Virus record (IMG/VR): IMGVR_UViG_3300028601_000023
Location: 64,001 to 128,000 of that record
DNA from: a virus
Lineage: Duplodnaviria; Caudoviricetes
Direction: 5' to 3' (one strand)
Length of the DNA stretch: 64,000 nucleotides
Shown: positions 1-64,000 of the stretch, piece after piece
Layout of the letters: every line of letters begins with the position of its first letter
Position numbering within the stretch: the stretch's first letter is position 1
Notes under the pieces: generated by a model
Told to the model about the DNA's origin: nothing
Database searches by the model: none
The model's input: only the letters and a program-made list of their open reading frames with translations
Made by a program: the position numbers and the translations under genes

Positions 1-52
1 TCAATCTCGGACAAATCTAAGAGTTGAAACGATTCATCCAGTATTTACTACA

Positions 53-562
53 ATGGTTCCAAAGCATAGTTTTTGTTCTGATGTCATCCGTGATTGGGCT
101 GCGGAATATAAGAACGGAAAGTTCAATGGACAAGCTGGACTGCAACTGTCTATCAATAGCACGTCTGATGAACAGCGAAATGAAATGTTTTCAGGGATGT
201 CAAAGTCTCTAGAAGATATCTCAAAAATCTGTGAGAAACTTGAAGATCCGCTTGGACGTAAGTACTGTTTGAACTTTGCATATTCTGATCAGTTTGAAAT
301 CGATGCTCGAAAGCTGAGAAATTTGTTTGATCCTCAGAAGTTCATGTGTAAGATTACTCCGATCCATAATAACACAGCATGTCAGAAGAATTCGTATCAG
401 ACTACCACAGGTTATGAATCTTATAAGCCGTATAGCAAAGTAGAAGCTGAACTAAAAGCTGAAGGATTTAATGTCCTGGTATTTGTTCCGTCTATGGATG
501 AAGAAGACGGTCTTGTAACATGCGGTAACCTTATCTTGTCTGGAAGGGAACTACAGGTATAA
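53..562 (+). CDS. hypothetical protein (may begin upstream of the window)
   Basis: 169 aa ORF with phage-like composition; no recognised motif. Confidence 0.5.
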   Translation: MVPKHSFCSDVIRDWAAEYKNGKFNGQAGLQLSINSTSDEQRNEMFSGMSKSLEDISKICEKLEDPLGRKYCLNFAYSDQFEIDARKLRNLFDPQKFMCKITPIHNNTACQKNSYQTTTGYESYKPYSKVEAELKAEGFNVLVFVPSMDEEDGLVTCGNLILSGRELQV

Positions 563-839
563 CATGACTGCTACTGGAGCGCGTCCGAACTGCGAAGAAA
601 ACAAAAATGGAACTATCATTGTAGTTGATAATGCTGATTCTTTTCCATGTTTATTGATAGATGATAGACTAGGATGTACTGTAGAACTTTTACTTCGGGT
701 TGCTGATTCTGCAACGAATATTGAATGTTCTCAAGTATACGATCCAAACCAAGAATCAGAATTCGAGAAATGGAATCGACTGAAATCTCAAAAGAATTTC
801 AGAAAAATGATGAAAAAAGGAAAACTTTAGTATTTCTTG

Positions 840-910
840 TTGACAGTCCAATAAGTATTGGTTATTCTAAACTCAATTGAACGGAACAACAAAAACCAAG
901 GAGTTTTAAA
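840..910 (+). promoter_or_regulatory. early sigma70-type promoter + leader cassette, copy 1
   Basis: TTGACA(840)-17 nt-TATTCT(863), then aaactcaattgaacggaacaac..accaaggagttt and ATG 911. Confidence 0.85.
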
Positions 911-1192
911 ATGATTACCCTTTTCAAAAATTATGAATCCAAAACTGACGAAAACGGAATCATCACTTACGTAGGAACGATCCTTGATGATAACACCTTT
1001 GTTTATTCGGTTGTTTTTAAATTTCAAATGTTCACCTTAGATATGGAACGCGGGACGGTGCGTGGAAAGGTGACCTATAGCGATTCTGAAACTACCAATT
1101 CATACGCTGGTGAATTTGAGTATTGTCTTCTTCATAACAACCCGAATAGATTTGCAGAACATATGTTGTTTGAATCTGACAAAGATTTCTAA
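911..1192 (+). CDS. early hypothetical protein
   Basis: ORF directly after promoter/SD cassette. Confidence 0.75.
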   Translation: MITLFKNYESKTDENGIITYVGTILDDNTFVYSVVFKFQMFTLDMERGTVRGKVTYSDSETTNSYAGEFEYCLLHNNPNRFAEHMLFESDKDF

Positions 1193-1509
1193 ATAACCAA
1201 AACCGTGGAGTTTAAAATGAAAAAGTATTCGTTGCTCAACAAAAAGACCCAGAAGCTCGTTGAATTTGATAGTACATCAAACACTGGAATTGGTCCATGT
1301 GTAGATGTTATGTATACACTCTGTGAAAACGGTGAACAAGTTTGGCTGGTTGATTCATATGAAAAAGCAAAGAAAGTGCATTCTAATCCTTCAACACCGT
1401 GGTATAATGCAGGATATGAAACTCCGAATTATAATCTTGATATGAATGACTATGAAGTTGTTGAGGTTCATTTTTTTGTTGCTAAAGTTTAACCATAAGG
1501 AATACTAAA

Positions 1510-1725
1510 ATGAAAATCAAATCAATCGTTTCCCAGTCCCGTAGAGATTTCACAGCTATCTATGAATGTGAACATTGTGGAGCAACTGAAAAGTCATATG
1601 GATATGATGATTCGTATTTCCATCAGAACGTTATTCCGAACATGGAATGCAAAGAATGTCATAAGAAAGCTTCTGCTGAATATAGGCCGTTGACAACAAA
1701 ATATCCCGATGGAAAGGTTGTATAA
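1510..1725 (+). CDS. small zinc-ribbon protein
   Basis: CEHC...CKEC; SD aagga upstream. Confidence 0.65.
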   Translation: MKIKSIVSQSRRDFTAIYECEHCGATEKSYGYDDSYFHQNVIPNMECKECHKKASAEYRPLTTKYPDGKVV

Positions 1726-1765
1726 ATTTCAATGAAATCTAATAGCAAAAGGAGTTCTATGGAAC

Positions 1766-2810
1766 TTGGCATTTCTATCAAAGACTGATTTACTAAAAAG
1801 AAACAATATAGAATTGTTCTGTGACAGATGTATCACCGGAGAATTTCAACTTGGTTTTTTTGGTACGGATGGATCTATAAAGGTAGATAACTGTACGATA
1901 CAAGAAAAGGAAAGAGTTGAAATTCTCCGTATTGATTTAGACAACAAATTCGAATGCGGATCTCTACTGAGAGAAGCATGTCTATGTTCTGGCTATTACC
2001 CTCGCATTTTTCTAAAAGATTCGTTTCATAAAGTCTATTTACTTACTGACATATACAAAGATCATGAATTTGCTGGAAAGAATTCTCCACCAATTTCTGA
2101 TTCTTTTAAACTAGATGCAGAACGACAAGAAAGAGCTCTTGTCGATGCTATTAACTTTTACTGTAAGGAGGCGCCTATAGCAATTCATGGATTGTCATAT
2201 CACACATGCTGAAAAGGTTGAAGGGGTTTCATTATTGGGGAACGAACCGTACATTGACATATTATTACATACAACAGACAATCGAAAGATCGGAGTGTCT
2301 TGTAAAGGGACTTGCTGTCCGTCATTAGCAGGAGGTGGACTAAAAGGATTGAAAACAATTGATCCAAATCTTGTATATCGTCTATTTGGCTCTATAGAGG
2401 ATGTTTACAGTGGTCTGGGTTTCAAACAAAACTTTGAGTTCTTTCATATAGATATTCCTGACTTGTTTTTTCAGATTCCAAAGGATTCGGTCAAACGGAT
2501 TCTCTCTGGAACAGAAGAGATGGGTGGGCCGATAGACTATATGTATATCGGTCCTATGGAGATAGAACATTCTCTTATAGATAACGTGCTCTATCTGAAT
2601 GGGAAATTTAAAAGTATTGATGAATACGCTGAGAAGGAATTGTTCTTTCGGATTCGTCAACGTGACTCTAAAGACAAAATTTTAACAATGGATTTTCAGA
2701 CATATGATCGAGAAGGCTATCCGTTTATCCATAGACATGGTAAAAAGAAGACATCTCGGATCGTGATCACCGATTTTGCAACTGGAAATTTATTTTACAA
2801 AATTTTGTGA
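1766..2810 (+). CDS. PD-(D/E)xK-like nuclease, split into two overlapping ORFs (1766-2212 and 2187-2810)
   Basis: AERQE helix in ORF1; EPYIDILL...VSCKG..PSLAGGG in ORF2; frames differ by +1. Confidence 0.45.
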
Positions 2811-3169
2811 AATTATGAAAAAGTAGTTGACAGCTTTTCTTATCGGTTATATCTATTAATTGAAATTGCTTATAAACATCAACAATCAACCACAGAGTTT
2901 ATCATGATCACGACACTTTCTATCAGTTCCATCGAGATCGCAAACAGAGCTCGAAACCTTTACAAGCACAACGGACTATACTTCAGACTGTTTGCTAAAG
3001 GTATTACTCCTAATGGCTGCTGGTTGGTCGCTCCTTACATGCTGCAGCTGATTGATATTGATGCTGCAACTGGCGAAGACGTATATGGACAGAACAGGAT
3101 TGAGTTCATAGGAATGGTTGAGTCCAATAGAGAATATGTAAAATATTTTGACTGAAAGCGTAAAATTGA

Positions 3170-3243
3170 TTGACATATACTAACCATTTAGTTATTCTAA
3201 ACTCAATTGAACGGAACAATAACAAAAAACCAAGGAGTTTATC
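3170..3243 (+). promoter_or_regulatory. early promoter + leader cassette, copy 2
   Basis: TTGACA(3170)-17-TATTCT(3193), same leader. Confidence 0.85.
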
Positions 3244-3591
3244 ATGAAGACCGAACTTACCACCATGATCACGGAATTTGCCAAAGCTAACAAAGTTTCC
3301 AAAATCAAGACCACCGAATTCATCGAGACTGTTCTCGCTCAGCATGCAGTGAAGAAGGAAAAAGTTGTTCGAGAAAAGGTCAAAAAAGAACGTGTGATTG
3401 ATCGGATCTACAATCTTGCTGCTAATTTTCAGACCTTCAACGTTGGTCAGGCTGCTGAGTTGACCAACTCTTCTTGGATCAGTTCTTATCATGCAATTAA
3501 ACATCTTGCCAAGGAAGGTAAGATCAAGGAAGTTTCCAAACAGGAAACTGGTAAGCGTGGAAAGAAGTCTGCTATCTGGTCGATTGCCTAA
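3244..3591 (+). CDS. putative winged-helix DNA-binding early protein
   Basis: basic; FNVGQAAELT...AIKHLAKEGKI pattern. Confidence 0.5.
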   Translation: MKTELTTMITEFAKANKVSKIKTTEFIETVLAQHAVKKEKVVREKVKKERVIDRIYNLAANFQTFNVGQAAELTNSSWISSYHAIKHLAKEGKIKEVSKQETGKRGKKSAIWSIA

Positions 3592-4788
3592 CTCAACCCA
3601 TCTATAAGGAGATATTCAATGACTTCCTATGAACTTGCTGAGTCCATCATGTGTGAGCCGATCCGTTTTGATGACGCAGATGAACTGACAATATCCGCAG
3701 AGGATCGAGCAGCATTGCGCATTGCAAAGATTCTTGGTATCTCTGCGGAGGAGGAATAAGATGTTGGAAGAAAAAGTTGTTCATCTGTTGAATCAGTTGG
3801 AAAATCTGTCAAAGCAATATACACCAGAAGTATTTGATGCTGCTGTGGCAGTTATTCAGATGAATGGTATTACAGAGATTCTAGGAGGACTTATTGTTAT
3901 TGTTCTTGCGGTTGCTGTAGGATATATTTCTTTACGGCTTTACAAATATGCAGGTCAAAAATATGAAGAAGATTATATGAGTGATTGGAACGAAGTTCAA
4001 GGAGTTGTTCAATGGATCGGTCCAATAATTACAATAACGCTTTTAGTCATTGCTTCTTGTTTTCTATTTGATATCTGGAATTGGATTGCTATTTTCAATC
4101 CGAAGTTGGCTCTTGCAAAAACTGTTCTAAAGTTTTAGGAGATCTCATGGGAATCTGTCCGTATTGTGAAAAAGAAATTCCAAGACAAGAATCTGCTATT
4201 CACCATGTTCTTGATTGTGCTAGACTGTTGATCGAGAAGTATGAGAATGCTCTACATAAAATTGTCAAATATTGTCCGTATGAAAATACTGATCCGAAAC
4301 TTCTATCTGAGCAAAAGCGTATTCTAAATGAAATCATGGTGTGTCCAAACTGTGCTAAGAAAGCTGCAAATCAATACGCGTTTTCTAATAGATGTGACAA
4401 GCATTATTCTGAAGAACGAAAAATAGATCTACGGATCAATTCACATCGAGAATATCTAGCTGAGTATGGACCGAAAGAAATTGCTAAAGAGGCATTGAAG
4501 AAAGAATGACAGAAGAAAGAATTATAGCATCAGCGATTAGACATAAGGAAACATGTGAAATATGGACTCTACCCGCACCAGCAAGACACCACAATCTTTT
4601 TAGAATACTTCCTGATGAGTTATCTAGTTCAGATATTGCTAAGTATATAGAACAGGGATTTGAAACCAATCTTAGACCGTTTGTTGATCGAAAAGAAGCA
4701 AAGAAGATTGCTCGTGAAGCAGATCAACTGTTAGATCGAGCTTCTCCACTAAATATTCTTTTTTCTGAAGATGTTTGGTAGAATTCTA

Positions 4789-4853
4789 TTGACAGTCTAA
4801 TAAGAATTGAATATTCTAAACTCAATTGAACAACATAAACCAAGGAGTTTGAA
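4789..4853 (+). promoter_or_regulatory. early promoter + leader cassette, copy 3
   Basis: TTGACA(4789)-17-TATTCT(4812). Confidence 0.85.
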
Positions 4854-5063
4854 ATGGAAACCAACAGAATCGAAATCGACACCAACTTTTCATATGAAAT
4901 TGACTATCAGAATTTGCATAGAACCGGTACTTGGACTCTGATTACAATTTACAAGAACGGACAATTGTTCGGTGGAACTTCTCATAAGGGTCGTCTGTCT
5001 GAGGAAGAGTGTTTGAAGAACGCCAAGAATTTCATTGCAATATACAACTCTTAAGGAACCAAA

Positions 5064-5468
5064 ATGAATAAAACACTTTATATTGTTCGTGGACTTCCTG
5101 GATCTGGCAAGTCAACGCTTGCAAAAAATCTTGTCAGTGAGCCTCTTCTTCATCATCATGAAGCGGATCAGTATTATGTTGGATCTGATGGCGTGTATCG
5201 TTTTGATCCAGATAAGATCGGGGCGGCCCATTCATATTGTCGGAGATGTGTTGAAAACGATATGGAAAACGATATCCCAAGGATTTCTGTCTCTAATACG
5301 TTTACTACTCTGAAAGAGATTCAACCGTATTTGGAACTATGCAAGCTTCATGGATATACTCCGGTTGTCATTCATTGCGAAAATAACTTTGGGAATATTC
5401 ATGGCGTACCAGAAGAAACTCTTGCAAAGATGAAAGCCCGGTGGCAGAAATATGAAATTGCAGTATAA
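5064..5468 (+). CDS. P-loop kinase (AAA_33 / polynucleotide kinase-like)
   Basis: LYIVRGLPGSGKST, EADQY, VSNTFT, HGVPEE. Confidence 0.8.
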   Translation: MNKTLYIVRGLPGSGKSTLAKNLVSEPLLHHHEADQYYVGSDGVYRFDPDKIGAAHSYCRRCVENDMENDIPRISVSNTFTTLKEIQPYLELCKLHGYTPVVIHCENNFGNIHGVPEETLAKMKARWQKYEIAV

Positions 5469-5641
5469 TGTATGCCCAGATTGTATCTTTAAATCTATTT
5501 ACTATCGCGAGATCTGTGAACAACCAAATCATATGAAAGTAAATTATATTACTGGAAAGAAGAAGGGTGTTAATTGTGTAGAGGTCCGTGGTGGATTTAT
5601 CAGCTGTATATTTTTCAAACCTAACATGGAGAAGACGCATA

Positions 5642-5923
5642 ATGGAATTACCAGTTAACTATGATGCTCTTGATCCCTCTTTTAGACACCTTGTGAGGGA
5701 AGAGTATGTACATCTTCAAAAGGGAGACTGTTATTATTGCGGCAGAAAACTTGATGAAGAGCCACCTATTGATGTTTTATGTAAACGAATACATCGTCAT
5801 CTTTATCCAGATGGGTTCTTTAATAGTCCTATTCATCTTCATCATGATCATGAAACGGGGTTGACTTTAGGGGTTGTTCATGCTTATTGTAACGCCGTAT
5901 TATGGGAATATGAGGGAGAATAA
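5642..5923 (+). CDS. endonuclease VII-like (His-Me finger) protein
   Basis: CYYC...HLHHDHETG...VHAYCN. Confidence 0.65.
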   Translation: MELPVNYDALDPSFRHLVREEYVHLQKGDCYYCGRKLDEEPPIDVLCKRIHRHLYPDGFFNSPIHLHHDHETGLTLGVVHAYCNAVLWEYEGE

Positions 5924-6368
5924 GATGATAGTTTATAGAATTTATAAACAGATGAATGCGGCAGATACATGGAGAGATCCAGATGATATTCATGTTGTTG
6001 AACTTGGATACAAACAATCATTAGAAGATTCTCTTGTGTTTGTTCAAAAACAAATTTTAGAAACATTTCATAGAAAACATACTGAAATTTTTAAAAGAAA
6101 AGACGGAACTTATAGTGCTCAGGATTTTTGTTCTTATGCGTGGGAAATAATCATTCAACCAATTGAGGTAGATTAAATGATGAGATGTCCTAAGTGTAAG
6201 GAACAGATGAAAAGAACTTATACACATCATAGAGCATATGATAAGCCCAATATGCATATTGAATCATGTGCAGATTGTTCAATTCAAATTTGTTGGTTCG
6301 AAATGAAAGATGGTTACACATATAAAATTGATCAGATTAAAGATGATGAAACATTAGAAGGATAGAAA

Positions 6369-6770
6369 ATGGAAAAAGCTAATAGATTTTGCGTTCAAAC
6401 TCTAATCAAAGCAGATGAACCAACTTTTAATGGGAGAATCTATTCGAAAGATCTATTGAAAGAAATTTGTAAAATGGATTTCCCAGAATACGGGTCGTGC
6501 TTTCATGGTTATGATAGAAATTTTGATATTGGAACAATTTCTCACATTAACCACGGGTTGTTTATTGAAGATGGTATCCTTACTGGTGATATTGAAGTTT
6601 TAGAAACACCTCCCGGTAAAATTTTAAAAAATGTAATACAAGAATGTGGAGCAGAATCTTTGTTTTTAAACATTTGTTTTGATGCAACTAATATAGACGA
6701 TAAAGAAAATTTTAAGATTATTAGCATTGTTAGTCTTCCTATATCTCCAAGGAGCGATATTCATGAATAA
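6369..6770 (+). CDS. truncated prohead protease gp21-like paralog
   Basis: ADEPTFNGRIYSKDLL...ISHI...GDIEVLETPPGKIL resembles the gp21 N-terminal part; no GVSSRG serine motif. Confidence 0.55.
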   Translation: MEKANRFCVQTLIKADEPTFNGRIYSKDLLKEICKMDFPEYGSCFHGYDRNFDIGTISHINHGLFIEDGILTGDIEVLETPPGKILKNVIQECGAESLFLNICFDATNIDDKENFKIISIVSLPISPRSDIHE

Positions 6771-7005
6771 GTTTATTGTGTGTATTTTGCTTTTGTTTTG
6801 TTGTGCATGTTCAGATGTTGATCTTACTATTCCAAATGAAGTCAAAAAAGTGCAATCCTATAATAAAGGAGAGGTGTGTACTTATTCTTTATATGATGGA
6901 ACAGGACAAGGATATGATACAATTGATGGACCTTGTGGTTGGGCTAATGTGAATGATATAGCTGTTATGGAAAATAATCAAATTGTAGTAAAGAGGAGGA
7001 ACTGA
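6763..7005 (+). CDS. putative lipoprotein
   Basis: MNKFIVCILLLFCCAC signal/lipobox-like N-terminus. Confidence 0.5.
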   Translation: MNKFIVCILLLFCCACSDVDLTIPNEVKKVQSYNKGEVCTYSLYDGTGQGYDTIDGPCGWANVNDIAVMENNQIVVKRRN

Positions 7006-7419
7006 TGACTGTAGTAAAAATTAACGACTATACAGATAATGAAGTAATTAATCTCATAGATTGTGTTACTGGGTGGGCATATAAGATTTTCTTTGAGGGT
7101 GGAAATAGTTCTATATGGTTGTGTCTAGATGTTGAAGGTGAAACAGTTTTTGTTGATTGTAACCATCTTTCTGTTGAAACCGCAGAATCTTTAACAGTAT
7201 CATATGATCCGATCATCAAGATTATTCCAATTGAAAATATAACTATTATTGCAGAGTAAGCAATGAATTCTGATCTCATAAGATGCACATACTGTGGAAG
7301 ATTCATCGCATATAAAGATCTTGAAGAAGAAACTGCTTCTTTCATAATGACTCTTCCTGAGTCTGCTTATTCAGTTGAGACATGGGTTGGAACATGTAAA
7401 GCATGCAACCAAAAAATGA

Positions 7420-7482
7420 TTGACAGCCCATCATGTTTCAGTTATTCTAAACTCAATTGAACAACAAACCAAGGAGATTGAA
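7420..7482 (+). promoter_or_regulatory. early promoter + leader cassette, copy 4 (true ORF start 7483)
   Basis: TTGACA(7420)-17-TATTCT(7443). Confidence 0.85.
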
Positions 7483-8192
7483 ATGGAATTCGTCAAAACC
7501 AATTGCTTCGACAAAGAAACTTCTGACTTTAAAATAGCTGTTCACGGTAATCTCAAAAACCTTTTCGTTGTTGGTGTCTATTCATTTGATATTGATTGCT
7601 TCTATTGGCACAAGTTATTTGTTTATGAAAACGGAAAGAAGCGTAGACCAACACTTGTTGAATTAGATAAGATTGAAAAAAAAGTTCTTTCTTATTATGA
7701 TGAGGATGGTGATTTAGATGTATAGTATGAGAAACAAAGATGGATTTTTGATTGCAAAATTTTCAGATTATATTGGGAAGCTTATTATCATGAGGTCTGA
7801 TGGGCACTTTGACTGTAAGACCTTTTTATCTGGTGGCTATCATAAATGTTACGTTCTTGATGTGGATGCTACTTTTTTCCTTGGGGAAGAAGGAAAAGAA
7901 GAATTTATGAAGGTGTATCTTTGGAAAGGATCTTATCTATATGAGGTTGAGTAATGAAAGTATATTGTAAGAATTGTAAATTTTTTCCAACTCGCCATTT
8001 TCATGCTTTTAATTATAGTTCATGTAATGCTATTACTAGGGTGTGGGCAAGAAAAACAGAAGAATCCCCATATGTCCCACAGTATGAAGAAAAGATTAAT
8101 GAATATGCTATACCAGCCGCCCACAACAAATACAACACATGTAAGTATTATGAAGAAGGATTCTTTTACAAACTTTTCAAAAGGTGGATGTA

Positions 8193-8792
8193 ATGGCTAC
8201 TTTCTTTACTTCAGATTTACATATTGGACATGAACGATGTGCTATTGATTTTAGGCCGCATTCTTCATTGGGTGATATGCATGATTTCATCATAACGGCG
8301 TGGAATGGAACAATTACAAATAACGATGATGTTTATGTCCTTGGAGATGTTTTCATGGGAGAATGGAAGACGCTTGAAAAAGCAAATGAATTTCTCAATA
8401 GTTTGAATTTCAAATCTTTCAATGTTATTCCAGGAAATCATGACAAACCAAATTTTCTAAGAGAAATTTCCATACATAGATCAAAGATGGAACTGAATGA
8501 TTTTGACGTATCCACAACTCATATTGTTGAGAAAAAATTCCCTGTTGAAACAAAGAACACAAAAATGTATCCACTGGTATGTTCTCATTATCCTCTTGCT
8601 TCATGGTCAACAGTTGCTAAAGGTATTGGTCATGTTCATGGACACTGCCATATGGCATATAAGGGAAAAGGTAGAATTCTTGATGTTGGTTGGGATGGAT
8701 TCTATACAGAACGAAAGAAAGGAATTTGGTCTGTTGATGATATCAAAGAATATATGAACAAACAAGAAATTTTTAGCGTAGACTATCACTAA
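8193..8792 (+). CDS. calcineurin-like metallophosphoesterase
   Basis: SDLHIGH, LGDV, PGNHD, SHYP, HGHCH. Confidence 0.9.
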   Translation: MATFFTSDLHIGHERCAIDFRPHSSLGDMHDFIITAWNGTITNNDDVYVLGDVFMGEWKTLEKANEFLNSLNFKSFNVIPGNHDKPNFLREISIHRSKMELNDFDVSTTHIVEKKFPVETKNTKMYPLVCSHYPLASWSTVAKGIGHVHGHCHMAYKGKGRILDVGWDGFYTERKKGIWSVDDIKEYMNKQEIFSVDYH

Positions 8793-9271
8793 AGGAGAAT
8801 GTATGAATATCGGAACATGTTCTATTTGTGGAGGAGCCGTTACTACACCAGACGTTTGGCATGGTGTTATTCCGCCAACCCCGCGATGTTCTAGCTGTGG
8901 TGCAGTTCCTGCTGCTACTTATGGACCAATCATTCAAATGAGACCACAAGTGATTACTGAGATCATTACGACTGGTCCTACAACACTTAATCTATAAACA
9001 CCATTATGAACCTTATAACTTTTCTAACTATCTGGTCATGGATCTTGATGATTGCTGGAGGGATTCTTTCTATTGCCAATGCTGCAATGTTTTGGTATTA
9101 TGAATTCACGAACGACGGGCAGTATACTGTTCTTGTCTATGGTCCTAGACATTATTGGTCTGTTAAGTGGGCTGTTCTTTTTCTTGTAGTTGGTGTATCA
9201 ATATTCTTTTCATTGGAGTAAGCAATGCAAACTTTCATGCCGTATTGGGAAAATCTATTTAGGGGGAAGTT

Positions 9272-9544
9272 ATGAAAATTCGAGCGGGGTTTGTTTCTAA
9301 TTCGAGCAGCAGTTCATTTGTGGTTCATAAGTCTGAACTCGGCGAGCACTATAATGATATTGTAAATGATCTTGAATTGCTTAGTATCAATACTGATGGA
9401 TATTGGGGAGATTCCGGAGAAACTTATACTGAGCAGCGTGGATATCTATTTGTAGAAACTCATCGTGTCTATAGTGAAGTAAAAGAGATCTTTGCTCGTC
9501 GTGGAATCGATTGCAACAATATTGGACTACGGATGGTTGGCTAA
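9272..9544 (+). CDS. MKIRxGFVSNSSSSSF-motif protein 1
   Basis: N-terminal motif shared with 32431, 33212, 33511. Confidence 0.75.
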   Translation: MKIRAGFVSNSSSSSFVVHKSELGEHYNDIVNDLELLSINTDGYWGDSGETYTEQRGYLFVETHRVYSEVKEIFARRGIDCNNIGLRMVG

Positions 9545-10461
9545 TGAATTTTATTAAGTATACTGATATAGAACACCATTATCAGAGCAAATACGTTAAC
9601 TACATGTTGGAGACGCATCCTGAACTGAGAACATGTAAGTATATTGCTCAGGAGAAAATCGACGGATCTAATTTTCAGATTGCAGCTGATTCTACTTCTT
9701 TTCGGTTTGGATCTCGGAATCATCTGTTAGATTCATATGGTAATTTTCAGGGAATGAGTCTAGTACAATTTGCTGATGAACATTTTAGATTCATATTTGA
9801 TCTACAGAAATTTGCTATTCAGCAGAAACAAACAGTTAGAGTCTTTGGTGAGTTATTCGGCAAAGGTATTCAGAACCGAGTATACTATGGAGACCATAAG
9901 TATTTTAGAATCTTTGATATGATGATCGGAGACGAATATCTTACACAAAAAGAATTTTATAATTCTAATCTATTCTATGGGTATGATCTAATTGCATATG
10001 GAGCACCAGAAATACTTTCACTTGAAGAAGCTCTTTCACTTGATCCAACGGCTAATTCTCTCTATACTGGTGCCTTTTACAATAAACCAAATCCAATGGA
10101 AGGTTATGTTATTAAACCGTGGGATGTCAAATCTTCTTTTAGAATCAAATTGAAGAACCCTTCTTTTGCTGAAAAGTCTGTTGCTAGAGAAATTAAGAAT
10201 AAAGAATATTCTGATAGAGTAAATGGGCTAAAAGCAAATTTTGAATCTTATATCAATGATTCTCGGATCTTGTCATGTTTCTCTAAGGTTGGTCCAATTG
10301 AAACTCAGTCTCAACTAGGTCATTATATTCCTTTAATTCTTGAAGATGCTAAAGTAGACTTTTTCAAGGAGAACGAGACAAATGAATTGACAAAGGAAGA
10401 AGTCAAATATATATTCAATTCTGGAAAACAAATTGCGCGAATGCTGCAAAATCATCTTTAA
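9544..10461 (+). CDS. rnlB: RNA ligase 2 family
   Basis: EKIDGSNF, FGELFG, EGYVIKP, IKLKN nucleotidyltransferase motifs. Confidence 0.85.
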   Translation: MNFIKYTDIEHHYQSKYVNYMLETHPELRTCKYIAQEKIDGSNFQIAADSTSFRFGSRNHLLDSYGNFQGMSLVQFADEHFRFIFDLQKFAIQQKQTVRVFGELFGKGIQNRVYYGDHKYFRIFDMMIGDEYLTQKEFYNSNLFYGYDLIAYGAPEILSLEEALSLDPTANSLYTGAFYNKPNPMEGYVIKPWDVKSSFRIKLKNPSFAEKSVAREIKNKEYSDRVNGLKANFESYINDSRILSCFSKVGPIETQSQLGHYIPLILEDAKVDFFKENETNELTKEEVKYIFNSGKQIARMLQNHL

Positions 10462-10485
10462 CCTTTAACCCGTTTGGAGTATCTA

Positions 10486-11184
10486 ATGGCAACTATTATT
10501 GCAATTTCTGGTTTTAAGCGTTCTGGCAAGGATACATTCGCAGAAGAAGTACGTGATGCGCTATATGGTTATTCTGCTATTGGAAGTGTCTATATTGAAC
10601 CAATGGCTGCAGCGATCAAAAATGTTGTTGGACAGATCTACAATGTCAGCGAGAATTCTTATCTTGATGCTGGTCTAACAAAGGAATCTCCTCTTCCGGA
10701 ATTGACCAAATACTATCTACCAAAAGTAAAGTCTGCTGTTCCATTTGGTAGCTATCGTTATGCGTTGGATCTCGTTGGTGAGACAATGAAAACTCTTTTT
10801 GGACCAGACGTTTGGGTTGATGCCATTAAGAGATTTGTAAATGATACAACTTTCTTTTCTACTGGAGACGGTCTGATCATTCCTGATATTCGATTTGCTC
10901 AGGAACAGAAGATGTTGGCAGATCTGGAAAAGGAAGGACATCGTGTGATCCGAGTTTTGGTACTTCGCAAAGACGCTATTCCTGAATGGGCAAAGCATGG
11001 TCTGGTTCCTTCTAATCCGGAAGAACTGAAGATCATCAAGAAAGACTTCCGTGCCTCTAATCCTGAAATTGATTGGTGTATTTCTAATCCGAAATTTGAT
11101 TTTATTGTAAAAAATGATGGACCGATTGAAGAAGTCGCTGAAATTGCTAAAGAATTTGTTAAAAAGTTTTTCAAAGACGCGTAA
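10486..11184 (+). CDS. deoxynucleoside monophosphate kinase (T4 gp1-like)
   Basis: ISGFKRSGKDT, IIPDIRF, VKNDG. Confidence 0.85.
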   Translation: MATIIAISGFKRSGKDTFAEEVRDALYGYSAIGSVYIEPMAAAIKNVVGQIYNVSENSYLDAGLTKESPLPELTKYYLPKVKSAVPFGSYRYALDLVGETMKTLFGPDVWVDAIKRFVNDTTFFSTGDGLIIPDIRFAQEQKMLADLEKEGHRVIRVLVLRKDAIPEWAKHGLVPSNPEELKIIKKDFRASNPEIDWCISNPKFDFIVKNDGPIEEVAEIAKEFVKKFFKDA

Positions 11185-11204
11185 TAATCTAAAAGAAAAG
11201 TGAT

Positions 11205-11251
11205 AAAAGAGGGTCTTTCCTATTGACAGGGGAGACCCTTTTGATTATTCT
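11205..11251 (+). terminator. intrinsic terminator hairpin overlapping a promoter
   Basis: agggtctttcc-loop-ggggagaccct followed by ttt; TTGACA 11223 in the loop, TATTCT 11246. Confidence 0.65.
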
Positions 11252-11273
11252 GAATCCAACAAGGAGCAATTAT

Positions 11274-11846
11274 ATGAGATACTGCTACATTCATGGATTC
11301 AACTCTGGACCGAAAACGTCTACGCTAGATGCCTTAAGATCTGATCTCGGTGTGGAAGTCTTTGGGTTGTCTTACAAATCTCAGTTCACATACTACCAGA
11401 ACATTGAAAAGCTCTCCAGACAAATCAATGATCTTAGAGAACCGTGCATCTTGATCGGAACATCTCTTGGTGGATTTTATGCCAGTCGACTTCTTATCAA
11501 CTACAATGTTTCTGGTGCTGTCATGTTCAACCCATGCAACTGTCCAGCCGAAGAACTCCAACAATTCATCGGACTGAATACCAACTTTTCAACTGGAGAA
11601 CAGTACGAGCTGACTGATTATATTGTAGACACATATTCCATGGCTACAGAATTAGATCTTCGTAATGTCATGAAACCAAAGTTGGTTTATCTCGCCAACA
11701 ATGATGAATTGATAAATAATACTGAATCAGAATCGTACTGGAATGGATGTGCTCAGATAGAATGGTTTGAAGGAAACCATCGAGTCACAGATTTCAGTCC
11801 GTTCAAAGATGAAATTCTTTCAATGGAGCATCTTATATATCTATGA
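11274..11846 (+). CDS. YqiA/UPF0227-type alpha/beta hydrolase
   Basis: YIHGFNS, GTSLGG, DELI, GNH. Confidence 0.85.
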   Translation: MRYCYIHGFNSGPKTSTLDALRSDLGVEVFGLSYKSQFTYYQNIEKLSRQINDLREPCILIGTSLGGFYASRLLINYNVSGAVMFNPCNCPAEELQQFIGLNTNFSTGEQYELTDYIVDTYSMATELDLRNVMKPKLVYLANNDELINNTESESYWNGCAQIEWFEGNHRVTDFSPFKDEILSMEHLIYL

Positions 11847-12382
11847 TAACTTTTTCAGAATTTTTAAATGAGTCTTATGTAAATTTGTTCAAGCCAGATG
11901 AAAAGAAAGTATATGCTGATGAAGTGTTTGCTCTACTACAAAATTCATATAAGAAAGTTGGTGGTCTGAAAGGATCTGGTTTCAATTCACCAGATGATAT
12001 GGTTGCGCGTATTCCGTTCTGGAAGCTTGTACGCAAAAATGATAAGATAGTAGCGGCGGTATTCTATAAGGATTCTGGTGGTAGAAAGTTGGTTGCCCTT
12101 GGAACTGATGGCTCTCCAGAAGGTAAAGCTGCTATAGTTGATTTGATGAAAGCTGAAATTACTAGACAGAGATCTTATTCTGAAGTCTCAGAACCAGTTG
12201 TTTCGTTCATCAAGAAATATGTATTGTCTAATCTAGAACAATATATGATCCCAGCCGATCAAGTTGCAGAGATCCTTGGAAAGGAGATTCGTATTACTGG
12301 AAAGTATACTTATACTCGTGAGATCGGTGGAAACCATCATGAAAAGTTAATGTTTGGAAAACCCGGAGTCAAGTTCTACTAA
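11843..12382 (+). CDS. putative internal head protein (capsid-targeting N-terminus)
   Basis: MITFSEFLNE resembles the T4 internal-protein CTS MKTYQEFIAE. Confidence 0.6.
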   Translation: MITFSEFLNESYVNLFKPDEKKVYADEVFALLQNSYKKVGGLKGSGFNSPDDMVARIPFWKLVRKNDKIVAAVFYKDSGGRKLVALGTDGSPEGKAAIVDLMKAEITRQRSYSEVSEPVVSFIKKYVLSNLEQYMIPADQVAEILGKEIRITGKYTYTREIGGNHHEKLMFGKPGVKFY

Positions 12383-12520
12383 AATGTTAACATTTATTAT
12401 ACTTATATGGATTGGATTTTTTACTTGGGCTTTATGGTATCTTGGTGATTTTTAGTTGACATTCTATCATCTCCTTGTTATTTGTTATTCTCAATGGCGA
12501 CAATAACAAGGAGATTCTAA

Positions 12521-13858
12521 ATGAAATCCGTCTCTCAAATCCTCGAACAACTCTCTTCTACCAATTCTTCTAACGACAAGTTGAATATTCTCTCAGCAAA
12601 TATTGATAACAAAGATCTTCAGCGATTCTTTTTCTATGCTTTGAATCCTCACTATGTTTATGGACTCAAAAAGATTCCTGGATATGTAAAGCGATCTGAA
12701 ACAGTAATAGAAGCAACGGTTTTTCACTTTCTCGATGCTCTCAGAGGACGTAAAGTTACTGGTAATAAGGCAATAGAAGAATTGAAAGGGATCCTTGAGA
12801 ATACATCTGATGACTTAGAATGCCAGATTCTCAAAATTATCAAGAAGGATCCTGATGTTGGAGTTTCTTCCGGGTTGATTGAAAGAGTCTGGCCGTTGCT
12901 TTTACCTATTGGAGTAAAGCTCTGCAAGGCACAACCGTATTCTCCTAAAGCAATTTCCAAAATCTCTTTTCCTGCTATCTCTGACCTGAAAGCTGATGGA
13001 GCAAGGGTTAATGCTTTTATCTATAAAGATCGTGTTGAACTGTTCTCCTCTGGTAGTCTGAAACTTCATGGAGTCAAAATCCTCGAAGATGATATTCTAT
13101 TGAGTGGAGCAACTGAACACGTTCTTGACGGCGAGTGTGTTGTTCTTGAAGAAGATATGAAAACCGTTATGCCTCGGAAGAAAGGAAACGGAATCATCAC
13201 CAAAGCAATCAAGGGAACTATCTCTCCCGAAGAAGCAAACCGAATTCGTTTTCATGTTTGGGATCTCATTGGATTCAGATCTTATAATGACTCAACCAAA
13301 TATCCTACTGCTGGATATAGAGCTCGTCGAGAATCTCTCATTCACAGGATCACTCCATGTTCTCGAGTTGAAATGATTGAGTCCAAGATTGTCAACAATA
13401 TTACAGAAGCAATTGCTCATTTCAAAGAGATGCTTGCGCTTGGACAAGAAGGAACCATCCTGAAGAATCTCGATTTCATTTGGGATGGCAAGAGGGTTCA
13501 AGATTGCGTCAAGTTCAAACTGATCATTGAGAATACTCTGAAATGTATTGATGTCAAGATCTCTATTGAGACCAAATACGAAGGGCAAATTGGAGCTCTG
13601 ATATGTGAATCAGCTGATAAGAAGGTTGTTGTTTCTGTTGGATCTGGATTGTCTGATGATGATCGTATTAAATATAGCATGGAATCGCCGATCGGAAAGT
13701 TCTTCGAAGTACGTTCTAATGGTTTGATCTCAGATGAATCAGGATGGTCATTGTATTTGCCGCGCTTGGTAGAAGAACGCTTTGACAAGTCAGAAGCAGA
13801 TGATTTTGAGACCATTGAAGCCCTGTCTAATGGATCACAAATGCTGCTGAATGAATAA
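12521..13858 (+). CDS. ATP-dependent DNA ligase (T4 gp30-like)
   Basis: KADGAR, LDGE, WDLI, EGTILKN, C-terminal OB domain with GSG. Confidence 0.92.
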   Translation: MKSVSQILEQLSSTNSSNDKLNILSANIDNKDLQRFFFYALNPHYVYGLKKIPGYVKRSETVIEATVFHFLDALRGRKVTGNKAIEELKGILENTSDDLECQILKIIKKDPDVGVSSGLIERVWPLLLPIGVKLCKAQPYSPKAISKISFPAISDLKADGARVNAFIYKDRVELFSSGSLKLHGVKILEDDILLSGATEHVLDGECVVLEEDMKTVMPRKKGNGIITKAIKGTISPEEANRIRFHVWDLIGFRSYNDSTKYPTAGYRARRESLIHRITPCSRVEMIESKIVNNITEAIAHFKEMLALGQEGTILKNLDFIWDGKRVQDCVKFKLIIENTLKCIDVKISIETKYEGQIGALICESADKKVVVSVGSGLSDDDRIKYSMESPIGKFFEVRSNGLISDESGWSLYLPRLVEERFDKSEADDFETIEALSNGSQMLLNE

Positions 13859-13879
13859 CAGATTACTAAATTCTCTTTG

Positions 13880-13887
13880 TATAAATA
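13880..13887 (+). promoter_or_regulatory. T4-type late promoter
   Basis: TATAAATA upstream of thyX; the same motif occurs at 22167, 45180, 51814, 58193, 61609. Confidence 0.6.
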
Positions 13888-13914
13888 AATCCCCGCTTAA
13901 AAATATGGAGGCAT

Positions 13915-14685
13915 ATGAAAGTTACTTTGATAGGTATTTCCGTCCCAAACATTCAACAGACTTATCAGGAGGATTGTGATCCAGACAAAGTTGTTTATAC
14001 AGCATTAGCACAATGCTACAACGATTCTTTCAATCCGTTATCAGACAAATATCCTTCTGTAGAAGAGATGAAAAAGGTCATTAATCATGTAATAAAATCT
14101 GGCCATCATTCAGTAGCAGAACATGTCTATTTTAGTTTTCTAATTGAAGATGTTAGTAGAGCATTGACGCATCAGTTGGTACGTCATAGAATTGCGAGTT
14201 ATTCACAGAAATCTCAACGATATACTGATGGATCATTCTTTTCTTATGTAGTTCCACCGACAATTGCGAAGAATGATGATGATCGTAAAGCATATGTAGA
14301 TCATATGGAATCTACTCAGAAGCTCTATGCTAAACTTGTAGATTCTGGTGTTCCTCATGAAGATGCTCGGTTTATTCTACCAAATGCGTGCACGTCCAAT
14401 ATAGTAATGACAATGAATATTCGTTCATTGGGTGAGTTCTTTGCTAAGAGACTTTGTAAGAGAGCTCAATGGGAAATTCGTGATCTAGCATCTGTAATGG
14501 CTGTTAAACTACAAGATGTTGCTCCGACGTTTTTCAAAGATAATAAACTTGGATATGCTGCATGTATTCAGAACGGTTTTTGTAAAGAAGGAAAGTCTTG
14601 TGGTATGATGCCGAAACTAGACGATCTAAAGAATGCTTATAAAATTCTACAGGTACAAAAAGATGAAGTATATAACAGGCGATGA
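13915..14685 (+). CDS. thyX: flavin-dependent thymidylate synthase
   Basis: GHHSVAEH, RALTHQLVRHRIASYSQKSQRY, AQWEIR. Confidence 0.95.
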   Translation: MKVTLIGISVPNIQQTYQEDCDPDKVVYTALAQCYNDSFNPLSDKYPSVEEMKKVINHVIKSGHHSVAEHVYFSFLIEDVSRALTHQLVRHRIASYSQKSQRYTDGSFFSYVVPPTIAKNDDDRKAYVDHMESTQKLYAKLVDSGVPHEDARFILPNACTSNIVMTMNIRSLGEFFAKRLCKRAQWEIRDLASVMAVKLQDVAPTFFKDNKLGYAACIQNGFCKEGKSCGMMPKLDDLKNAYKILQVQKDEVYNRR

Positions 14686-14908
14686 AGCAACAGAATATAT
14701 TTCTAAGTTTGAAGATGAACTGAAAGCTCTATTAGAAAAGTATAAAGCTGAAGCCAATATAGAAGATAACTGGAACGGATATTCTGAATGTGGTAGAGAT
14801 CTTCATATTGTATTTGAACTAAAAGATTGTTTAAAAGAATTAGAATTCGGTTCTTGGATAGATAAAGATACCAAAGGTAAAATTGAATAAAGGAGATATA
14901 TCGAAAGA

Positions 14909-16714
14909 ATGGCTAAAAAGTTAAAACCAATGGTCCGGTTGAATAAGGATCAGATCGAGCAGAAACAATTATTTATTGATAGCTACAAAGGAGCGAAGAA
15001 CGCTGCTATTGGATCTTCAGTAGATGCTAACTCAAATGTGGTATCTAAAACTGTTGCAACTCTTGGTGCTGAATTATTTAAGGATTTTCATATTCAGATT
15101 AATAGAAAAACGGTCTATGATAAAATTGCTGAGATGTTCGATCAAGAAACAGCTGACAAATACGTAGAATGGTTAGAAGACCATCGAATCTATAGACATG
15201 ATGAGACTGCTCAAACTCCTGGGACTCCATATTGTGTTGCTATCAATATGTATCCCTTTCTTGAACATGGCATGACTAGACTCGGTGGAGAATCAAAAGC
15301 TCCTAAACATTTAGAATCTTATTGTGGATCCTTTATCAATTTGGTCTTTGCTATTAGTTCTCAGTTTGCTGGTGCTGTTGCTACTGTAGAATTCTTATTG
15401 TACTTTCACTATTTTGCTAAGAAGGACTATGGTGTCGATTATCTCCATACAGAAACCGAGAGAGTCAAATCAAAACTTCAACATGTAGTATATTCTTTAA
15501 ATCAACCCGCTGCAGCAAGGGGCTGGCAATCTGTATTTTGGAATGTTTCTGTATTTGATAGATACTTCTATGAATCTATGTTTGGTAACTTTATGTTTCC
15601 AGACTTTACAAAAGTAGACTATGATGAATTCAACGAAATGCAGAAGTTCTTTCTTGAATGGCTATTAGATGAAAGATCTAAGTCTTTGCTAACCTTTCCA
15701 GTACTAACGGAAGCTTCTTTGAATGCAGAAGATGATGCAAAGGATTTAGAATGGGCTGACTTTATTGCAGAAATACGCGCAAAAGGTTTATCTATGTTTT
15801 CTTTTAATGATAAAACAGCATCAAGTTTGTCCAGCTGCTGCAGATTAGCCTCAAAGCTAGATGATACCATAAACGATTTCTCATTCTCACTTGGGGCAGG
15901 CGGTGTTAGTACAGGAAGTACTAGTGTCATTACAATCAATATAAACAATGTAATACAGAAAGGTTATGAATTAGAAGAAACAATCAAAGAAGTACAGAAG
16001 TTCCAGGTTGCAAATAGAAAACTTGTAGAAGAATATGTTTCTGATGGATTGCTTCCCGCTTATAACGCAGGATTTATTAGTCTAGATAAACAGTTCGTCA
16101 CACTTGGCGTTCTTGGACTAAACGAAGCAGCTGAGTATCTCGGTTATACAGTTGGCAACAATGACGCGTATAAAGATTGGGCTGCTGGGATTTTCAAATT
16201 GTTCTCGGATCTTAATTCTGAAGCTCGTCAAAAATACGGCATCAAATTCAATACTGAGTGTGTTCCTGGAGAATCTCTAGGTGTCAAGTTTGCTAATTGG
16301 GATAAAGAAGCTGGTCTAAAAGTAAATCGTGATTGTTATAATTCATATATGTATCTACCAGAATCAACTGATACTTCTATTCCAGACAAGTTTCAGCTTC
16401 ATGGTGGAAATATTGCAGAAATGCAAGATGGCGGTTCTGCTCTACATTGTAATCTATCTCAGCTACCAGACAAAGAACTCTTCAGATGGCTTCGTAAACT
16501 TGCTGCTGTCTATGGAACAAAATATTGGACAACCAATGTTCTGACATCAGTCTGTGAAGAATGCGGTCATATTGATATGAGAACAGTTGATGTGTGTTCT
16601 GTTTGTGGATCAACAAATATCAACTGGGCTACACGTGTTATCGGATATCTTCGTAAAATTGCCAACTATTCTGAAGGTAGACAGAAAGAAGCAGCTATCA
16701 GATATTACCACTAA
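14909..16714 (+). CDS. nrdD: anaerobic (class III) ribonucleotide reductase
   Basis: PYCVA, TFPV, SSCCR, CEECG..CSVCG, RVIGYL glycyl-radical loop. Confidence 0.93.
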   Translation: MAKKLKPMVRLNKDQIEQKQLFIDSYKGAKNAAIGSSVDANSNVVSKTVATLGAELFKDFHIQINRKTVYDKIAEMFDQETADKYVEWLEDHRIYRHDETAQTPGTPYCVAINMYPFLEHGMTRLGGESKAPKHLESYCGSFINLVFAISSQFAGAVATVEFLLYFHYFAKKDYGVDYLHTETERVKSKLQHVVYSLNQPAAARGWQSVFWNVSVFDRYFYESMFGNFMFPDFTKVDYDEFNEMQKFFLEWLLDERSKSLLTFPVLTEASLNAEDDAKDLEWADFIAEIRAKGLSMFSFNDKTASSLSSCCRLASKLDDTINDFSFSLGAGGVSTGSTSVITININNVIQKGYELEETIKEVQKFQVANRKLVEEYVSDGLLPAYNAGFISLDKQFVTLGVLGLNEAAEYLGYTVGNNDAYKDWAAGIFKLFSDLNSEARQKYGIKFNTECVPGESLGVKFANWDKEAGLKVNRDCYNSYMYLPESTDTSIPDKFQLHGGNIAEMQDGGSALHCNLSQLPDKELFRWLRKLAAVYGTKYWTTNVLTSVCEECGHIDMRTVDVCSVCGSTNINWATRVIGYLRKIANYSEGRQKEAAIRYYH

Positions 16715-16729
16715 AATAAATAAAAGTTG

Positions 16730-16799
16730 TTGACATCTAGACTCCGAATGGTTATTCTAATCTTAATTGAACGGAAACATATAACCATTCGGAGTTATC
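16730..16799 (+). promoter_or_regulatory. early promoter + leader cassette, copy 5 (with SD-sequestering inverted repeat)
   Basis: TTGACA(16730)-17-TATTCT(16753); actccgaatggttat / ataaccattcggagt. Confidence 0.8.
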
Positions 16800-17060
16800 A
16801 TGCTTTACCACCCCACTTACACTGCCGCAATTTCTACTGCTCTTGATTCCGCTGAAGAACTCGGTTATTCCTATGATGAAAATGAATACTTTGATACAAT
16901 AGCAATCGGAACATCTCGTCCAAAAGTTGGCGAGACTTCGAGATTCTCCCTTAGACTTCGTCACAATAGCATGAAAGCCACTGATGCTGATGTATATATT
17001 CATGTACAGGTTTATGGAATGGAATCTGGAATGTACGAACTTAACTTTTATATTCTGTAA
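16800..17060 (+). CDS. early hypothetical protein
   Basis: ORF after cassette; ends QVYGMESGMYELNFYIL. Confidence 0.7.
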   Translation: MLYHPTYTAAISTALDSAEELGYSYDENEYFDTIAIGTSRPKVGETSRFSLRLRHNSMKATDADVYIHVQVYGMESGMYELNFYIL

Positions 17061-17068
17061 AACAATTA

Positions 17069-17133
17069 TTGACATTCTATAAGCTATTAGTTATTCTAAA
17101 CTCAATTGAACAACAAATCCCTGGAGGATTAAG
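17069..17133 (+). promoter_or_regulatory. early promoter + leader cassette, copy 6
   Basis: TTGACA(17069)-17-TATTCT(17092). Confidence 0.85.
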
Positions 17134-17511
17134 ATGAACACACGATTTCATTATACTGATTTTTCAGTTTATTCCGACCTCTACAAAGACGTTTATGGAT
17201 TTCGTCCTCGCAGTATTCCTTTCACAACAGTTGCAGAGTATCGAGCCGAGATGACACAACTCAGTGAGATGCTCAAAGATGACATTTCTGTAGAAAAACA
17301 AGAAATAAAATTTGCAGTTGATAGATTCAATCAAATTGTGTCTGATACCATGAATACTTGTAATTGTTCATGGAAAAAGGCTATTGATTTTTTAATGGAT
17401 GCAGAAGACAATGTATATGTTTCTGATGATATGGAATTCTTTCTGTATCATTATGGAATCTATGGGAATCTAGCGTATGAGATTATCAGAAAGTACAAGG
17501 AGGAAAACTAA
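17134..17511 (+). CDS. conserved T4-like early protein
   Basis: YSDLYKDVYGFRPR motif. Confidence 0.7.
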   Translation: MNTRFHYTDFSVYSDLYKDVYGFRPRSIPFTTVAEYRAEMTQLSEMLKDDISVEKQEIKFAVDRFNQIVSDTMNTCNCSWKKAIDFLMDAEDNVYVSDDMEFFLYHYGIYGNLAYEIIRKYKEEN

Positions 17512-17694
17512 AATGTTCGCAGATATTTATGTCAGAGACGGATACGGAGATACAATTATCAGACGCAAGCAGGTGAAGCATTGTCCTCATAAAGGTGAAC
17601 GAGTCGAGTTGGATGGTGTATACTATAATATTGTCGATATAGTTCATCGTCTTGATTATGATTGTTTTAACCTTATTTTGGAGAGGAGCTACAA

Positions 17695-18075
17695 ATGAAA
17701 CTCGCTATTGTCGGATCCAGAACGTTTACCGATTATCTGTTTTTAGAATCTACTATAATGACTAGGATAAATAAAACTGTAACTGAGATCGTTTCTGGTG
17801 GAGCTCCTGGTGCTGATAGTCTTGCTGAAGATTTCGCAAAGAAGTTCCGACTGAAAATGAAAGTATTCCCTGCAGATTGGAAAGGGCTTGGAAAGAAAGC
17901 TGGATATCTTCGGAATATTTCTATTATAGAATATTCTGATATTGTAATTGCTTTTTGGGATTTTGTTTCTCCTGGAACAAAATCATCTATTAACCTTGCT
18001 TATAAGATGCACAAGGAATTGCATATCATCGACGTACGAACCAATAAAAATGGAGTTTATAATGAAAACATTTAA
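17695..18075 (+). CDS. SLOG family (YspA/DUF2493-like) protein
   Basis: AIVGSRTFTDY, VSGGAPGAD, AGYLRN, FWD..S.GT. Confidence 0.85.
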   Translation: MKLAIVGSRTFTDYLFLESTIMTRINKTVTEIVSGGAPGADSLAEDFAKKFRLKMKVFPADWKGLGKKAGYLRNISIIEYSDIVIAFWDFVSPGTKSSINLAYKMHKELHIIDVRTNKNGVYNENI

Positions 18076-18796
18076 GGAATTCATAGAAGAAGCAACTAAG
18101 GAAATGACCCTCAAACAGGTCATGAAGAAAATCAATGACGGCTACTGGGAAGCCGAACAAGATATGAAAGTTGGTCGTCACGCTATCCTTAGAGATATCA
18201 GGACCAAGAAACGGATCACTGTCTATATCAAGGAAGATCTAAACGAAGAATTTAAGACGGGTGATTACGTAAAACACACAAAAAGTGGCGTTGTTGGCAA
18301 GATTGTGAATGTTGCCAGCGATAAGGCCGCCGTCGATGTCAAATGGAATAGTGGAAAAACCACTACAACTGATCCAAAGAAATTGACTAAATTCAATCTA
18401 AAGGAAGATCTAATCGAAGCTGCTCAAGAAAAAGATCTTGATCCTAAGAAGAAGATCGTTGTCAAAGGTGTCAAGGGAGCAAAGTCCAAGCCTTTCGTAA
18501 AGAAATTCAGAAATATGGACGCATACGAAAAGTGGACTGATTCTGATGAGTTTGGTGATTTCGAAGTTCATCAGATTATGAATGAGTCTGATGAAGATAA
18601 TTATATCAATGAAGCTGAGGACGTACACAACTTTATTAGTGACATGATCATGGACTTCGAAAAGAAACTTGAAAGTGTCATTTCAAAGGGTGCTAAGTCG
18701 ATTGATCCAACTGTTCTTAAAGAACTCAAGAAACTTGAAGCTGAATGTGGCAAAGTTCGCAAAGGTAAATTACACGACGTTAGACCTGGGCGTTAA
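18062..18796 (+). CDS. putative internal head polyprotein
   Basis: MKTFKEFIEE N-terminus plus internal L/I-x-E sites. Confidence 0.65.
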   Translation: MKTFKEFIEEATKEMTLKQVMKKINDGYWEAEQDMKVGRHAILRDIRTKKRITVYIKEDLNEEFKTGDYVKHTKSGVVGKIVNVASDKAAVDVKWNSGKTTTTDPKKLTKFNLKEDLIEAAQEKDLDPKKKIVVKGVKGAKSKPFVKKFRNMDAYEKWTDSDEFGDFEVHQIMNESDEDNYINEAEDVHNFISDMIMDFEKKLESVISKGAKSIDPTVLKELKKLEAECGKVRKGKLHDVRPGR

Positions 18797-18797
18797 T

Positions 18798-19208
18798 ATG
18801 AAAACGTTCACAGAATATATCAATGAGAGCTTTACAGTTAAAGCTGGCCTTCAGGGAGCTCTCAATGTCAATGGTAAAGACATTGCTAAAGTTGTAAAGC
18901 ATGGAAACAATGTCTTTATTATGATTGACAAAAAAGACGGTGACAAAAATCGTCTTCTGGTTCCAGGTGGAAAAGATATGCTATCATCTGAGATAGTTGA
19001 TTGGTTTACATCTTATCTCAAAAAGAATCCAAAGGTTCTGTCTGAAGATTTAGAAGAAGCGTATACTCTTTCTGGAACTCCCGAAGAAGCAAAGAAAGCG
19101 ATAGATCAATACATGAAAGCTATCCAGGGTCTTGGAATTTCAAAAGAAATTGTCAAGGCTGGTGTAGATGCTATCATGGCAAACTTCAAAAAGGATTGTA
19201 AAAAATGA
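18798..19208 (+). CDS. putative internal head protein
   Basis: MKTFTEYINE N-terminus. Confidence 0.65.
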   Translation: MKTFTEYINESFTVKAGLQGALNVNGKDIAKVVKHGNNVFIMIDKKDGDKNRLLVPGGKDMLSSEIVDWFTSYLKKNPKVLSEDLEEAYTLSGTPEEAKKAIDQYMKAIQGLGISKEIVKAGVDAIMANFKKDCKK

Positions 19209-19477
19209 AAACATTTAGCGAATATTTGAATGAGTCTATTGATTATACAAAGAAAAAACATCCAGATGGCGGAGAGCTCGCAATTCTCATAAATCCTTTG
19301 AAAAATGATGGCGAAGATGGAAAGTATACAGTAGTGCTTCGTCCGAATAGAAAAAAAGGATCAATAAAAACTCGAAAATCTATAAACATACAATCTTTTA
19401 ATAATCTTCATGATGCTGAAAAGGCAAAAAAAGAATATGCTATAAAATTTGGTTATGGTATAGTAGGATCGAAATAA
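19205..19477 (+). CDS. putative internal head protein
   Basis: MKTFSEYLNE N-terminus. Confidence 0.65.
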   Translation: MKTFSEYLNESIDYTKKKHPDGGELAILINPLKNDGEDGKYTVVLRPNRKKGSIKTRKSINIQSFNNLHDAEKAKKEYAIKFGYGIVGSK

Positions 19478-19999
19478 ATGATCAATTATTCACTCTTTGT
19501 AGAACTCTGTGATCTAGTAGAAAAGTATAAAGACCGTTATGAGGAATCTAAACGGTCTCATATTGAAAAGGTCATAACAAACGGAAAGAAACTGTTCTAT
19601 TCTGGAATGTTTCCGACACTACCAGATCTGTTTTTGTCTGAACTAGAATCTCATGACAATACAAAGTTCTACTCTGATGAATATTTTGGAGCAGTCCTTC
19701 GGCACGCTGTTAATTTCTGTGGTGCTAAATATCCCTCTAAAGATATAGAAGACTTTGCTAATAGTTCAATTGATACCCATAAGAAATTGAATTCTCATCA
19801 TCCAGAGAGCTTTCTAAACCCAAATGATATGACTCTAATGCATCTTGCTTTAATGATATCTGACTGGGAAGCTGTTGCGTCAGAGGAAAAGAATTCTACT
19901 AGAGAATGGTGGAACAAGGTCAAGGGCAACTATAACTTTGATGATGAACATGTATATATGATTGAACGACTGATTTGGTTTTTTGAGAACTATTCATGA
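19478..19999 (+). CDS. HD-like metal-dependent phosphohydrolase (DUF5662-like)
   Basis: H..KV, HDNTKF, H.K.N.HHPE, MISDW. Confidence 0.6.
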   Translation: MINYSLFVELCDLVEKYKDRYEESKRSHIEKVITNGKKLFYSGMFPTLPDLFLSELESHDNTKFYSDEYFGAVLRHAVNFCGAKYPSKDIEDFANSSIDTHKKLNSHHPESFLNPNDMTLMHLALMISDWEAVASEEKNSTREWWNKVKGNYNFDDEHVYMIERLIWFFENYS

Positions 20000-20418
20000 T
20001 AACCTTTACTACCTTTCTAAATGAGTCTGTTCTAAAAGTAAAGAACAAGTCTCTATCAGTTGTCTCTGCTGACAGGAACAAACTTGTCAGCATCAATATT
20101 AAAAAATTTGATGAAGCTTTCAAGAAGTCTAATATGTATATCGGTCCTGGTGGATCTGGATCTATTCATGGTAGATATAAACGGTTTGGAATATTTGTCT
20201 TTGGTGGAGTAGAAGATATTGGAGGAGGGATCAAGATTCCCTCCAAAGGTGTTGATTCAATTGAAGCTCCACAGGTTTCAGTCAATGACATCGGAGAGAT
20301 CAGCTTTACCAATGGCCGGCATAGATATGCATGGCTTCGAGACAACAAAGCTGATAAGATTTTTGTTTCAATGGATCCGACATCGATCAAGAACGCCAAG
20401 GACTTTGGATACATTTAA
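19996..20418 (+). CDS. ParB/Srx-like domain protein with capsid-targeting N-terminus
   Basis: MITFTTFLNE; P.VSV...FTNGRHRYAW. Confidence 0.55.
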   Translation: MITFTTFLNESVLKVKNKSLSVVSADRNKLVSINIKKFDEAFKKSNMYIGPGGSGSIHGRYKRFGIFVFGGVEDIGGGIKIPSKGVDSIEAPQVSVNDIGEISFTNGRHRYAWLRDNKADKIFVSMDPTSIKNAKDFGYI

Positions 20419-20456
20419 AGACTTTCAAGCGCCGCAACGAAACAGTCAATAATATC

Positions 20457-20478
20457 GGGACCTTACGGTCCCTTTTTT
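20457..20478 (+). terminator. intrinsic terminator
   Basis: gggacc-ttac-ggtccc followed by tttttt. Confidence 0.8.
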
Positions 20479-20489
20479 AATTTTCTGCT

Positions 20490-20854
20490 AATTTTGTTGG
20501 TAAATATACAGCAATTTTCGTCAATTTCGGGAATAGTCAATTAATTCAACAGGTTAGATGAAATATAGACACACTCTAAGTGGTTGATTTAATTCAACAA
20601 AAAAAGATACCGTTATTTTCCACAACATTTTTCGTAAATCACAAAAGTGAACCGTTTAAAGTAGACAGCTGAAGGTTTTCTATATGTATTTCGCTGAATA
20701 TTCTACTAGAGAAGAGCGAAGCTAAATCTTTCCACTGAGGGAACCGAAGTGGATGTCCGCAAGGACAAAACTCTGATGAGATTTTATTAGATCACCGGAG
20801 TGAATACTTAAAGTAGACAGCTGAAAGTATTTTTAGACTAAAACTTTAGAGTCT
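20490..20854. repeat. dispersed non-coding repeat copy A (origin-like)
   Basis: two blocks (20490-20637, 20714-20854) nearly identical to 57271-57418 and 57494-57634. Confidence 0.95.
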
Positions 20855-21222
20855 CTAAGGTGGGCGGTAAAAAGTATATCTAAATCGTTCTATGAAATTC
20901 TATTTCAATTAATGATCAACCAATTTCTTCTATTGCCTCTAATTGTTCCCTAGCGGGAAATGGCCTCGGTTCCCTTCGGCCAAAGTTTTAATGGTTTCTA
21001 TAAATATTTCTATGGAAACCTTCTATCAAATTTTCAACTAAGTTTCTATTAATTTTTATTCATTATTTCTATGTTATATCCATGTTTTATAGCTCCAAAC
21101 TATATTTGCTTGTGACTAAGTATTCAAGATTATTGAAAATGATGAATTCGGCAACAATTTCAGCTATTCTATTGACAACTGAAGAATTTTGGAGTATATT
21201 AATCTTTTAACGGAGGATATCT

Positions 21223-21714
21223 ATGACTGAACAACTATCTCTATTGGCTTATCACAAACATCAATTCGTTCCGGTTGATAGAACACTTGAAATTTATTTT
21301 TCAGGATGTACTCATCAGTGTCCAGGATGTCATAACTCAGAACTATGGGAACGGACGTCTGAGAATACTACTTGGATCTCTCCTATGAATCTTGTTGAAG
21401 GCCTGTTAGACTACAAGGACATTGCTACATCGGTCCATATTCTTGGTGGGGAACCTTTGGACCAAGATCATCAAGCTCTTTATGTGTTTATTCATTTCCT
21501 TGACAGCGTTGGTTTCAAAAATATCATTTTCTTTACTGCAAATGATATATCAGAAAGCGATGTATCTAAAAGTATTATGTTTGACTATTGTTCATTTGTC
21601 AAGGTTGGAGCTTATGATGAGTCCTTGACAGACGGTGCTTATGTTGATATTGAAACTGGAATCAAGTTAGCTTCATCTAACCAGAAAATCTACAAAGGAC
21701 GAAAACATGAGTAA
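21223..21714 (+). CDS. nrdG: anaerobic RNR activating enzyme (radical SAM)
   Basis: YFSGCTHQCPGCHN, ILGGEP, KVGAY, LASSNQ. Confidence 0.85.
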   Translation: MTEQLSLLAYHKHQFVPVDRTLEIYFSGCTHQCPGCHNSELWERTSENTTWISPMNLVEGLLDYKDIATSVHILGGEPLDQDHQALYVFIHFLDSVGFKNIIFFTANDISESDVSKSIMFDYCSFVKVGAYDESLTDGAYVDIETGIKLASSNQKIYKGRKHE

Positions 21715-22171
21715 AGAATACAAGAAGCATATGACCTTTTTGAGAATCGCAAAAGAATTTGCAAATCTGTCTCATTGTGTTTCTCATAAGGTTGCTGCTA
21801 TTGCTGTAAAGGATGGAAGGATCGTTTGTTCTGGTATCAATGGGACTCCTCCCGGAGATGCTAACTGTGATGATATCTTTGATGCTGATAATTTTGATAG
21901 AGAAGAACACAAAATCTTCTCAGACAAGAAAGAACTTCATGCTGAAATGAATTTGATTCTCTCAGCAGCTCGTGAAGGCATTTCGTTGAAAGGATCTACT
22001 CTATATTGTACGTTGTTTCCTTGCGGACAGTGCATCAAGAATCTTATGCTGTCTGGTATCTCTACTATCTATTACGCAAAGGTCTATGACAGATATTCAG
22101 AAAAAGAATACAATGACACGTTGTGGTGGTGTCGGGATCGTGGAATTACTATTGAACATATCCAAGTATAA
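21707..22171 (+). CDS. dCMP deaminase
   Basis: GINGTP, HAEMN, PCGQC. Confidence 0.9.
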   Translation: MSKEYKKHMTFLRIAKEFANLSHCVSHKVAAIAVKDGRIVCSGINGTPPGDANCDDIFDADNFDREEHKIFSDKKELHAEMNLILSAAREGISLKGSTLYCTLFPCGQCIKNLMLSGISTIYYAKVYDRYSEKEYNDTLWWCRDRGITIEHIQV

Positions 22172-22201
22172 ATAATTCAAAATAGACCCAAGGAGATTTA
22201 T

Positions 22202-22567
22202 ATGGCACGGAAAAAGAAAGATGTAGAAGTAGTTAAAGAAACATTTGATACTCCAGAAGAAGTGGTAGAACCAGTTGTAGAAACGTTTGCTGATATCACT
22301 GTAGATGAAATGCTTCCAGTATCAGATGCAGATGAAGAAGTTAAACCAGTAGTTGAAGAAATAGTTGAAGAAGTAAAGGATCCTGCTGTTAGTGAAGTAT
22401 TATTCCCTCTAGTAGTTGGACTTGTTGCTGATGGATATCAGGCTAGTGATATCAAGGCTCGTGTAAAAGCTATTGTAGAAAAGCGAGAAATTCATGGAGA
22501 TCTAACCAAATTCTATGAGCAACGTTTTACTAAGGATATGATTCTTGTTCTGTCGGAGCTTAAGTAA
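22202..22567 (+). CDS. acidic late protein
   Basis: TATAAATA at 22167 and SD; E/V-rich. Confidence 0.6.
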   Translation: MARKKKDVEVVKETFDTPEEVVEPVVETFADITVDEMLPVSDADEEVKPVVEEIVEEVKDPAVSEVLFPLVVGLVADGYQASDIKARVKAIVEKREIHGDLTKFYEQRFTKDMILVLSELK

Positions 22568-22568
22568 G

Positions 22569-22895
22569 ATGGTACTGACATTCAGAGAGTTTCATAATAC
22601 TGTCAAGAAGGTTGAAGAAGCCTTTAACGAGAATACTGATGAGACTATCGAGGGCTTCTTCGAGAAACTAGAAGAAAAACAAGTCTGTCTTGAAACCGTT
22701 ATGACTGGTGATATTGCTCAGATGACTCTTCCTCTCGGAGTTATGCGTAGACGTAAACCTATTCCGGAGACTGTTCCTGACAATTCAGAAATGGAAAAAT
22801 GGATAGCTGCAAACAAAGCTGCTTTCAAGAAACGCTATGGTGATGACTGGGAAAAGGTCCTTTATTCTACAGCAGAAGCCCTCTACAAGAAATGA
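22569..22895 (+). CDS. putative head-associated protein
   Basis: MVLTFREF CTS-like start; FKKRYG..W..V.Y.TA. Confidence 0.5.
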   Translation: MVLTFREFHNTVKKVEEAFNENTDETIEGFFEKLEEKQVCLETVMTGDIAQMTLPLGVMRRRKPIPETVPDNSEMEKWIAANKAAFKKRYGDDWEKVLYSTAEALYKK

Positions 22896-23464
22896 TAGTT
22901 GCTGGTGTAGATTACAGCATGTCGTCACCAAGCATTTGTGTGTACGATACTGAATCTGGTGATTTGTCTCATCAGAACTGTTTCTATTTCTATAAACAGG
23001 TTGTTCCGTCTATAAAGGAAATGAGTAGGATCTGTCAGTTAGATCTGATAAATATCTTTCCTGGATATCAGAGCAAGTTTGAAGATGAATTCACTAAAGT
23101 ATTCTGTCTAGCTGATTGGGGATATTCTATCATACGAGAAATGAAAGTAGAACTTGTAGCTCTCGAAAGTTATGCTTTTGGTGCGTCTGGCAGAGTATTC
23201 AATATTGCTGAAGCTACTGGATTATTCAAGATGTTTCTTCGGTTGAACAAAATTCCTTTATTGACTTTTGCTCCATCTCAGATTAAAAAGGTTTTTTCAG
23301 GAAAAGGAAATAGTAATAAGAACGCAATGATCAAATTCTACAATGATAAATATAGCGTTAATATGTGGGATATTTTTGGAGTTGAAGAAAAAGTTGAAGC
23401 TCCGATTGCTGATCTTGTTGATTCGCATGCTATTCTTTATACATATCTAGAACTAAAATCTTAG
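22892..23464 (+). CDS. RuvC-like Holliday junction resolvase
   Basis: AGVDYSMSSP, ALESYA, IKKVFSGKGNSNK, DLVDS. Confidence 0.8.
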   Translation: MIVAGVDYSMSSPSICVYDTESGDLSHQNCFYFYKQVVPSIKEMSRICQLDLINIFPGYQSKFEDEFTKVFCLADWGYSIIREMKVELVALESYAFGASGRVFNIAEATGLFKMFLRLNKIPLLTFAPSQIKKVFSGKGNSNKNAMIKFYNDKYSVNMWDIFGVEEKVEAPIADLVDSHAILYTYLELKS

Positions 23465-23473
23465 GAGGCCTTA

Positions 23474-23911
23474 ATGATTTACACCAAAGTTGGGGATGTA
23501 AAGTCCCCTTGTCGCGCTAATGATACTGATGCGGGTATCGACTTCTACGTTCCAAATGACTTTTCTCCAATTACACTTGATCCACAAAAAGACATTCTCA
23601 TTCCTCTCGGAATCAAAGTACAAGTTCCAAATGGATATGCTTTAATTGCATTCAATAAATCTGGTGTGGCCACTAAAAAGAAATTTGTTGTCGGTGCGTG
23701 TTGTGTAGACGTAGGCTATGAAGGTGTTGTGCATTGTCATATTCTCAACGCTGGAACAGAACCACAAGAAATTATTCCAGGAATGAAGATTGTTCAGTTT
23801 GTTCTTCTTCCTATTAGCTCAGCACATCCTAAAGAGGTATCTAACGATGAATATACAGCATGTTGTGGATCAAACCGCGGAGCAGGCGGATTCGGATCAA
23901 CTGGCGTCTAA
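23474..23911 (+). CDS. dut: trimeric dUTPase
   Basis: DAGID, KSG, VDVGYEG, RGAGGFGSTG. Confidence 0.95.
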   Translation: MIYTKVGDVKSPCRANDTDAGIDFYVPNDFSPITLDPQKDILIPLGIKVQVPNGYALIAFNKSGVATKKKFVVGACCVDVGYEGVVHCHILNAGTEPQEIIPGMKIVQFVLLPISSAHPKEVSNDEYTACCGSNRGAGGFGSTGV

Positions 23912-24177
23912 CTATACTGTCAATCTATATGTAATGGATCCTTCTGGGATCCGCGAAATACTTATTGAGACCCAGTTAGATTTGATCTCTGCTTATTATC
24001 TACAGAAGAATCTAAATGCTTCTATTGAACTATTGAGAAAAACAAAAGATTCTGTTGCTGTTTCATTTACTTATATTAAAGACGGCGAACTTTGTTCTTG
24101 TGGGTTTATCAATGTTGTTGGGATCGTTCATAACATTCCAGTATTGAAAGCACAAGAAATTCCAGATGAGGTGATTG

Positions 24178-24552
24178 ATGAATAAGCATAAAGGATATTC
24201 TCGTATTCTAATGGACATCGACAACACTATCTCGTTTACTACTGATAGGGACTATGCTAATGCGGTTCCTAATATGCCAGTAATAAAAAAGATGAGAGAG
24301 CTTGCTTCTCAAGGTGTAAACTTTGTTTTGTTTACTGCTCGGGGAATGGTGACATTTGAAGACAATGTAGATGCAGCTGAGAGGCGTCATAGACCACAGC
24401 TAGAAGAATGGATGAAAAGGTACAATGTTCCTTATTCTGATATTGTATTTGGAAAACCATTTGCTTTAGCTATTGTAGATGATACTGCTATCAGACCAAA
24501 TGAATTCTTGGAGTTATCTCTTGATAAAACAACACACACCGATAGTAATTGA
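24178..24552 (+). CDS. HAD phosphatase (capsule-biosynthesis EcbF/BcbF-like)
   Basis: DIDNTI, FTARGM, VPY..I.FGKP, IVDD.AIRP.EF. Confidence 0.8.
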   Translation: MNKHKGYSRILMDIDNTISFTTDRDYANAVPNMPVIKKMRELASQGVNFVLFTARGMVTFEDNVDAAERRHRPQLEEWMKRYNVPYSDIVFGKPFALAIVDDTAIRPNEFLELSLDKTTHTDSN

Positions 24553-25945
24553 TAGCAACAAAAAGGAATCAGTGGTTTTCATGGTTCCTTTTTGTCCGTC
24601 CAAGACTATCAAGTATTCACCTATTTTTGGATTCAAGTATACAATTTTAAAGGAATTGCAGAACCAATTCAATGTGATCATTATCGGTGGAGACACTGAA
24701 CTGTCTACAGAATTCAATTATTTTCGTCCAGACCAGAAAAGATTTGATGAAATAAAAGAATCAGAATTCAAGAAAAAGACTGAGACTGATAATCATTTTT
24801 TATATAACTATAATATCATCAAAGGCCATCTACGAGACGTTCTAAAAGTTATTTCTGGATTGAACGTCAAGTATATACTAAACAATGATGAAGGTATGTG
24901 GCTTCCGTTGATGAAGTATAAGCTCAAAGAATTTAAACACGAGTTCAACGAGTTCTTTGACTATACTGGAGATGATCTTAGTATAATTCAAAAGAAAAAT
25001 GAATATAGTGAAGAAGTCTCAAACAATATACATCGGCATGTCAATATTCTTGCATATTCTCAGGTCCGCCAAGCATTTCAGTATTGTCTGATTGATGTTC
25101 TAGTTGAGATGTTTCAGAATACTCTAAAATCTTTTGACAATTTTGTTATAGATCCGGTGAACTTTGCTCCGTACTATAATAACCTTCCGGTTCCAAATAG
25201 GAATCTTTATTTTGTTGATGACAATAGAGGAACACGTAACTTTCAGAAATTTCCAATTGGACAATTACAACACGCCTATCATGATGAAGCCGTTAAGACC
25301 ATAAACCCGTTAGACGATGAAGATCCGATTGTAAAAGATAAAATCTTTATTCATTATAGCTCATTGTTCCATGAGAAAGGTTCTAGATTGGACCTGTGGA
25401 ATTTATATTTCAAAGATCTAAGAATCGAAAATTCTTCTCTGTTTATTCCAATGAAGTCTAATGGATTCTTTTTCAAATCAGAAAAGGAATTGAACGGATC
25501 ACAGCGTTTGATTTCTGAAATGGATAAACTATATAAGATTTTTGGAGAAGATCTTGTTGATGAAGTTAATTCGCATCCAATGTATTGTAAATGGTTTAAA
25601 CCCGAGCAATGCAATGATATTCTAAAGCAGTATCGTTATTCTACGATCATTCGTTGTATGTCTCATTATGATTCGTTGAACTATCGTCCGGTTCTATATA
25701 CTTACAATAAAGTATTACCGTTGTTAGATCCAATGTATGATCCGGCATACTTACATATTCCGAAAGAGATTCAGGAATTGCTTTTAGTACGAGATCATAA
25801 AGACATTGAAGACAAAGTAAAGTATTACGAACAACGCCCACAAGAACGTGAAGATATATTGGAATTTCTATGGAACCATTTCGAGATTGACAAATGGAAG
25901 AATCCAGAATATATTGACTCATTAATCAAATCATATTGGAGTTAA
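24500..25945 (+). CDS. putative glycosyltransferase (GT-B-like)
   Basis: size, position between HAD and GT-like genes, C-terminal ..RP..Y....VLPL.D pattern; weak. Confidence 0.45.
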   Translation: MNSWSYLLIKQHTPIVIDSNKKESVVFMVPFCPSKTIKYSPIFGFKYTILKELQNQFNVIIIGGDTELSTEFNYFRPDQKRFDEIKESEFKKKTETDNHFLYNYNIIKGHLRDVLKVISGLNVKYILNNDEGMWLPLMKYKLKEFKHEFNEFFDYTGDDLSIIQKKNEYSEEVSNNIHRHVNILAYSQVRQAFQYCLIDVLVEMFQNTLKSFDNFVIDPVNFAPYYNNLPVPNRNLYFVDDNRGTRNFQKFPIGQLQHAYHDEAVKTINPLDDEDPIVKDKIFIHYSSLFHEKGSRLDLWNLYFKDLRIENSSLFIPMKSNGFFFKSEKELNGSQRLISEMDKLYKIFGEDLVDEVNSHPMYCKWFKPEQCNDILKQYRYSTIIRCMSHYDSLNYRPVLYTYNKVLPLLDPMYDPAYLHIPKEIQELLLVRDHKDIEDKVKYYEQRPQEREDILEFLWNHFEIDKWKNPEYIDSLIKSYWS

Positions 25946-25951
25946 AAATTT

Positions 25952-27352
25952 ATGGCTAATGTAATCTATGCCAAATTCGGTAAAAGTATTCTTTTTGACG
26001 AATCCAAATGGTCACCAGCCGGAGGAGATAATGAAGCATCTTATCTCCTTTTTGCAATGGCTCGGTTCTATCCTGAACATACCTTTTGGATCGTTGGTAA
26101 ATCTGATTGGGATAGAGTCTTTCCAGAAGGTCATGAAAAATTTCCAAATATCAAGTATATCTGGTCTAAGGAATATTGGGAAGATGCGACCAATCCGAAC
26201 AAATATTCTGATGATGAAGATAAAAATGTCGTTATAGAAAAGTATTGTAACTATACATATAAGACATTTCAGCGTCTAGGAATTACTATTGATTACGGTA
26301 TCCTTCTGATGGGAATTATGTACAATGCTCATATTCCGAACTGCGTCCCAAAGACTCGCGGAGTAAAGGATACTGATCCAATTGAATTTTGTAAGCCGTT
26401 AGAATGCCCGCTGAAGTATTCTTCTCATATCAATGTTCTATTGAATGAGACAGATGTTCCATGGATGATTATCTGTACTGATCCTCGCCAAACAAGAAAC
26501 AAACCCAAGGATCTGATCAACCAAGCATATATTGTAGCATCTCAAATTGATGACGTCTATTCTAAAGCTGGAACAAAACATTGGTATAACGGAAAGCACG
26601 TTCCTACTCTGAATGACAGACATCATGAGAGTTCTTATGCTGAATTCATCAATCTGTTATCTAGAGACCCTTATATGGAACTAAAGAATCTTGATCGAGA
26701 TTGGTTTGCTAAAAAATCTGGATTCAATATGATAGTAAATGAGGGCATACCTTCAACAGATCCAAATAAGAAACCTCCACGCTGGCATCCGTTGAATGAA
26801 TATATTCTATCAGATCCATTGTTTGAATGTTCTATCTATGGCAAATGGACAGACGAAGTACTTGATTCTGATAGTAGATTTAAAGGACCGATCCACCCGA
26901 ATAGTCTTGGAACTGTTCTAGAGACTACTAAATATACATTCTGTATTCCGATCGATGCTGGATGGATGACTTCTAAATTTGTCGAGATGGCCCACTTCGG
27001 AGTAATTCCGTTTCTACATAAGGACTATGCATCTAAATCACTGTCAAAGAATTTCATTGATGACTATTTCTTTGTTTCTTCTAAAGAAGATCTGTTCAAT
27101 AAAATAACAGACTTGGAATCATCCTTTGATAAATACATGGCAGTCATTGAAAAGCTGAAAAAAATTATCTTTATCAGTAATAGCATGGCTATGTATACTG
27201 GGGCCTTTGTTTCTGCTTCTATGGTCAATTTGATACACAAGCATGAACAACATACTGATATTTGGCCGTTGAAAACAAAAGAATCATTAAAAGAAACAAT
27301 TACATTGAAAGATTATATGAAAGTATCAAATCCCATGGATGCTTTTTTCTAA
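25952..27352 (+). CDS. putative DNA glycosyltransferase (GT-B-like)
   Basis: GGDNE, TDPR, IYGKW, KYTFCIP...W.TSKFVEM...GVIPFLH..Y. Confidence 0.6.
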   Translation: MANVIYAKFGKSILFDESKWSPAGGDNEASYLLFAMARFYPEHTFWIVGKSDWDRVFPEGHEKFPNIKYIWSKEYWEDATNPNKYSDDEDKNVVIEKYCNYTYKTFQRLGITIDYGILLMGIMYNAHIPNCVPKTRGVKDTDPIEFCKPLECPLKYSSHINVLLNETDVPWMIICTDPRQTRNKPKDLINQAYIVASQIDDVYSKAGTKHWYNGKHVPTLNDRHHESSYAEFINLLSRDPYMELKNLDRDWFAKKSGFNMIVNEGIPSTDPNKKPPRWHPLNEYILSDPLFECSIYGKWTDEVLDSDSRFKGPIHPNSLGTVLETTKYTFCIPIDAGWMTSKFVEMAHFGVIPFLHKDYASKSLSKNFIDDYFFVSSKEDLFNKITDLESSFDKYMAVIEKLKKIIFISNSMAMYTGAFVSASMVNLIHKHEQHTDIWPLKTKESLKETITLKDYMKVSNPMDAFF

Positions 27353-27361
27353 GGAGTGCAA

Positions 27362-28654
27362 ATGAATTTTACTTGGTCAGTTATTGTCCCTCTCATCGGC
27401 GGACTTCCACTTGCTATGAAAAATGTTTTTGAGAAAGATCCTGAATACATAATGAGTTATTCTCCATTTCAAAATAATGATAAACATTTTGTTTCTTATC
27501 TTCGTCAACATGGATGGAACGGAAAATATCATGTTCTTGATTCTGTAGAAGATTCTTGTATTGCTGATATTTGTACTGATGAACCCGAAACAAATGTAGA
27601 TGTGGTTGGAGCTGTTTGTCCATGTGCTGGACTATCTTCTTTATCCGTTACAAGTAATGCTGATTCAGCTGTCAATCAATGGCTCTATACTTCAGCAGAA
27701 TATGTATTGAAAAATCGGAAACCAAAGATCTTTTGGGGCGAGAATGCTCCGAGGCTTGCCACTGCGTCTGGAAAGAAGGTTGCTGATGAACTCTATGAGA
27801 TCGGCAAAAAGTATGGATATCATTTTCTAATCTATTCAACCGAATCGCGTCTCCACGGCAATCCACAGATCAGACCAAGAACTTTCTATTTCTTTTTCAA
27901 TAAAACGCATTTTGCTTCTATGCCAGTTCTTTATGATATTCCCAAAGAAACCCTTTCTTATGAAGTAGTCCTTGCTAAACCTCTAATAGAAAATGATCCG
28001 ATGAACATTCTAATGAATCCGAATGTTCCGTCAAAGGATCCATATTACTCTTTCTTATATGAGCATCTGCAGGCTGAGTCTCATCGTGATCTAATAGAAA
28101 AGCTTTGTCCGTCTACTAACGGAGATAACAAATCTGCTAATCTATTGGTTTATTCTATCGATTATGTCGATAAGAATCATGGTGGTCTTGACTATCTAAT
28201 TGATTGGTTTAAAGATAATGGCTTTGAGCGTGCATCTAAACGTATGTCTGATGTAAAAGCAAAAAGAGAATGCAATAAAGGAGCATGGTTGCATGGAACA
28301 ACTGTTGCTAGAGATATAATCCCATCATTTGTTGCACATATGCCATCTTCTCTGATTCATCCATACGAAGACCGTTACTTGTATATTCGAGAAGGTCTCC
28401 GTCTAATGAAGATGCCTGATGATTTTATGCTTGCTAATGAGAATCCACTACGAGATCTAAATCATATCTGTCAGAACGTTATTGTTACTACTGCAGAACT
28501 AATGTGTAAAGAAATTATTCTTATGCTTACAGGGAATTCTCCAGTAACAGATGGGTCTTATGCTATACAGACTAACAAAGGTGGAACAACTGCTATTTGT
28601 GATCGGACACCAGTTGATGATTTATCTATCTCTTCTTTAGATGATTTTTGTTGA
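27362..28654 (+). CDS. cytosine-C5 methyltransferase homolog with atypical SAM-binding motifs
   Basis: PC (VCPCAGLS), ENAP, PQIRPR, RE.LRLM..PDDF. Confidence 0.8.
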   Translation: MNFTWSVIVPLIGGLPLAMKNVFEKDPEYIMSYSPFQNNDKHFVSYLRQHGWNGKYHVLDSVEDSCIADICTDEPETNVDVVGAVCPCAGLSSLSVTSNADSAVNQWLYTSAEYVLKNRKPKIFWGENAPRLATASGKKVADELYEIGKKYGYHFLIYSTESRLHGNPQIRPRTFYFFFNKTHFASMPVLYDIPKETLSYEVVLAKPLIENDPMNILMNPNVPSKDPYYSFLYEHLQAESHRDLIEKLCPSTNGDNKSANLLVYSIDYVDKNHGGLDYLIDWFKDNGFERASKRMSDVKAKRECNKGAWLHGTTVARDIIPSFVAHMPSSLIHPYEDRYLYIREGLRLMKMPDDFMLANENPLRDLNHICQNVIVTTAELMCKEIILMLTGNSPVTDGSYAIQTNKGGTTAICDRTPVDDLSISSLDDFC

Positions 28655-28715
28655 CAGTAACTCAAAGAATGATTATTGTTTATCCATTAAATCAACCTAA
28701 ACCTGGGGTTTTGAG

Positions 28716-28874
28716 ATGAAGATTTCAAAGGAAGAAATCAACAAGATGAATCGGGCTGATGAGTTTTACCACATGTCGGTTGGCGAAAACAAGCGTCGGT
28801 GTAAAACTCATGAGTCTCAGAAACAGTATAAGAGAAAAGATAAGTATAAAAAAGATTTTTCGGAGGCTGAATGA
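28716..28874 (+). CDS. small basic protein (not in ORF track)
   Basis: 52 aa MKISKEE...KTHESQKQYKRKDKYKK; stop overlaps the rnh start. Confidence 0.55.
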   Translation: MKISKEEINKMNRADEFYHMSVGENKRRCKTHESQKQYKRKDKYKKDFSEAE

Positions 28875-29758
28875 TTCTTTATGATTTTTCTGGTACTTTG
28901 TTCGCTGCAATCCACGTATCCCTTGCTCAGAACGGCTCTATTGTTACAGAAGAAAAGTTTCTTAGACATCTGATCATTAACTCTCTACGTCATTGTAATA
29001 ACAAGTACAAAGACAAATATGGAGAGATGGTTGTCTGTCTAGATTCTCGTGATGGATATTGGAGAAAGAAGGATGTATTTCCATACTACAAATATGGAAG
29101 AAAAGAAGGACGCGAAGCTTCTGCTATTGATTGGAATACTATCTTTGTATCAATCAACAAGATCGTTGAAGAAGTAAAGACATACTTTCCGTATAAGATC
29201 CTCCAAGTTCCACTCTGTGAAGCTGATGATCTAATTGCTGTTCTTGCTAAGAATGCTGAAGAACTAACAGAAAAGAATATTCTTGATGAAATGACTCATC
29301 CTGTTTTGATTGTTTCTAATGATAAAGACATGAAACAATTGCATAAATATAAATGGGTTCGGCAGTATTTTCCACAGAAGGATACTATTCTACGAGAAGC
29401 CGACCCAAAAATGTTTCTGATTGAACAGGTTCTGAAAGGCGATAAAGGAGACGGTATTCCAAATGTCAGGTCAGCAGCCGATTCATTTGTCGTTGGAAAA
29501 AGACAACTTCCAGTCACAGCGAAGTTCATTCGAGAATTCTTAGAGATGGGGACAGCTGCTTTTACTACTGCAGAATATAACCGATACCGCGACAACAAGA
29601 AGCTGATTGACCTTTCAGAGATCCCGGATAAATATGAACAACAGATAGTTGAAGCATACAAATCGGCCAAACCAAATACAAACAAAATGGATCTCATGAA
29701 GTATTTTTGTGCAACAGATTTGAAACAGTGCTTAGAGAAGATATCTGAATTTTACTAA
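28871..29758 (+). CDS. rnh: RNase H / 5'-3' exonuclease (T4 rnh-like)
   Basis: YWRK..FPYYK..R, EADD, SNDKD, GDKGDGIPN. Confidence 0.92.
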   Translation: MILYDFSGTLFAAIHVSLAQNGSIVTEEKFLRHLIINSLRHCNNKYKDKYGEMVVCLDSRDGYWRKKDVFPYYKYGRKEGREASAIDWNTIFVSINKIVEEVKTYFPYKILQVPLCEADDLIAVLAKNAEELTEKNILDEMTHPVLIVSNDKDMKQLHKYKWVRQYFPQKDTILREADPKMFLIEQVLKGDKGDGIPNVRSAADSFVVGKRQLPVTAKFIREFLEMGTAAFTTAEYNRYRDNKKLIDLSEIPDKYEQQIVEAYKSAKPNTNKMDLMKYFCATDLKQCLEKISEFY

Positions 29759-29770
29759 AAGGAACAAACT

Positions 29771-30847
29771 ATGGCTTACACATTACTAGAAGTGATTGAG
29801 AATCCGAGGCGGATCAACAATATCGGAAGAGATTCTCTCTTCGATTATCTAGAAGAGGCGTCTAAAGATCAGGAAAGGTTTAATGCATATATGCAGATGT
29901 TGGACAACTTTGTTCCATGGGCTTATTCTGGTATTATGTTGGCTGCCTCTGATATCTATAGCCTAAAAGCATTGTTTGGTGATGAAATTGAAAATGCTGG
30001 AACAGTCAAATATGATCATGGATCTGTCGGACTACTTCCAGCAATCAAAATGATCTATACATATTATGAGATTGGGAATATTGTAGACGAAGTTCGTCGA
30101 GCGCAGATCATGACATATGCTGAATCGACTCTAGCATCAGACGATCATCGATTCTTTATCCGGATGCTTAAACAAGATGTTTCTAAAAAGGTTATGAAAG
30201 CGCTGAAACAGTATAAAGAAGATGGATTAATGCAGCCGAGATATGCCGAATACTTCAAGTTCTCTTATGAGAAACCTGTTTTGTGTGAACCCGCATCAGA
30301 TTTTTCATATTTCATTCCAGTATCTAATCTATCAACAAAAGTAAAGTGTGAGAATGTACTATATGAGATGGACGGATCTATCTCTTCTTATAATTTGAAT
30401 ACGATCTATTCTGAACTTCGTAAAAATGGAATCAATACTTTTGCTTTACCACTTCGATGCTATATCTATTTTGATGGTGATGAAGCTGTTGCTTTTCAGA
30501 CTCCCCAAAAAATGTACTATCTCAAAAAATGTATCTCATCTGCAGCAGTCTCATTAGCAGACGTAATTTCAAAGAATCCTACTCATATTCTTGACTGTGA
30601 TATTGTTACTGGAGAAATCAAAGGATGCGCGTCAAAGGAAAACACAGAACTTGTAGAACGGTCTTTAGAAGTGAAATCTTCGTCTGTGTTAGCAATCCCA
30701 GTTCAGAATAACATCTACAGGATGCTACAGTGCGTTCTAAAGGATGATAACTTGATTACTATATCAACATACACCGGATTCGAGAAAGCTCCCGGAAAGA
30801 AAATTAAAGTCATTGAACATAATCAGGTATTCTATCTGTTAGAATAG
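29771..30847 (+). CDS. hypothetical protein
   Basis: 358 aa ORF with SD. Confidence 0.7.
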   Translation: MAYTLLEVIENPRRINNIGRDSLFDYLEEASKDQERFNAYMQMLDNFVPWAYSGIMLAASDIYSLKALFGDEIENAGTVKYDHGSVGLLPAIKMIYTYYEIGNIVDEVRRAQIMTYAESTLASDDHRFFIRMLKQDVSKKVMKALKQYKEDGLMQPRYAEYFKFSYEKPVLCEPASDFSYFIPVSNLSTKVKCENVLYEMDGSISSYNLNTIYSELRKNGINTFALPLRCYIYFDGDEAVAFQTPQKMYYLKKCISSAAVSLADVISKNPTHILDCDIVTGEIKGCASKENTELVERSLEVKSSSVLAIPVQNNIYRMLQCVLKDDNLITISTYTGFEKAPGKKIKVIEHNQVFYLLE

Positions 30848-30871
30848 AATCTTCAAAAACTTTTTCTTCTG

Positions 30872-30916
30872 AAAAGCGTTTTTCTGATTGACAGATTAAC
30901 GCTTTTTTTATATTCT
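30872..30916 (+). terminator. terminator hairpin overlapping a promoter
   Basis: aaaagcgtt..tctg-attga-caga..aacgcttttttt; TTGACA 30888, TATTCT 30911. Confidence 0.6.
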
Positions 30917-31165
30917 GTTTCTACCAATTGAAACGGGGGACAAATGATCTGGATAAAATCTTTTTGGCTGGTTCTCACCGGATATGACTATTTTATTGTT
31001 GACGGCGAGGTCTTTGGGTATTATCATAAGGCTAAACCATACTACGATAGTCTAAACGATTCTCATGTTGTTATGCTTGGTTACAATATTATTATTGGCA
31101 GGACTTCAAAGGTTCACGAAAAATATAACCGGAACGGCACGTCTGTTCAATTCTAGGAGATTCAC

Positions 31166-32197
31166 ATGTTAGCTTACACCAAAGATCTAAAGGTTTTTCG
31201 TTCCAAGGATTTCAACTACAACTTTGATATGAAGACGGGATTCACTCAGCTCTGGGGCAGAACAGCTGATGAAGATCCTGAAGTTGCACCGTTTCCTGTA
31301 ATAGCCGACATAGAGATTACAGAGGTTTGTGCTGGACCCGGGGGAGTAATTTGTCCATTCTGTTATAAATCAAACGTTCCTCATAAAGGTTCTGTAATGT
31401 CATTGGAACTTGCAAAGAACATCATCGACAAGCTTCCAAAAGAACTCACCCAGATTGCATTTGGTGTTGATGCTCAATGTGAATCCAATCCAGAATGGTA
31501 TGAAATTTTTGCATATGCTCGTAGATCTGGATTCATTCCAAACGTAACTGTTGCAGATATTACAGAAGAGACTGCAGTAAAACTTGCAAACATGTGCGGG
31601 GCCGTTGCAGTTTCCAGGTATGCTGATAAGAACTGGTGTTATGACTCAATTGAAAAGCTTACACGGAATGGTCTAAAGCAGGTAAATATCCATATTCTAC
31701 TCAGCGCAGAAACGCTTCCATGGGTCTATGAAACAATTGAAGACGCAAAAACAGATCCTCGTCTTGCTGGTCTGAATGCAATTGTATTCCTTTCGTTGAA
31801 ACAGAAAGGCCGAGGTGTACACTTCAACAGAGTTTCTCAGGAGCAATACAAAGAAGTTGTAGGTAAGTGCTTTTCTACTGGTATAAGTTTTGGCTTTGAC
31901 AGCTGTCAAGGCGCAGCATTTCTGAAGACTATCAAAGACCGTCCTGATTATAAAAAGATTGAGCAAAGTGTGGATCCTTGTGAGTCGACAAGATTCTCCA
32001 TGTACGCCAACGCTCGTGGAGATTTCTTCCCCTGTTCGTTTATGGAAGGAGTTCCTGGATGGGAAGATGGATTATCCATTGCTGAAGCAAAAACATTTGA
32101 AGAGATCTGGACACACCCACGAACCGAAGAGTTTAGGAAGAAATGTGTCGAATGTCTGAATAATAAAATCGGCTGCCAATATTACGATATTATGTAG
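31166..32197 (+). CDS. radical SAM protein with SPASM/twitch domain
   Basis: CX7CX2C (CAGPGGVICPFC); C-terminal PCES...GDFFPCSF...C..C....C. Confidence 0.85.
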   Translation: MLAYTKDLKVFRSKDFNYNFDMKTGFTQLWGRTADEDPEVAPFPVIADIEITEVCAGPGGVICPFCYKSNVPHKGSVMSLELAKNIIDKLPKELTQIAFGVDAQCESNPEWYEIFAYARRSGFIPNVTVADITEETAVKLANMCGAVAVSRYADKNWCYDSIEKLTRNGLKQVNIHILLSAETLPWVYETIEDAKTDPRLAGLNAIVFLSLKQKGRGVHFNRVSQEQYKEVVGKCFSTGISFGFDSCQGAAFLKTIKDRPDYKKIEQSVDPCESTRFSMYANARGDFFPCSFMEGVPGWEDGLSIAEAKTFEEIWTHPRTEEFRKKCVECLNNKIGCQYYDIM

Positions 32198-32430
32198 AGG
32201 GATATATGACAGAAGAGAGTCTTGTATATAGACTACAAAAACGAGCAGAGATTCGTCGGCAAATTCCAGGTAGAAAATCTGTGCAGGAAAACAAACCTGA
32301 CCGAATTGCTGATTTATTAGAGGAAGCTGCAGCTGAAATTCTATATCTGAAGAAGATTGTTGAAGCACCTTGGAAATGCGATGTCTGTGGTAATTATGTA
32401 TCTAATGAATGCGCAGAAACGGAGTAGATC

Positions 32431-32865
32431 ATGAAAATTAGAAACGGATTTGTTTCCAATAGTTCAAGCAGTAGCTTTATTGTCATCAATGATTCTGGTA
32501 ATAAAGTTCATCCTTCATTTGGAGATGTTCTTGAAATTCGAATGACTGATGGAGAATATGAGTTTGGGTGGCAGGTGGAAGAATATTACGACTTCAATTC
32601 AAAGTTCAACTGGTGCTATATCATTGCTTCGTATCAAGCAGAAGAAGAAAAAGAACGTCTTCACCAGATGTTAATTGAAACAATTGAAGAAGAACTTTGT
32701 GTTCCAGTAGAAGTCAATTGGAATGCTCAATCAGAATATGACTATTATATCGATCATGGATCTGTTGAAGATCATAATATGGCTATGTTTGATAGTAAAG
32801 AAGATCTAAAGGCATTTCTCTTTGATCCAGCAAGTTATATTCACAATACTAATGATAATATGTAG
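32431..32865 (+). CDS. MKIRxGFVSNSSSSSF-motif protein 2
   Basis: shared N-terminal motif. Confidence 0.8.
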   Translation: MKIRNGFVSNSSSSSFIVINDSGNKVHPSFGDVLEIRMTDGEYEFGWQVEEYYDFNSKFNWCYIIASYQAEEEKERLHQMLIETIEEELCVPVEVNWNAQSEYDYYIDHGSVEDHNMAMFDSKEDLKAFLFDPASYIHNTNDNM

Positions 32866-33211
32866 GAGACTATGGAACTATCAGATCTAACATATGAAGC
32901 AGGATTTCCAGCAGACATGGATAAAACCCAGCCTATATATCTGTTCAATCCAGAATTTGGAATTATTTCTGTTCAACCATGTGTAATGTATAAGCAGGTT
33001 GTAACTGGAAAGTGGACAAGATCATATCTCGGTAGAACAAAAGCACCAAAAGGTATGACAGTATTCAATACAGGAGATAAAAAGTGATATGCCCATATTG
33101 TAATAAATCTGTAAAGGATATGGTTGCTCATCTAGAGAAATCTGAAAAGTGTGCTGAGAAACATACACGAAACCTAACAGACCAAATAAAAGTAATACTA
33201 GGAGATAAGAA

Positions 33212-33514
33212 ATGAAAATTCGAGCAGGGTTTGTGTCTAATTCAAGTAGTTCAAGTTTTTGTATTTTGGGTGTTGTTGCTTCTGACGTAATCAACTCAGA
33301 CATCAAATGGGATCTTCCAAAGGGGTTTGTTTCTGAATATGGTATCAGTGACTACGACGGCGAGCTGATTGGAATGAATCCAGAGAGTCTTGATGAGAAT
33401 ATGACAATCAAACAGACAAAGGAATATATTGCGAAAACATTGTCAGAATCTTACGGCGTAGAAGTAAAGCCAGAAGAAATTCATTGGCACATGGACGGAG
33501 GATATGACGGATGA
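33212..33514 (+). CDS. MKIRxGFVSNSSSSSF-motif protein 3
   Basis: shared N-terminal motif. Confidence 0.8.
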   Translation: MKIRAGFVSNSSSSSFCILGVVASDVINSDIKWDLPKGFVSEYGISDYDGELIGMNPESLDENMTIKQTKEYIAKTLSESYGVEVKPEEIHWHMDGGYDG

Positions 33515-33873
33515 AGATTAGAACAGGATTTGTAAGTAATAGTTCAAGCAGCAGTTTTATTCTTCCATATAATAAAGATCTAACCGTTTCTATTACTATG
33601 GATGATCTTATTGATATTATAGATAACGCAGATGAATCCAGTGTAGAAGAACCGTTACATACTGTTGATGATGTCAATAAATATTTTATTGCGCAATATG
33701 GATTTAGAGATCAGACTATTGAAGATCTATTGAAAGATGATTATTATCAAGAAAAATATGATGAACTGATTGAAATTATCAATAGAGGCCAGTCAGTACT
33801 TGTCGGTAGTATTTCATATCATGAACTGCTTGCTACGGCGTTGTTGACAAGAATGGGCGCTGAAATTGACTAA
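33511..33873 (+). CDS. MKIRxGFVSNSSSSSF-motif protein 4
   Basis: shared N-terminal motif. Confidence 0.8.
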   Translation: MKIRTGFVSNSSSSSFILPYNKDLTVSITMDDLIDIIDNADESSVEEPLHTVDDVNKYFIAQYGFRDQTIEDLLKDDYYQEKYDELIEIINRGQSVLVGSISYHELLATALLTRMGAEID

Positions 33874-34296
33874 AGGGAGTATTTATGATTTTGGATAAGT
33901 TAGAAAAGTTACAAGCAGAAGCGGTAAAGATCTGTGGAAGTACAGCAAACGCAAAGTATACTCTACCAGAAGATATACTAGAGCAGATTCCTCAACAGTT
34001 CCGAGAGATGTATTCTAAGATGGATCCTTTCACTTGTTGTATTACATTGAATATGCTCAACTTTTACTTCAGATCAATGTATGAAATGCTTAGTTCTGAT
34101 GTAGATGTTGAACTATCAAGAGAAAAATTGAATTCTCTTATGGAAGAAGATCTTAAACTAATCTTCAAACAAAAAGATTGACATTTAGAAAATAATAGAT
34201 AGAATCAATTTATGAACGACCGACAAAGACAGATTATCCATGAAATCGAATGGATAAAGAATAAGATTGAAGAACTTAGACCATTGCTATTTAAAA

Positions 34297-34845
34297 GGCC
34301 TTCAGTTATAAAACAAATTCGAGATCTAGAACGTCAGATTGCTGAACGAAGGTATTCATTAATTTTTACTATCTATGACAATGTAATTGACAAGGAGCGA
34401 GACGATGTCTGATGAAGTTCAAATGGTGTCGAATTTGAAAACGAAAGAGGCGGTAAAGGTCAGTTACGAACAGTTTGAGAAGCTCCTAGCCGATGCCCTC
34501 TGGAAACACGCCGGGAAGCTCCGGGAGAGTCCGAGGACCTGTGCCGTGGACTACCGGCGCATGTTTGAGCGAATGCCCCTCCTCGAAGGCTGGAGCCTTC
34601 TGGCCCTGGCTCGAGAGCATGAGGAATTCCACCCGGAACGGGTAGCCCAAATCGAGGGGCTCCTGAAAAGGCGGACAGGAGCAGCGGAAATTTGTCGATC
34701 AGGGCGTGGCCTTTAGTTATAAAACAAATTCGAGATCTGGAACGTCAGATTGCTGAACGAAGACGTTCTTTAATTTCTATCTATGACAAGGAGCGAGACG
34801 ATGTCCGATGAAGTTCAAGTGGTGCTGAATCTGAAAACGAAAGAG
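34297..34845 (+). repeat. ~140-150 bp imperfect direct repeat (34297-34449 / 34708-34845) flanking a GC-rich insert
   Basis: both copies read ggcctt.agttataaaacaaattcgagatct...ggagcgagacgatgtc.gatgaagttcaa...aaaacgaaagag. Confidence 0.9.
34405..34716 (+). CDS. chimeric hypothetical protein (phage N-terminus + GC-rich body)
   Basis: MSDEVQ start shared with the 34801 ORF. Confidence 0.65.
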   Translation: MSDEVQMVSNLKTKEAVKVSYEQFEKLLADALWKHAGKLRESPRTCAVDYRRMFERMPLLEGWSLLALAREHEEFHPERVAQIEGLLKRRTGAAEICRSGRGL

Positions 34846-35229
34846 AAGTTCAAGATTACTTCTGAAACAATTGAAAAGCTTTGGCCGAAAACAGAAGATG
34901 ATTTTCAGAAACTCTTTCCTGGCCTAGGTTCCATCAGTAAACCATACAAGGATCCAATCGGTGATCGTCTCGCTGAATATCTTGTTACTGAAAAGAGATC
35001 TCTTATCATTACAATGTATATGCTTCAGAAGTTTACTGGAACTGTTTTTCCAATTTCTATCAAGGACAACGTTTACTATCCAATGATCTTTAAGTATAGA
35101 TCAGAGTTGCTTGAGATTCTTGAAGCTCTCGAAATCAATAATGCTGATACAGAATATCTCGAGCGGATCATCAATTTGATTTTCATTAAGCTCACCGGTG
35201 GAATGTATACTTCTGCTGGAACAGATTAG
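34801..35229 (+). CDS. hypothetical protein
   Basis: MSDEVQ start, AT-rich body. Confidence 0.65.
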   Translation: MSDEVQVVLNLKTKEKFKITSETIEKLWPKTEDDFQKLFPGLGSISKPYKDPIGDRLAEYLVTEKRSLIITMYMLQKFTGTVFPISIKDNVYYPMIFKYRSELLEILEALEINNADTEYLERIINLIFIKLTGGMYTSAGTD

Positions 35230-35361
35230 AAGGAGATAGTATGGAACTAACGATTCGGATCAATGGAAAAGTTATTCGTCAAAAAGCAATTAGGTTTTCT
35301 ACTGGATATAAATGGGATCTACCTGGATATGTTATTGACCGTGAGCTGCAGGAGAAGGAAC

Positions 35362-35736
35362 GTGACATCGATCGGAATACTAAGAAAGGTTCTTGATGAA
35401 GCAGAGAAAAGCACTGTCTATCCTCACCGAGTTGGAGCAATTGTCTTTCGTGGAAAAAGGATACTGGGTTTCGGTCATAATTCCAATTCATTGTGCAGCC
35501 TTCATCCAAAGTATGTACGCTACAATGAATCAGTTCACGCTGAGCAAGCTGCAATATCTTCGCTTGATTGGTCGAAACTTCGAGGAGCTTCTATTCTTGT
35601 CATACGTCTCACTCGTAGAGGTAAACTTGCTATGAGTAAACCCTGTGCAATGTGTCAGGCTCTGATTGAACATGTAAAAATCAAGAAAGTATATTATTCT
35701 AATTCTTATGGTGAAATTGTTATGGAGAAACTATGA
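35362..35736 (+). CDS. second CMP/dCMP-type zinc deaminase (start uncertain)
   Basis: HRVGAIV, HAEQAAI, SKPCAMC. Confidence 0.8.
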   Translation: MTSIGILRKVLDEAEKSTVYPHRVGAIVFRGKRILGFGHNSNSLCSLHPKYVRYNESVHAEQAAISSLDWSKLRGASILVIRLTRRGKLAMSKPCAMCQALIEHVKIKKVYYSNSYGEIVMEKL

Positions 35737-36346
35737 AATTTGTTGCTTTAGCATTTGATTTTCTATTGTATATTGTTCTTGGTTTGTTTATGATAGTGAT
35801 ATGTCCATTGATAGGATTGTTTGCGGGAGCATTGTTAGGCTTCAAACAATCCTTCAAATATTTTACTAATGGATATTTTATAATTCAAGATAAGGTAGTA
35901 AATAAAAATGAAGTTGAATGATATTTTAGGATCTTGTACGAAAAGAGAGTTCATGGACTGTTATCGGAAATGCTATCCGTATACTAATGATCTTGTTCTG
36001 CAGAAAATAGCTAAAGTCTTTGAAGAACTTGAATTCTTAGAAGAATCTGATTCAGAATTCAAATTGAAGATTGCAACAGTTTCATCAGATACAAGAACTG
36101 AATATATGGTCTATGGATATATTGATGAAGATGTCTATGGAGACATGAATGTTGAATGTGAAGATTGGAACAACTGGCTTGGATCTGAATGTATCGTAGA
36201 CCCATCAGTTTGTTCTGAACTTGAATTTGCTGTACATTGTGTCAAAGAAATGACTTTCTTTGGATTTACTCCTGAAGAAGTCCAAAGGAAAGTCGCTGAA
36301 ATGAAAGCGGATCCTGAATTCTAACCTTTAACCACTGGAGTCTATC

Positions 36347-36817
36347 ATGCGAATTTTTGGAAACATCATCTGGCATCTGTTTTGTTTTGGGTGGCTGACA
36401 TCTTTGATTTCTGTTCTATTTGGCGCTCTATTTTCTATTACTGGATTTCTAACACCGATTGGACTAGGATTGATTCAGTACGCAAAATTTACTCTAGCTC
36501 CTTTTAGTTATTCTATGATCTCAAAGAAAGAACTTCGTCCAGTAACTCATCAGACTGGAATTCTATGGAAGTTGCTATCAGTTATTGGATTTATTTTCTA
36601 TGCTCCGTTTGGAATTGCTTTGGTGATTCTAGGAGTCTTTCAAGCAATCGTATTGATTTGTACTATTATTGGAATTCCTATGGCTATTCCATATATCAAG
36701 AGTCTCGGTACTCTATTCAATCCGATCGGAAAGGTTTGTGTTCCAAGAGTTGTCGCGACTGCGGTTAAAGCTCGGAACGATGCAATGGTAGTAGAAAAAT
36801 ATATTGGTAATGTGTAA
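36347..36817 (+). CDS. YccF-domain inner membrane protein
   Basis: GNIIW..FGW, PIGLG, TIIGIP.A, P.GK. Confidence 0.85.
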   Translation: MRIFGNIIWHLFCFGWLTSLISVLFGALFSITGFLTPIGLGLIQYAKFTLAPFSYSMISKKELRPVTHQTGILWKLLSVIGFIFYAPFGIALVILGVFQAIVLICTIIGIPMAIPYIKSLGTLFNPIGKVCVPRVVATAVKARNDAMVVEKYIGNV

Positions 36818-36825
36818 AATACTTG

Positions 36826-36897
36826 TTGACAGTACTCCTTGGTTGAGTTATTCTAAACTCAATTGAACGGAACAACAAAAACCAAGGAGTTTACAAA
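36826..36897 (+). promoter_or_regulatory. early promoter + leader cassette, copy 7 (with SD-sequestering inverted repeat)
   Basis: TTGACA(36826)-17-TATTCT(36849); actccttggtt / aaccaaggagt. Confidence 0.85.
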
Positions 36898-37068
36898 ATG
36901 TCTAATACAATCAAGTTCAAGAAAGGTGATGAAGTAAAGTTCTTTGAACATGGTAGTTTAATTCCAGTCTATGGAAAGATACTCTCTGTTGGAAAAGTAA
37001 ACTGTAAAATCATCAGTTCTGATGGGTTGATATATTTCATCCCTCCAAGACTACTAAATTTTGATTGA
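36898..37068 (+). CDS. small SH3/KOW-like early protein (56 aa, not in ORF track)
   Basis: MSNTIKFKKGDEVKF...; directly after cassette. Confidence 0.7.
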   Translation: MSNTIKFKKGDEVKFFEHGSLIPVYGKILSVGKVNCKIISSDGLIYFIPPRLLNFD

Positions 37069-37162
37069 TAAATAATGTATCAGGAACAATGAGCTAGCAG
37101 CCATCCCGGACCTTGAAACCGGTGTCAAGAAGTAACTTGATGTTCCAATTGTTCTTTGAAAT

Positions 37163-37241
37163 CTCCCTCTCGCCTAACTTGGTTATGGCTCTCGGTTTGG
37201 AGCCGAGTATAATGCTTGTTCGAATCAAGCGGGGGAGACCA
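37163..37241 (+). tRNA. tRNA-Pro(TGG)
   Basis: acceptor ctccctc/gggggag, anticodon arm ctcgg-tt TGG ag-ccgag, TTCGAAT, CCA. Confidence 0.9.
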
Positions 37242-37244
37242 TAT

Positions 37245-37316
37245 TCCGAAATAGCTCAATGGCAGAGCACGTGCCTGTTAAGCACAAGGTTTCTGGTTCG
37301 AGTCCAGATTTCGGAG
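37245..37316 (+). tRNA. tRNA-Asn(GTT)
   Basis: tccgaaa/tttcgga, ct GTT aa loop, GTTCGAGT. Confidence 0.9.
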
Positions 37317-37321
37317 CACAC

Positions 37322-37399
37322 GTCCTCGTAGTCCAACTGGTAGGAGACAAGAGATTCAAGATCTCTACAGTGTCTGTTCGAATCAGACCGGGGATACCA
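37322..37399 (+). tRNA. tRNA-Leu(CAA), short variable loop
   Basis: gtcctcg/cggggat, agaga-tt CAA ga-tctct, CCA. Confidence 0.85.
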
Positions 37400-37410
37400 G
37401 TAAAAATTAT

Positions 37411-37485
37411 GCCGGTATAGTTCAGTGGTAGAACGCTTGTTTTGTAATCAAGATGTCGGGAGTTCAAATCTCTCTATCGGCTCCA
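37411..37485 (+). tRNA. tRNA-Thr(TGT)
   Basis: gccggta/tatcggc, tt TGT aa loop, CCA. Confidence 0.9.
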
Positions 37486-37494
37486 ATAAATTTC

Positions 37495-37572
37495 GGCCCT
37501 TTATCCCAACTGGTAGAGGAAGCTGCTTTAGAAGCAGTAAATGTCTCAGTTCGAATCTGAGAGGGGCTACCA
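37495..37572 (+). tRNA. tRNA-Leu(TAG), short variable loop
   Basis: ggccctt/aggggct, gctgc-tt TAG aa-gcagt, CCA. Confidence 0.85.
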
Positions 37573-37576
37573 TTTC

Positions 37577-37652
37577 GTGTCTGAACCCAAATAGCGAGGG
37601 CACTGGCTGTGACCCAGTTGGCTAGTGGGAGCGTTACCCACCGGACACTCCA
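37577..37652 (+). tRNA. atypical tRNA-His(GTG)
   Basis: gtgtctg/cggacac, actgg-ct GTG ac-ccagt, T arm gtggg-agcgtta-cccac (non-canonical loop), CCA. Confidence 0.7.
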
Positions 37653-37653
37653 A

Positions 37654-37766
37654 ATTTTGACCACTCTTAGCAGAGGAGCGTAGATACGGCGGATTGTCTT
37701 GCGGCACTTATCGATTACGTCACATCATCCAAGAGTAAGCAGACATGAGGGATGATTGGTCAAAAT
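37654..37766 (+). ncRNA. candidate structured RNA following the tRNA array
   Basis: closing stem attttgacca/tggtcaaaat with three internal stems. Confidence 0.55.
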
Positions 37767-37820
37767 ATCTATTGACATTTTATCTTAACTTAGATATTCT
37801 ATTCTCATCTGAAACAATAT

Positions 37821-37896
37821 TGCCGTATAGTTCAATTGGTAGAATCCCCGGCTCATAACCGGACAGTTACATGTTCAAGTCATGTTGCGGCAACCA
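37821..37896 (+). tRNA. tRNA-Met(CAT) (or Ile2)
   Basis: tgccgta/tgcggca, ccgg-ct CAT aa-ccgg, GTTCAAGT, CCA; own TTGACA promoter near 37772. Confidence 0.9.
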
Positions 37897-39210
37897 AACC
37901 ATCGGAGTTTCAAATGAATCCGTCTTATTACAAAACAGCTCGCCAGATTTCTTCAACTCTTTTTGTCAAGATCGTTTTCTATTCTAAAGAGACCAATATG
38001 TTCTTTTGTGAAGTTCCTACCGATAAATCATATAAAACAAATAACGAACAATGGTTGCGGGCGGATGAACTGTCTGACTTTTGTTTATAGGGGCAAAAAT
38101 GAATATTCTAAAAGCATCTTTTGAGTTTGTGTTTCTGCTTTGTAAAAATCTATTTGTATTTTTATTATTAGCTACAGCCTTTATAAGTTCTCTTATAGCT
38201 GTCGTTGTATTAGTACATATGATCATGTATTACTTTTTGCCGTACGATGTTATCAAGCTTTTTGCTTCTATTGTCGGAGTGTTTGTTTATCTGGTTATAT
38301 TTTGTACTGTCATTCAGTTCAAACAAAGGAGAGGCTAATGTCATATTCTATCAAAATTGAATATACTACTGGTGATTCTTTCAGTTCAGCTGAAAGAGAT
38401 TCTATTCTTGAAGGAACGTGGACTGATCTGAAAATTCTTAAAAGAAATCTTCTACGTATTCAGAATCATTACAAGAAGTTTAATGAATTCTCTCGCCGGA
38501 ATACCAAAGAATGGCTGAAAGATATGCCAGAAGGATGCGTCTATAAAGGAGATGAGAAATATCCAGACGCATACAATTTGTCTTTAGAATTGCTGACAGA
38601 CAAAGGTGATCCGTGGGTTTTCTTTCCGTTCTGGTGTGGATATTTTGAGCACTTGCATTCTGCTGAAATTATATATGTTGGAACTGAAACGAGGATAGAA
38701 TTCTGATGAAGGACTCTTACTATAAACATTTACATTTCTTTTTCTTGGTTTTGCGCGTTTTTATTATGAATACTATAAAGATCTCGTTCTTTGTAATTGC
38801 AGTTATATCATGTGTGATGATTATTTTGCTGGGAATACAAATGATTTTATTATATGCCGCTGAATATGCGACATTAATATTTGTTGGCCTGTTTATTTTA
38901 TTCATTATAATTCTAAAGACGTGTTATGAAGTTCAATATATAAAGGAAAAATATGAAAGCTGAAAGATGCTCTGAGTATTGGATCTGCAACTGGTGTAGA
39001 GAAGAAATGCAAGAGGCTCCAGATTTCGCTATCTATTTCAACAAACAAAATATAATGGTCCATGGAATAGATGTAAACTTCTGTGATGACTTTCATTTCT
39101 GTTCAGATGAGTGCATGATTGAATTTTTTAAGACTTTTCTACAGCGTGGTCAGACAATTGCAAAGTTCGGTGATGCATTGAACCTTCAAGGATATGTATA
39201 GGAGATCTAT

Positions 39211-39633
39211 ATGCCTCTAATAGAAAACTGTCCAATGGGATTTGTTGTTAGTGGAACTCACAGACTCCAACCAAGGAATTCTGTTCTCATCCAAATAACT
39301 GATCCTGGATATCTAAGGCCTGTTCCATACTACAAGGATCAATTTGTCAAAGTATTCCATTATGAATTCCATGATATAGATGAATCTTATACTGGTGATC
39401 TAGAACTAATTCCATTTAACTCAGAAATTGCACACGAAATACTTTCTATCATGGAATTCTGTTTATACCACAAGTATGACTTAATTGTTCATTGTCACGC
39501 TGGCCTCTGTAGATCCGGAGCAATTGCAGAAATTGGAATCATGATGGGCTTTGAAGAAGTTCATGATAATAGATTACCAAATGTTCTAGTCAAAACACTA
39601 TTACTAAAAGAATTGGGATGGTCTTATGAATAA
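39211..39633 (+). CDS. protein-tyrosine/dual-specificity phosphatase-like protein
   Basis: IVHCHAGLCRSGA (CX5R). Confidence 0.85.
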   Translation: MPLIENCPMGFVVSGTHRLQPRNSVLIQITDPGYLRPVPYYKDQFVKVFHYEFHDIDESYTGDLELIPFNSEIAHEILSIMEFCLYHKYDLIVHCHAGLCRSGAIAEIGIMMGFEEVHDNRLPNVLVKTLLLKELGWSYE

Positions 39634-39724
39634 GAATGTTGAGAAGTATGTAAACGGACTTTCTCCAAATTTAGCCTGTAAATATATTATAGAAAATTGA
39701 AAAGAAATCTAAAAGGAGTTTCTA

Positions 39725-40906
39725 GTGGCTTATCTGTATATTTTATTGATGTTCATTCTATTACCGTTTCGAATGGTTCTGAGTTTTATTACTCAGTTTT
39801 TCTGGTTTCCAAAATTCAAATACAACAAACAACTGAAATCTTTTTCTGTTTCTGATGCTGACTATGCTAGAATTATAGAAAAAGCTCAATCAGATCTAGA
39901 AGAAATCGGGGATGGTGGAGACGGCGCAAAGTTTCTGTCTATGTATCATTTTGCTTCTCGTATTGATCCAGAGAATGTTTCCCCAACAGATCACATGTAT
40001 CGGTTCTATCATGGTAAAAGTACATTCAAACGAAAGTTTAAGATAGAAGATAACGTTGGATATTCTACTTTCTCTGGCGATATGATGGCTGGCTCTGTTT
40101 TAGCTAGAGCAATAGACTGTGTATACGGCTACAAATATAAAGCAGACGATTTTATTTGTATCATCAAGAATATAGTCAATAACAAAATTCCATTCGCAGT
40201 TCCGCATCCTCATGGTGAACTTTATGGTAGAGGATTCATCTGGCCCATTTGGGGAGATGGTGCAGATGTATTGAAATGCGTTGCTATGATAGATACAGCT
40301 ATTGCTTCTGGTGATCAGATTGGAAAACCACAATATCATTTAAATATTGTCAAGTATCTTATTCTTATTACTAATTTTCCGTTGTGGATCTGGTCATATG
40401 ATTCTGCTTTTATGGTTGGTAACACCTATCTGACAAAATGGTTTGGCCCACACTCTAGATTCTTGTATATGTCTAGTGCTTACATGTTAACAGGATCATG
40501 GTACTATAAGTTATTTTTGAAGCGATCATTCAAGAAATATGGTAGAATCGTCCCCGACATTGCGTATCTTTATAAGTATATGTTTCCAAAAGAAGATGCA
40601 GATCTATCATTTGCTAACTATCTTGTAGATGATTATGTCAGAAACGGAAAAGGAACATCTGTTTATACAGGTCCCAAAGCACCCTTCATTAATCTTGAAA
40701 AGTTTTTGCTATATCCTTTCAAGAAAGAAGATTATAAAGTAGAACTAGCAACAATGGTAGCAGAAGCAAGTAAACGTTATGAAACACATATCTGGGAACG
40801 AGACCCATTTAAAGTAAAGACCGGTGATCAATCTAAATCTAGAGCAAACTGTATAGATCTTGTTTTGACTGCTGCTTTATCTAGACGTTTTTATGTTGAC
40901 AAATAG
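39725..40906 (+). CDS. hypothetical protein with N-terminal membrane anchor
   Basis: 393 aa, SD ggag, hydrophobic N-terminus. Confidence 0.65.
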   Translation: MAYLYILLMFILLPFRMVLSFITQFFWFPKFKYNKQLKSFSVSDADYARIIEKAQSDLEEIGDGGDGAKFLSMYHFASRIDPENVSPTDHMYRFYHGKSTFKRKFKIEDNVGYSTFSGDMMAGSVLARAIDCVYGYKYKADDFICIIKNIVNNKIPFAVPHPHGELYGRGFIWPIWGDGADVLKCVAMIDTAIASGDQIGKPQYHLNIVKYLILITNFPLWIWSYDSAFMVGNTYLTKWFGPHSRFLYMSSAYMLTGSWYYKLFLKRSFKKYGRIVPDIAYLYKYMFPKEDADLSFANYLVDDYVRNGKGTSVYTGPKAPFINLEKFLLYPFKKEDYKVELATMVAEASKRYETHIWERDPFKVKTGDQSKSRANCIDLVLTAALSRRFYVDK

Positions 40907-41149
40907 GAGATATTATGACAATTAAAAAATTTATTAAATCTATGACTGAAACTGATAAGGTTTTATGTCATGAAGAGTTTTTAGAATATGAGAGATCTGG
41001 ATTGGTAAAAGATGATGCCATTCTACGCAAGTATGTAGAAGAATATATCCAAAAGCATATGGGTGGGGAAGGATCATTCGCAATAGTTTGCACGTTTATT
41101 ATGTTTGAGATCTATAAAGAAAGCTATAGCAACCCATTCTAGGAGTAAT

Positions 41150-41773
41150 ATGAGTTATTCTATCATTGATTTAAGGTACAATTCTATAACTGAAATCTTC
41201 AGCTATGACAGACTATTGCTTTGGATCAATGATAGTTGTTGTCATTGGCAGACTTGGAGAGGAGACAGAAAACAACTTCTCAAATATACAATTGCTAATA
41301 ATCCAAACGAATTCAGCTGGACCTATGAACGTCAAGTCAGACAGTATTTGATTCTTGATGAATATGACAGAATTATATCTCGTGAGATTTTGACTGATGA
41401 AATTCTTTCCAAGACTAAAGAATGGTTTGGTACTATTAGAAAAGAACGAAATCGGGAACAGCTTGCAGCCTGGAAAGCAAAAAGAGAAATCATAGACGAA
41501 CAATGGGAATTCTGGTCTTCTAGAAGAGATCGTTACAAATATTATGATTATCATCGTCATCCTCGGACTACACAAGAAAGATCTTTTGCTGTAGACGTGG
41601 ATCACAAACCATATGTTAGAGGCAAAAGATCTCTTCCAAATCTCCCAGACTGGTATCAAGATATTCCGATTTATATTCACAGAAAGAAATCGTGGAAAGC
41701 ACTGACAAAAAGAAAAAGACAGTGGAATCCTATTGACAAATCTATAGAATCAGAATATTCTAAACTCAATTGA
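41150..41773 (+). CDS. conserved phage hypothetical protein
   Basis: RHPRTTQE..VRGKRS..NLPD...KSWK..TKRKRQW. Confidence 0.65.
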   Translation: MSYSIIDLRYNSITEIFSYDRLLLWINDSCCHWQTWRGDRKQLLKYTIANNPNEFSWTYERQVRQYLILDEYDRIISREILTDEILSKTKEWFGTIRKERNREQLAAWKAKREIIDEQWEFWSSRRDRYKYYDYHRHPRTTQERSFAVDVDHKPYVRGKRSLPNLPDWYQDIPIYIHRKKSWKALTKRKRQWNPIDKSIESEYSKLN

Positions 41774-41800
41774 ACGGAACAATAAACCAAGGAGTTTCAA
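41733..41800 (+). promoter_or_regulatory. early promoter + leader cassette, copy 8
   Basis: TTGACA(41733)-17-TATTCT(41756). Confidence 0.85.
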
Positions 41801-44155
41801 ATGGGAAAGTATGATCATCAGGGTTCGTTTACATTTTGGGGAAATCGTATCTATCCTTTACCAGATGGTCTCGGAATCAACGTCAATTACAGCATGTACA
41901 GCTCAAGCATAGACGATATTTCTATTGATGAACTTGGAATCGTGTTTGATAATCTTTCTGAAGTAGATGCAAAAGATTTTTCCGATGTAGATTCTGTTAT
42001 CAAGGCTAAAGATAATCCGCCCCATAAAGATGAAAGCCATATTATGATCAAATTGTTTTCATTGATCTCTGAACTTCAGATCGAAGCATGGGAAGATTTT
42101 CAATCAAAAGGAAGGTTATCTAAATGACTACTTTTACTTATGCAGATATGGTCAATACTGCTACAATGTTGGAACTCTTTACTTTGTTAGAAGCTGATCC
42201 AAATGTTTCTAGTAGAATTGATGATTTTTTCTTTATCTATATCGATGGGCATTATGATATTGCTCCGATGCACTATCCTATGCAATCTCTTTGCAAGTTT
42301 CTTGAAAATCCCGGCACCGTTGACGAAATTGTCGAGTTGTATGGATTAGAAATGATTGATCTTATTCGGTTCATGTGTGGAGATTGTCTATTTTGATAAA
42401 TAGATATCAGAGGTATATACATGGAAACAAAAGTTTTAGAAAAATTACAGATCTGTGACATTAATTCAAAAGAACATACAGAACTGATGATTCGAATTGT
42501 TGAGTTGTTAAGTTCTATTGATAAACAAATCAAATCCCTCGAAGAATCTGTAAAGTCTGCTCATAGGAGGACAGAAAATGGAAATCAGATGCACGGAATG
42601 TAATGCACATCTTGGAGATATTACCGGGAAGATTCGACTGTCTATGACCAACTATATCTGTACAAAATGTCTCAAGAAACTAAAAGCAATGGAATCGTTG
42701 AAGAACTCTGGATATCCTAAGAATGATTTTGGAGATATCTTCGGCGATCTGTTCGGCGACACATTTAGACGTTGACAGATCCGAATCGTTTGGGTATATT
42801 GATCCCAACAAAGGAGCTTATATGAAAAAGATCAAGACTATTATCATCTCGTGTCTGTTGGTTGTTTGTCTGCAGACATCAGCGTTTGCGTGGGGTGCTT
42901 TGGAACAGGGTATTCTCTGGGGTGTTGGCGGGACTATTGTAACACAGCAGCTGCTTCGTCCTCAGGTTGTTCATGTTCATCCTGCATATCAACCAACATA
43001 TTTTCCGTATACTCGGAGATACGTGGAACCATATCATGCCCCTCGTCCTGTAGAACCAATTTACAGAGAGACTGAAGCATACGATCCTGCTTGTGGTTGT
43101 TATAAGCGGGTCTTCATAAGAATTAATTAAGAACAATACTATCTGGAGGCATTTAGTGGATATTCTTTGTCCTTATTGTAATGCAGACGCTGATCAGATT
43201 TTGATTACTGCATTAGATAAAGAAGCGTGTTGGTGCGATGAATATGGTGTTTACTACAAGAAAGTTTTGAATGCTACACCAGAAGAAATGGATACTGCTA
43301 TTTACTCAAGTAACTATTGCTTCAAGTGTTGCGTCTGTGGATCCCTTCTACAACATTCTTATATCAACCATTATTATATCCGGGAACTCGAACGGAATAA
43401 AGGTAAAGCAGCATGATCAAGAAATACTGGTATGAAATCATTACTCCTCTTGGAACATTTAAATCTGATGGAGCAATGTGTACAGAAGAAACCTTAGAAA
43501 GAGCAAAAAAGTATATAGCTTGTGTATGTCAAGATGTTGCAAATCCAAATATAGCTTCTTCACATTGGTTTATTGTAAATAAAGAATTCGTTTACTTTCC
43601 AGATACTATTCTTGCTAATAGCATAATCAAAATCAAAACCGGATACAAATGGTGGTAATAATGGAAACATATATTAACTGCATGGATTGTCCTAACCATA
43701 TTGTAGAAGCTGATCCAGATCCGCATGATTGGTTTTGTGATGACGATCAGGCTGTTCTATGTACTTTAGCAAAAAATATTAATAATCAACATCGTTGGTG
43801 TGATAATCGTGTTTGGGTTCATAGACCCATTACATGGAGTTGTAGACCACATCATAAACGAGCAGATTGTGTTACTCCAGAATGGCGCCCGTTGCTTCAC
43901 AAAGAAGAACCCGCCACGTGTATCTGTGAAGGCAACTTTAGAAATATTATAAAAGAGACTGGAGGGCTGATCGGAAAAGATTTTAAAGATGCTAACAATA
44001 GAACATGGGAGTTTGCTGGAGTTCTCTGGGCATCTGACGATTTTTATTATGTCTTTGAACTTGAATCATATGATGCTGATATAACTCGGTATTGCTCTTG
44101 TATTGTTTCAATCGAACAGCACGGATTTAAACTTGTAGAATAGTAAAAGAATTAG

Positions 44156-44227
44156 TTGACAGAACTCCTTGGTTCAGTTATTCTAAACTCAATTGAACGG
44201 AACAACAACAAAACCAAGGAGTTTAAA
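44156..44227 (+). promoter_or_regulatory. early promoter + leader cassette, copy 9 (with SD-sequestering inverted repeat)
   Basis: TTGACA(44156)-17-TATTCT(44179); aactccttggtt / aaccaaggagtt. Confidence 0.85.
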
Positions 44228-44473
44228 ACGAACGTCAAGATCCACGATATTATCAAGTCCTACGATTTCCCTCACAATACTTCTTGCTACGCTATTGGAA
44301 TTGTTACTGCTCTTGAAGGTGACTATATCAACTTTACTTGTATTAAGCAGGTTTGGGAGGGTGAAGCAGTTGATCCCAGTGAATATGAAAATAAAAAAGA
44401 AATGAGAACAGTCAAGCAAGGCTGCATGTGTTGTGACGAGGGGTTTCCCAATCGCGTAACAGTAATCGGATAA
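44228..44473 (+). CDS. early protein with ACG at the expected start position
   Basis: ggagtttaaa-ACG-aacgtcaag in frame with VKIHDIIKSYDF. Confidence 0.55.
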   Translation, partial: TNVKIHDIIKSYDFPHNTSCYAIGIVTALEGDYINFTCIKQVWEGEAVDPSEYENKKEMRTVKQGCMCCDEGFPNRVTVIG

Positions 44474-44483
44474 TGGAGTTAAA

Positions 44484-45188
44484 ATGTACACTACACATAA
44501 ACCGAAGAACCGATACAGACGCCCGAAACTGAATAAGACTTTTCTATTTTTGTTTGTTTTCGTTGTATTGTCATTAGGATACTTCCATGTTCTGACCGAT
44601 GATCTAGTAAAGAAACACAGGGTTGGAGTAGAACTAGCATATGAATCGGGATATGAACAAGCTGTAGAAGAGTATAAGAATGATTATAGAATGGCGCATG
44701 AGATTATGACAGCGTTCTATGAGCATACTGATAATTCTTTCAATCAATATGTCCTATCTGAAAACAGAATACGAAAGATCATTGCTTTTTCTAATCCATC
44801 TCTAGACGAGAAAGTCATACAAGAATATATTGTTGCTATCAATAAATGGTCTAGACACTATGAACTTTCTCCGATCTTTGTTGCTGCAGTGATTCATAAA
44901 GAATCCAATTTCAAAAAGAATGCTGTATCAAAGATTGGATGCCGAGGACCTCTACAAGTATATCCAAAATTTCATAAAGAAAAACTGGAAGAGATCGGAA
45001 TCAAAACAAAAGATCTCCATGTCATCGATCATGGTATTCATATAGGAATAATGATCCTCAAAGAATATTTGATGCAATGCGACTACGACTATCGAGCAGC
45101 TCTTACAAAATTTGGTGGGTTCGTCAATTCTGATTCTACTGAATATGTAAATGGAATCTTTGAGGTTGCTATCTCTGCCTATAAATAA
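44484..45188 (+). CDS. membrane-anchored lytic transglycosylase (SLT domain)
   Basis: TM helix; AVIHKESNF..NAVS, G..GPLQV. Confidence 0.85.
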   Translation: MYTTHKPKNRYRRPKLNKTFLFLFVFVVLSLGYFHVLTDDLVKKHRVGVELAYESGYEQAVEEYKNDYRMAHEIMTAFYEHTDNSFNQYVLSENRIRKIIAFSNPSLDEKVIQEYIVAINKWSRHYELSPIFVAAVIHKESNFKKNAVSKIGCRGPLQVYPKFHKEKLEEIGIKTKDLHVIDHGIHIGIMILKEYLMQCDYDYRAALTKFGGFVNSDSTEYVNGIFEVAISAYK

Positions 45189-45207
45189 TTATATAGGAGA
45201 ATAGCGC

Positions 45208-45774
45208 ATGGCACAATATGAAAAAATTATTCCTTTTGTACTGAAATATGAAGGGATCGACACCGTAACAGATGACAAGCATGACAGAGGCGGAAAAACC
45301 AAGTACGGAATATCTCTGAAGTATGCTCAGCGTTCCAAACATAAACGGATCTTAGACAAAGATCAGAACGGTATTATCAATGGCAAAGACATCGAGCTTT
45401 TAGAACTTGATGATGCTCTTGATCTATATAAGTTAGATTTCTGGGATGTTGCTCGACTTGATCAGGTATCATCTAATAGAAAAGCGTTTGTCTTTTTTGA
45501 TATGATAGTCAATTCTGGTCTACGAAATGCTACTGGAGTTTTACAGAGAGCTCTACAAAATCTTGGACATACAATCAAGGTTGATATGTCTTTTGGACCG
45601 AAGACTTTTGCTCATCTAGAAGAAGCTGATGAAAACCAGTTGGTTGCAAAATTCCTAGAACTTCGAGAACGATTCTTTAGACGTATTGTTGAAATGGATC
45701 CTTCTCAGAAAAGATTCATCAACGGATGGCTAAATAGACTAGATTGGATTCGTCGAGATATCAACAAAGTTTAG
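45208..45774 (+). CDS. endolysin, glycoside hydrolase family 108 with PG-binding domain
   Basis: EG....D..DRGGKTKYGI, FDMIVNSG, F.NGW.NR; late promoter at 45180. Confidence 0.9.
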   Translation: MAQYEKIIPFVLKYEGIDTVTDDKHDRGGKTKYGISLKYAQRSKHKRILDKDQNGIINGKDIELLELDDALDLYKLDFWDVARLDQVSSNRKAFVFFDMIVNSGLRNATGVLQRALQNLGHTIKVDMSFGPKTFAHLEEADENQLVAKFLELRERFFRRIVEMDPSQKRFINGWLNRLDWIRRDINKV

Positions 45775-45782
45775 GAGACATT

Positions 45783-46187
45783 ATGAATTTTCTAAACTTT
45801 GAGATGATGTATCAGATCATCATTATCAATCTCTCTGTTGGATTTGTTTTTGTTATATTGTTTTCTCTATATAGGAATAGATCTAATGTGAATTTCTCTC
45901 AGATTCTAATGAGGGAAAATCGAATCTCCAAGGTTGGTGTTGGGTTCATCTTTGTGATGATGCTTGTTGTCTATCAGACACTTACTGATAAGGAAATTGA
46001 CGGATCTTTGGTTCAATTACTTATGGTTATATTCGGAGCCGAGATCACGGGCAAGTGGGTTGATACGAGATCATCTAATGACTTCTTTGATTCAGGATAT
46101 GATAATAATCGTAAAAGAAGTCGACGTCCTTTAGATGACACTAGAAAGCATTCTGAAATGGATGTAGACGATATAAACAACTTATAA
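45783..46187 (+). CDS. putative holin / membrane protein
   Basis: 2-3 TM segments and charged C-tail, next to endolysin. Confidence 0.5.
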   Translation: MNFLNFEMMYQIIIINLSVGFVFVILFSLYRNRSNVNFSQILMRENRISKVGVGFIFVMMLVVYQTLTDKEIDGSLVQLLMVIFGAEITGKWVDTRSSNDFFDSGYDNNRKRSRRPLDDTRKHSEMDVDDINNL

Positions 46188-46196
46188 GGAACAGAT

Positions 46197-47102
46197 ATGT
46201 CTTTTAGAACAATAATCAATTCTTATATCAGTCAGATCAATGCAGGTAAAAGTAGATATGATTCAATGTCGCATGCATCTCCAAGCTCTACTATTACAGC
46301 TGTAAACAATGTATTGAATACTGCTGCTAATGCTATTGAATCTGGAATAGATTCAATGTTCGATGATCCAGACATTACATCAGGGTCTAGATTAAACTTC
46401 TTGATTCTCAATGGATATTCTGAAGCGTTCAAAGAAGCTGAAAGTTGGCATGTCGGTCCTGATGATTTTACTCTAGAACCAAAATACTATCAGTGTAGAG
46501 GATTGTTCTATAAGTTAGCAGATATCGGAACTGCTGGCAAATATCTTTCTAACTATTCATATGCTGTATCAAATGTAATACAAATTATGGCTAATTTCCA
46601 AGATATGTATCAAATATTTGTCATGCCTCCAGAAGGCGTTTCCAAATTGGATGAATTCTGGTTGGTTTATGCTATGGATTTTAGTACACAAATGTTATCT
46701 GCTATAGATGTATTTGATACTGTAAGCAATGACTTTTTGTCTATTCCGGGAATGGTCAATTCATATAAAGACCTGGCGGAGACAGTCAATATGTCTATTG
46801 CTGTTGGAAATACATTTATTGAAAGTATCAATAAAGAAGCTTCTGTTGGCACTATCTTGTCTCAGTCATTTGCAAATATGGGATCATCTTTCGGTCTGTA
46901 TAACAATTCTATCCAACAGATTTACAATATTCATATTGAATCTGTCACAGAAAATCAAAATTCAAAAAACTATCCACCTGATACTTATAATACCAATCTA
47001 AAACGAATTCAGAAAGCAAAGATTCTTAACTTTGAGTTATTCTTCAATATCTCTACGACTATACATAATAACATTACAAACCTGCTGACTAAATATAGTT
47101 GA
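46197..47102 (+). CDS. hypothetical protein
   Basis: 301 aa ORF. Confidence 0.65.
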   Translation: MSFRTIINSYISQINAGKSRYDSMSHASPSSTITAVNNVLNTAANAIESGIDSMFDDPDITSGSRLNFLILNGYSEAFKEAESWHVGPDDFTLEPKYYQCRGLFYKLADIGTAGKYLSNYSYAVSNVIQIMANFQDMYQIFVMPPEGVSKLDEFWLVYAMDFSTQMLSAIDVFDTVSNDFLSIPGMVNSYKDLAETVNMSIAVGNTFIESINKEASVGTILSQSFANMGSSFGLYNNSIQQIYNIHIESVTENQNSKNYPPDTYNTNLKRIQKAKILNFELFFNISTTIHNNITNLLTKYS

Positions 47103-47153
47103 CAGATGATTAGATCTGTTGTAGTCTAAACAAATCAAATAAACGGAGGCATA

Positions 47154-47741
47154 ATGTTTATATTTTTAGACTGTGAAACTCTCGGTAAAAAAGAAGCTTC
47201 TATTATTCTTTCTATCGGACTGATTGCTTGTCCAGATGATTATACTATGAAATCTTTCAAAGATGCAGTATACGATGGTCTCTATATTACTCTATCGAAA
47301 AAAGAGCAGTATGATCTTGGGCGGACTGTTGATCAGAGTACTCTGGATTGGTGGGATAAACAAGGTGCAGAAGCAAAAGCCGTGCTAAACCCTTCTAAGA
47401 CTCTTCCGTTGAAGAATTTTAATCAAACGGTTTGGAGCTATCTCAATTCAAAAGGATTTAACAAAAAGACAGCGAAGATCTGGTCACGAGGATTGATTGA
47501 CGCTAAATGGTGGCACCATCTCTATGACTATACTCTCCCACAAGTAGATCCAAAAGCAATGAATCCTTTCGACTTTTGGATGTGGCGAGATACACGAACA
47601 GCTCTAGAACTTGTACATGGTGATCCAAACGGACAGCCTATGAATGTTCTAGTCAAAAAAGACGAATTCATCAAACACAATGCGCTACATGATGCTGCTC
47701 TAGATTGCTGGAGAATGTATCTTGGTGACGCTCCTTTCTAG
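47154..47741 (+). CDS. DEDDh 3'-5' exonuclease (DexA-like)
   Basis: FLDCETLG, WSRG..D, RDTRT, HNALHDA. Confidence 0.85.
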   Translation: MFIFLDCETLGKKEASIILSIGLIACPDDYTMKSFKDAVYDGLYITLSKKEQYDLGRTVDQSTLDWWDKQGAEAKAVLNPSKTLPLKNFNQTVWSYLNSKGFNKKTAKIWSRGLIDAKWWHHLYDYTLPQVDPKAMNPFDFWMWRDTRTALELVHGDPNGQPMNVLVKKDEFIKHNALHDAALDCWRMYLGDAPF

Positions 47742-47752
47742 GAGGCCTTTAT

Positions 47753-49495
47753 ATGATTCATGTGATTATTCCTGCGGCTGGCCTTGGCACTCGGATGGCT
47801 CCTTTGTCATCTGGGTTATCCAAAGCTCTAATTCCAGTAAACGGTAAACCCATCATATCTTGGATAGTAAATGAACTGTCTAAATATGATGATCAGATTG
47901 GTTCTATTAATATAATTGAATCTAAACTTGAAGACATTAGTCAATACTTTGACAATATTCAGACTAACGGAATTGCTTCTAAGATTGCCTGTATTCAGCA
48001 GGATCCTGCTTTCGGTGGACCTCTTGGAGCTATCTATTCTGCTATTACAGAAATTCATCTTGGTGTTGAAGATTCAGTACTTGTCTGGCTTGGTGATACT
48101 ATCTTTGTTGATAGTGAATTTATTTTTGATAAAGAATCCTTTGTTGTAGTAGATAAACCAGTAAAGGATACTGAAAGGTGGTGTGTTGCTTCTATCAACT
48201 ATAAAGATCCTCGACTTATCAACGAACTGTTTGATAAAGTCAATTTTGAAGATCTGTATGATCAGAACGAACTTTACTACCCACTGATCGGAATTTACTA
48301 TTTCAAAAATGCTCTGAACTTTGTTGATGCATGCAATTTTACTATTGAAAACAAGAATGGAAAAATAGGAAATGAATATCAGATTGCTCCATGTATCAAT
48401 AGATATGCACATGAAAAACATGTAGAAGTCTGTCATGCTGAAGATCGTTGGTATGATTGCGGAGAATTAGATACTTATTATAAATCTTGTGCTAGGTTGT
48501 TGAATCTTTCAGCAAGGGAACAGACACTAATCTCAATTGATATTGATAAGCAGTGTATTGAAAAAGAATCTAATCCGATGTCCAATAACTATATTACAAA
48601 TTGCCACAAGCTTGATGCTGAAGTATCTTGGTTCAATGCTGCATCTGGTTATCAGCAAGCATTTGTTCCAACAGTATTAGATCATTGTGTTGATAAAAGT
48701 ATGCATAGTCCAAAGATATGTTCCTATATCATGACATATGAACCAGGTAAAACTATGTCAGATATGTGGGTCTATGAAAAGATATCTACATCCGCGTGGA
48801 AATCTATTCTAACAAAACTGATCAATACTATTCAGACGGTATTCCATCAGAATGACAATGAATCCGATGAGATCTATAAGAATATTGTAAAAGAATCCGA
48901 TCGAAAGAGATACTTACAAGACTTAGAAAGAAGACTGCATCAAAGAGTACTTGACATTAATGAAAATCATGTTGTAATTTCTGATGATGAACTAGAACTG
49001 ATCGGAAGATGGATTGCTAAGACTATAGAAAGATTGCAGCTAACAAACAGTGTAAAAAATATTATTGTTCAAGGATCTTGTAATCGTCTCGTTCATGGAG
49101 ATATGCACCTTGGCAATATTCTGTATGATGGTTTGTCTGGGAAGATTACACTAATTGATCCAAGAGATCCTGCTGGGGTATTTGTTGACAAAAGATATGA
49201 TTACGCAAAACTAATGCAAAGTCTATTTACTGGCTACCATTCTATTATGGATAATATGTATAAAGTTGTAGATGATACTATTATATTTGATTCACGTACA
49301 CAAGCAATAATGTCTGAAAGCATGTGGGTACTGAAACAGAAATTGTCTAATGATGAATTCTATGCATGTCAAATGCTTTCTGTCTTATTGCTATTAACTT
49401 GTATACCGTTTCATACGGATAACCCACAGCGACAGAAAGCATTTTATATGCGGTCAATTAACTTGATGCAATCTAATGCATATATGTTTCTTTAA
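47753..49495 (+). CDS. nucleotidyltransferase fused to APH/choline-kinase-like domain
   Basis: IPAAGLGTRM..L....SKAL, WLGD, WYDCG; HGDMHLGN, LIDPR, YDYAKL. Confidence 0.88.
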   Translation: MIHVIIPAAGLGTRMAPLSSGLSKALIPVNGKPIISWIVNELSKYDDQIGSINIIESKLEDISQYFDNIQTNGIASKIACIQQDPAFGGPLGAIYSAITEIHLGVEDSVLVWLGDTIFVDSEFIFDKESFVVVDKPVKDTERWCVASINYKDPRLINELFDKVNFEDLYDQNELYYPLIGIYYFKNALNFVDACNFTIENKNGKIGNEYQIAPCINRYAHEKHVEVCHAEDRWYDCGELDTYYKSCARLLNLSAREQTLISIDIDKQCIEKESNPMSNNYITNCHKLDAEVSWFNAASGYQQAFVPTVLDHCVDKSMHSPKICSYIMTYEPGKTMSDMWVYEKISTSAWKSILTKLINTIQTVFHQNDNESDEIYKNIVKESDRKRYLQDLERRLHQRVLDINENHVVISDDELELIGRWIAKTIERLQLTNSVKNIIVQGSCNRLVHGDMHLGNILYDGLSGKITLIDPRDPAGVFVDKRYDYAKLMQSLFTGYHSIMDNMYKVVDDTIIFDSRTQAIMSESMWVLKQKLSNDEFYACQMLSVLLLLTCIPFHTDNPQRQKAFYMRSINLMQSNAYMFL

Positions 49496-50232
49496 ACTCC
49501 ATCATTAATATAAGCAATTGTGAGATCTCGAACGATTCCTGATCTCACAATATCATCAACATCGAATTCCGTAATACCAATGTTATCAATTTCATAACGG
49601 TCAACAATGTCAATGAATTGCTCTAAACCGGATACTTTAATGTCTCTTTGTTTTAGATCTCCACAAAAGATCATTTTTGTATTTTTTCCGATACGAGTAG
49701 ACAAACATTTGATTTCAGAAAACTCTAATTGCTGTGCCTCATCAACAATGACAATGGTATTTTCAAAGTTTCTGCCACGCATTGTTTCCATAGGTTCTAG
49801 AATGATTTTGGGATGTTCTCCGTGCATCCATGTATTGACAACGTTAGATCCGGCGAATTGTTTAGCGTATGTTAGCATCTGTTGAATCCACGGAAGCATT
49901 TTTTCATATATGTCTCCAGGGAAGAAGCCCATTGTTTTACCAGTTGGAACAGCAGCACGACAGAGGACGAGACGTTCATAATTACCTAGCGCAAGTTGTT
50001 GAATTGCATAGCCAATGGCAAGAAAAGTTTTACCAGTGCCCGGGCACCCATGACCGACAATAATAGTATCTTTACGTAATGATTTTAGAAATAGGATTTG
50101 ATTTTCAGTCTGTGGAGCAATAGATATTTGAAAGCGAGGTTCTGATGATAGAAATTTTTCATGAGATTTGCGTTTCTTTGATTTGTCGGATTCACGCACA
50201 CATTCTAGAGATTCAGCCTTTTTTCTACCCAT
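49492..50232 (-). CDS. phoH: PhoH-like ATPase
   Basis: GCPGTGKT, GFFPG, MRGRNF, DEAQ, GDLKQ, DIVRS. Confidence 0.92.
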   Translation of the reverse strand: MGRKKAESLECVRESDKSKKRKSHEKFLSSEPRFQISIAPQTENQILFLKSLRKDTIIVGHGCPGTGKTFLAIGYAIQQLALGNYERLVLCRAAVPTGKTMGFFPGDIYEKMLPWIQQMLTYAKQFAGSNVVNTWMHGEHPKIILEPMETMRGRNFENTIVIVDEAQQLEFSEIKCLSTRIGKNTKMIFCGDLKQRDIKVSGLEQFIDIVDRYEIDNIGITEFDVDDIVRSGIVRDLTIAYINDGV

Positions 50233-50315
50233 TTGATTTCCTTAATGATATTTTAGTTGACATTGTATGTCAACTTGATTATATTTATTAATCATCAAAA
50301 CAAAAGGAGCCTTTA

Positions 50316-50636
50316 ATGAATCAAGTAGTATTAATGAAAATGACCAATGGTGAAGAAGTTCTTGCAACTGTTGTAGCTGCTAATGACGATACCGTAACTG
50401 TGACTCATCCAATGTGTATCATGCCGAATCCTGATCAGCCTGGTGCTCTGATGATCTTTCCTTGGTCCGTTGTAACTGTTGATCGGAACAAAACTATTGA
50501 AGTTGTAGTGAATCGGACAGCAATGGTTTTTATTGTTGACGAAATTCCATCCAACATTGAAAAGTTCTACCGTGAACAGACATCTGGAATTATTGTGGAT
50601 TCCAGCTCTATGAATAACACCAAACTAATTCTCTAG
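50316..50636 (+). CDS. conserved T4-like Sm-fold protein (gp61.1-like)
   Basis: MKMTNGEEVLA...FPW...Y.EQTSGI. Confidence 0.6.
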   Translation: MNQVVLMKMTNGEEVLATVVAANDDTVTVTHPMCIMPNPDQPGALMIFPWSVVTVDRNKTIEVVVNRTAMVFIVDEIPSNIEKFYREQTSGIIVDSSSMNNTKLIL

Positions 50637-50646
50637 GAGTATATCA

Positions 50647-50940
50647 ATGGCAAAGCAGAAAAAAGTTAAAGTAGAATGGGGTGGAATGCCTACTTCTGAT
50701 GGTGATCTGAAGGTCATCAAGGCATCTATCGATGGTACCTTTGATATTGTAAAAGATATTGAGAATGCAAAGGATGATTTGACCGACTATTTCAAAGAAC
50801 TACATGAAAAGTTTGGTATGCCTCGTCGTGTATTCAACTTTCTTGTGCGGACCAATTACAAGGGCAATGCTTCTGAAGTAATTGACAAGAACTCTGAACT
50901 TGAAGAAGCATATGATGCACTTCAGAAGGTAGTTCTTTAA
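50647..50940 (+). CDS. dsbA: double-stranded DNA binding protein
   Basis: size, synteny before gp33, FGMPRRVFN.LV...YK. Confidence 0.7.
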   Translation: MAKQKKVKVEWGGMPTSDGDLKVIKASIDGTFDIVKDIENAKDDLTDYFKELHEKFGMPRRVFNFLVRTNYKGNASEVIDKNSELEEAYDALQKVVL

Positions 50941-51215
50941 TGAATATGACACTATCTGAGATCCAGAAGAACTCTGCGCAGCTAGATAGTGAAGATTTAC
51001 AACTTTATGTTATGAATGCTGTGCGATCTGGAGAGTGTGAATCTTATTTCGAAGCTCTCCAGAACTATATGGAAGAAAATGATATTGAAGATACTAATAT
51101 CAAAAAATATCTTTCTCCTGCTCTATATGATATTCTATTCAAGGAATGCGCTAACAAAGGCGTTCTGACAGAGAAGTTGAATGATATTAGTATAGATGAG
51201 TTTATGGATGACTGA
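50940..51215 (+). CDS. late transcription coactivator gp33
   Basis: SYFEAL..Y.EENDIE...LSP.L; synteny. Confidence 0.8.
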   Translation: MNMTLSEIQKNSAQLDSEDLQLYVMNAVRSGECESYFEALQNYMEENDIEDTNIKKYLSPALYDILFKECANKGVLTEKLNDISIDEFMDD

Positions 51216-51801
51216 TCAATGTCTACAAGATCCGTTTTCATTGTTTAAGAAATATGTTGCTGTAAAAGCGCATTTTACATCTGAGTTTCTTTATCATAAT
51301 TATGGTGGAAATATTCGTATCACAACCAAAGCATTTTATAAAAGGAAGGATCGAGTTCTTTTTGAGTATCTTGCGAAGACTCTAGCTAAAAATGAAACTG
51401 TTCCTTACTTTGTTGCTCAGATAGTATATTCTAATAACATGTATATAGCGGATCTTTTAGAATCGGTTGAAAAGTCCAATCGGATATATGATGAATGGGT
51501 TGATCGGATGATGAATATTCGGACAAACTTTAAACGTGACTTGCAGGTGATCAAATCAGAATCATCTAAACGAGAAATGTTTAAAGTCGAAGATACTGAT
51601 GATCATCCATTCATGTTTAAACTATACATACGGAGGATTATTACACCAGAAAGTTATTGCTTGCTGAATGATGCTATTGGACAATTGGATATGGATCATC
51701 ATGATGGACTTGTGACTACTAACAATTTCAAAATGAAAAAATACCGATACTTTTTGAAAATAGACTCAACAGAAGTAAAAGAAATGATGAGATTGACTTG
51801 A
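51208..51801 (+). CDS. helicase loader gp59
   Basis: Y.A.KAHF...Y..YGG, FYKRKDR..FE.LA. Confidence 0.85.
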   Translation: MTDQCLQDPFSLFKKYVAVKAHFTSEFLYHNYGGNIRITTKAFYKRKDRVLFEYLAKTLAKNETVPYFVAQIVYSNNMYIADLLESVEKSNRIYDEWVDRMMNIRTNFKRDLQVIKSESSKREMFKVEDTDDHPFMFKLYIRRIITPESYCLLNDAIGQLDMDHHDGLVTTNNFKMKKYRYFLKIDSTEVKEMMRLT

Positions 51802-51896
51802 TTTAGAATACCGTATAAATAGATCTATCAATGGGCAAAACATTAAACCGAAGAGCGAAATGCCAAGGTACCTACGTATAGCCCGGGAGTGATAAT

Positions 51897-52799
51897 ATGT
51901 CATTTGCAGCGTTTAAAAAGAAAAGAAATGCGACCGAGATCCTTGAGAAGATGCAGAAGCCAGTTAAATCTTATGAGAAATCTGAGTTTTACTATCCTGT
52001 CATCGACAAAGAAAAGGGTACTGCCTCCGCTGTTATTCGTTTCCTTCCTGGAAAGAATACTGACCTTCCCTATGTAACAGTTTATTCTCATCGTTTTAAG
52101 GGTGATGACGGGCGATGGATGTTCGTTGATCTTTGTGGTACTACTATCGGTAAAGAATGCGGCGTTTGTGGCGCTAACAAGATTCTATGGGAATCTGAAC
52201 AGGAAGCAAAGCGCAAGATTGCTTCTGCGCGGAAACGTGATCGTAAGTATATCTTCAACGTTTTGATTGTACAGGATTCTATGCAGCCTGAGCTTGAAGG
52301 CACCGTTCAACCATATGCCTGTGGTCAGACAATCTTTGATCTGATTACTTCTGCTATGAAACCCGAGTTCGAAGGCGAAGAACTGAAGGATCCTTTTGAT
52401 ATTGATGAAGGAAACAACTTCATGCTTCGTATTCGTCGTGATCCTGCTAAGAACAACCAGGTAACATACGACAAGTCTAAGTTCGACGATACCAAAACTG
52501 CTATCTGTGACGGTAACGAAACAAAACAGAAGGCGGTCTATGAAGCAATGATCGATCTGAATAAGTATATTGATCCTTCTCGTTTGATGGATGATAAAAT
52601 GATGCAGGATAAAGTAGCTGCAGCTTATGCCACTTGTATTGGTGGAAGAGTTGTTGCTCCGGCTGCAAGTATTCCTACTCCGGAGCCCCGTGCATCTAAG
52701 GCTGCAGAAATGGATTCTCCACCTTGGGGTGATGATGAAGAAGGAACTGGATCAGAAGATGAAGATTTGGATTTCTTTCGAAAGCTTGCTAACGAATAG
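51897..52799 (+). CDS. single-stranded DNA binding protein gp32
   Basis: AVIRFLP, H.F...C.TT.G..C.VC, YDKSKF, acidic tail DLDFFRKLA. Confidence 0.95.
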   Translation: MSFAAFKKKRNATEILEKMQKPVKSYEKSEFYYPVIDKEKGTASAVIRFLPGKNTDLPYVTVYSHRFKGDDGRWMFVDLCGTTIGKECGVCGANKILWESEQEAKRKIASARKRDRKYIFNVLIVQDSMQPELEGTVQPYACGQTIFDLITSAMKPEFEGEELKDPFDIDEGNNFMLRIRRDPAKNNQVTYDKSKFDDTKTAICDGNETKQKAVYEAMIDLNKYIDPSRLMDDKMMQDKVAAAYATCIGGRVVAPAASIPTPEPRASKAAEMDSPPWGDDEEGTGSEDEDLDFFRKLANE

Positions 52800-52818
52800 A
52801 TCTATATAGAATCAAATG

Positions 52819-52842
52819 AAAAGGGAGCGAGGCTCCCTTTTT
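52819..52842. terminator. bidirectional intrinsic terminator
   Basis: aaaagggagc-gag-gctcccttttt between convergent genes. Confidence 0.85.
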
Positions 52843-54630
52843 CTATCTCAAAGCGCCAGCAGCAAGTCCACCGAAAGGATCTGTCATATTGATAACTCTG
52901 TTCTGGTGGGTAGTTGAATTCACCGTGTTATTTACTATTGGTTGAACGTTAACATTATTCACATTTGTTTTAGACAATTTTGTTTCATTTGCTTGTTGCG
53001 TTTTCAATCCAGCAACCATGTCTTTGTATGTATACGGCTTCAATGATTCTACAAGTTTCTTTTTACTATCCTGGTCTAACAATTCAAAAGGTTTTGCTTG
53101 AACTTGCGGCGTGGTTCCTGGAATATCAAGTGGATCATAAATAGTCTGTTTCTTTGTTGGTAAAGGCTCTAATTTAGTTGGATCTTCTTTAGGTGTTATA
53201 ACCTTCTTTACCCAATCTGGAAGAATATCATACAGTTTATCAAATACCTTCTTAAACAAATCGGTCACAGGCTTGATAAAGAATTCTTGTATAGTATCTG
53301 TGATAGTTGTAAACGCATTCTTGAATGGTGAAATAATATTATCAAATGTTAGATTTGAAAGAGATTCAAATCCTGAACGAATTGGAGCAATTACAGATTC
53401 ATTAAAAAGATCTTTCAAAAATGTATATGCTTCAACAGCAGGGTCTGATACATATTGCTTGAATAATCCTTGAAGATACGAATATCCTTCTATTACTGGA
53501 TTCACAATATACTTCATAGCCAAACCGGATACATATTCATATCCTTCTTGGGTTTTCGTAATAAACCATTCATACCCGTCAGATATCTTCTGAATAGAAT
53601 ATTCATATCCATCAGCCATCATCATCTTAAACCCTTCATATCCTTCAACGGCCCAGTCCTTCATAGAATTCCAAGCTTCTGCTGTTTTCTCGGTTAGATA
53701 ATTGAATCCTTCTACTGCTTTTAGTTTTATGTTGTCAAAAGCTTCAAAAACAAAATCCTTTACTGCAATAATCTGGTCTTCGAATTTCTTATAGACATAA
53801 CTAAGACCAGATAAAATAAGCATTCCTAGAGGAACAAGAAGCATTCCTTTCAAGAGCATTAGAACACCCTTGGAGAACACACCCATAAATCCCTTGGTGA
53901 ATTTCCCGAAGAAGCTTGTAGAACCAGCTAAACCTGCTGCAGCATCAGCGCCTGCACGAACACGTTCTATTCTGTTTCCAGTAGTTGTGATATCACCGTC
54001 TCGAACAATTGGAGATTCTCTTTCTTCTATTTGAGATTGTCCTTCTTCTTGAGCGTCTCGAATAGCAGAGAAAACTGATTCAGCAACTTCTGTCTGTAAC
54101 TTCTCAGCTCTTTCCTTTTTAGTCTTTCGATTATCCATAAAGTTAGAAGCAAAGTCTCCGATACGAGTTGACAAATAACTGAAGATCGGCGGCATGTCTG
54201 TAAATATAGTAGATAATACACCAGTCACATCACCAATCCTTTTAACAAACTGATTACCCATCCGATCAAAAATAGACGTAGCAGATTTCATTGAATCTAT
54301 AGCAGAGTTGTATGCAGCAAGAGCAACTTCTTTTTCTTTATCTGTTGCAAATACCGAATCTTTAATAGCTGTCTTAATATACTCAAATGATTTGATCTGA
54401 TCAGCTCGTTCTGACATAGAACTTCTAGAAGCTTCTTGTAACTGATCAGCAATGTTTGTCATAATAACATTGAAAGCAGCAGAGTTCCGTTTTAGATCTC
54501 CTGCAACTAACTTCTGTGACTCACGAATCCGGAGCTCAACAGACTTCATTGAGTTACCAGCTTTCTCTCGTTCTATAGCTTCCTGAATGGTTGTTTCACC
54601 ATTGTTGTTTTCTGGTCTTGGTAGCGCCAT
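52843..54630 (-). CDS. baseplate hub / tape measure protein (gp29-like)
   Basis: helical, TM segment, ~11-residue W/F periodicity, N-rich C-terminus. Confidence 0.7.
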   Translation of the reverse strand: MALPRPENNNGETTIQEAIEREKAGNSMKSVELRIRESQKLVAGDLKRNSAAFNVIMTNIADQLQEASRSSMSERADQIKSFEYIKTAIKDSVFATDKEKEVALAAYNSAIDSMKSATSIFDRMGNQFVKRIGDVTGVLSTIFTDMPPIFSYLSTRIGDFASNFMDNRKTKKERAEKLQTEVAESVFSAIRDAQEEGQSQIEERESPIVRDGDITTTGNRIERVRAGADAAAGLAGSTSFFGKFTKGFMGVFSKGVLMLLKGMLLVPLGMLILSGLSYVYKKFEDQIIAVKDFVFEAFDNIKLKAVEGFNYLTEKTAEAWNSMKDWAVEGYEGFKMMMADGYEYSIQKISDGYEWFITKTQEGYEYVSGLAMKYIVNPVIEGYSYLQGLFKQYVSDPAVEAYTFLKDLFNESVIAPIRSGFESLSNLTFDNIISPFKNAFTTITDTIQEFFIKPVTDLFKKVFDKLYDILPDWVKKVITPKEDPTKLEPLPTKKQTIYDPLDIPGTTPQVQAKPFELLDQDSKKKLVESLKPYTYKDMVAGLKTQQANETKLSKTNVNNVNVQPIVNNTVNSTTHQNRVINMTDPFGGLAAGALR

Positions 54631-54654
54631 TTTAATATCCTTTTATCTGGTACA

Positions 54655-54819
54655 CTAAGTGTCATCTTTATCAGATTGTATCAAGCCAACTAACAGTTCT
54701 AATTCAAAGGGAATTAGATCATATAAATCTGAATATGAAATTCCCCTATATTTGTTTATAGAATATAGCAGCTTGTACTGATCTAATAGACTTACCCCAG
54801 CGTACCTACTTCGAAAAAA
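54655..54819 (-). CDS. gp51-like hub assembly segment, probably reached by -1 frameshift
   Basis: LLDQYKLLY...ISYSDLYDLIPFE; slippery site T TTT TTC at 54819-54813. Confidence 0.6.
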   Translation of the reverse strand, partial: FFRSRYAGVSLLDQYKLLYSINKYRGISYSDLYDLIPFELELLVGLIQSDKDDT

Positions 54820-55526
54820 CTTTCTACACCCCTGTAATCTAGTTCTTCTTCCACATGACACTTCGGACATTTGATCTTAACTTTTAGAACAGCATCTGGC
54901 ATCTGTGAGAAAAAGTCTTTGAAACGTTTCAGAGCATCTTCTGGTAGAGCAAGAACCCATTCATAGATCTCATCATCAGAGAAATCGGTAAATACTTCAT
55001 CTTCCTGATAAACAGAGTCGATGCTATAAGCGTAGAGTCTCATATTGTATTCTATTTCATCTGTAGAATGTTTCTTGGCTTTACGAATAGTTGCAATCGA
55101 TGGATATACCAATTTCATTTTGATTGATTCATCTACATCAACCAGAGTATTCTGAGTGACACCTTCAATCTTGACGTCGTTTAGATCAATTGGTACTGTG
55201 AATTTTGTTCCACATTTTGATCCGTCTTCTAATAGATTATTGCAAAGCAAAGCAGCATTAGTAATAGATCCTTTTGAGATTCCAATAATAGCAATAAATG
55301 CAATTACAAGATCCGGCATTGCGAGTTGATCTATACGAATAGAATCATCATCGATGCAATTGCTAATCATCTGTATAATAGAATCTTCAATATCTTCTGT
55401 GTTGCCCGCTTCTTTTGCAAGCAATAGGGTCTTCTCTTCTTTCAAAGTGATTGCTCTAATTCTAACAGTCTTTCCCAATATAGGAAGATCACATTTGGTC
55501 GTTGGTAACGTAACTTTAGGTAACAC
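54792..55526 (-). CDS. baseplate hub assembly protein gp26-like
   Basis: LPK..LP....LP..GK.V..R....KEEK.LL.AKE, CPKC. Confidence 0.85.
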   Translation of the reverse strand: MLPKVTLPTTKCDLPILGKTVRIRAITLKEEKTLLLAKEAGNTEDIEDSIIQMISNCIDDDSIRIDQLAMPDLVIAFIAIIGISKGSITNAALLCNNLLEDGSKCGTKFTVPIDLNDVKIEGVTQNTLVDVDESIKMKLVYPSIATIRKAKKHSTDEIEYNMRLYAYSIDSVYQEDEVFTDFSDDEIYEWVLALPEDALKRFKDFFSQMPDAVLKVKIKCPKCHVEEELDYRGVESFFEVGTLG

Positions 55527-56108
55527 TTATGCCTCCAATTTTCTTGTATAAAGTAACTTGTATTGTCTATAGTTGACTGATGCTGAAAACGTCTGAACTT
55601 CTACAGCTTCATTATGAGACAATTGTAATCCGCCATATGAAATCAAATTGCAGTAGTTGAATTCATGCATAAGAACTTGATTGTTTGCCTTGTCATACTC
55701 AGACACATTGATATCTACTACGGTATCATTGGGGTACGCGTATGCGCGAGTCTGTTGATTATAGATTGCAGCACCCCAGTTATGAAATGAATCATATTCT
55801 TGTCCAGTGTTATATACAGTCAAATCAAGCTGTCCAAAATCAGCTGAGATCGTTGCATGAGTCTGAGTGCTTGGAATCTGTTTGGTATTAAAATTCACAG
55901 TCGGCAGAGCAACTGTATTGATCAGCATTCCAATATTAGAATCAAAGATATTCCGCGTTTTGACTCCTACTGGAACGATTCTGATGATATACTTATTACC
56001 AAACAAGAATCCGCGTTTCAGTTCATTGTTTATTGATTCCATCCGGAAGATTTGAATTACTTCCGGACTGAATCTTGAATTGCTTAAATATGACGTATTA
56101 TAATACAT
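55527..56108 (-). CDS. tail tube/baseplate junction protein (gp54/gp19-like)
   Basis: TVALP, F..W...I, L.H.....V.TF....Y. Confidence 0.6.
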   Translation of the reverse strand: MYYNTSYLSNSRFSPEVIQIFRMESINNELKRGFLFGNKYIIRIVPVGVKTRNIFDSNIGMLINTVALPTVNFNTKQIPSTQTHATISADFGQLDLTVYNTGQEYDSFHNWGAAIYNQQTRAYAYPNDTVVDINVSEYDKANNQVLMHEFNYCNLISYGGLQLSHNEAVEVQTFSASVNYRQYKLLYTRKLEA

Positions 56109-56111
56109 AGA

Positions 56112-56663
56112 CTAACCTCTGTTTCTATCTTTCCATACTGAAGTAGCAGTTGCCTTGTGAAAGTGAGCTAATGGAAGTTCAATTATATTAATCCATTCGT
56201 TCATCGGTACTTCAATCAATTTTGTTCTCATATGCGAAAAAAGATATCTTTTAAAGCAGTGCTTCCATCTTGAATGAGATAACCCAAGAAGCTTCTTATA
56301 AGATATAGTAATATTATTTATACTACGACCGGATACAAGTTTTTGAAAAGGAACTAATTGTTCTAATAGATATTGACGTTCTTTAATCGGAAGATAGTGA
56401 AAGTTCAGACCATAGAATCCTCCGGGAGCAGCATCAACCAAAATGATACATGGGTTAGAATCCCAGTACGGCAATTTGTCTTTAGTCTTTGCGTCATAAA
56501 CCATTAGATACATTCTACCAACTTTTGGTCTAGAGACCTGTTTGACGTTTGGCATTTCATTCTTAATCTTATTGAATAACCAGTTCATAGATCTACGAGC
56601 ATTTCTTGATACCGTAGATTTAGTAATCCCACCAAGGACTTCTTTTGCAAATTGATTTATCAT
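56112..56663 (-). CDS. DNA end protector gp2
   Basis: YDAKTKDKLPYWD, GLNFHYLP, CFKRYL. Confidence 0.92.
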   Translation of the reverse strand: MINQFAKEVLGGITKSTVSRNARRSMNWLFNKIKNEMPNVKQVSRPKVGRMYLMVYDAKTKDKLPYWDSNPCIILVDAAPGGFYGLNFHYLPIKERQYLLEQLVPFQKLVSGRSINNITISYKKLLGLSHSRWKHCFKRYLFSHMRTKLIEVPMNEWINIIELPLAHFHKATATSVWKDRNRG

Positions 56664-57175
56664 TTCTTTTTACCTTTAGCTTTAAATAAATGTCTTTCAG
56701 TAACTACACAGAATTCAAATCCTCTCATCTGACAATACTTTTTGGCTGCTTCCCATTTTGCTTGGTTGACCATGTAAGTTTTCATCTGTTCTTTGAATTG
56801 TGCTTTTGCTTTTTCTGTTAGCAATCGTTTGACGACCGGAGTAATAGTCTGAGCAAACGGTTTGATCTCGACTAAGAATTTCTTTATAGTTCCATCCTTC
56901 TGTCTAACAGCAATAAAGAAGTCGATGAAATACCGATGTTGTTTGTTATCTATAGGAGATATGTACGGAATGACAACTTCTTCTGATGCGTATTGAACAA
57001 TAGCAGGATTCTCATCACACCACTGAATGAATTTTCGCTCCCATGAAGATCTATAGACGATGGATGTAGGATTACCCATATATTTAGACGGATTCTTCGG
57101 ACGATAGTATCCCTGATGATATCGGCTCTTCCGGGATATCGTTGGTTTTTTTGTAGTACTGTTGATATGACTCAT
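56660..57175 (-). CDS. head completion nuclease gp4
   Basis: PKNPSKYMG, YRSSWE, HRYFIDF, EIKP, NQAKWEAA. Confidence 0.92.
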   Translation of the reverse strand: MSHINSTTKKPTISRKSRYHQGYYRPKNPSKYMGNPTSIVYRSSWERKFIQWCDENPAIVQYASEEVVIPYISPIDNKQHRYFIDFFIAVRQKDGTIKKFLVEIKPFAQTITPVVKRLLTEKAKAQFKEQMKTYMVNQAKWEAAKKYCQMRGFEFCVVTERHLFKAKGKKK

Positions 57176-57270
57176 GTATATATTTATTGACGGCAAAAAC
57201 CGCGGCAAAAGCACCTTTAAAGCAATGACCTATAACCTGCTTATATAATTAATGTTTTTGAATTTTCATC

Positions 57271-57634
57271 AATTTTGTTGGTAAATATACAGCAATTTTC
57301 GTCAATTTCGGGAATAGTCAATTAATTCAACAGGTTAGATGAAATATAGACACACTCTAAGTGGTTGATTTAATTCAACATTTGTAGATACCGTTATTTT
57401 CCACAACATTTTTCGTAATTGCGGAGCAAATGACTATAAAGTGGCTATAGCTGAAGTTTTATTCTGTAGATTTTTATGGAAACTAACTGAAAGGAGCGAA
57501 GCTAAATCTTTCCACTGAGGGAACCGAAGTGGATGTCCGCAAGGACAAAACTCTGATGAGATTTTATTAGATCACCGGAGTGAATACCTAAAGTAGACAG
57601 CTGAAAGTATTTTTAGACTAAAACTTTAGAGTCT
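57271..57634. repeat. dispersed non-coding repeat copy B (origin-like)
   Basis: matches 20490-20854. Confidence 0.95.
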
Positions 57635-58228
57635 TCATGGAATGATAGAAATAATTTAAAAGTATATCTATCAGCTTATAGTTATATTGACGAGCTTCTA
57701 ATTGATAGATGAATTTCAATATCAACTAATTGATCATTCTCCGGTTCCCTCCGAATGATACCGTCACTAGTTCCTAGTGACAATGGTTTTAATGGTTCCT
57801 TTAAAATTCTATTCTAAATACCTTTATTGTTCGTTATTTCTAGATCCAAAACCAATAGGTTTTTAATCTAAGCAATTAAATTTATTCTAATCTCATTCTC
57901 CGGTTCCCTCCGAATGACCGTCGCCAGTTCCTGGCTCCGATATTTTGTTGGTCCTTATTTACTATTCTTGAAGTTTATAAATATCAATTAACGATTCTTT
58001 TAAATTTATTCTATTATTTTATATTATGTCCCTCCAAAACCAATTTAAACTGAATGTAAAGTATTGAAATTGGAAGGCCAGGCCAAAACTGATTGACAAT
58101 TGGATGATGGTTGATATATGAATTGTTATTCAGTCTAATGAAACAAATATCAACCTTGGCTGAATTGCCTATTGACAGATATCTAGAAATGTTATAAATA
58201 TATCAAATCTTGTGGAATTAGGAGTCAT

Positions 58229-60070
58229 ATGTTTGTTTCCAGAAAACATCTAGCCGAACATTTGTCAGCAATAGAAGAGAATGAACTTTCAGCCGAAATC
58301 TTTATTGCTGATAAAATTCTCAATCATCCTGTTTTTTGTGACATTATCAACCCAGATCACAATTTTTCAACCGATACCGTCTTTAATAAAGCCATCTATG
58401 ATAAACTTGTTGCTGCTGCAACGCTAACAACAATATATCATTATCTTCGTGCGTCTAATATATCAATGTATGAGCAGTTTGCTGTAACTCCTTATATATT
58501 GAGCAAGTTCTATAGATTTGATAGAGATGTATTTCTCGGCTATGGTGCCGGAATTACACGCATGACAAAAGAAGATAAGCCGTCATCTTATTTAAGTCCT
58601 TTTATAACTCATGTACAGCGCGGATACTATTTCTATAAGAACTGTCCTCAAAATAAGCTTCCAGAATATAGATTCACACAAGAAGCACTTGATCTATTGT
58701 TGACTATTGATTCAGATGATACTAAATATATCAAAATAGATCTTAAAAAGCATTATACTGCAGTTGCTGAATATTCTTCAGAAATTTCGCGCCGTGGACA
58801 ATTTGTAAATAAAGTTGAAGTTCCAGTCTTGGTATATAATGGAAAAGAATATACTAGAGGTAATGTTAGTTCTGCTATTGCTCATTTCTCCAAACAAAAA
58901 GGTCATCCATACGTTATTTGGAATAAAGAATATAAAAATGAAATACTTCCGAAGATGATTGAAGAATTTTATTCTCTTTATTCGTTTCCGGAAGTAAAAG
59001 TTCCGACCTCTCCAACAGCTAAAGAACTATTTGAATCTTCTACTATTAAAGTATATTCATATGACGAGTTCAAATCTGAGTTTTATGAGATCGCTTTAGG
59101 AACTCCATGGTTGACAAAACAGAAAAATACTGTTTTTGAACATACCGCTCAGCTCGATCTATCAAACATTGAAGATTTAATTGCTAACGAATCAAATAAC
59201 TTACATGTAATCGCAACACTTGAACTAATTAAGTATGAGGCGTTCAAGACTAACAATAATATTAAGCTCGAATATCATAGATCTCAGCATGGAAGACTCT
59301 ACCAATCAGGACCGTCTCTGCAAATGTTACCCAAAGCAATTCGCAAGAAACTGTTGTCCAAATATACTGAAATTGATATTGCTTCATCAGTCTATTCTAT
59401 TGTTTATAATTATGCAAAGAACAATAACTACACTGGTTCAATGGACCATATCACCAATTATGTAGATGATCCTCATGGATTTCGAAAGAAGCTCCATTCT
59501 AATCTATCTGAAATTGATCCAACTGTGACGGAAGATTATGTTAAAACTAATCTGATTGCTGTTGCTTATGGTGCTAATTATAATGCTAACTATATTGGGT
59601 TTGATGCTCGTAAGAAATGTCCTCAGACTATAGCTGTCACGACTTCCGGCTATACTATGACAGATGTCCCAGAACGGTTAGCAGACAACAAAGACTTCCA
59701 GAATCTCATTGCAGATTTCCGTGGAATTGTCAAATGGTATATAGATAATCATAAAGTAAAGACAGAAACTGGAACATATTTTGAGAACGCTCTTGGTGCT
59801 AAGATGAAACTTGAACGTGGAACATCCCTTGGCAAGAAATTGGCTCATATGTATCAGGCTCTAGAAGTCATTATTCTCGAAAAAATGGCATCAGTCCCAG
59901 TACCGAAGTATGGAAATCTATCGCTGAAGAGTACTCGAAACGGTATTGGTCTAATGCTTCATGATGGAATCTACGTATTGAAAGAACATTTTGAAGGTAT
60001 TCCAGATGTTAGTAAGTATTTCAACGAGTTCATCAAGAATGCTTTGGGATATGATCTGAGATTTGATTGA
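58229..60070 (+). CDS. PolA/T7-RNAP-superfamily polymerase-domain protein lacking exonuclease domains
   Basis: HGRLYQ..PSLQMLPK.IR, motif A EIDIAS, motif B K-x7-YG (KTNLIAVAYG), YQALE, motif C LMLHDGIY. Confidence 0.75.
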   Translation: MFVSRKHLAEHLSAIEENELSAEIFIADKILNHPVFCDIINPDHNFSTDTVFNKAIYDKLVAAATLTTIYHYLRASNISMYEQFAVTPYILSKFYRFDRDVFLGYGAGITRMTKEDKPSSYLSPFITHVQRGYYFYKNCPQNKLPEYRFTQEALDLLLTIDSDDTKYIKIDLKKHYTAVAEYSSEISRRGQFVNKVEVPVLVYNGKEYTRGNVSSAIAHFSKQKGHPYVIWNKEYKNEILPKMIEEFYSLYSFPEVKVPTSPTAKELFESSTIKVYSYDEFKSEFYEIALGTPWLTKQKNTVFEHTAQLDLSNIEDLIANESNNLHVIATLELIKYEAFKTNNNIKLEYHRSQHGRLYQSGPSLQMLPKAIRKKLLSKYTEIDIASSVYSIVYNYAKNNNYTGSMDHITNYVDDPHGFRKKLHSNLSEIDPTVTEDYVKTNLIAVAYGANYNANYIGFDARKKCPQTIAVTTSGYTMTDVPERLADNKDFQNLIADFRGIVKWYIDNHKVKTETGTYFENALGAKMKLERGTSLGKKLAHMYQALEVIILEKMASVPVPKYGNLSLKSTRNGIGLMLHDGIYVLKEHFEGIPDVSKYFNEFIKNALGYDLRFD

Positions 60071-60124
60071 CAGTAACGACAAAATATTTTACAAAAACCG
60101 ATAAACAATGTTCAGGAGGCAAGC

Positions 60125-61057
60125 TTGAAACGACCAAGTATTCATGTCAGAGGTAGAAATGCGACCGAAGCATTTGAGAACGCAATTGTAACTTTAAAGG
60201 ACGACCCGGATTTTATTTGTTCCCCTAGAGGACAGAAGATCCACGAATGCATTAATGCCGTAGTAGAAGTTGATGACATTCATGACAATGTTGTATGGAC
60301 ACCAGATCGAAAGATCTCTCTAAAGTACTTAGTTGCTGAATTGTGTTGGTATCTATCTGGAGACCAATCTAGAATCGGCGCCAATGCTATTGCTCATTAT
60401 GCAAAGTTCTGGGATTCTATTCGTAATCCAGACGGAACGCTTAATTCTAACTATGGACATTATATCTTTAAACGTATGGGATCAGTTCTTCCATATTTTA
60501 CTGATGCACACACTGATTACTTTGAAAAAAATCAATTTCAATACGTAGTAGAAAAACTAAAAGAAGATAAAGATTCTCGTCAAGCGATTATCAATATTAA
60601 TTCTATTCATCACAAACGATTTCCAACAAAAGACTTTCCTTGTACTACATCTATTCAGTTTATGATCCGTGAAGATGTACTCTATATGACTGTTCATATG
60701 AGATCTTGTGATATTGTTCTTGGGTACTGCAATGATGTCTTTCAGTTCTGTCATATTCAGAAATTAGTATGGCGAGAATTGTCTGAGGTTTATCCAGCCC
60801 TAGAATGCGGATCTTATACACTTATGGCAAATTCTTTGCATCTCTATGAACGTCATTTTGATATGGCTGATAAGATTAGTGAAGCAGATGGAACCGAAAC
60901 TCCTGTTATGAACTCTACTGATTATTATTGTCCTACACTTGAAGAATATGAATCGTTACTTGGATTTGAAGCTGCTTTGCGTCTACATGGAAATGCAGCA
61001 AATCTAACATACAAACCAGAACTCATTCAGAAATATACAACTTGGTTAAGGGGTTAA
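60125..61057 (+). CDS. thymidylate synthase homolog, dCMP hydroxymethylase type (gp42-like)
   Basis: NSNYG, DSRQA, DFPCT, MRSCDIVLGYCND, SLHLYERHF. Confidence 0.8.
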   Translation: MKRPSIHVRGRNATEAFENAIVTLKDDPDFICSPRGQKIHECINAVVEVDDIHDNVVWTPDRKISLKYLVAELCWYLSGDQSRIGANAIAHYAKFWDSIRNPDGTLNSNYGHYIFKRMGSVLPYFTDAHTDYFEKNQFQYVVEKLKEDKDSRQAIININSIHHKRFPTKDFPCTTSIQFMIREDVLYMTVHMRSCDIVLGYCNDVFQFCHIQKLVWRELSEVYPALECGSYTLMANSLHLYERHFDMADKISEADGTETPVMNSTDYYCPTLEEYESLLGFEAALRLHGNAANLTYKPELIQKYTTWLRG

Positions 61058-61058
61058 A

Positions 61059-61595
61059 ATGGCTATTATCGTTGAAGGAATTGACAATATTGGTAAGTCT
61101 ACGTTCATTCAGAAACTTCGGAATGAAGCCTTTCCCTGGCCTGTAGTGCATTCATCTAAACCAGAAAAACTAAAGGTTCTAGGAGATTCCGAATCTCTTT
61201 ATCAGATGCATTACTTTTCTACATGGTTTAATATGATGTCAGCAAGAAAATCTAATGTTATCTTTGATCGTCTACATCTCGGTGAATGGGTTTATGCTCC
61301 TCTGTATCGTGGATATACTCCAACGTTTATTCCTGTTCTGCCTAGAGCTCGTCTTGATACTATTCTTGTTCTACTAAAAGCAAATGATTTCTCCCTGATC
61401 GTTGATGATGGAAAATCTATTGATGCTAGTAATATGAAAAAAGAACAAGAATTGTTTCTAGATGCTTTCAAAAAGGATGAGATCTGCTTCAATAAACAGA
61501 TCATTGAGATTGATTGTGACGGCGTTCGAAAGACTGTAGACGAATTGTATGATGAATTTATGAAGGTCTGGAAACAAATGCTTCAGTCAATGTAA
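61059..61595 (+). CDS. thymidylate-kinase-like dNMP kinase
   Basis: IVEGIDNIGKST, FDRLHLGE.VY.P.YRG. Confidence 0.85.
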   Translation: MAIIVEGIDNIGKSTFIQKLRNEAFPWPVVHSSKPEKLKVLGDSESLYQMHYFSTWFNMMSARKSNVIFDRLHLGEWVYAPLYRGYTPTFIPVLPRARLDTILVLLKANDFSLIVDDGKSIDASNMKKEQELFLDAFKKDEICFNKQIIEIDCDGVRKTVDELYDEFMKVWKQMLQSM

Positions 61596-61665
61596 GCATT
61601 TCCTTCTATATAAATAACAATGGGCGAGGCAGCAATGTCTTGCCTTTTCTATTTTGGAGGTCTAT

Positions 61666-61950
61666 ATGCCTGGAGTTTGCCGTCTTGGAGATACATCAAC
61701 TGGAGCATGCAAGTGTTGTCCAATTACTAACATCGGGGCTAATAGTAATGTTCTGATCAATGGATTACCACCAGCAAAAGTTGGAGATCTTTGGGGATAT
61801 CATAAATGTGGTTGCAGTCATTCTAAAGAAAACTGTGTGATAGGTAATTCATCTGTATTAGTAAATGGATCTCCGATAGTAACAGTTGGAACAAAATTGT
61901 CTAATGGTGATTCTACAGGATCTGGATCTTCTGATGTAATGGTAGGATAA
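61666..61950 (+). CDS. PAAR spike tip protein (gp5.4-like)
   Basis: RLGD, VLING.P.A..GD, GSSDV; late promoter at 61609. Confidence 0.88.
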   Translation: MPGVCRLGDTSTGACKCCPITNIGANSNVLINGLPPAKVGDLWGYHKCGCSHSKENCVIGNSSVLVNGSPIVTVGTKLSNGDSTGSGSSDVMVG

Positions 61951-61958
61951 ATAGAATT

Positions 61959-62357
61959 ATGAAAAGAGAAATATATTCTGATTTTGATATACTATTCAGA
62001 CAAAATGAATTGACTGGTGATATTGTCAAAAAGAAAAATACTGAATCTATCAAACAGTCATTAGCTCTGTTATTTAAGACTCGGTATTATGATCGAAAAT
62101 GGCATCCAGAGATTGGATCTTATTTTGCTGATTTGTTATTCAAACCAAATGATCCGTTCTTTCTGTCTGTTGTCAAAACAGAAGCAGAGAACCTGATAAA
62201 GAACTATGAGCCACGAATTAGATTGCTTGATCTAAAAATCTTTTTTGATTCTGCAGATGCTATAGATCGTGGAGAAGTAAAGATTGAAATGATATACGAA
62301 ATTTTGGATCTATCTCAGACTGATACATTTGTTTATGTTATCAATCGGGTTAGATAG
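61959..62357 (+). CDS. baseplate wedge subunit gp25
   Basis: YSDFD, SIKQSL, PEIGS, NYEPRI. Confidence 0.92.
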   Translation: MKREIYSDFDILFRQNELTGDIVKKKNTESIKQSLALLFKTRYYDRKWHPEIGSYFADLLFKPNDPFFLSVVKTEAENLIKNYEPRIRLLDLKIFFDSADAIDRGEVKIEMIYEILDLSQTDTFVYVINRVR

Positions 62358-62365
62358 GAGAACTA

Positions 62366-64000
62366 ATGAATACAACTAACATTACTTTTGAAGGTTTAAA
62401 ACAGAATATAGTAGAAGTACTTGCTACTAAAAATGAATTTAAAGATATCAATTTTACGGCTCCTGCTATTGTAACTTTGATTGATGCTCTTGCTTATACT
62501 TCTCATTATTTACTACGATACGCCAATTTCAGTATCAATGAATGTTTTTTAGATTCCGCGCAACAGAGAGCAAATATTGTTTCTCGCGCAAAGTCTTTGG
62601 GGTATATGCCATATCAATACTGCGCTGCTCGTAATAAGATTCGTTTGAAAGTAAAGAATCCTGAAGTAAATGTTACTACATCTGATTTTGTACCGGCTAA
62701 TACCGTTTTCACTGCAACAGATGGATCTTCTTCATATCGGTTCAGCTCTTTAGACAATGCATATTTCTATCTTGGAACCGATGGATTCTGGTATGCAGAC
62801 GTATCAGTTGTAGAAGGAACATTTGCTGAAGAATTCTATACACAAGATTTAAACTACACAACAAAATATTTACTGTCCAATGCGCAGGTAGATACAAAGT
62901 ATATCAGAGTAACTGTAAAGGACACTTCTTCTGCTATTGCATCAACCACTTTTGCTTTTGCTGATGATATTGCTGGTATTGGTCCTGAATCTTTGGTTTA
63001 TTTTATGCAAGAGTCTTATGACGGCAATATAGAAATTCAGTTTGGTGACGGAGTACTAGGAAAGAAGCTTGAACCAAACAATTATGTTTCTATTAAGTAT
63101 CTTGTAACTTCTGGAGCAGAAGCAAACAATATTATTAAGTATGGACTATCTTATAATATTGGAGCGATATCATATTCTGATATTTCTATTACACAGGTAG
63201 AACGTGAACTAATCGGATCTGACAAAGAACCAGATGAATCAGTAAAGTTCCTAGCTCCAAAGATGTATCAGCGACAGAATCGAAACGTAACTGCACAAGA
63301 CTATGCTGTTGCTATCAAATCCGTGTATGGTGATTGGATTCAGTCTGTTGCTGTTTGGGGTGGTGAAGAAAACGTTCCACCACAATATGGAAGAGTCTTT
63401 ATTTCAATCAAACCAAAAGACATTGATATTCTAACAGATTTTCAAAAAGAAGACATCCTCGCTTCTATAGCAAAAAAGAATATTCCGTGTATCGGACTGG
63501 ATATTGTAGATCCGTCTATCATCCAGATCGATATTGTTCTAAATATCAACTGGCATCCATATAAAACGAATCTTCTACGGTCTGAATTAACAAACAAGAT
63601 CTCTGATGCAGTTATTAGATATTTTAACAATGAAGTTGAGAACTTTGGAACAGGATATAAGAACTCTCAGCTGCTTTCTATTGTAACCAATGTAGATCCT
63701 TCTATTGCTTCGGTTGCAACTGAAACGTCTATTAAGCAATTTGTGACTCCACTGTTTAATACTACTGCATCTCATGTGTTCTTTTTCAATAACAAATTGA
63801 AACCTGGATCAGTTGTGATTGGAACATGGGTTGCTGTTGGATCTTCTACCCCACATTACATATATGATCTAAATGGTAAACTGATTTATAACAATGGTCT
63901 TACTACTTCAGAAGTTGGAACGGTCAACTATACAACTGGAAGAATCAGCTTAGAGAGTTTCGATTTCGGCGCTCCAGCAAATACAAAAATCAAAGTATCG
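62366..64000 (+). CDS. baseplate wedge subunit gp6 (runs off the window; not in ORF track)
   Basis: own translation from ATG 62366: FKDINF...LIDALAY..HY...NECFLDSA..R..IVS.AK.LGY; later FGDGVLG, QNRNVTAQDY, VWGGEE. Confidence 0.92.
   Translation, partial: MNTTNITFEGLKQNIVEVLATKNEFKDINFTAPAIVTLIDALAYTSHYLLRYANFSINECFLDSAQQRANIVSRAKSLGYMPYQYCAARNKIRLKVKNPEVNVTTSDFVPANTVFTATDGSSSYRFSSLDNAYFYLGTDGFWYADVSVVEGTFAEEFYTQDLNYTTKYLLSNAQVDTKYIRVTVKDTSSAIASTTFAFADDIAGIGPESLVYFMQESYDGNIEIQFGDGVLGKKLEPNNYVSIKYLVTSGAEANNIIKYGLSYNIGAISYSDISITQVERELIGSDKEPDESVKFLAPKMYQRQNRNVTAQDYAVAIKSVYGDWIQSVAVWGGEENVPPQYGRVFISIKPKDIDILTDFQKEDILASIAKKNIPCIGLDIVDPSIIQIDIVLNINWHPYKTNLLRSELTNKISDAVIRYFNNEVENFGTGYKNSQLLSIVTNVDPSIASVATETSIKQFVTPLFNTTASHVFFFNNKLKPGSVVIGTWVAVGSSTPHYIYDLNGKLIYNNGLTTSEVGTVNYTTGRISLESFDFGAPANTKIKVS

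Follow-up and report, generated by a model that had tools for sequence, protein, structure and literature searches.

In a T4-like phage, long intergenic gaps carry a non-coding cassette in which clusters of small hairpins, many of them with GAA loops, are arranged on opposite strands. Our analysis suggests, with a probability of about one half, that the cassette consists of strand-specific signals in single-stranded DNA at which template-directed synthesis starts and runs outward, in the manner of ssiA/ssiB of RSF1010 or the hairpins of N4. The initiating enzyme is probably the linked family-A-polymerase-like protein of 613 residues. We observed the hairpin motif, its strand polarity, the covariation of its stems and, in relatives, its linkage to the polymerase gene. 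The window analysed here comprises 64,000 nt, bases 64001-128000 of a 141-kb IMG/VR contig; positions refer to the window unless they are given as genome positions.

Three copies of a mosaic cassette

The source contig has about 36% G+C and encodes gp46, gp4, gp2, gp32, gp59, baseplate proteins, NrdD/NrdG, an ATP-dependent ligase, a gp43-type PolB and six tRNAs. A Y1 transposase gene of the IS200/IS605 type lies at genome 6264-6632. The nearest cultured relative is the Desulfovibrio/Nitratidesulfovibrio phage SRB7757, whose NrdD is ~64% identical; its genome has 142,573 bp and 6 tRNAs, and the phage is available in culture (PMC12016055). Two copies of the cassette occupy the two longest protein-ORF-free stretches of the window, 20419-21222 (copy A) and about 57080-58228 (copy B), the start of gp4 being placed by homology at ~57079 rather than at the GTG at 57214. 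The sequence-only reading had called these the only two long non-coding gaps; they are the longest, but one other gene-poor stretch exists, which contains the 6 tRNAs.

A repeat search bore out the two near-identical blocks, 36.8 kb apart, that had been noticed in the letters. Block 1 (20474-20637 in copy A, 57255-57418 in copy B) extends over 164 nt with 93% identity, the differences being confined to one 5-nt patch, and block 2 (20709-20854 and 57489-57634, + strand) over 146 nt with 98% identity. The element had been described as duplicated, but it is triplicated: the genome-wide search for further copies found one more, copy 0, at genome 28182-28580, outside the window and 56 kb upstream. 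Just left of the cassette in copy A, and common to copy 0, lies the intrinsic terminator of the upstream operon (20457-20472, + strand; GGGACC-TTAC-GGTCCC, then a T run). Block 1 contains nested direct repeats, ACAGCAATTTTCGTCAAT / ACAACATTTTTCGTAAAT 114 nt apart and two occurrences of TTAATTCAACA 48 nt apart. A further direct repeat of 17 nt, TAAAGTAGACAGCTGAA, is found at 20657-20673 and 20809-20825 in copy A, the right copy lying within block 2, and at 57589-57605 in copy B, where its left partner is degenerate (all + strand). The matches at 20657, 20809 and 57589 are exact, the first two as reported earlier, and the repeat is above chance, with 0.36 matches expected at up to 3 mismatches. 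Because the same sequence is found at all copies, the repeat belongs to the element itself rather than being a target-site duplication. On their right side the hairpins of copy A are followed by an AT-rich stretch (20991-21140), which in duplex stability ranks with the lowest 0.1% of genome windows and includes the T4 late-promoter consensus TATAAATA (20999-21006), and then by a sigma-70-like promoter (21172-21200) ahead of nrdG (21223).

In a three-way alignment the copies form a mosaic. Blocks 1 and 2 are near-identical throughout copies 0, A and B, while the interval between the two blocks, the spacer behind block 2 and the number and type of downstream modules vary. These modules, termed X and Y, carry hairpins on the - strand: copy A has one Y, copy B two X, and copy 0 one X and one Y together with a 45-nt insertion. 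The surroundings are different as well, with an SbcC-like gp46 gene and a peptidase-like gene on the two sides of copy 0, a 140-aa ORF and nrdG flanking copy A, and gp4 and the polymerase-like ORF flanking copy B. As flanks, indels and variable spacers differ among the copies, an assembly artefact, considered beforehand as a way in which the repeat could be spurious, is ruled out. Short-read contigs of close relatives (92-94% identical; non-coding DNA ~92%, polymerase 94%) break inside block 1 or module X, the behaviour expected at a genuine intragenomic repeat. In this genome the block 1 copies are identical at positions where two sister strains share two substitutions, a pattern that points to gene conversion within the genome, and the identity among the three copies may reflect such conversion and not constraint.

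The copies are spaced by 56 and 37 kb, and by 48 kb if a 141-kb circle is closed. An equally even spread would arise from three random points with a chance of ~5%, which we take as a hint only, the genome length being uncertain at a CheckV completeness estimate of 80%. The map position of cassette and polymerase gene varies by phage, beside gp4, after gp46 or, in SRB7757, elsewhere. Moreover, nrdD and nrdG are adjacent in SRB7757 and are 4.5 kb apart here, in an interval that includes copy A. From the different map positions and this interval it follows that the module has moved or been copied.

Conventional origin signals contribute little to this picture. The IHF consensus WATCAANNNNTTR and the DnaA box TTWTNCACA, both brought forward in the sequence-only reading, match the window 7 and 8 times, respectively, against 9.3 and 9.8 expected from shuffles, and the one match of each in either window copy carries no weight. 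A DnaA/IHF-dependent origin of the oriC or lambda type was rejected on these window-wide counts, which are at or below the shuffle expectation. The direct repeats comprise three different pairs and no array of three or more. In T4, oriF and oriG combine a MotA-dependent middle promoter, the transcript of which becomes the primer, with a stretch that unwinds easily. On comparison with them, a very unstable duplex stretch is present here, and the TGCTAA box to the left of block 1 lacks conservation across the copies. Copy B, on the side of gene 4, presumably lies near the place of T4 oriE, a correspondence that we do not use as evidence.

Hairpin design, stem covariation and strand polarity

All hairpins named in the earlier reading are present where it had placed them. 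In copy A, block 2 carries four + strand hairpins with GAA or GNRA loops: H1 (AGC-GAA-GCT, 20715-20723), H2 (TCCACT-GA-GG-GAA-CC-GA-AGTGGA, 20731-20753), H3 (TGTCC-GCAA-GGACA, 20754-20767) and H4 (CTCTG...CGGAG, 20771-20800). H1, H2 and H3 of copy B lie at 57495-57503, 57511-57533 and 57534-57547. Mirror module Y of copy A (20946-20982, - strand) repeats the H2-H3 architecture with unrelated stems, TGGCC-GAA-GG-GAA-CC-GA-GGCCA (20961-20982) and TTCCC-GCTA-GGGAA (20946-20959). In copy B the first mirror module X (57733-57781, - strand) consists of two hairpins, GTCACTAG-GAA-CTAGTGAC (57763-57781) and ATCATTC-GGA-GG-GAA-CC-GGA-GAATGAT (57733-57759). The second X-type module (57893-57935, - strand), with TCATTC-GGA-GG-GAA-CC-GGA-GAATGA (57893-57917) and GCCAG-GAA-CTGGC (57923-57935), is 100% conserved in a relative with a 94%-identical polymerase.

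The shared design is an outer stem, a G.A/G.A step, an inner stem of 2-3 bp and a GAA triloop. The 141-kb genome has 8 hairpins of the pattern stem-GA-NN-GAA-N'N'-GA-stem, all within the three gaps; a structural scan of the 141 kb returned those 8 plus a few weak AT-rich matches, and shuffles gave ~1 weak match per 141 kb. GGGAACC is found 11 times in the genome, 8 times in the three gaps, there each time set in such a hairpin. Simple GAA triloops alone are not enriched in genome-wide counts.

The outer stems belong to three unrelated sequences, TCCACT/AGTGGA on the + strand in block 2 and TGGCC/GGCCA and ATCATTC/GAATGAT on the - strand. Each GA/GAA hairpin is adjoined by a plain hairpin with a GAA, GCAA or GCTA loop, the stem of which is variable: it is GTCACTAG in the first X module and GCCAG, in covariation with the former, in the second, and between copies H3 reads TGTCC-GCAA-GGACA or TGTCCC-GAA-GGGACA. 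In H4 a G-T pair of copies A and B is an A-T pair in copy 0. Across phages the inner stems are GG:CC (here and in the relative L047), GCC:GGC (L047, SRB7757), GC:GC (SRB7757) and AT:AT or AC:GT (L049). Covariation was judged by inspection, as a MAFFT alignment of the hairpins misplaced the 3-bp inner stems. The stems covary while the loop and the G.A steps stay constant; with constant loops and steps on different stems, it would therefore be folded single strands that are recognised, and not duplex palindromes.

In 6 of 6 complete cassettes, i.e. the three described here and those of L047, L037 and SRB7757, GAA loops are borne by the + strand left of the centre and by the - strand right of it. 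The recurrence of the same architecture on the opposite strand, first pointed out for copy A, thus extends to all three copies and to three relatives. Read 5'->3', the loop-bearing strand of either half leads to the centre of the cassette; for the gene that points outward, it is the template strand.

The ingredients of the motif, G-N-A triloops with a sheared G:A pair, GCGAAGC-type mini-hairpins and tandem G.A pairs, are known stabilisers of small DNA hairpins. Nearly all G.A steps have the context pyrimidine-GA-purine, in which sheared pairs are favoured in DNA. The commonest closing pair in this phage is that of G-GAA-C, not of the extra-stable C-GAA-G; C:G is found in relatives. Nearest-neighbour DNA folding, the parameters of which do not model GNA loops, gave no strand asymmetry. 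Every gap includes a duplex stretch that ranks among the genome's least stable (top 0.1%). The least stable DNA is located just outside, to the right of, the - strand hairpins rather than between the left and right halves. AT-richness is, however, a general feature of long intergenic regions.

A rare polymerase-like protein and the cassettes of relatives

The gene downstream of copy B (58229-60070, + strand) encodes the 613-aa protein, which has no Pfam, PHROG or PDB sequence match. Its AlphaFold model (mean pLDDT 79.5) was matched by Foldseek to family-A DNA polymerases (Klenow, Bst, Taq, Pol theta) with a probability of 1.00, which confirms, for the predicted structure, a family-A polymerase fold. 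The protein is an extra polymerase-like one beside the gp43-type PolB. Its family is rare, with about 60 clusters among 1.8 billion representatives in an exhaustive HMMER search; a word-based protein search gave one near-identical homologue only, and HMMER was needed to recover the family. Divergent additional PolA genes in PolB-carrying phages have been catalogued without a known role, and that polymerase family has been described as similar to Pol I and to single-subunit RNA polymerases alike (PMC11348598). In the 141-kb contig there was no match to PF00940 (T7-type RNA polymerase, Pfam) and none to PF16793 (RepB'-type AEP primase), the latter being a weak negative, as control genomes likewise gave none. 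The 613-aa protein is a candidate for the enzyme that acts on the hairpins.

In four distant relatives, L047, L037, L049 and SRB7757, the gene for a homologue of the 613-aa protein is immediately preceded by a cassette. In the present phage the polymerase gene adjoins copy B only, and copies 0 and A are beside unrelated genes. L047, a 134.6-kb JGI contig with a polymerase about 33% identical, carries its cassette in a 955-bp gap directly after gp46, which is the position of copy 0 here. This gap starts with a terminator and a repeat-bearing left part including GTAAATATAC and TTGACAGCTGAA, comparable to GGTAAATATAC and TAGACAGCTGAA of this phage, and the core GACAGCTGAA of the 17-nt direct repeat reappears ahead of the + strand hairpins TC-GA-GCC-GAA-GGC-GA-GA and TTGCCC-GAA-GGGCAA. 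After a pyrimidine-rich spacer follow the - strand hairpins TTTCC-GA-GG-GAA-CC-GA-GGAAA, CC-GA-GCC-GAA-GGC-GA-GG and AATCC-GAA-GGATT, and the gap ends in sigma-70-type promoters and the polymerase gene. SRB7757 has the same layout in a 1.1-kb gap upstream of its polymerase homologue (28% identity, E 1e-5), with GATTCGGCAT-GA-GC-GAA-GC-GA-G-ATGCCGAATC and TGTC-GA-GCC-GAA-GGC-GA-GACA on one strand and AACC-GA-GC-GAA-GC-GAA-GGTT on the opposite strand; in its complete genome, well-formed hairpins of the motif are confined to this gap. In L037 (gp4 54% identical, C-terminal half of the polymerase 31% identical) the region that separates gp4 from the polymerase gene has simpler hairpins, which lie within a 69-nt inverted repeat. 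The + strand carries CTGTTCC-GAA-GGAACAG and TGATTCC-GAA-GGAATCA; beyond an AT-rich centre, CTGTTCC-GAA-GGAACAG returns on the - strand. From L049 the polymerase-proximal half is available, with CCTTCCT-GA-AT-GAA-AT-GA-AGGAAGG on the - strand, and the contig stops before the other half.

The linkage does not extend to all homologues. L045 has its polymerase homologue inside an operon, with no gap and no cassette, the 720-bp region upstream of the homologue in L052 is devoid of such hairpins, and L048 shows two adjacent GC-rich GNA hairpins only, in reverse order and terminator-like, which we consider ambiguous. No second cassette copy was found within 20-21 kb of L037, L047 and L048. Several other homologue contigs stop less than 100 nt upstream of the polymerase gene, which fits an assembly-breaking repeat or structure and proves nothing. 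A metagenome scan for polymerase loci gave 5, mostly cut at contig ends, and none of the IMG/VR loci related to the polymerase, sought with the single sequence and with a 27-sequence alignment, was confirmed.

At the nucleotide level, blastn of the gaps here against the relatives' cassettes gave nothing significant (best E 0.01-0.05, short matches), so that the kinship of the cassettes rests on motif, order and context. A blastn search of the gap in distant mode found no match in GenBank phages. Exact and gapped scans of IMG/VR for block 2 motifs returned 0 matches for one pattern; the 31 GC-rich matches to the other were all unrelated chance ones in coding DNA and were discarded.

Proposed initiation of synthesis and alternative readings

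The cassette shares features with several systems in which hairpins direct initiation. RSF1010 carries ssiA and ssiB on complementary strands, and ssiA contains CCGAAGG (PMC8567376, PMC13037366). Both systems have a single non-coding region with two complex hairpin signals, one on each of the complementary strands and each with a GAA mini-hairpin enclosed by a longer stem (CC-GAA-GG or GCC-GAA-GGC in L037, L047 and SRB7757), together with a dedicated element-encoded enzyme (RepB' in RSF1010, a candidate here), and direct repeats and AT-rich DNA alongside (PMC8567376, PMC13037366). Unlike in RSF1010, the linked enzyme here is family-A-polymerase-like in its fold, a search for a RepB'-type (AEP) primase gave none, 20-bp iteron arrays are missing, and the host element is a 141-kb T4-like phage with its own replisome; tandem G.A pairs with 2-3 bp and GAA, and several hairpins per side, are absent from the descriptions of ssiA/ssiB. 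In N4, template-strand G-N-A hairpins extrude and resist SSB (PMC4496689). The early promoters of N4 resemble the cassette in their short stems, their 5'-G-N-A-3' triloops with a sheared G:A pair and their function on one strand, and a right-hand single-subunit polymerase of the Pol I / T7 superfamily reads the hairpins there (PMC4496689). In N4, however, one hairpin, closed by a C:G pair and conserved in its stem bases, stands ahead of early genes, whereas here bipartite clusters of tandem-G.A hairpins are mirrored on both strands upstream of ordinary promoters; the GAA loops lie on the template strand of outward genes, with closing pairs mostly G:C in this phage and stems interrupted by G.A. 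The N4 enzyme makes RNA, while RNA synthesis is putative here.

For family-A enzymes there is a precedent in CCPol-MP (TV-Pol group), a proven DNA primase that begins DNA chains de novo at the SCCmec origin (PMC7581432). As there, a stripped-down family-A polymerase of a mobile or viral element neighbours a non-coding region, an origin in SCCmec and a candidate here. The SCCmec origin differs in its AAGTG iterons, to which the Cch2 helicase binds; GA/GAA hairpins have not been described for it, and an MP partner and a D5-type helicase are required there. The N4 early promoter hairpin GCGGAGC and the mini-hairpins of the G4 origin also mark initiation sites (PMC13037366, PMC4496689, PMC8567376). 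At the complementary-strand origins of G4, St-1 and alpha3, stable hairpin clusters with GCGAAAGC-type mini-hairpins that exclude SSB mark the primer start (PMC13037366), but these are ssDNA phages with one origin on one strand, primed by a host enzyme (DnaG primase). With a different enzyme, a different hairpin design and no iteron array, the cassette falls outside the ssiA/ssiB family and probably outside that of the N4 promoters as well.

If the elements acted as RNA, block 2 would be a structured small RNA of ~95 nt, and the mirror modules would be convergent RNAs or UTR elements, with the AGGGAACCG/GAA loop as the contact for a phage protein. We regard this as unlikely. Block 2 does fold stably as + strand RNA (z -3.25, a stability that 0 of 200 shuffles reached, vs z -1.04 for the - strand), GCAA is a classical RNA tetraloop of the GNRA type, a G-U pair becomes A-U in copy 0, and weak leftward sigma-70-like sites lie right of modules Y and X. 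Yet block 1, which is conserved together with block 2, is unstructured as RNA (z -0.4 and -0.7); no conserved sigma-70, MotA-type or late promoter was found ahead of block 2 and no terminator behind it; and the right-hand hairpins are located upstream of the consensus promoters of the downstream genes, hence outside those mRNAs. The motif on both strands would also need two convergent transcription units per cassette in four phage lineages. In agreement with the earlier view that this is not an RNA gene, only tRNAs pass the gathering threshold of Rfam 15 in the window, and in both window gaps nothing better than E 3.5 or 18 bits appeared up to E 10.

Promoters of the N4 type, at which the family-A-like enzyme would be an RNA polymerase that reads a template-strand hairpin and transcribes outward, are in our judgement more doubtful still. 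For the neighbouring gene that points outward, the GAA strand is in every case the template, N4 promoters have 5-7 bp stems and 5'-G-N-A loops on the template strand and a T7-like enzyme of the same superfamily (PMC4496689, PMC13037366), and the polymerase family has been likened to Pol I and to single-subunit RNA polymerases (PMC11348598). Ordinary sigma-70 promoters, however, already stand between the hairpins and the downstream genes, transcripts from the left half of copies 0 and A would run antisense into the terminator that ends the upstream operon, and the lack of a Pfam T7-type RNA polymerase match is accompanied by best Foldseek matches that are DNA polymerases. Outward transcription in such a scheme would enter nrdG, the peptidase-like gene or the polymerase gene to the right of the respective cassette, and gp4 to the left of copy B. 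T4-type phages also possess promoter-stem-loop (PeSL) cassettes, and we give the least credence to a non-initiating role in duplex DNA or in recombination, be it as a protein-binding region, a PeSL-like shuffling cassette or the substrate of a hairpin transposase or nuclease. Three dispersed copies with mosaic boundaries, a higher identity within the genome than between strains, and the variable map position of cassette and polymerase gene would suit mobility, as would the adjacency of nrdD and nrdG in SRB7757, relative to which the copy A region is an insertion, the resident Y1 transposase, and the location of copy 0 and of the L047 cassette just after an SbcC-like gp46 gene. Against it stand the constant loop and G.A steps on different stems and the flanking 17-nt repeat, the same at all copies and so part of the element. 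An IS200/IS605 or REP/RAYT element was rejected, since the end hairpins of the resident IS605 are unrelated and have no GAA loops, and since IS200/IS605 ends lie on one strand, the cassette hairpins on both.

Single-stranded signals akin to paired priming sites, the core of the sequence-only reading, are favoured by the opposed strand-specific motif, the stem covariation, the absence of an RNA family and the polymerase linkage, whereas its IHF/DnaA part fell away. From these observations we infer the action as DNA, the enzyme and the product. Initiation at the hairpins would require that the region turns single-stranded, by supercoil-driven extrusion or by helicase entry from the adjacent, very AT-rich stretch. 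The strand with GNA-type loops and tandem sheared G.A pairs would then keep compact hairpins, and the complementary TTC strand would not. The extra family-A-polymerase-like enzyme, or another primase, may recognise the hairpins and start a chain. By the chemistry of synthesis, an enzyme copying the hairpin strand moves toward the 5' end of that strand, so that synthesis would diverge from the centre; with the loop-bearing strand being + on the left and - on the right, both products would grow outward in a bidirectional start. Block 1 and the paired direct repeats may be duplex binding sites for an opening or loading factor. If the genome is ~141 kb and circularly permuted, there would be three start sites about 56, 37 and 48 kb apart, one of them still beside the polymerase gene. 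We propose tentatively, and somewhat against the odds, that the cassette is a portable origin module new to T4-like phages, in which a minimal family-A polymerase serves as a hairpin-specific primase (or RNA polymerase). Copying of the cassette to two additional sites would then let a single enzyme fire, in trans, three bidirectional origins at roughly even spacing.

To our knowledge, replication origins of T4-like phages are essentially unmapped outside T4, and the origins of T4 itself have no common sequence. The cassette is sequence-defined and structurally recognisable, and it is conserved with covariation in at least four phage lineages. As a compact and very stable DNA hairpin, the motif may have practical uses, too. 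A cultured carrier, SRB7757, makes the idea directly testable (PMC12016055). If the link between hairpins and polymerase holds, a job would be assigned to a rare polymerase family, and a third type of hairpin-reading initiation enzyme would stand beside RepB' and the N4 virion polymerase. If true, the cassette would provide a search pattern for origins in metagenomic phage genomes.

Early-promoter cassettes in the phage and a relative

An early-promoter cassette occurs at least nine times in the window, at 830-895, 3160-3225, 4787-4861, 7410-7475, 16720-16785, 17059-17124, 36816-36881, 41723-41788 and 44146-44211. Each copy consists of TTGACA, a spacer of 17 nt and TATTCT, followed by the leader AAACTCAATTGAAC(GGAAC), which is unchanged among the copies and includes the palindrome TCAATTGA. 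This leader could serve as an operator or as an RNA signal, and the cassettes resemble the mobile promoter-stem-loop (PeSL) cassettes known from T4-type phages. L047, a 134.6-kb contig of a relative, has its own early-promoter cassette in more than 15 copies (L047 11446-21451), composed of CTTGACA, about 17 nt and GATA(TCCTATA/GAACATA)AT, with a short GC-rich hairpin and AAGGAGATTGATATG after each copy. The arrangement is parallel in the two phages, with different sequences.

Other repeats and insertions

In the window, a near-identical N-terminal coding sequence (MKIR.GFVSNSSSSSF...) opens four genes, at 9267-9322, 32426-32481, 33207-33249 and 33511-33561, the remainder of each gene being different. 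In addition, about 400 bp are duplicated in tandem (34297-34484 and 34708-34880), from the end of one small gene through the start of the next, with 72 nt matching at 90% and 97 nt at 80%.

Outside the window, the minus strand at genome positions 6264-6632 encodes a Y1 transposase of the IS200/IS605 type (PF01797, E 3e-30). The end hairpins of this resident element (e.g. GGTCTC-ATTG-GAGACC) were considered as kin of the GAA-loop cassette hairpins and rejected, as they are unrelated.

In SRB7757, the nearest cultured relative, NrdD matched ours by tblastn in three separate pieces (PV062637.1 80136-83899, L057). The inserts between them, about 1.1 kb and 0.9 kb long, could represent inteins, introns or insertions of homing endonucleases; the nrdD gene of our phage is uninterrupted.

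Extent of gap B and contig ends at the hairpin cassette

The ORF list places the gp4 head-completion gene on the minus strand at window 56660-57214, with a GTG start at 57214 and a length of 184 aa. Since all homologues and one 99%-identical database protein comprise about 139-165 aa, the true start is probably at 57079, which would enlarge gap B, the non-coding stretch between gp4 and the polymerase-like gene that holds hairpin cassette copy B, to about 1.15 kb.

In many relatives, the short-read contigs (L035, L036, L038, L040, L041, L043, L044 and L046) stop on the cassette side, 30-450 nt from gp4 or the polymerase-like gene. Assemblies seem to break systematically at the hairpin cassette region, and the cassette may therefore be under-represented among metagenomic phage genomes.

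Follow-up and report, generated by a model that had tools for sequence, protein, structure and literature searches.

A minimal family-A polymerase gene of a T4-like phage and its linkage to hairpin-bearing spacers in distant phages: possible hairpin-directed initiation of DNA synthesis

A hairpin design in non-coding DNA was found to be linked to the gene of a minimal family-A polymerase across distant phages. The gene, P0001, lies in a stretch of 64,000 nt (the window) of the 141-kb genome of a T4-like phage. The hairpins are confined to spacers, and the fold and catalytic residues of the enzyme are conserved. The new element is this comparative linkage. The most likely reading of the polymerase-hairpin pair appears to be hairpin-directed initiation of DNA synthesis, to which we assign a probability of about 0.4. 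In design the hairpins are similar to those that act as start signals in RSF1010 ssiA and at the N4 promoters.

The spacer upstream of P0001 separates it from a divergent gp4-like head-completion gene on the minus strand and contains no ORF of 40 aa or more. It is one copy of a repeat, as the earlier note had recognized; that note counted two copies, and three are present in the 141-kb genome, at 28.1 kb, 84.4 kb and 121.2 kb, the latter two being copies A and B in the window. Two of the three copies are 37 and 93 kb away from the polymerase gene, beside unrelated genes. The features, with positions in the window, are as follows.

20419-21222, repeat copy A, 5' of an NrdG-like gene, with a plus-strand composite hairpin at 20731-20753 and a minus-strand composite hairpin at 20961-20982.
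57215-58228, non-coding spacer corresponding to repeat copy B, 1014 nt (ORF call, repeat comparison).
57255-57650, plus strand, conserved repeat core: two near-identical blocks in all copies with a variable stretch between them.
57495-57503, plus strand, mini-hairpin AGC-GAA-GCT of the GCGAAGC type (sequence, ssDNA fold; PMC13037366).
57511-57533, plus strand, composite hairpin TCCACT / GA / GG-GAA-CC / GA / AGTGGA, identical in all three copies.
57534-57547, plus strand, hairpin GTCC-GCAA-GGAC; in copy C it is GTCCC-GAA-GGGAC, with the structure preserved.
57733-57759, minus strand, composite hairpin ATCATTC / GGA / GG-GAA-CC / GGA / GAATGAT (sequence, ssDNA fold).
57763-57781, minus strand, hairpin GTCACTAG-GAA-CTAGTGAC, terminator-like when read on the plus strand and then followed by a short T run.
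57893-57917, minus strand, second composite hairpin TCATTC / GGA / GG-GAA-CC / GGA / GAATGA (6-bp stem), conserved in L003.
57923-57935, minus strand, hairpin GCCAG-GAA-CTGGC (sequence, ssDNA fold).
57976-57983, plus strand, T4-type late-promoter box TATAAATA, mid-spacer and downstream of the hairpin modules.
58172-58200, plus strand, TTGACA followed by TATAAATA, likely serving the polymerase operon as early and late promoters.
58229-60070, plus strand, P0001, gene of the minimal family-A polymerase, 613 aa (ORF call, alignment, AF2, Foldseek).
60125-61595, plus strand, thymidylate-synthase-family gene and small kinase gene, following the polymerase gene.

All four minus-strand GAA hairpins listed by the earlier note are present exactly as given. 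In their shared design, an outer stem leads through a purine internal loop to an NN-GAA-N'N' mini-hairpin. The genome contains nine instances of the composite motif, eight of them within the three repeats. In the window GGGAACC is found six times where 1.8 would be expected, five of these being in the two repeat copies. When folded as ssDNA, the listed hairpin segments gave z = -3.9 and -2.7 against shuffles. Plain 4-bp GAA hairpins number 47 in the genome and are frequent by chance, so that only the composite design is specific, and counting the plain form was dropped. Widening the motif to any GNA or GNNA loop gave too much background, although this did add plus-strand instances in lineages L008 and L019. 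No Rfam family was found in the spacer, the only matches within the window being tRNAs, and the spacer had no blastn match in the phage collection. The repeat does not resemble the tnpB region and has no Rfam match, and its derivation from IS605/omega-RNA was rejected on these grounds.

The same design was found upstream of homologues in other phages. SRB7757 is a cultured Desulfovibrio phage (host Nitratidesulfovibrio vulgaris ATCC 7757) with a complete genome of 142.6 kb, whose homologue matches the family profile with E = 1.3e-55. Of the five composite motifs in that genome, four are found in the 350 nt immediately upstream of the homologous gene, the hairpins being at 65.5-65.9 kb, and shuffles give 0.7; the array is present in a single copy, compared with three in the genome of the window. 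Two metagenomic lineages, L008 and L019, also carry the design upstream of their homologues. In all these lineages the plus-strand hairpins are gene-distal and the minus-strand hairpins gene-proximal. The letters of the mini-hairpin vary by lineage (GGGAACC, GCGAAGC, GCCGAAGGC, ACGAAGT, ATGAAAT, CCGAAGG), while design and polarity are constant in four lineages that share just about 28-35% identity with P0001 in the polymerase half. A long non-coding spacer, or a contig break within 1.3 kb upstream, was seen in 13 of 16 relatives. The expectation that homologues are flanked by such hairpins thus held for SRB7757, L008 and L019 but not for some other homologues: the composite motif is absent upstream of the homologues in L035, L013, L020 and L021 despite long structured or repeat-rich spacers, and L005 / P0004 has no spacer at its homologue. 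The layout of TTGACA and TATAAATA also occurs upstream of the homologues in L013 and L008.

The P0001 product carries the motifs at the places where the earlier note had put them: HGRLY at 354-358, EIDIAS at 381-386, K439-x7-Y447-G448 and LHDG at 577-580. Neither P0001 nor its relatives matched Pfam, PHROG, NCBIfam or PDB sequences, and hhalign gave no significant match between the family and single sequences of T7 DNAP or T7 RNAP. A search by indexed words gave only a 94% relative among the matches listed, and IMG/VR scans with a protein pattern and two core segments found nothing. AF2 on the single P0001 sequence gave an unusable model (pLDDT 33). In the model used, the C-terminal ~310 residues (~300-613) are predicted to adopt the palm and fingers fold of family-A polymerases with a short thumb remnant (pLDDT >90, Foldseek probability 1.0), which bears out the proposed PolA/T7-RNAP superfamily membership. 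In structure, DNA polymerases match best: Z was 14-16 with rmsd 3.7-4.2 A over ~275 aligned residues for Pol theta, Klenow, Bst and T7 DNAP, 11.7-13 for T7 and mitochondrial RNAP, and 6-8 for N4 RNAPs. Virophage TV-Pol-helicase fusions and uncharacterised phage proteins are the nearest viral/Atlas models.

The entire catalytic set is unchanged across 29 homologues. Invariant family residues are Y349, G355, R356, R372, D383, K439, G448, N520, E546, H578 and D579, and the Y447 position is mostly Y or F. G355-R356 is located at the turn of a beta-hairpin (E344-351/E357-360). The Arg of the O-helix RxxxK is missing, E435 standing four residues before K439 and being variable within the family. There is no Glu steric gate after motif A (D383+5 is V, A, I or T), and motif C is HDG, not HDE. 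Residues 1-300 form a divergent N-terminal globular region of moderate model confidence, in which no exonuclease domain was detected, in line with the lack of exonuclease motifs reported earlier. Residues ~31-168 are possibly winged-helix-like, judging from weak matches of Z about 4 to the model. The N-terminal half is much more divergent than the polymerase half, as would be expected for a specificity domain.

As the earlier note had anticipated, the same genome encodes PolB (gp43) and a gp61-like primase elsewhere, together with the gp41 helicase. P0001 is additional to the T4-type replisome of the phage. The order polymerase, TS-like gene, kinase is kept in the window, L003, L008/L009, L010 and L011, and the longer order polymerase, TS-like, kinase, PAAR, gp25, gp6 is conserved in five loci; P0001 itself has the gp4-like, TS-like, kinase, PAAR and gp25 genes around it. 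Along this genome the cumulative GC skew climbs monotonically; in SRB7757 it peaks at ~63 kb, near the spacer. It was not used as evidence of an origin because it is confounded with gene orientation.

The closest described enzymes are TV-Pol (2008) and divPolA2 (2024), and P0001 appears to be an enzyme of this kind, so the enzyme type is not new; the claim that nothing of the sort had been described in T4-like phages stands only for the pairing of polymerase and hairpins. divPolA2 is an extra, diverged PolA in phages that retain a regular PolB (Yutin et al. 2024, Virol J 21:200, PMC11348598). Like P0001, it is additional to PolB, has an active palm (predicted here for P0001), lacks a 3'-5' exonuclease (none detected in P0001) and a canonical thumb, has at its N-terminal end a globular domain with no known relatives and matches DNA polymerases and mitochondrial/N4 RNAPs structurally. 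The GRxY...Q.LPK..R...D block of the P0001 family aligns with the divPolA2 representative AUR84708, the hhalign match being marginal (E = 0.011 over 43 columns, GRxY to motif A), and the family HMM had no match in the genome of that representative. The divPolA2 paper describes variable neighbourhoods and mentions no hairpin arrays, whereas P0001 has a fixed position in the T4-like core and a conserved hairpin-bearing spacer. The TV-Pol family, never linked to a nuclease, was predicted to have a primase-polymerase role (Iyer, Abhiman, Aravind 2008, PMC2579912). It shares with P0001 the minimal core, the beta-hairpin Arg, the two catalytic Asp (D383, D579) and the fingers Lys, and a subset has an N-terminal globular domain as well. 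Unlike TV-Pol, P0001 lacks the RxxxK Arg, and no D5-like helicase, resolvase, integrase or transposase is found near P0001 or its relatives. The P0001-family profile detected nothing in the TV-Pol-bearing genome of Ma-LMM01.

CcPol-MP of SCCmec is a PolA-based primase, shown biochemically, that prefers a site at the origin of its element (Bebel et al. 2020, PMC7581432; Rice 2023, PMC10061031). CcPol needs a small OB-fold partner (MP) and acts together with a helicase of the same operon, whereas neither adjoins P0001, which is followed by the TS-like and kinase genes. For the hairpins, a close likeness is found in RSF1010 ssiA/ssiB and the G4 complementary-strand origin, which are stem-loops with a GNA mini-hairpin. 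ssiA contains CCGAAGG, as does L019, and is read by the RepB' primase; mini-hairpins are also used by the G4 origin and the N4 promoters, and the GCGAAGC type is notable for its stability as DNA (PMC13037366). The ssi signals lie on opposite strands, as the hairpins do here, and are served by a dedicated primase. The ssi and G4 primases, however, are AEP- or DnaG-type and not PolA-type, and the signals are those of plasmids or ssDNA phages rather than of a T4-like dsDNA phage. N4 vRNAP, of the same superfamily as P0001, recognizes short-stemmed extruded hairpins with 3-nt purine loops on the template strand (PMC4496689), but it is a 3500-aa virion protein that makes RNA, and P0001 matches it weakly (Z 6-8).

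In hairpin-directed initiation, P0001 would act as an active, proofreading-free, short-thumbed family-A polymerase, and the hairpin arrays would be single-strand initiation signals, each a stem-loop in which purine mismatches border a GNA mini-hairpin of great stability. Unwinding or supercoiling of the AT-rich spacer would allow the hairpins to extrude, and P0001 would recognize them, probably through its fast-evolving N-terminal region. A short chain would be begun on each strand; the chains would run outward both ways, and gp43 would then take over. On this view each of the three repeat copies would be an origin. Hairpin binding, de novo initiation, DNA rather than RNA as the product and any role in replication are thus what we infer for P0001. 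More tentatively, a clade of T4-like phages may use an unrecognised type of origin, in which outward GNA-mini-hairpin arrays on opposite strands are fired by a dedicated PolA-type primase-polymerase whose variable N-terminal domain co-evolves with the hairpin of the lineage; the genome studied here would have three of them.

Several features count against this reading. With a gp61-like primase, gp41 and gp43 in the genome, no priming gap is evident; two of the three repeat copies are remote from the gene, and some homologues lack the composite motif or any spacer; the P0001 gene keeps company with nucleotide-metabolism genes and not with a helicase or SSB partner; the O-helix Arg is missing; and the gene-proximal hairpins, read on the plus strand, look like terminators with a late promoter after them. 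It is possible, if rather doubtful, that polymerase and repeats are functionally unrelated. P0001 would then be a DNA polymerase for repair, gap-filling or tolerance of lesions or modified bases, expressed with the hydroxymethylase-type and kinase genes, and the repeats would be modules for regulation or recombination, or else a gene for a small structured RNA with terminators in tandem, favouring operon boundaries. The conserved gene order in five loci, the two repeat copies away from the gene and the terminator-like proximal hairpins agree with this, as does the repair role suggested for divPolA2 (PMC11348598). One change of T-G to T-A and the replacement of the GCAA loop by GAA in copy C fit a plus-strand RNA, and the repeat core folds as RNA slightly better than shuffles (z = -2.0), but the core has no Rfam match, no promoter was found for it, and a single RNA does not explain GAA loops on both strands. 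Stability of the GCGAAGC type as DNA, the motif of SRB7757 being unique in its genome to the spacer of the polymerase gene, and the retention of design and strand polarity in four lineages despite the divergence of their polymerases argue against independence of the two.

A role of P0001 as an RNA polymerase specific for hairpin promoters, in the manner of N4 vRNAP or N4 RNAPII, seems unlikely to us; the minus-strand hairpins would then serve as template-strand promoters for the rightward downstream operons, and the plus-strand hairpin would drive leftward transcription. DNA polymerases are the top structural matches, although T7 and mitochondrial RNAPs score nearly as high and N4 RNAPs match as well. 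The GR-x8-Q-x(5-7)-R block matches the spacing of DNA polymerase I, whose canonical motifs were compared with P0001 in Klenow numbering, while HDG in motif C and the missing Glu steric gate would suit an RNA polymerase. The minus-strand hairpins in all three copies point into downstream plus-strand genes, but these genes have ordinary TTGACA and TATAAATA promoters, and the plus-strand hairpins in copies A, C and SRB7757 would drive antisense transcription into terminated upstream genes. The RNAP role was itself raised by the divPolA2 authors (PMC11348598), and N4 promoters are likewise short-stemmed hairpins with 3-nt purine loops (PMC4496689). A mobile-element reading, modelled on a proposal for transposon-borne TV-Pols, is highly improbable; P0001 would then be the replicative polymerase of the element and the repeats its ends or relics. 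Direct repeats of ~200 nt flank elements that encode TV-Pols with an N-terminal domain (PMC2579912), and three direct repeat copies are present here; however, the gene keeps a fixed, syntenic place within the T4-type core even in distant relatives, no neighbouring gene here encodes a recombinase, integrase or helicase, the repeats do not resemble the tnpB region, and only one copy is present in SRB7757.

How replication starts in T4-like phages outside the T4/MotA group is largely unknown, and the papers describing the extra minimal PolA enzymes (TV-Pol, divPolA2) of many replicase-bearing phages leave open what role these enzymes play. The present results tie one branch of these enzymes to a sequence-recognisable DNA signal across distant phages. 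Because SRB7757 is cultured, priming, transcription and repair are directly testable with defined substrates. If priming is true, this would be the third case of hairpin-directed initiation, after RepB'/ssi and N4 vRNAP, and the first PolA-type enzyme priming inside a large lytic phage.

The gene of P0001, a 613-aa minimal family-A polymerase, belongs to an uncultivated T4-like virus (record of 141,174 bp, estimated completeness 80%; the window covers its bases 64001-128000) and lies among the following features of the window.

57215-58228: spacer with no ORF of at least 40 aa (repeat copy B)
58229-60070, plus strand: 613-aa ORF (P0001)
60125-61595, plus strand: thymidylate-synthase-family gene, followed by a small kinase gene
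Plus strand: genes for a PAAR protein, gp25 and gp6
Minus strand, around the P0001 gene: gp53-, gp3-, gp2- and gp4-like genes

The thymidylate-synthase-family protein scored 69 bits, far under the thymidylate synthase cut-offs (at least 108). It is probably a pyrimidine hydroxymethylase, paired with the kinase to serve a modified base; in relatives the two were always downstream of the polymerase gene. Elsewhere the virus genome encodes a 903-aa family-B polymerase, a gp41-type helicase, a gp61-like primase (phrog_47, E = 1.7e-47), both subunits of topoisomerase II and gp46/47-like proteins; gp43 and gp61, whose presence the earlier note had left to be confirmed, are thus both represented. Since a complete T4-type replication set is present, the P0001 ORF is extra to that set.

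No match to P0001 was found in Pfam, PHROGs, NCBIfam or PDB sequences. An exhaustive phmmer search recovered 60 relatives, including one 94% twin; the others had only the C-terminal ~280 residues in common with P0001, at 26-36% identity, and across the family sequence divergence is far greater in the N-terminal half than in the polymerase half. Y349, G355, R356, R372, D383, K439, G448, N520, E546, H578 and D579 were invariant in a 29-sequence alignment. The G-R356-x8-Q365-x6-R372 block has its counterpart in TGR...LQNIP..R of Pol I (Klenow numbering), whereas the O-helix arginine and the Glu steric gate of Pol I are absent and motif C reads HDG. The AlphaFold model built from this alignment had pLDDT >90 across residues 300-613, which Foldseek and VIA-align assigned to family-A polymerases. 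The best matches were Pol theta, Klenow, Bst, Taq and T7 DNAP (Z 14-15.8, rmsd ~4 A, ~275 residues), followed by T7 and mitochondrial RNAPs (Z 11.7-13) and N4 RNAPs (Z 6-8). In the predicted model only two short helices are left of the thumb, and structural comparison detected no exonuclease fold, in agreement with the earlier description of an exonuclease-less enzyme of the PolA/T7-RNAP superfamily. Winged-helix-like matches of residues 31-168 were weak (Z ~4) and are a lead, not a result. The nearest predicted viral structures were uncharacterised phage proteins and virophage TV-Pol-helicase fusions.

TV-Pol is the minimal core of the superfamily, with predicted primase-polymerase activity (Iyer et al. 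2008, PMC2579912), and one member, CcPol, synthesizes DNA primers de novo with its partner MP (Bebel et al., PMC7581432; PMC10061031). An extra diverged PolA, divPolA2, occurs in phages retaining PolB (Yutin et al. 2024, PMC11348598). It has no exonuclease, no thumb and an N-terminal domain of unknown kind, and roles in repair or as RNAP were proposed (PMC11348598). This description fits P0001. Alignment of the P0001 profile to the divPolA2 representative was confined to the GRxY-to-motif-A block (E = 0.011), and neither the genome of that representative nor that of Ma-LMM01 gave a match in HMM searches. P0001 is therefore treated as a new branch within an enzyme kind already described.

About 390 nt of the spacer recurs at window 20474-20854 with 93-98% identity (copy A), and a third copy (copy C) lies outside the window at G000:C1:28127-29273 of the whole genome (L002 3128-4274). 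The genes downstream differ: copy B is followed by the polymerase operon, copy A by NrdG-like and dCMP deaminase genes and copy C by CobT/CobS-like genes. Copy C, with a gp46-like gene on its other side, combines copy-B-type and copy-A-type minus-strand hairpin modules and has a 45-nt insertion. Every hairpin listed in the earlier note was present in the spacer. Plain GAA hairpins are frequent by chance, but the composite design is not. In this design an outer stem (at least 4 bp) leads through a purine internal loop, 2-3 nt per side, to an inner NN-GAA-N'N' mini-hairpin; the design occurred 9 times in the genome versus ~1.9 in shuffles, with 8 instances inside the three repeats (3 plus-strand in the conserved core, 5 minus-strand 200-500 nt further on). 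Folded as ssDNA, the hairpin segments gave z = -2.2 to -3.9 against shuffles, except the copy A minus-strand segment (z = -1.3). In copy C, GTCC-GCAA-GGAC is replaced by GTCCC-GAA-GGGAC and the hairpin is kept.

Other features were also recorded in the window. A 66-nt early-promoter cassette is present in 8 copies (830-895, 3160-3225, 7410-7475, 16720-16785, 17059-17124, 36816-36881, 41723-41788 and 44146-44211), each with TTGACA, a 17-nt spacer, TATTCT and a conserved leader CTCAATTGAACGGAAC, like the promoter-early stem-loop cassettes of T4-type phages; its palindromic TCAATTGA is similar to sites in the repeat core. Small ORFs at 9267-9322, 32426-32481, 33207-33253 and 33511-33561 have a common N-terminal peptide, MKIR.GFVSNSSSS..., with diverged DNA. 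A six-tRNA gene cluster (Pro, Asn, Leu-CAA, Thr, Leu-TAG, Met) lies at 37163-37896, a ~400-nt tandem duplication with two related small genes (segments 80-90% identical) at 34297-34880, and a 33-nt periodic repeat (three copies, 65-71% identity) at 53533-53647, within minus-strand ORF 52843-54630 (595 aa, structural region).

Linkage of homologues to hairpin elements, on which the earlier note let its reading stand or fall, was found in the spacers of Nitratidesulfovibrio phage SRB7757 and of loci L008 and L019, which carry the same design. SRB7757 is the sole cultured relative in the phage collection; its ORF matched the family profile over nearly its full length (E = 1.3e-55), and ~1.1 kb of non-coding DNA upstream is dense in hairpins with loops GA-GCGAAGC-GA, GAA-GCGAAGC-GAA or GA-GCCGAAGGC-GA. 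In its complete genome (142,573 bp) the composite motif occurred 5 times versus 0.7 in shuffles, 4 of these inside a 350-nt stretch of the polymerase-gene spacer. A 44-68-nt segment of this spacer (65.3 kb; L022 6065-6132), near the promoter of the polymerase gene, recurs with 96-98% identity in opposite orientations at both record ends (PV062637.1 41-84 and 142490-142557). Upstream loops were AGA-ACGAAGT-GAA and GA-ATGAAAT-GA in metagenomic locus L008 (35% identity) and GA-GCGCAGC-GAA and TGA-CCGAAGG-GAG in L019. Homologue P0004 had no spacer upstream, and the exact composite motif was not found in the L035, L013, L020 and L021 spacers, which are long, repeat-rich or structured. The L035 spacer (1-1281) is an internal ~500-nt duplication with GTGCG-GTA-CGCAC hairpins and GCCCGGTACCGGGC palindromes, another hairpin vocabulary at the same position. 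Of 16 relatives whose gene is complete, 13 had a contig end at most 1.3 kb upstream of it, including contigs of 15.5, 20.3, 26.9 and 70.7 kb. In L003 the break falls inside the repeated hairpin module, which points to assembly breaks caused by repeats.

Mini-hairpin letters vary by lineage and the design is constant, the pattern that a structured signal would be expected to show if the protein reading it co-evolved with it; the greater N-terminal divergence of the family is in line with this. Plus-strand hairpins are gene-distal and minus-strand hairpins gene-proximal in the three copies of this genome, SRB7757, L008 and L019. Should the hairpin serve to mark the strand used as template, synthesis would proceed outward both ways. 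RSF1010 ssiA, which is bound by RepB' primase, has CCGAAGG, mini-hairpin sequences occur in the G4 complementary-strand origin, and N4 early promoters are of the mini-hairpin type (PMC13037366). N4 vRNAP, of the same superfamily, recognises extruded template-strand hairpins (PMC4496689). An N4-like transcription role for P0001 is improbable; it fits poorly with the ordinary early and late promoters of the downstream genes and with the plus-strand hairpins of copies A and C, which point antisense.

A serious but less likely rival is an unrelated repair polymerase beside regulatory, terminator or small-RNA repeats. It is favoured by the distance of two repeat copies from the gene, by the terminator-like proximal hairpins when read on the plus strand and by the nucleotide-metabolism genes accompanying the polymerase gene. 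A mobile element is very unlikely. The best-supported reading, held tentatively at a probability of about 40%, is that the hairpin signal and the minimal PolA form a candidate initiation module, with DNA replication as the process it most likely serves. The observation in the earlier note was confirmed, and its interpretation as a priming system is supported in part. The kind of enzyme is already known. In the literature that could be searched, no description was found of its conserved pairing with opposed GNA-mini-hairpin arrays in T4-like phages, and this pairing of hairpin arrays with a minimal PolA is testable in a cultured system.
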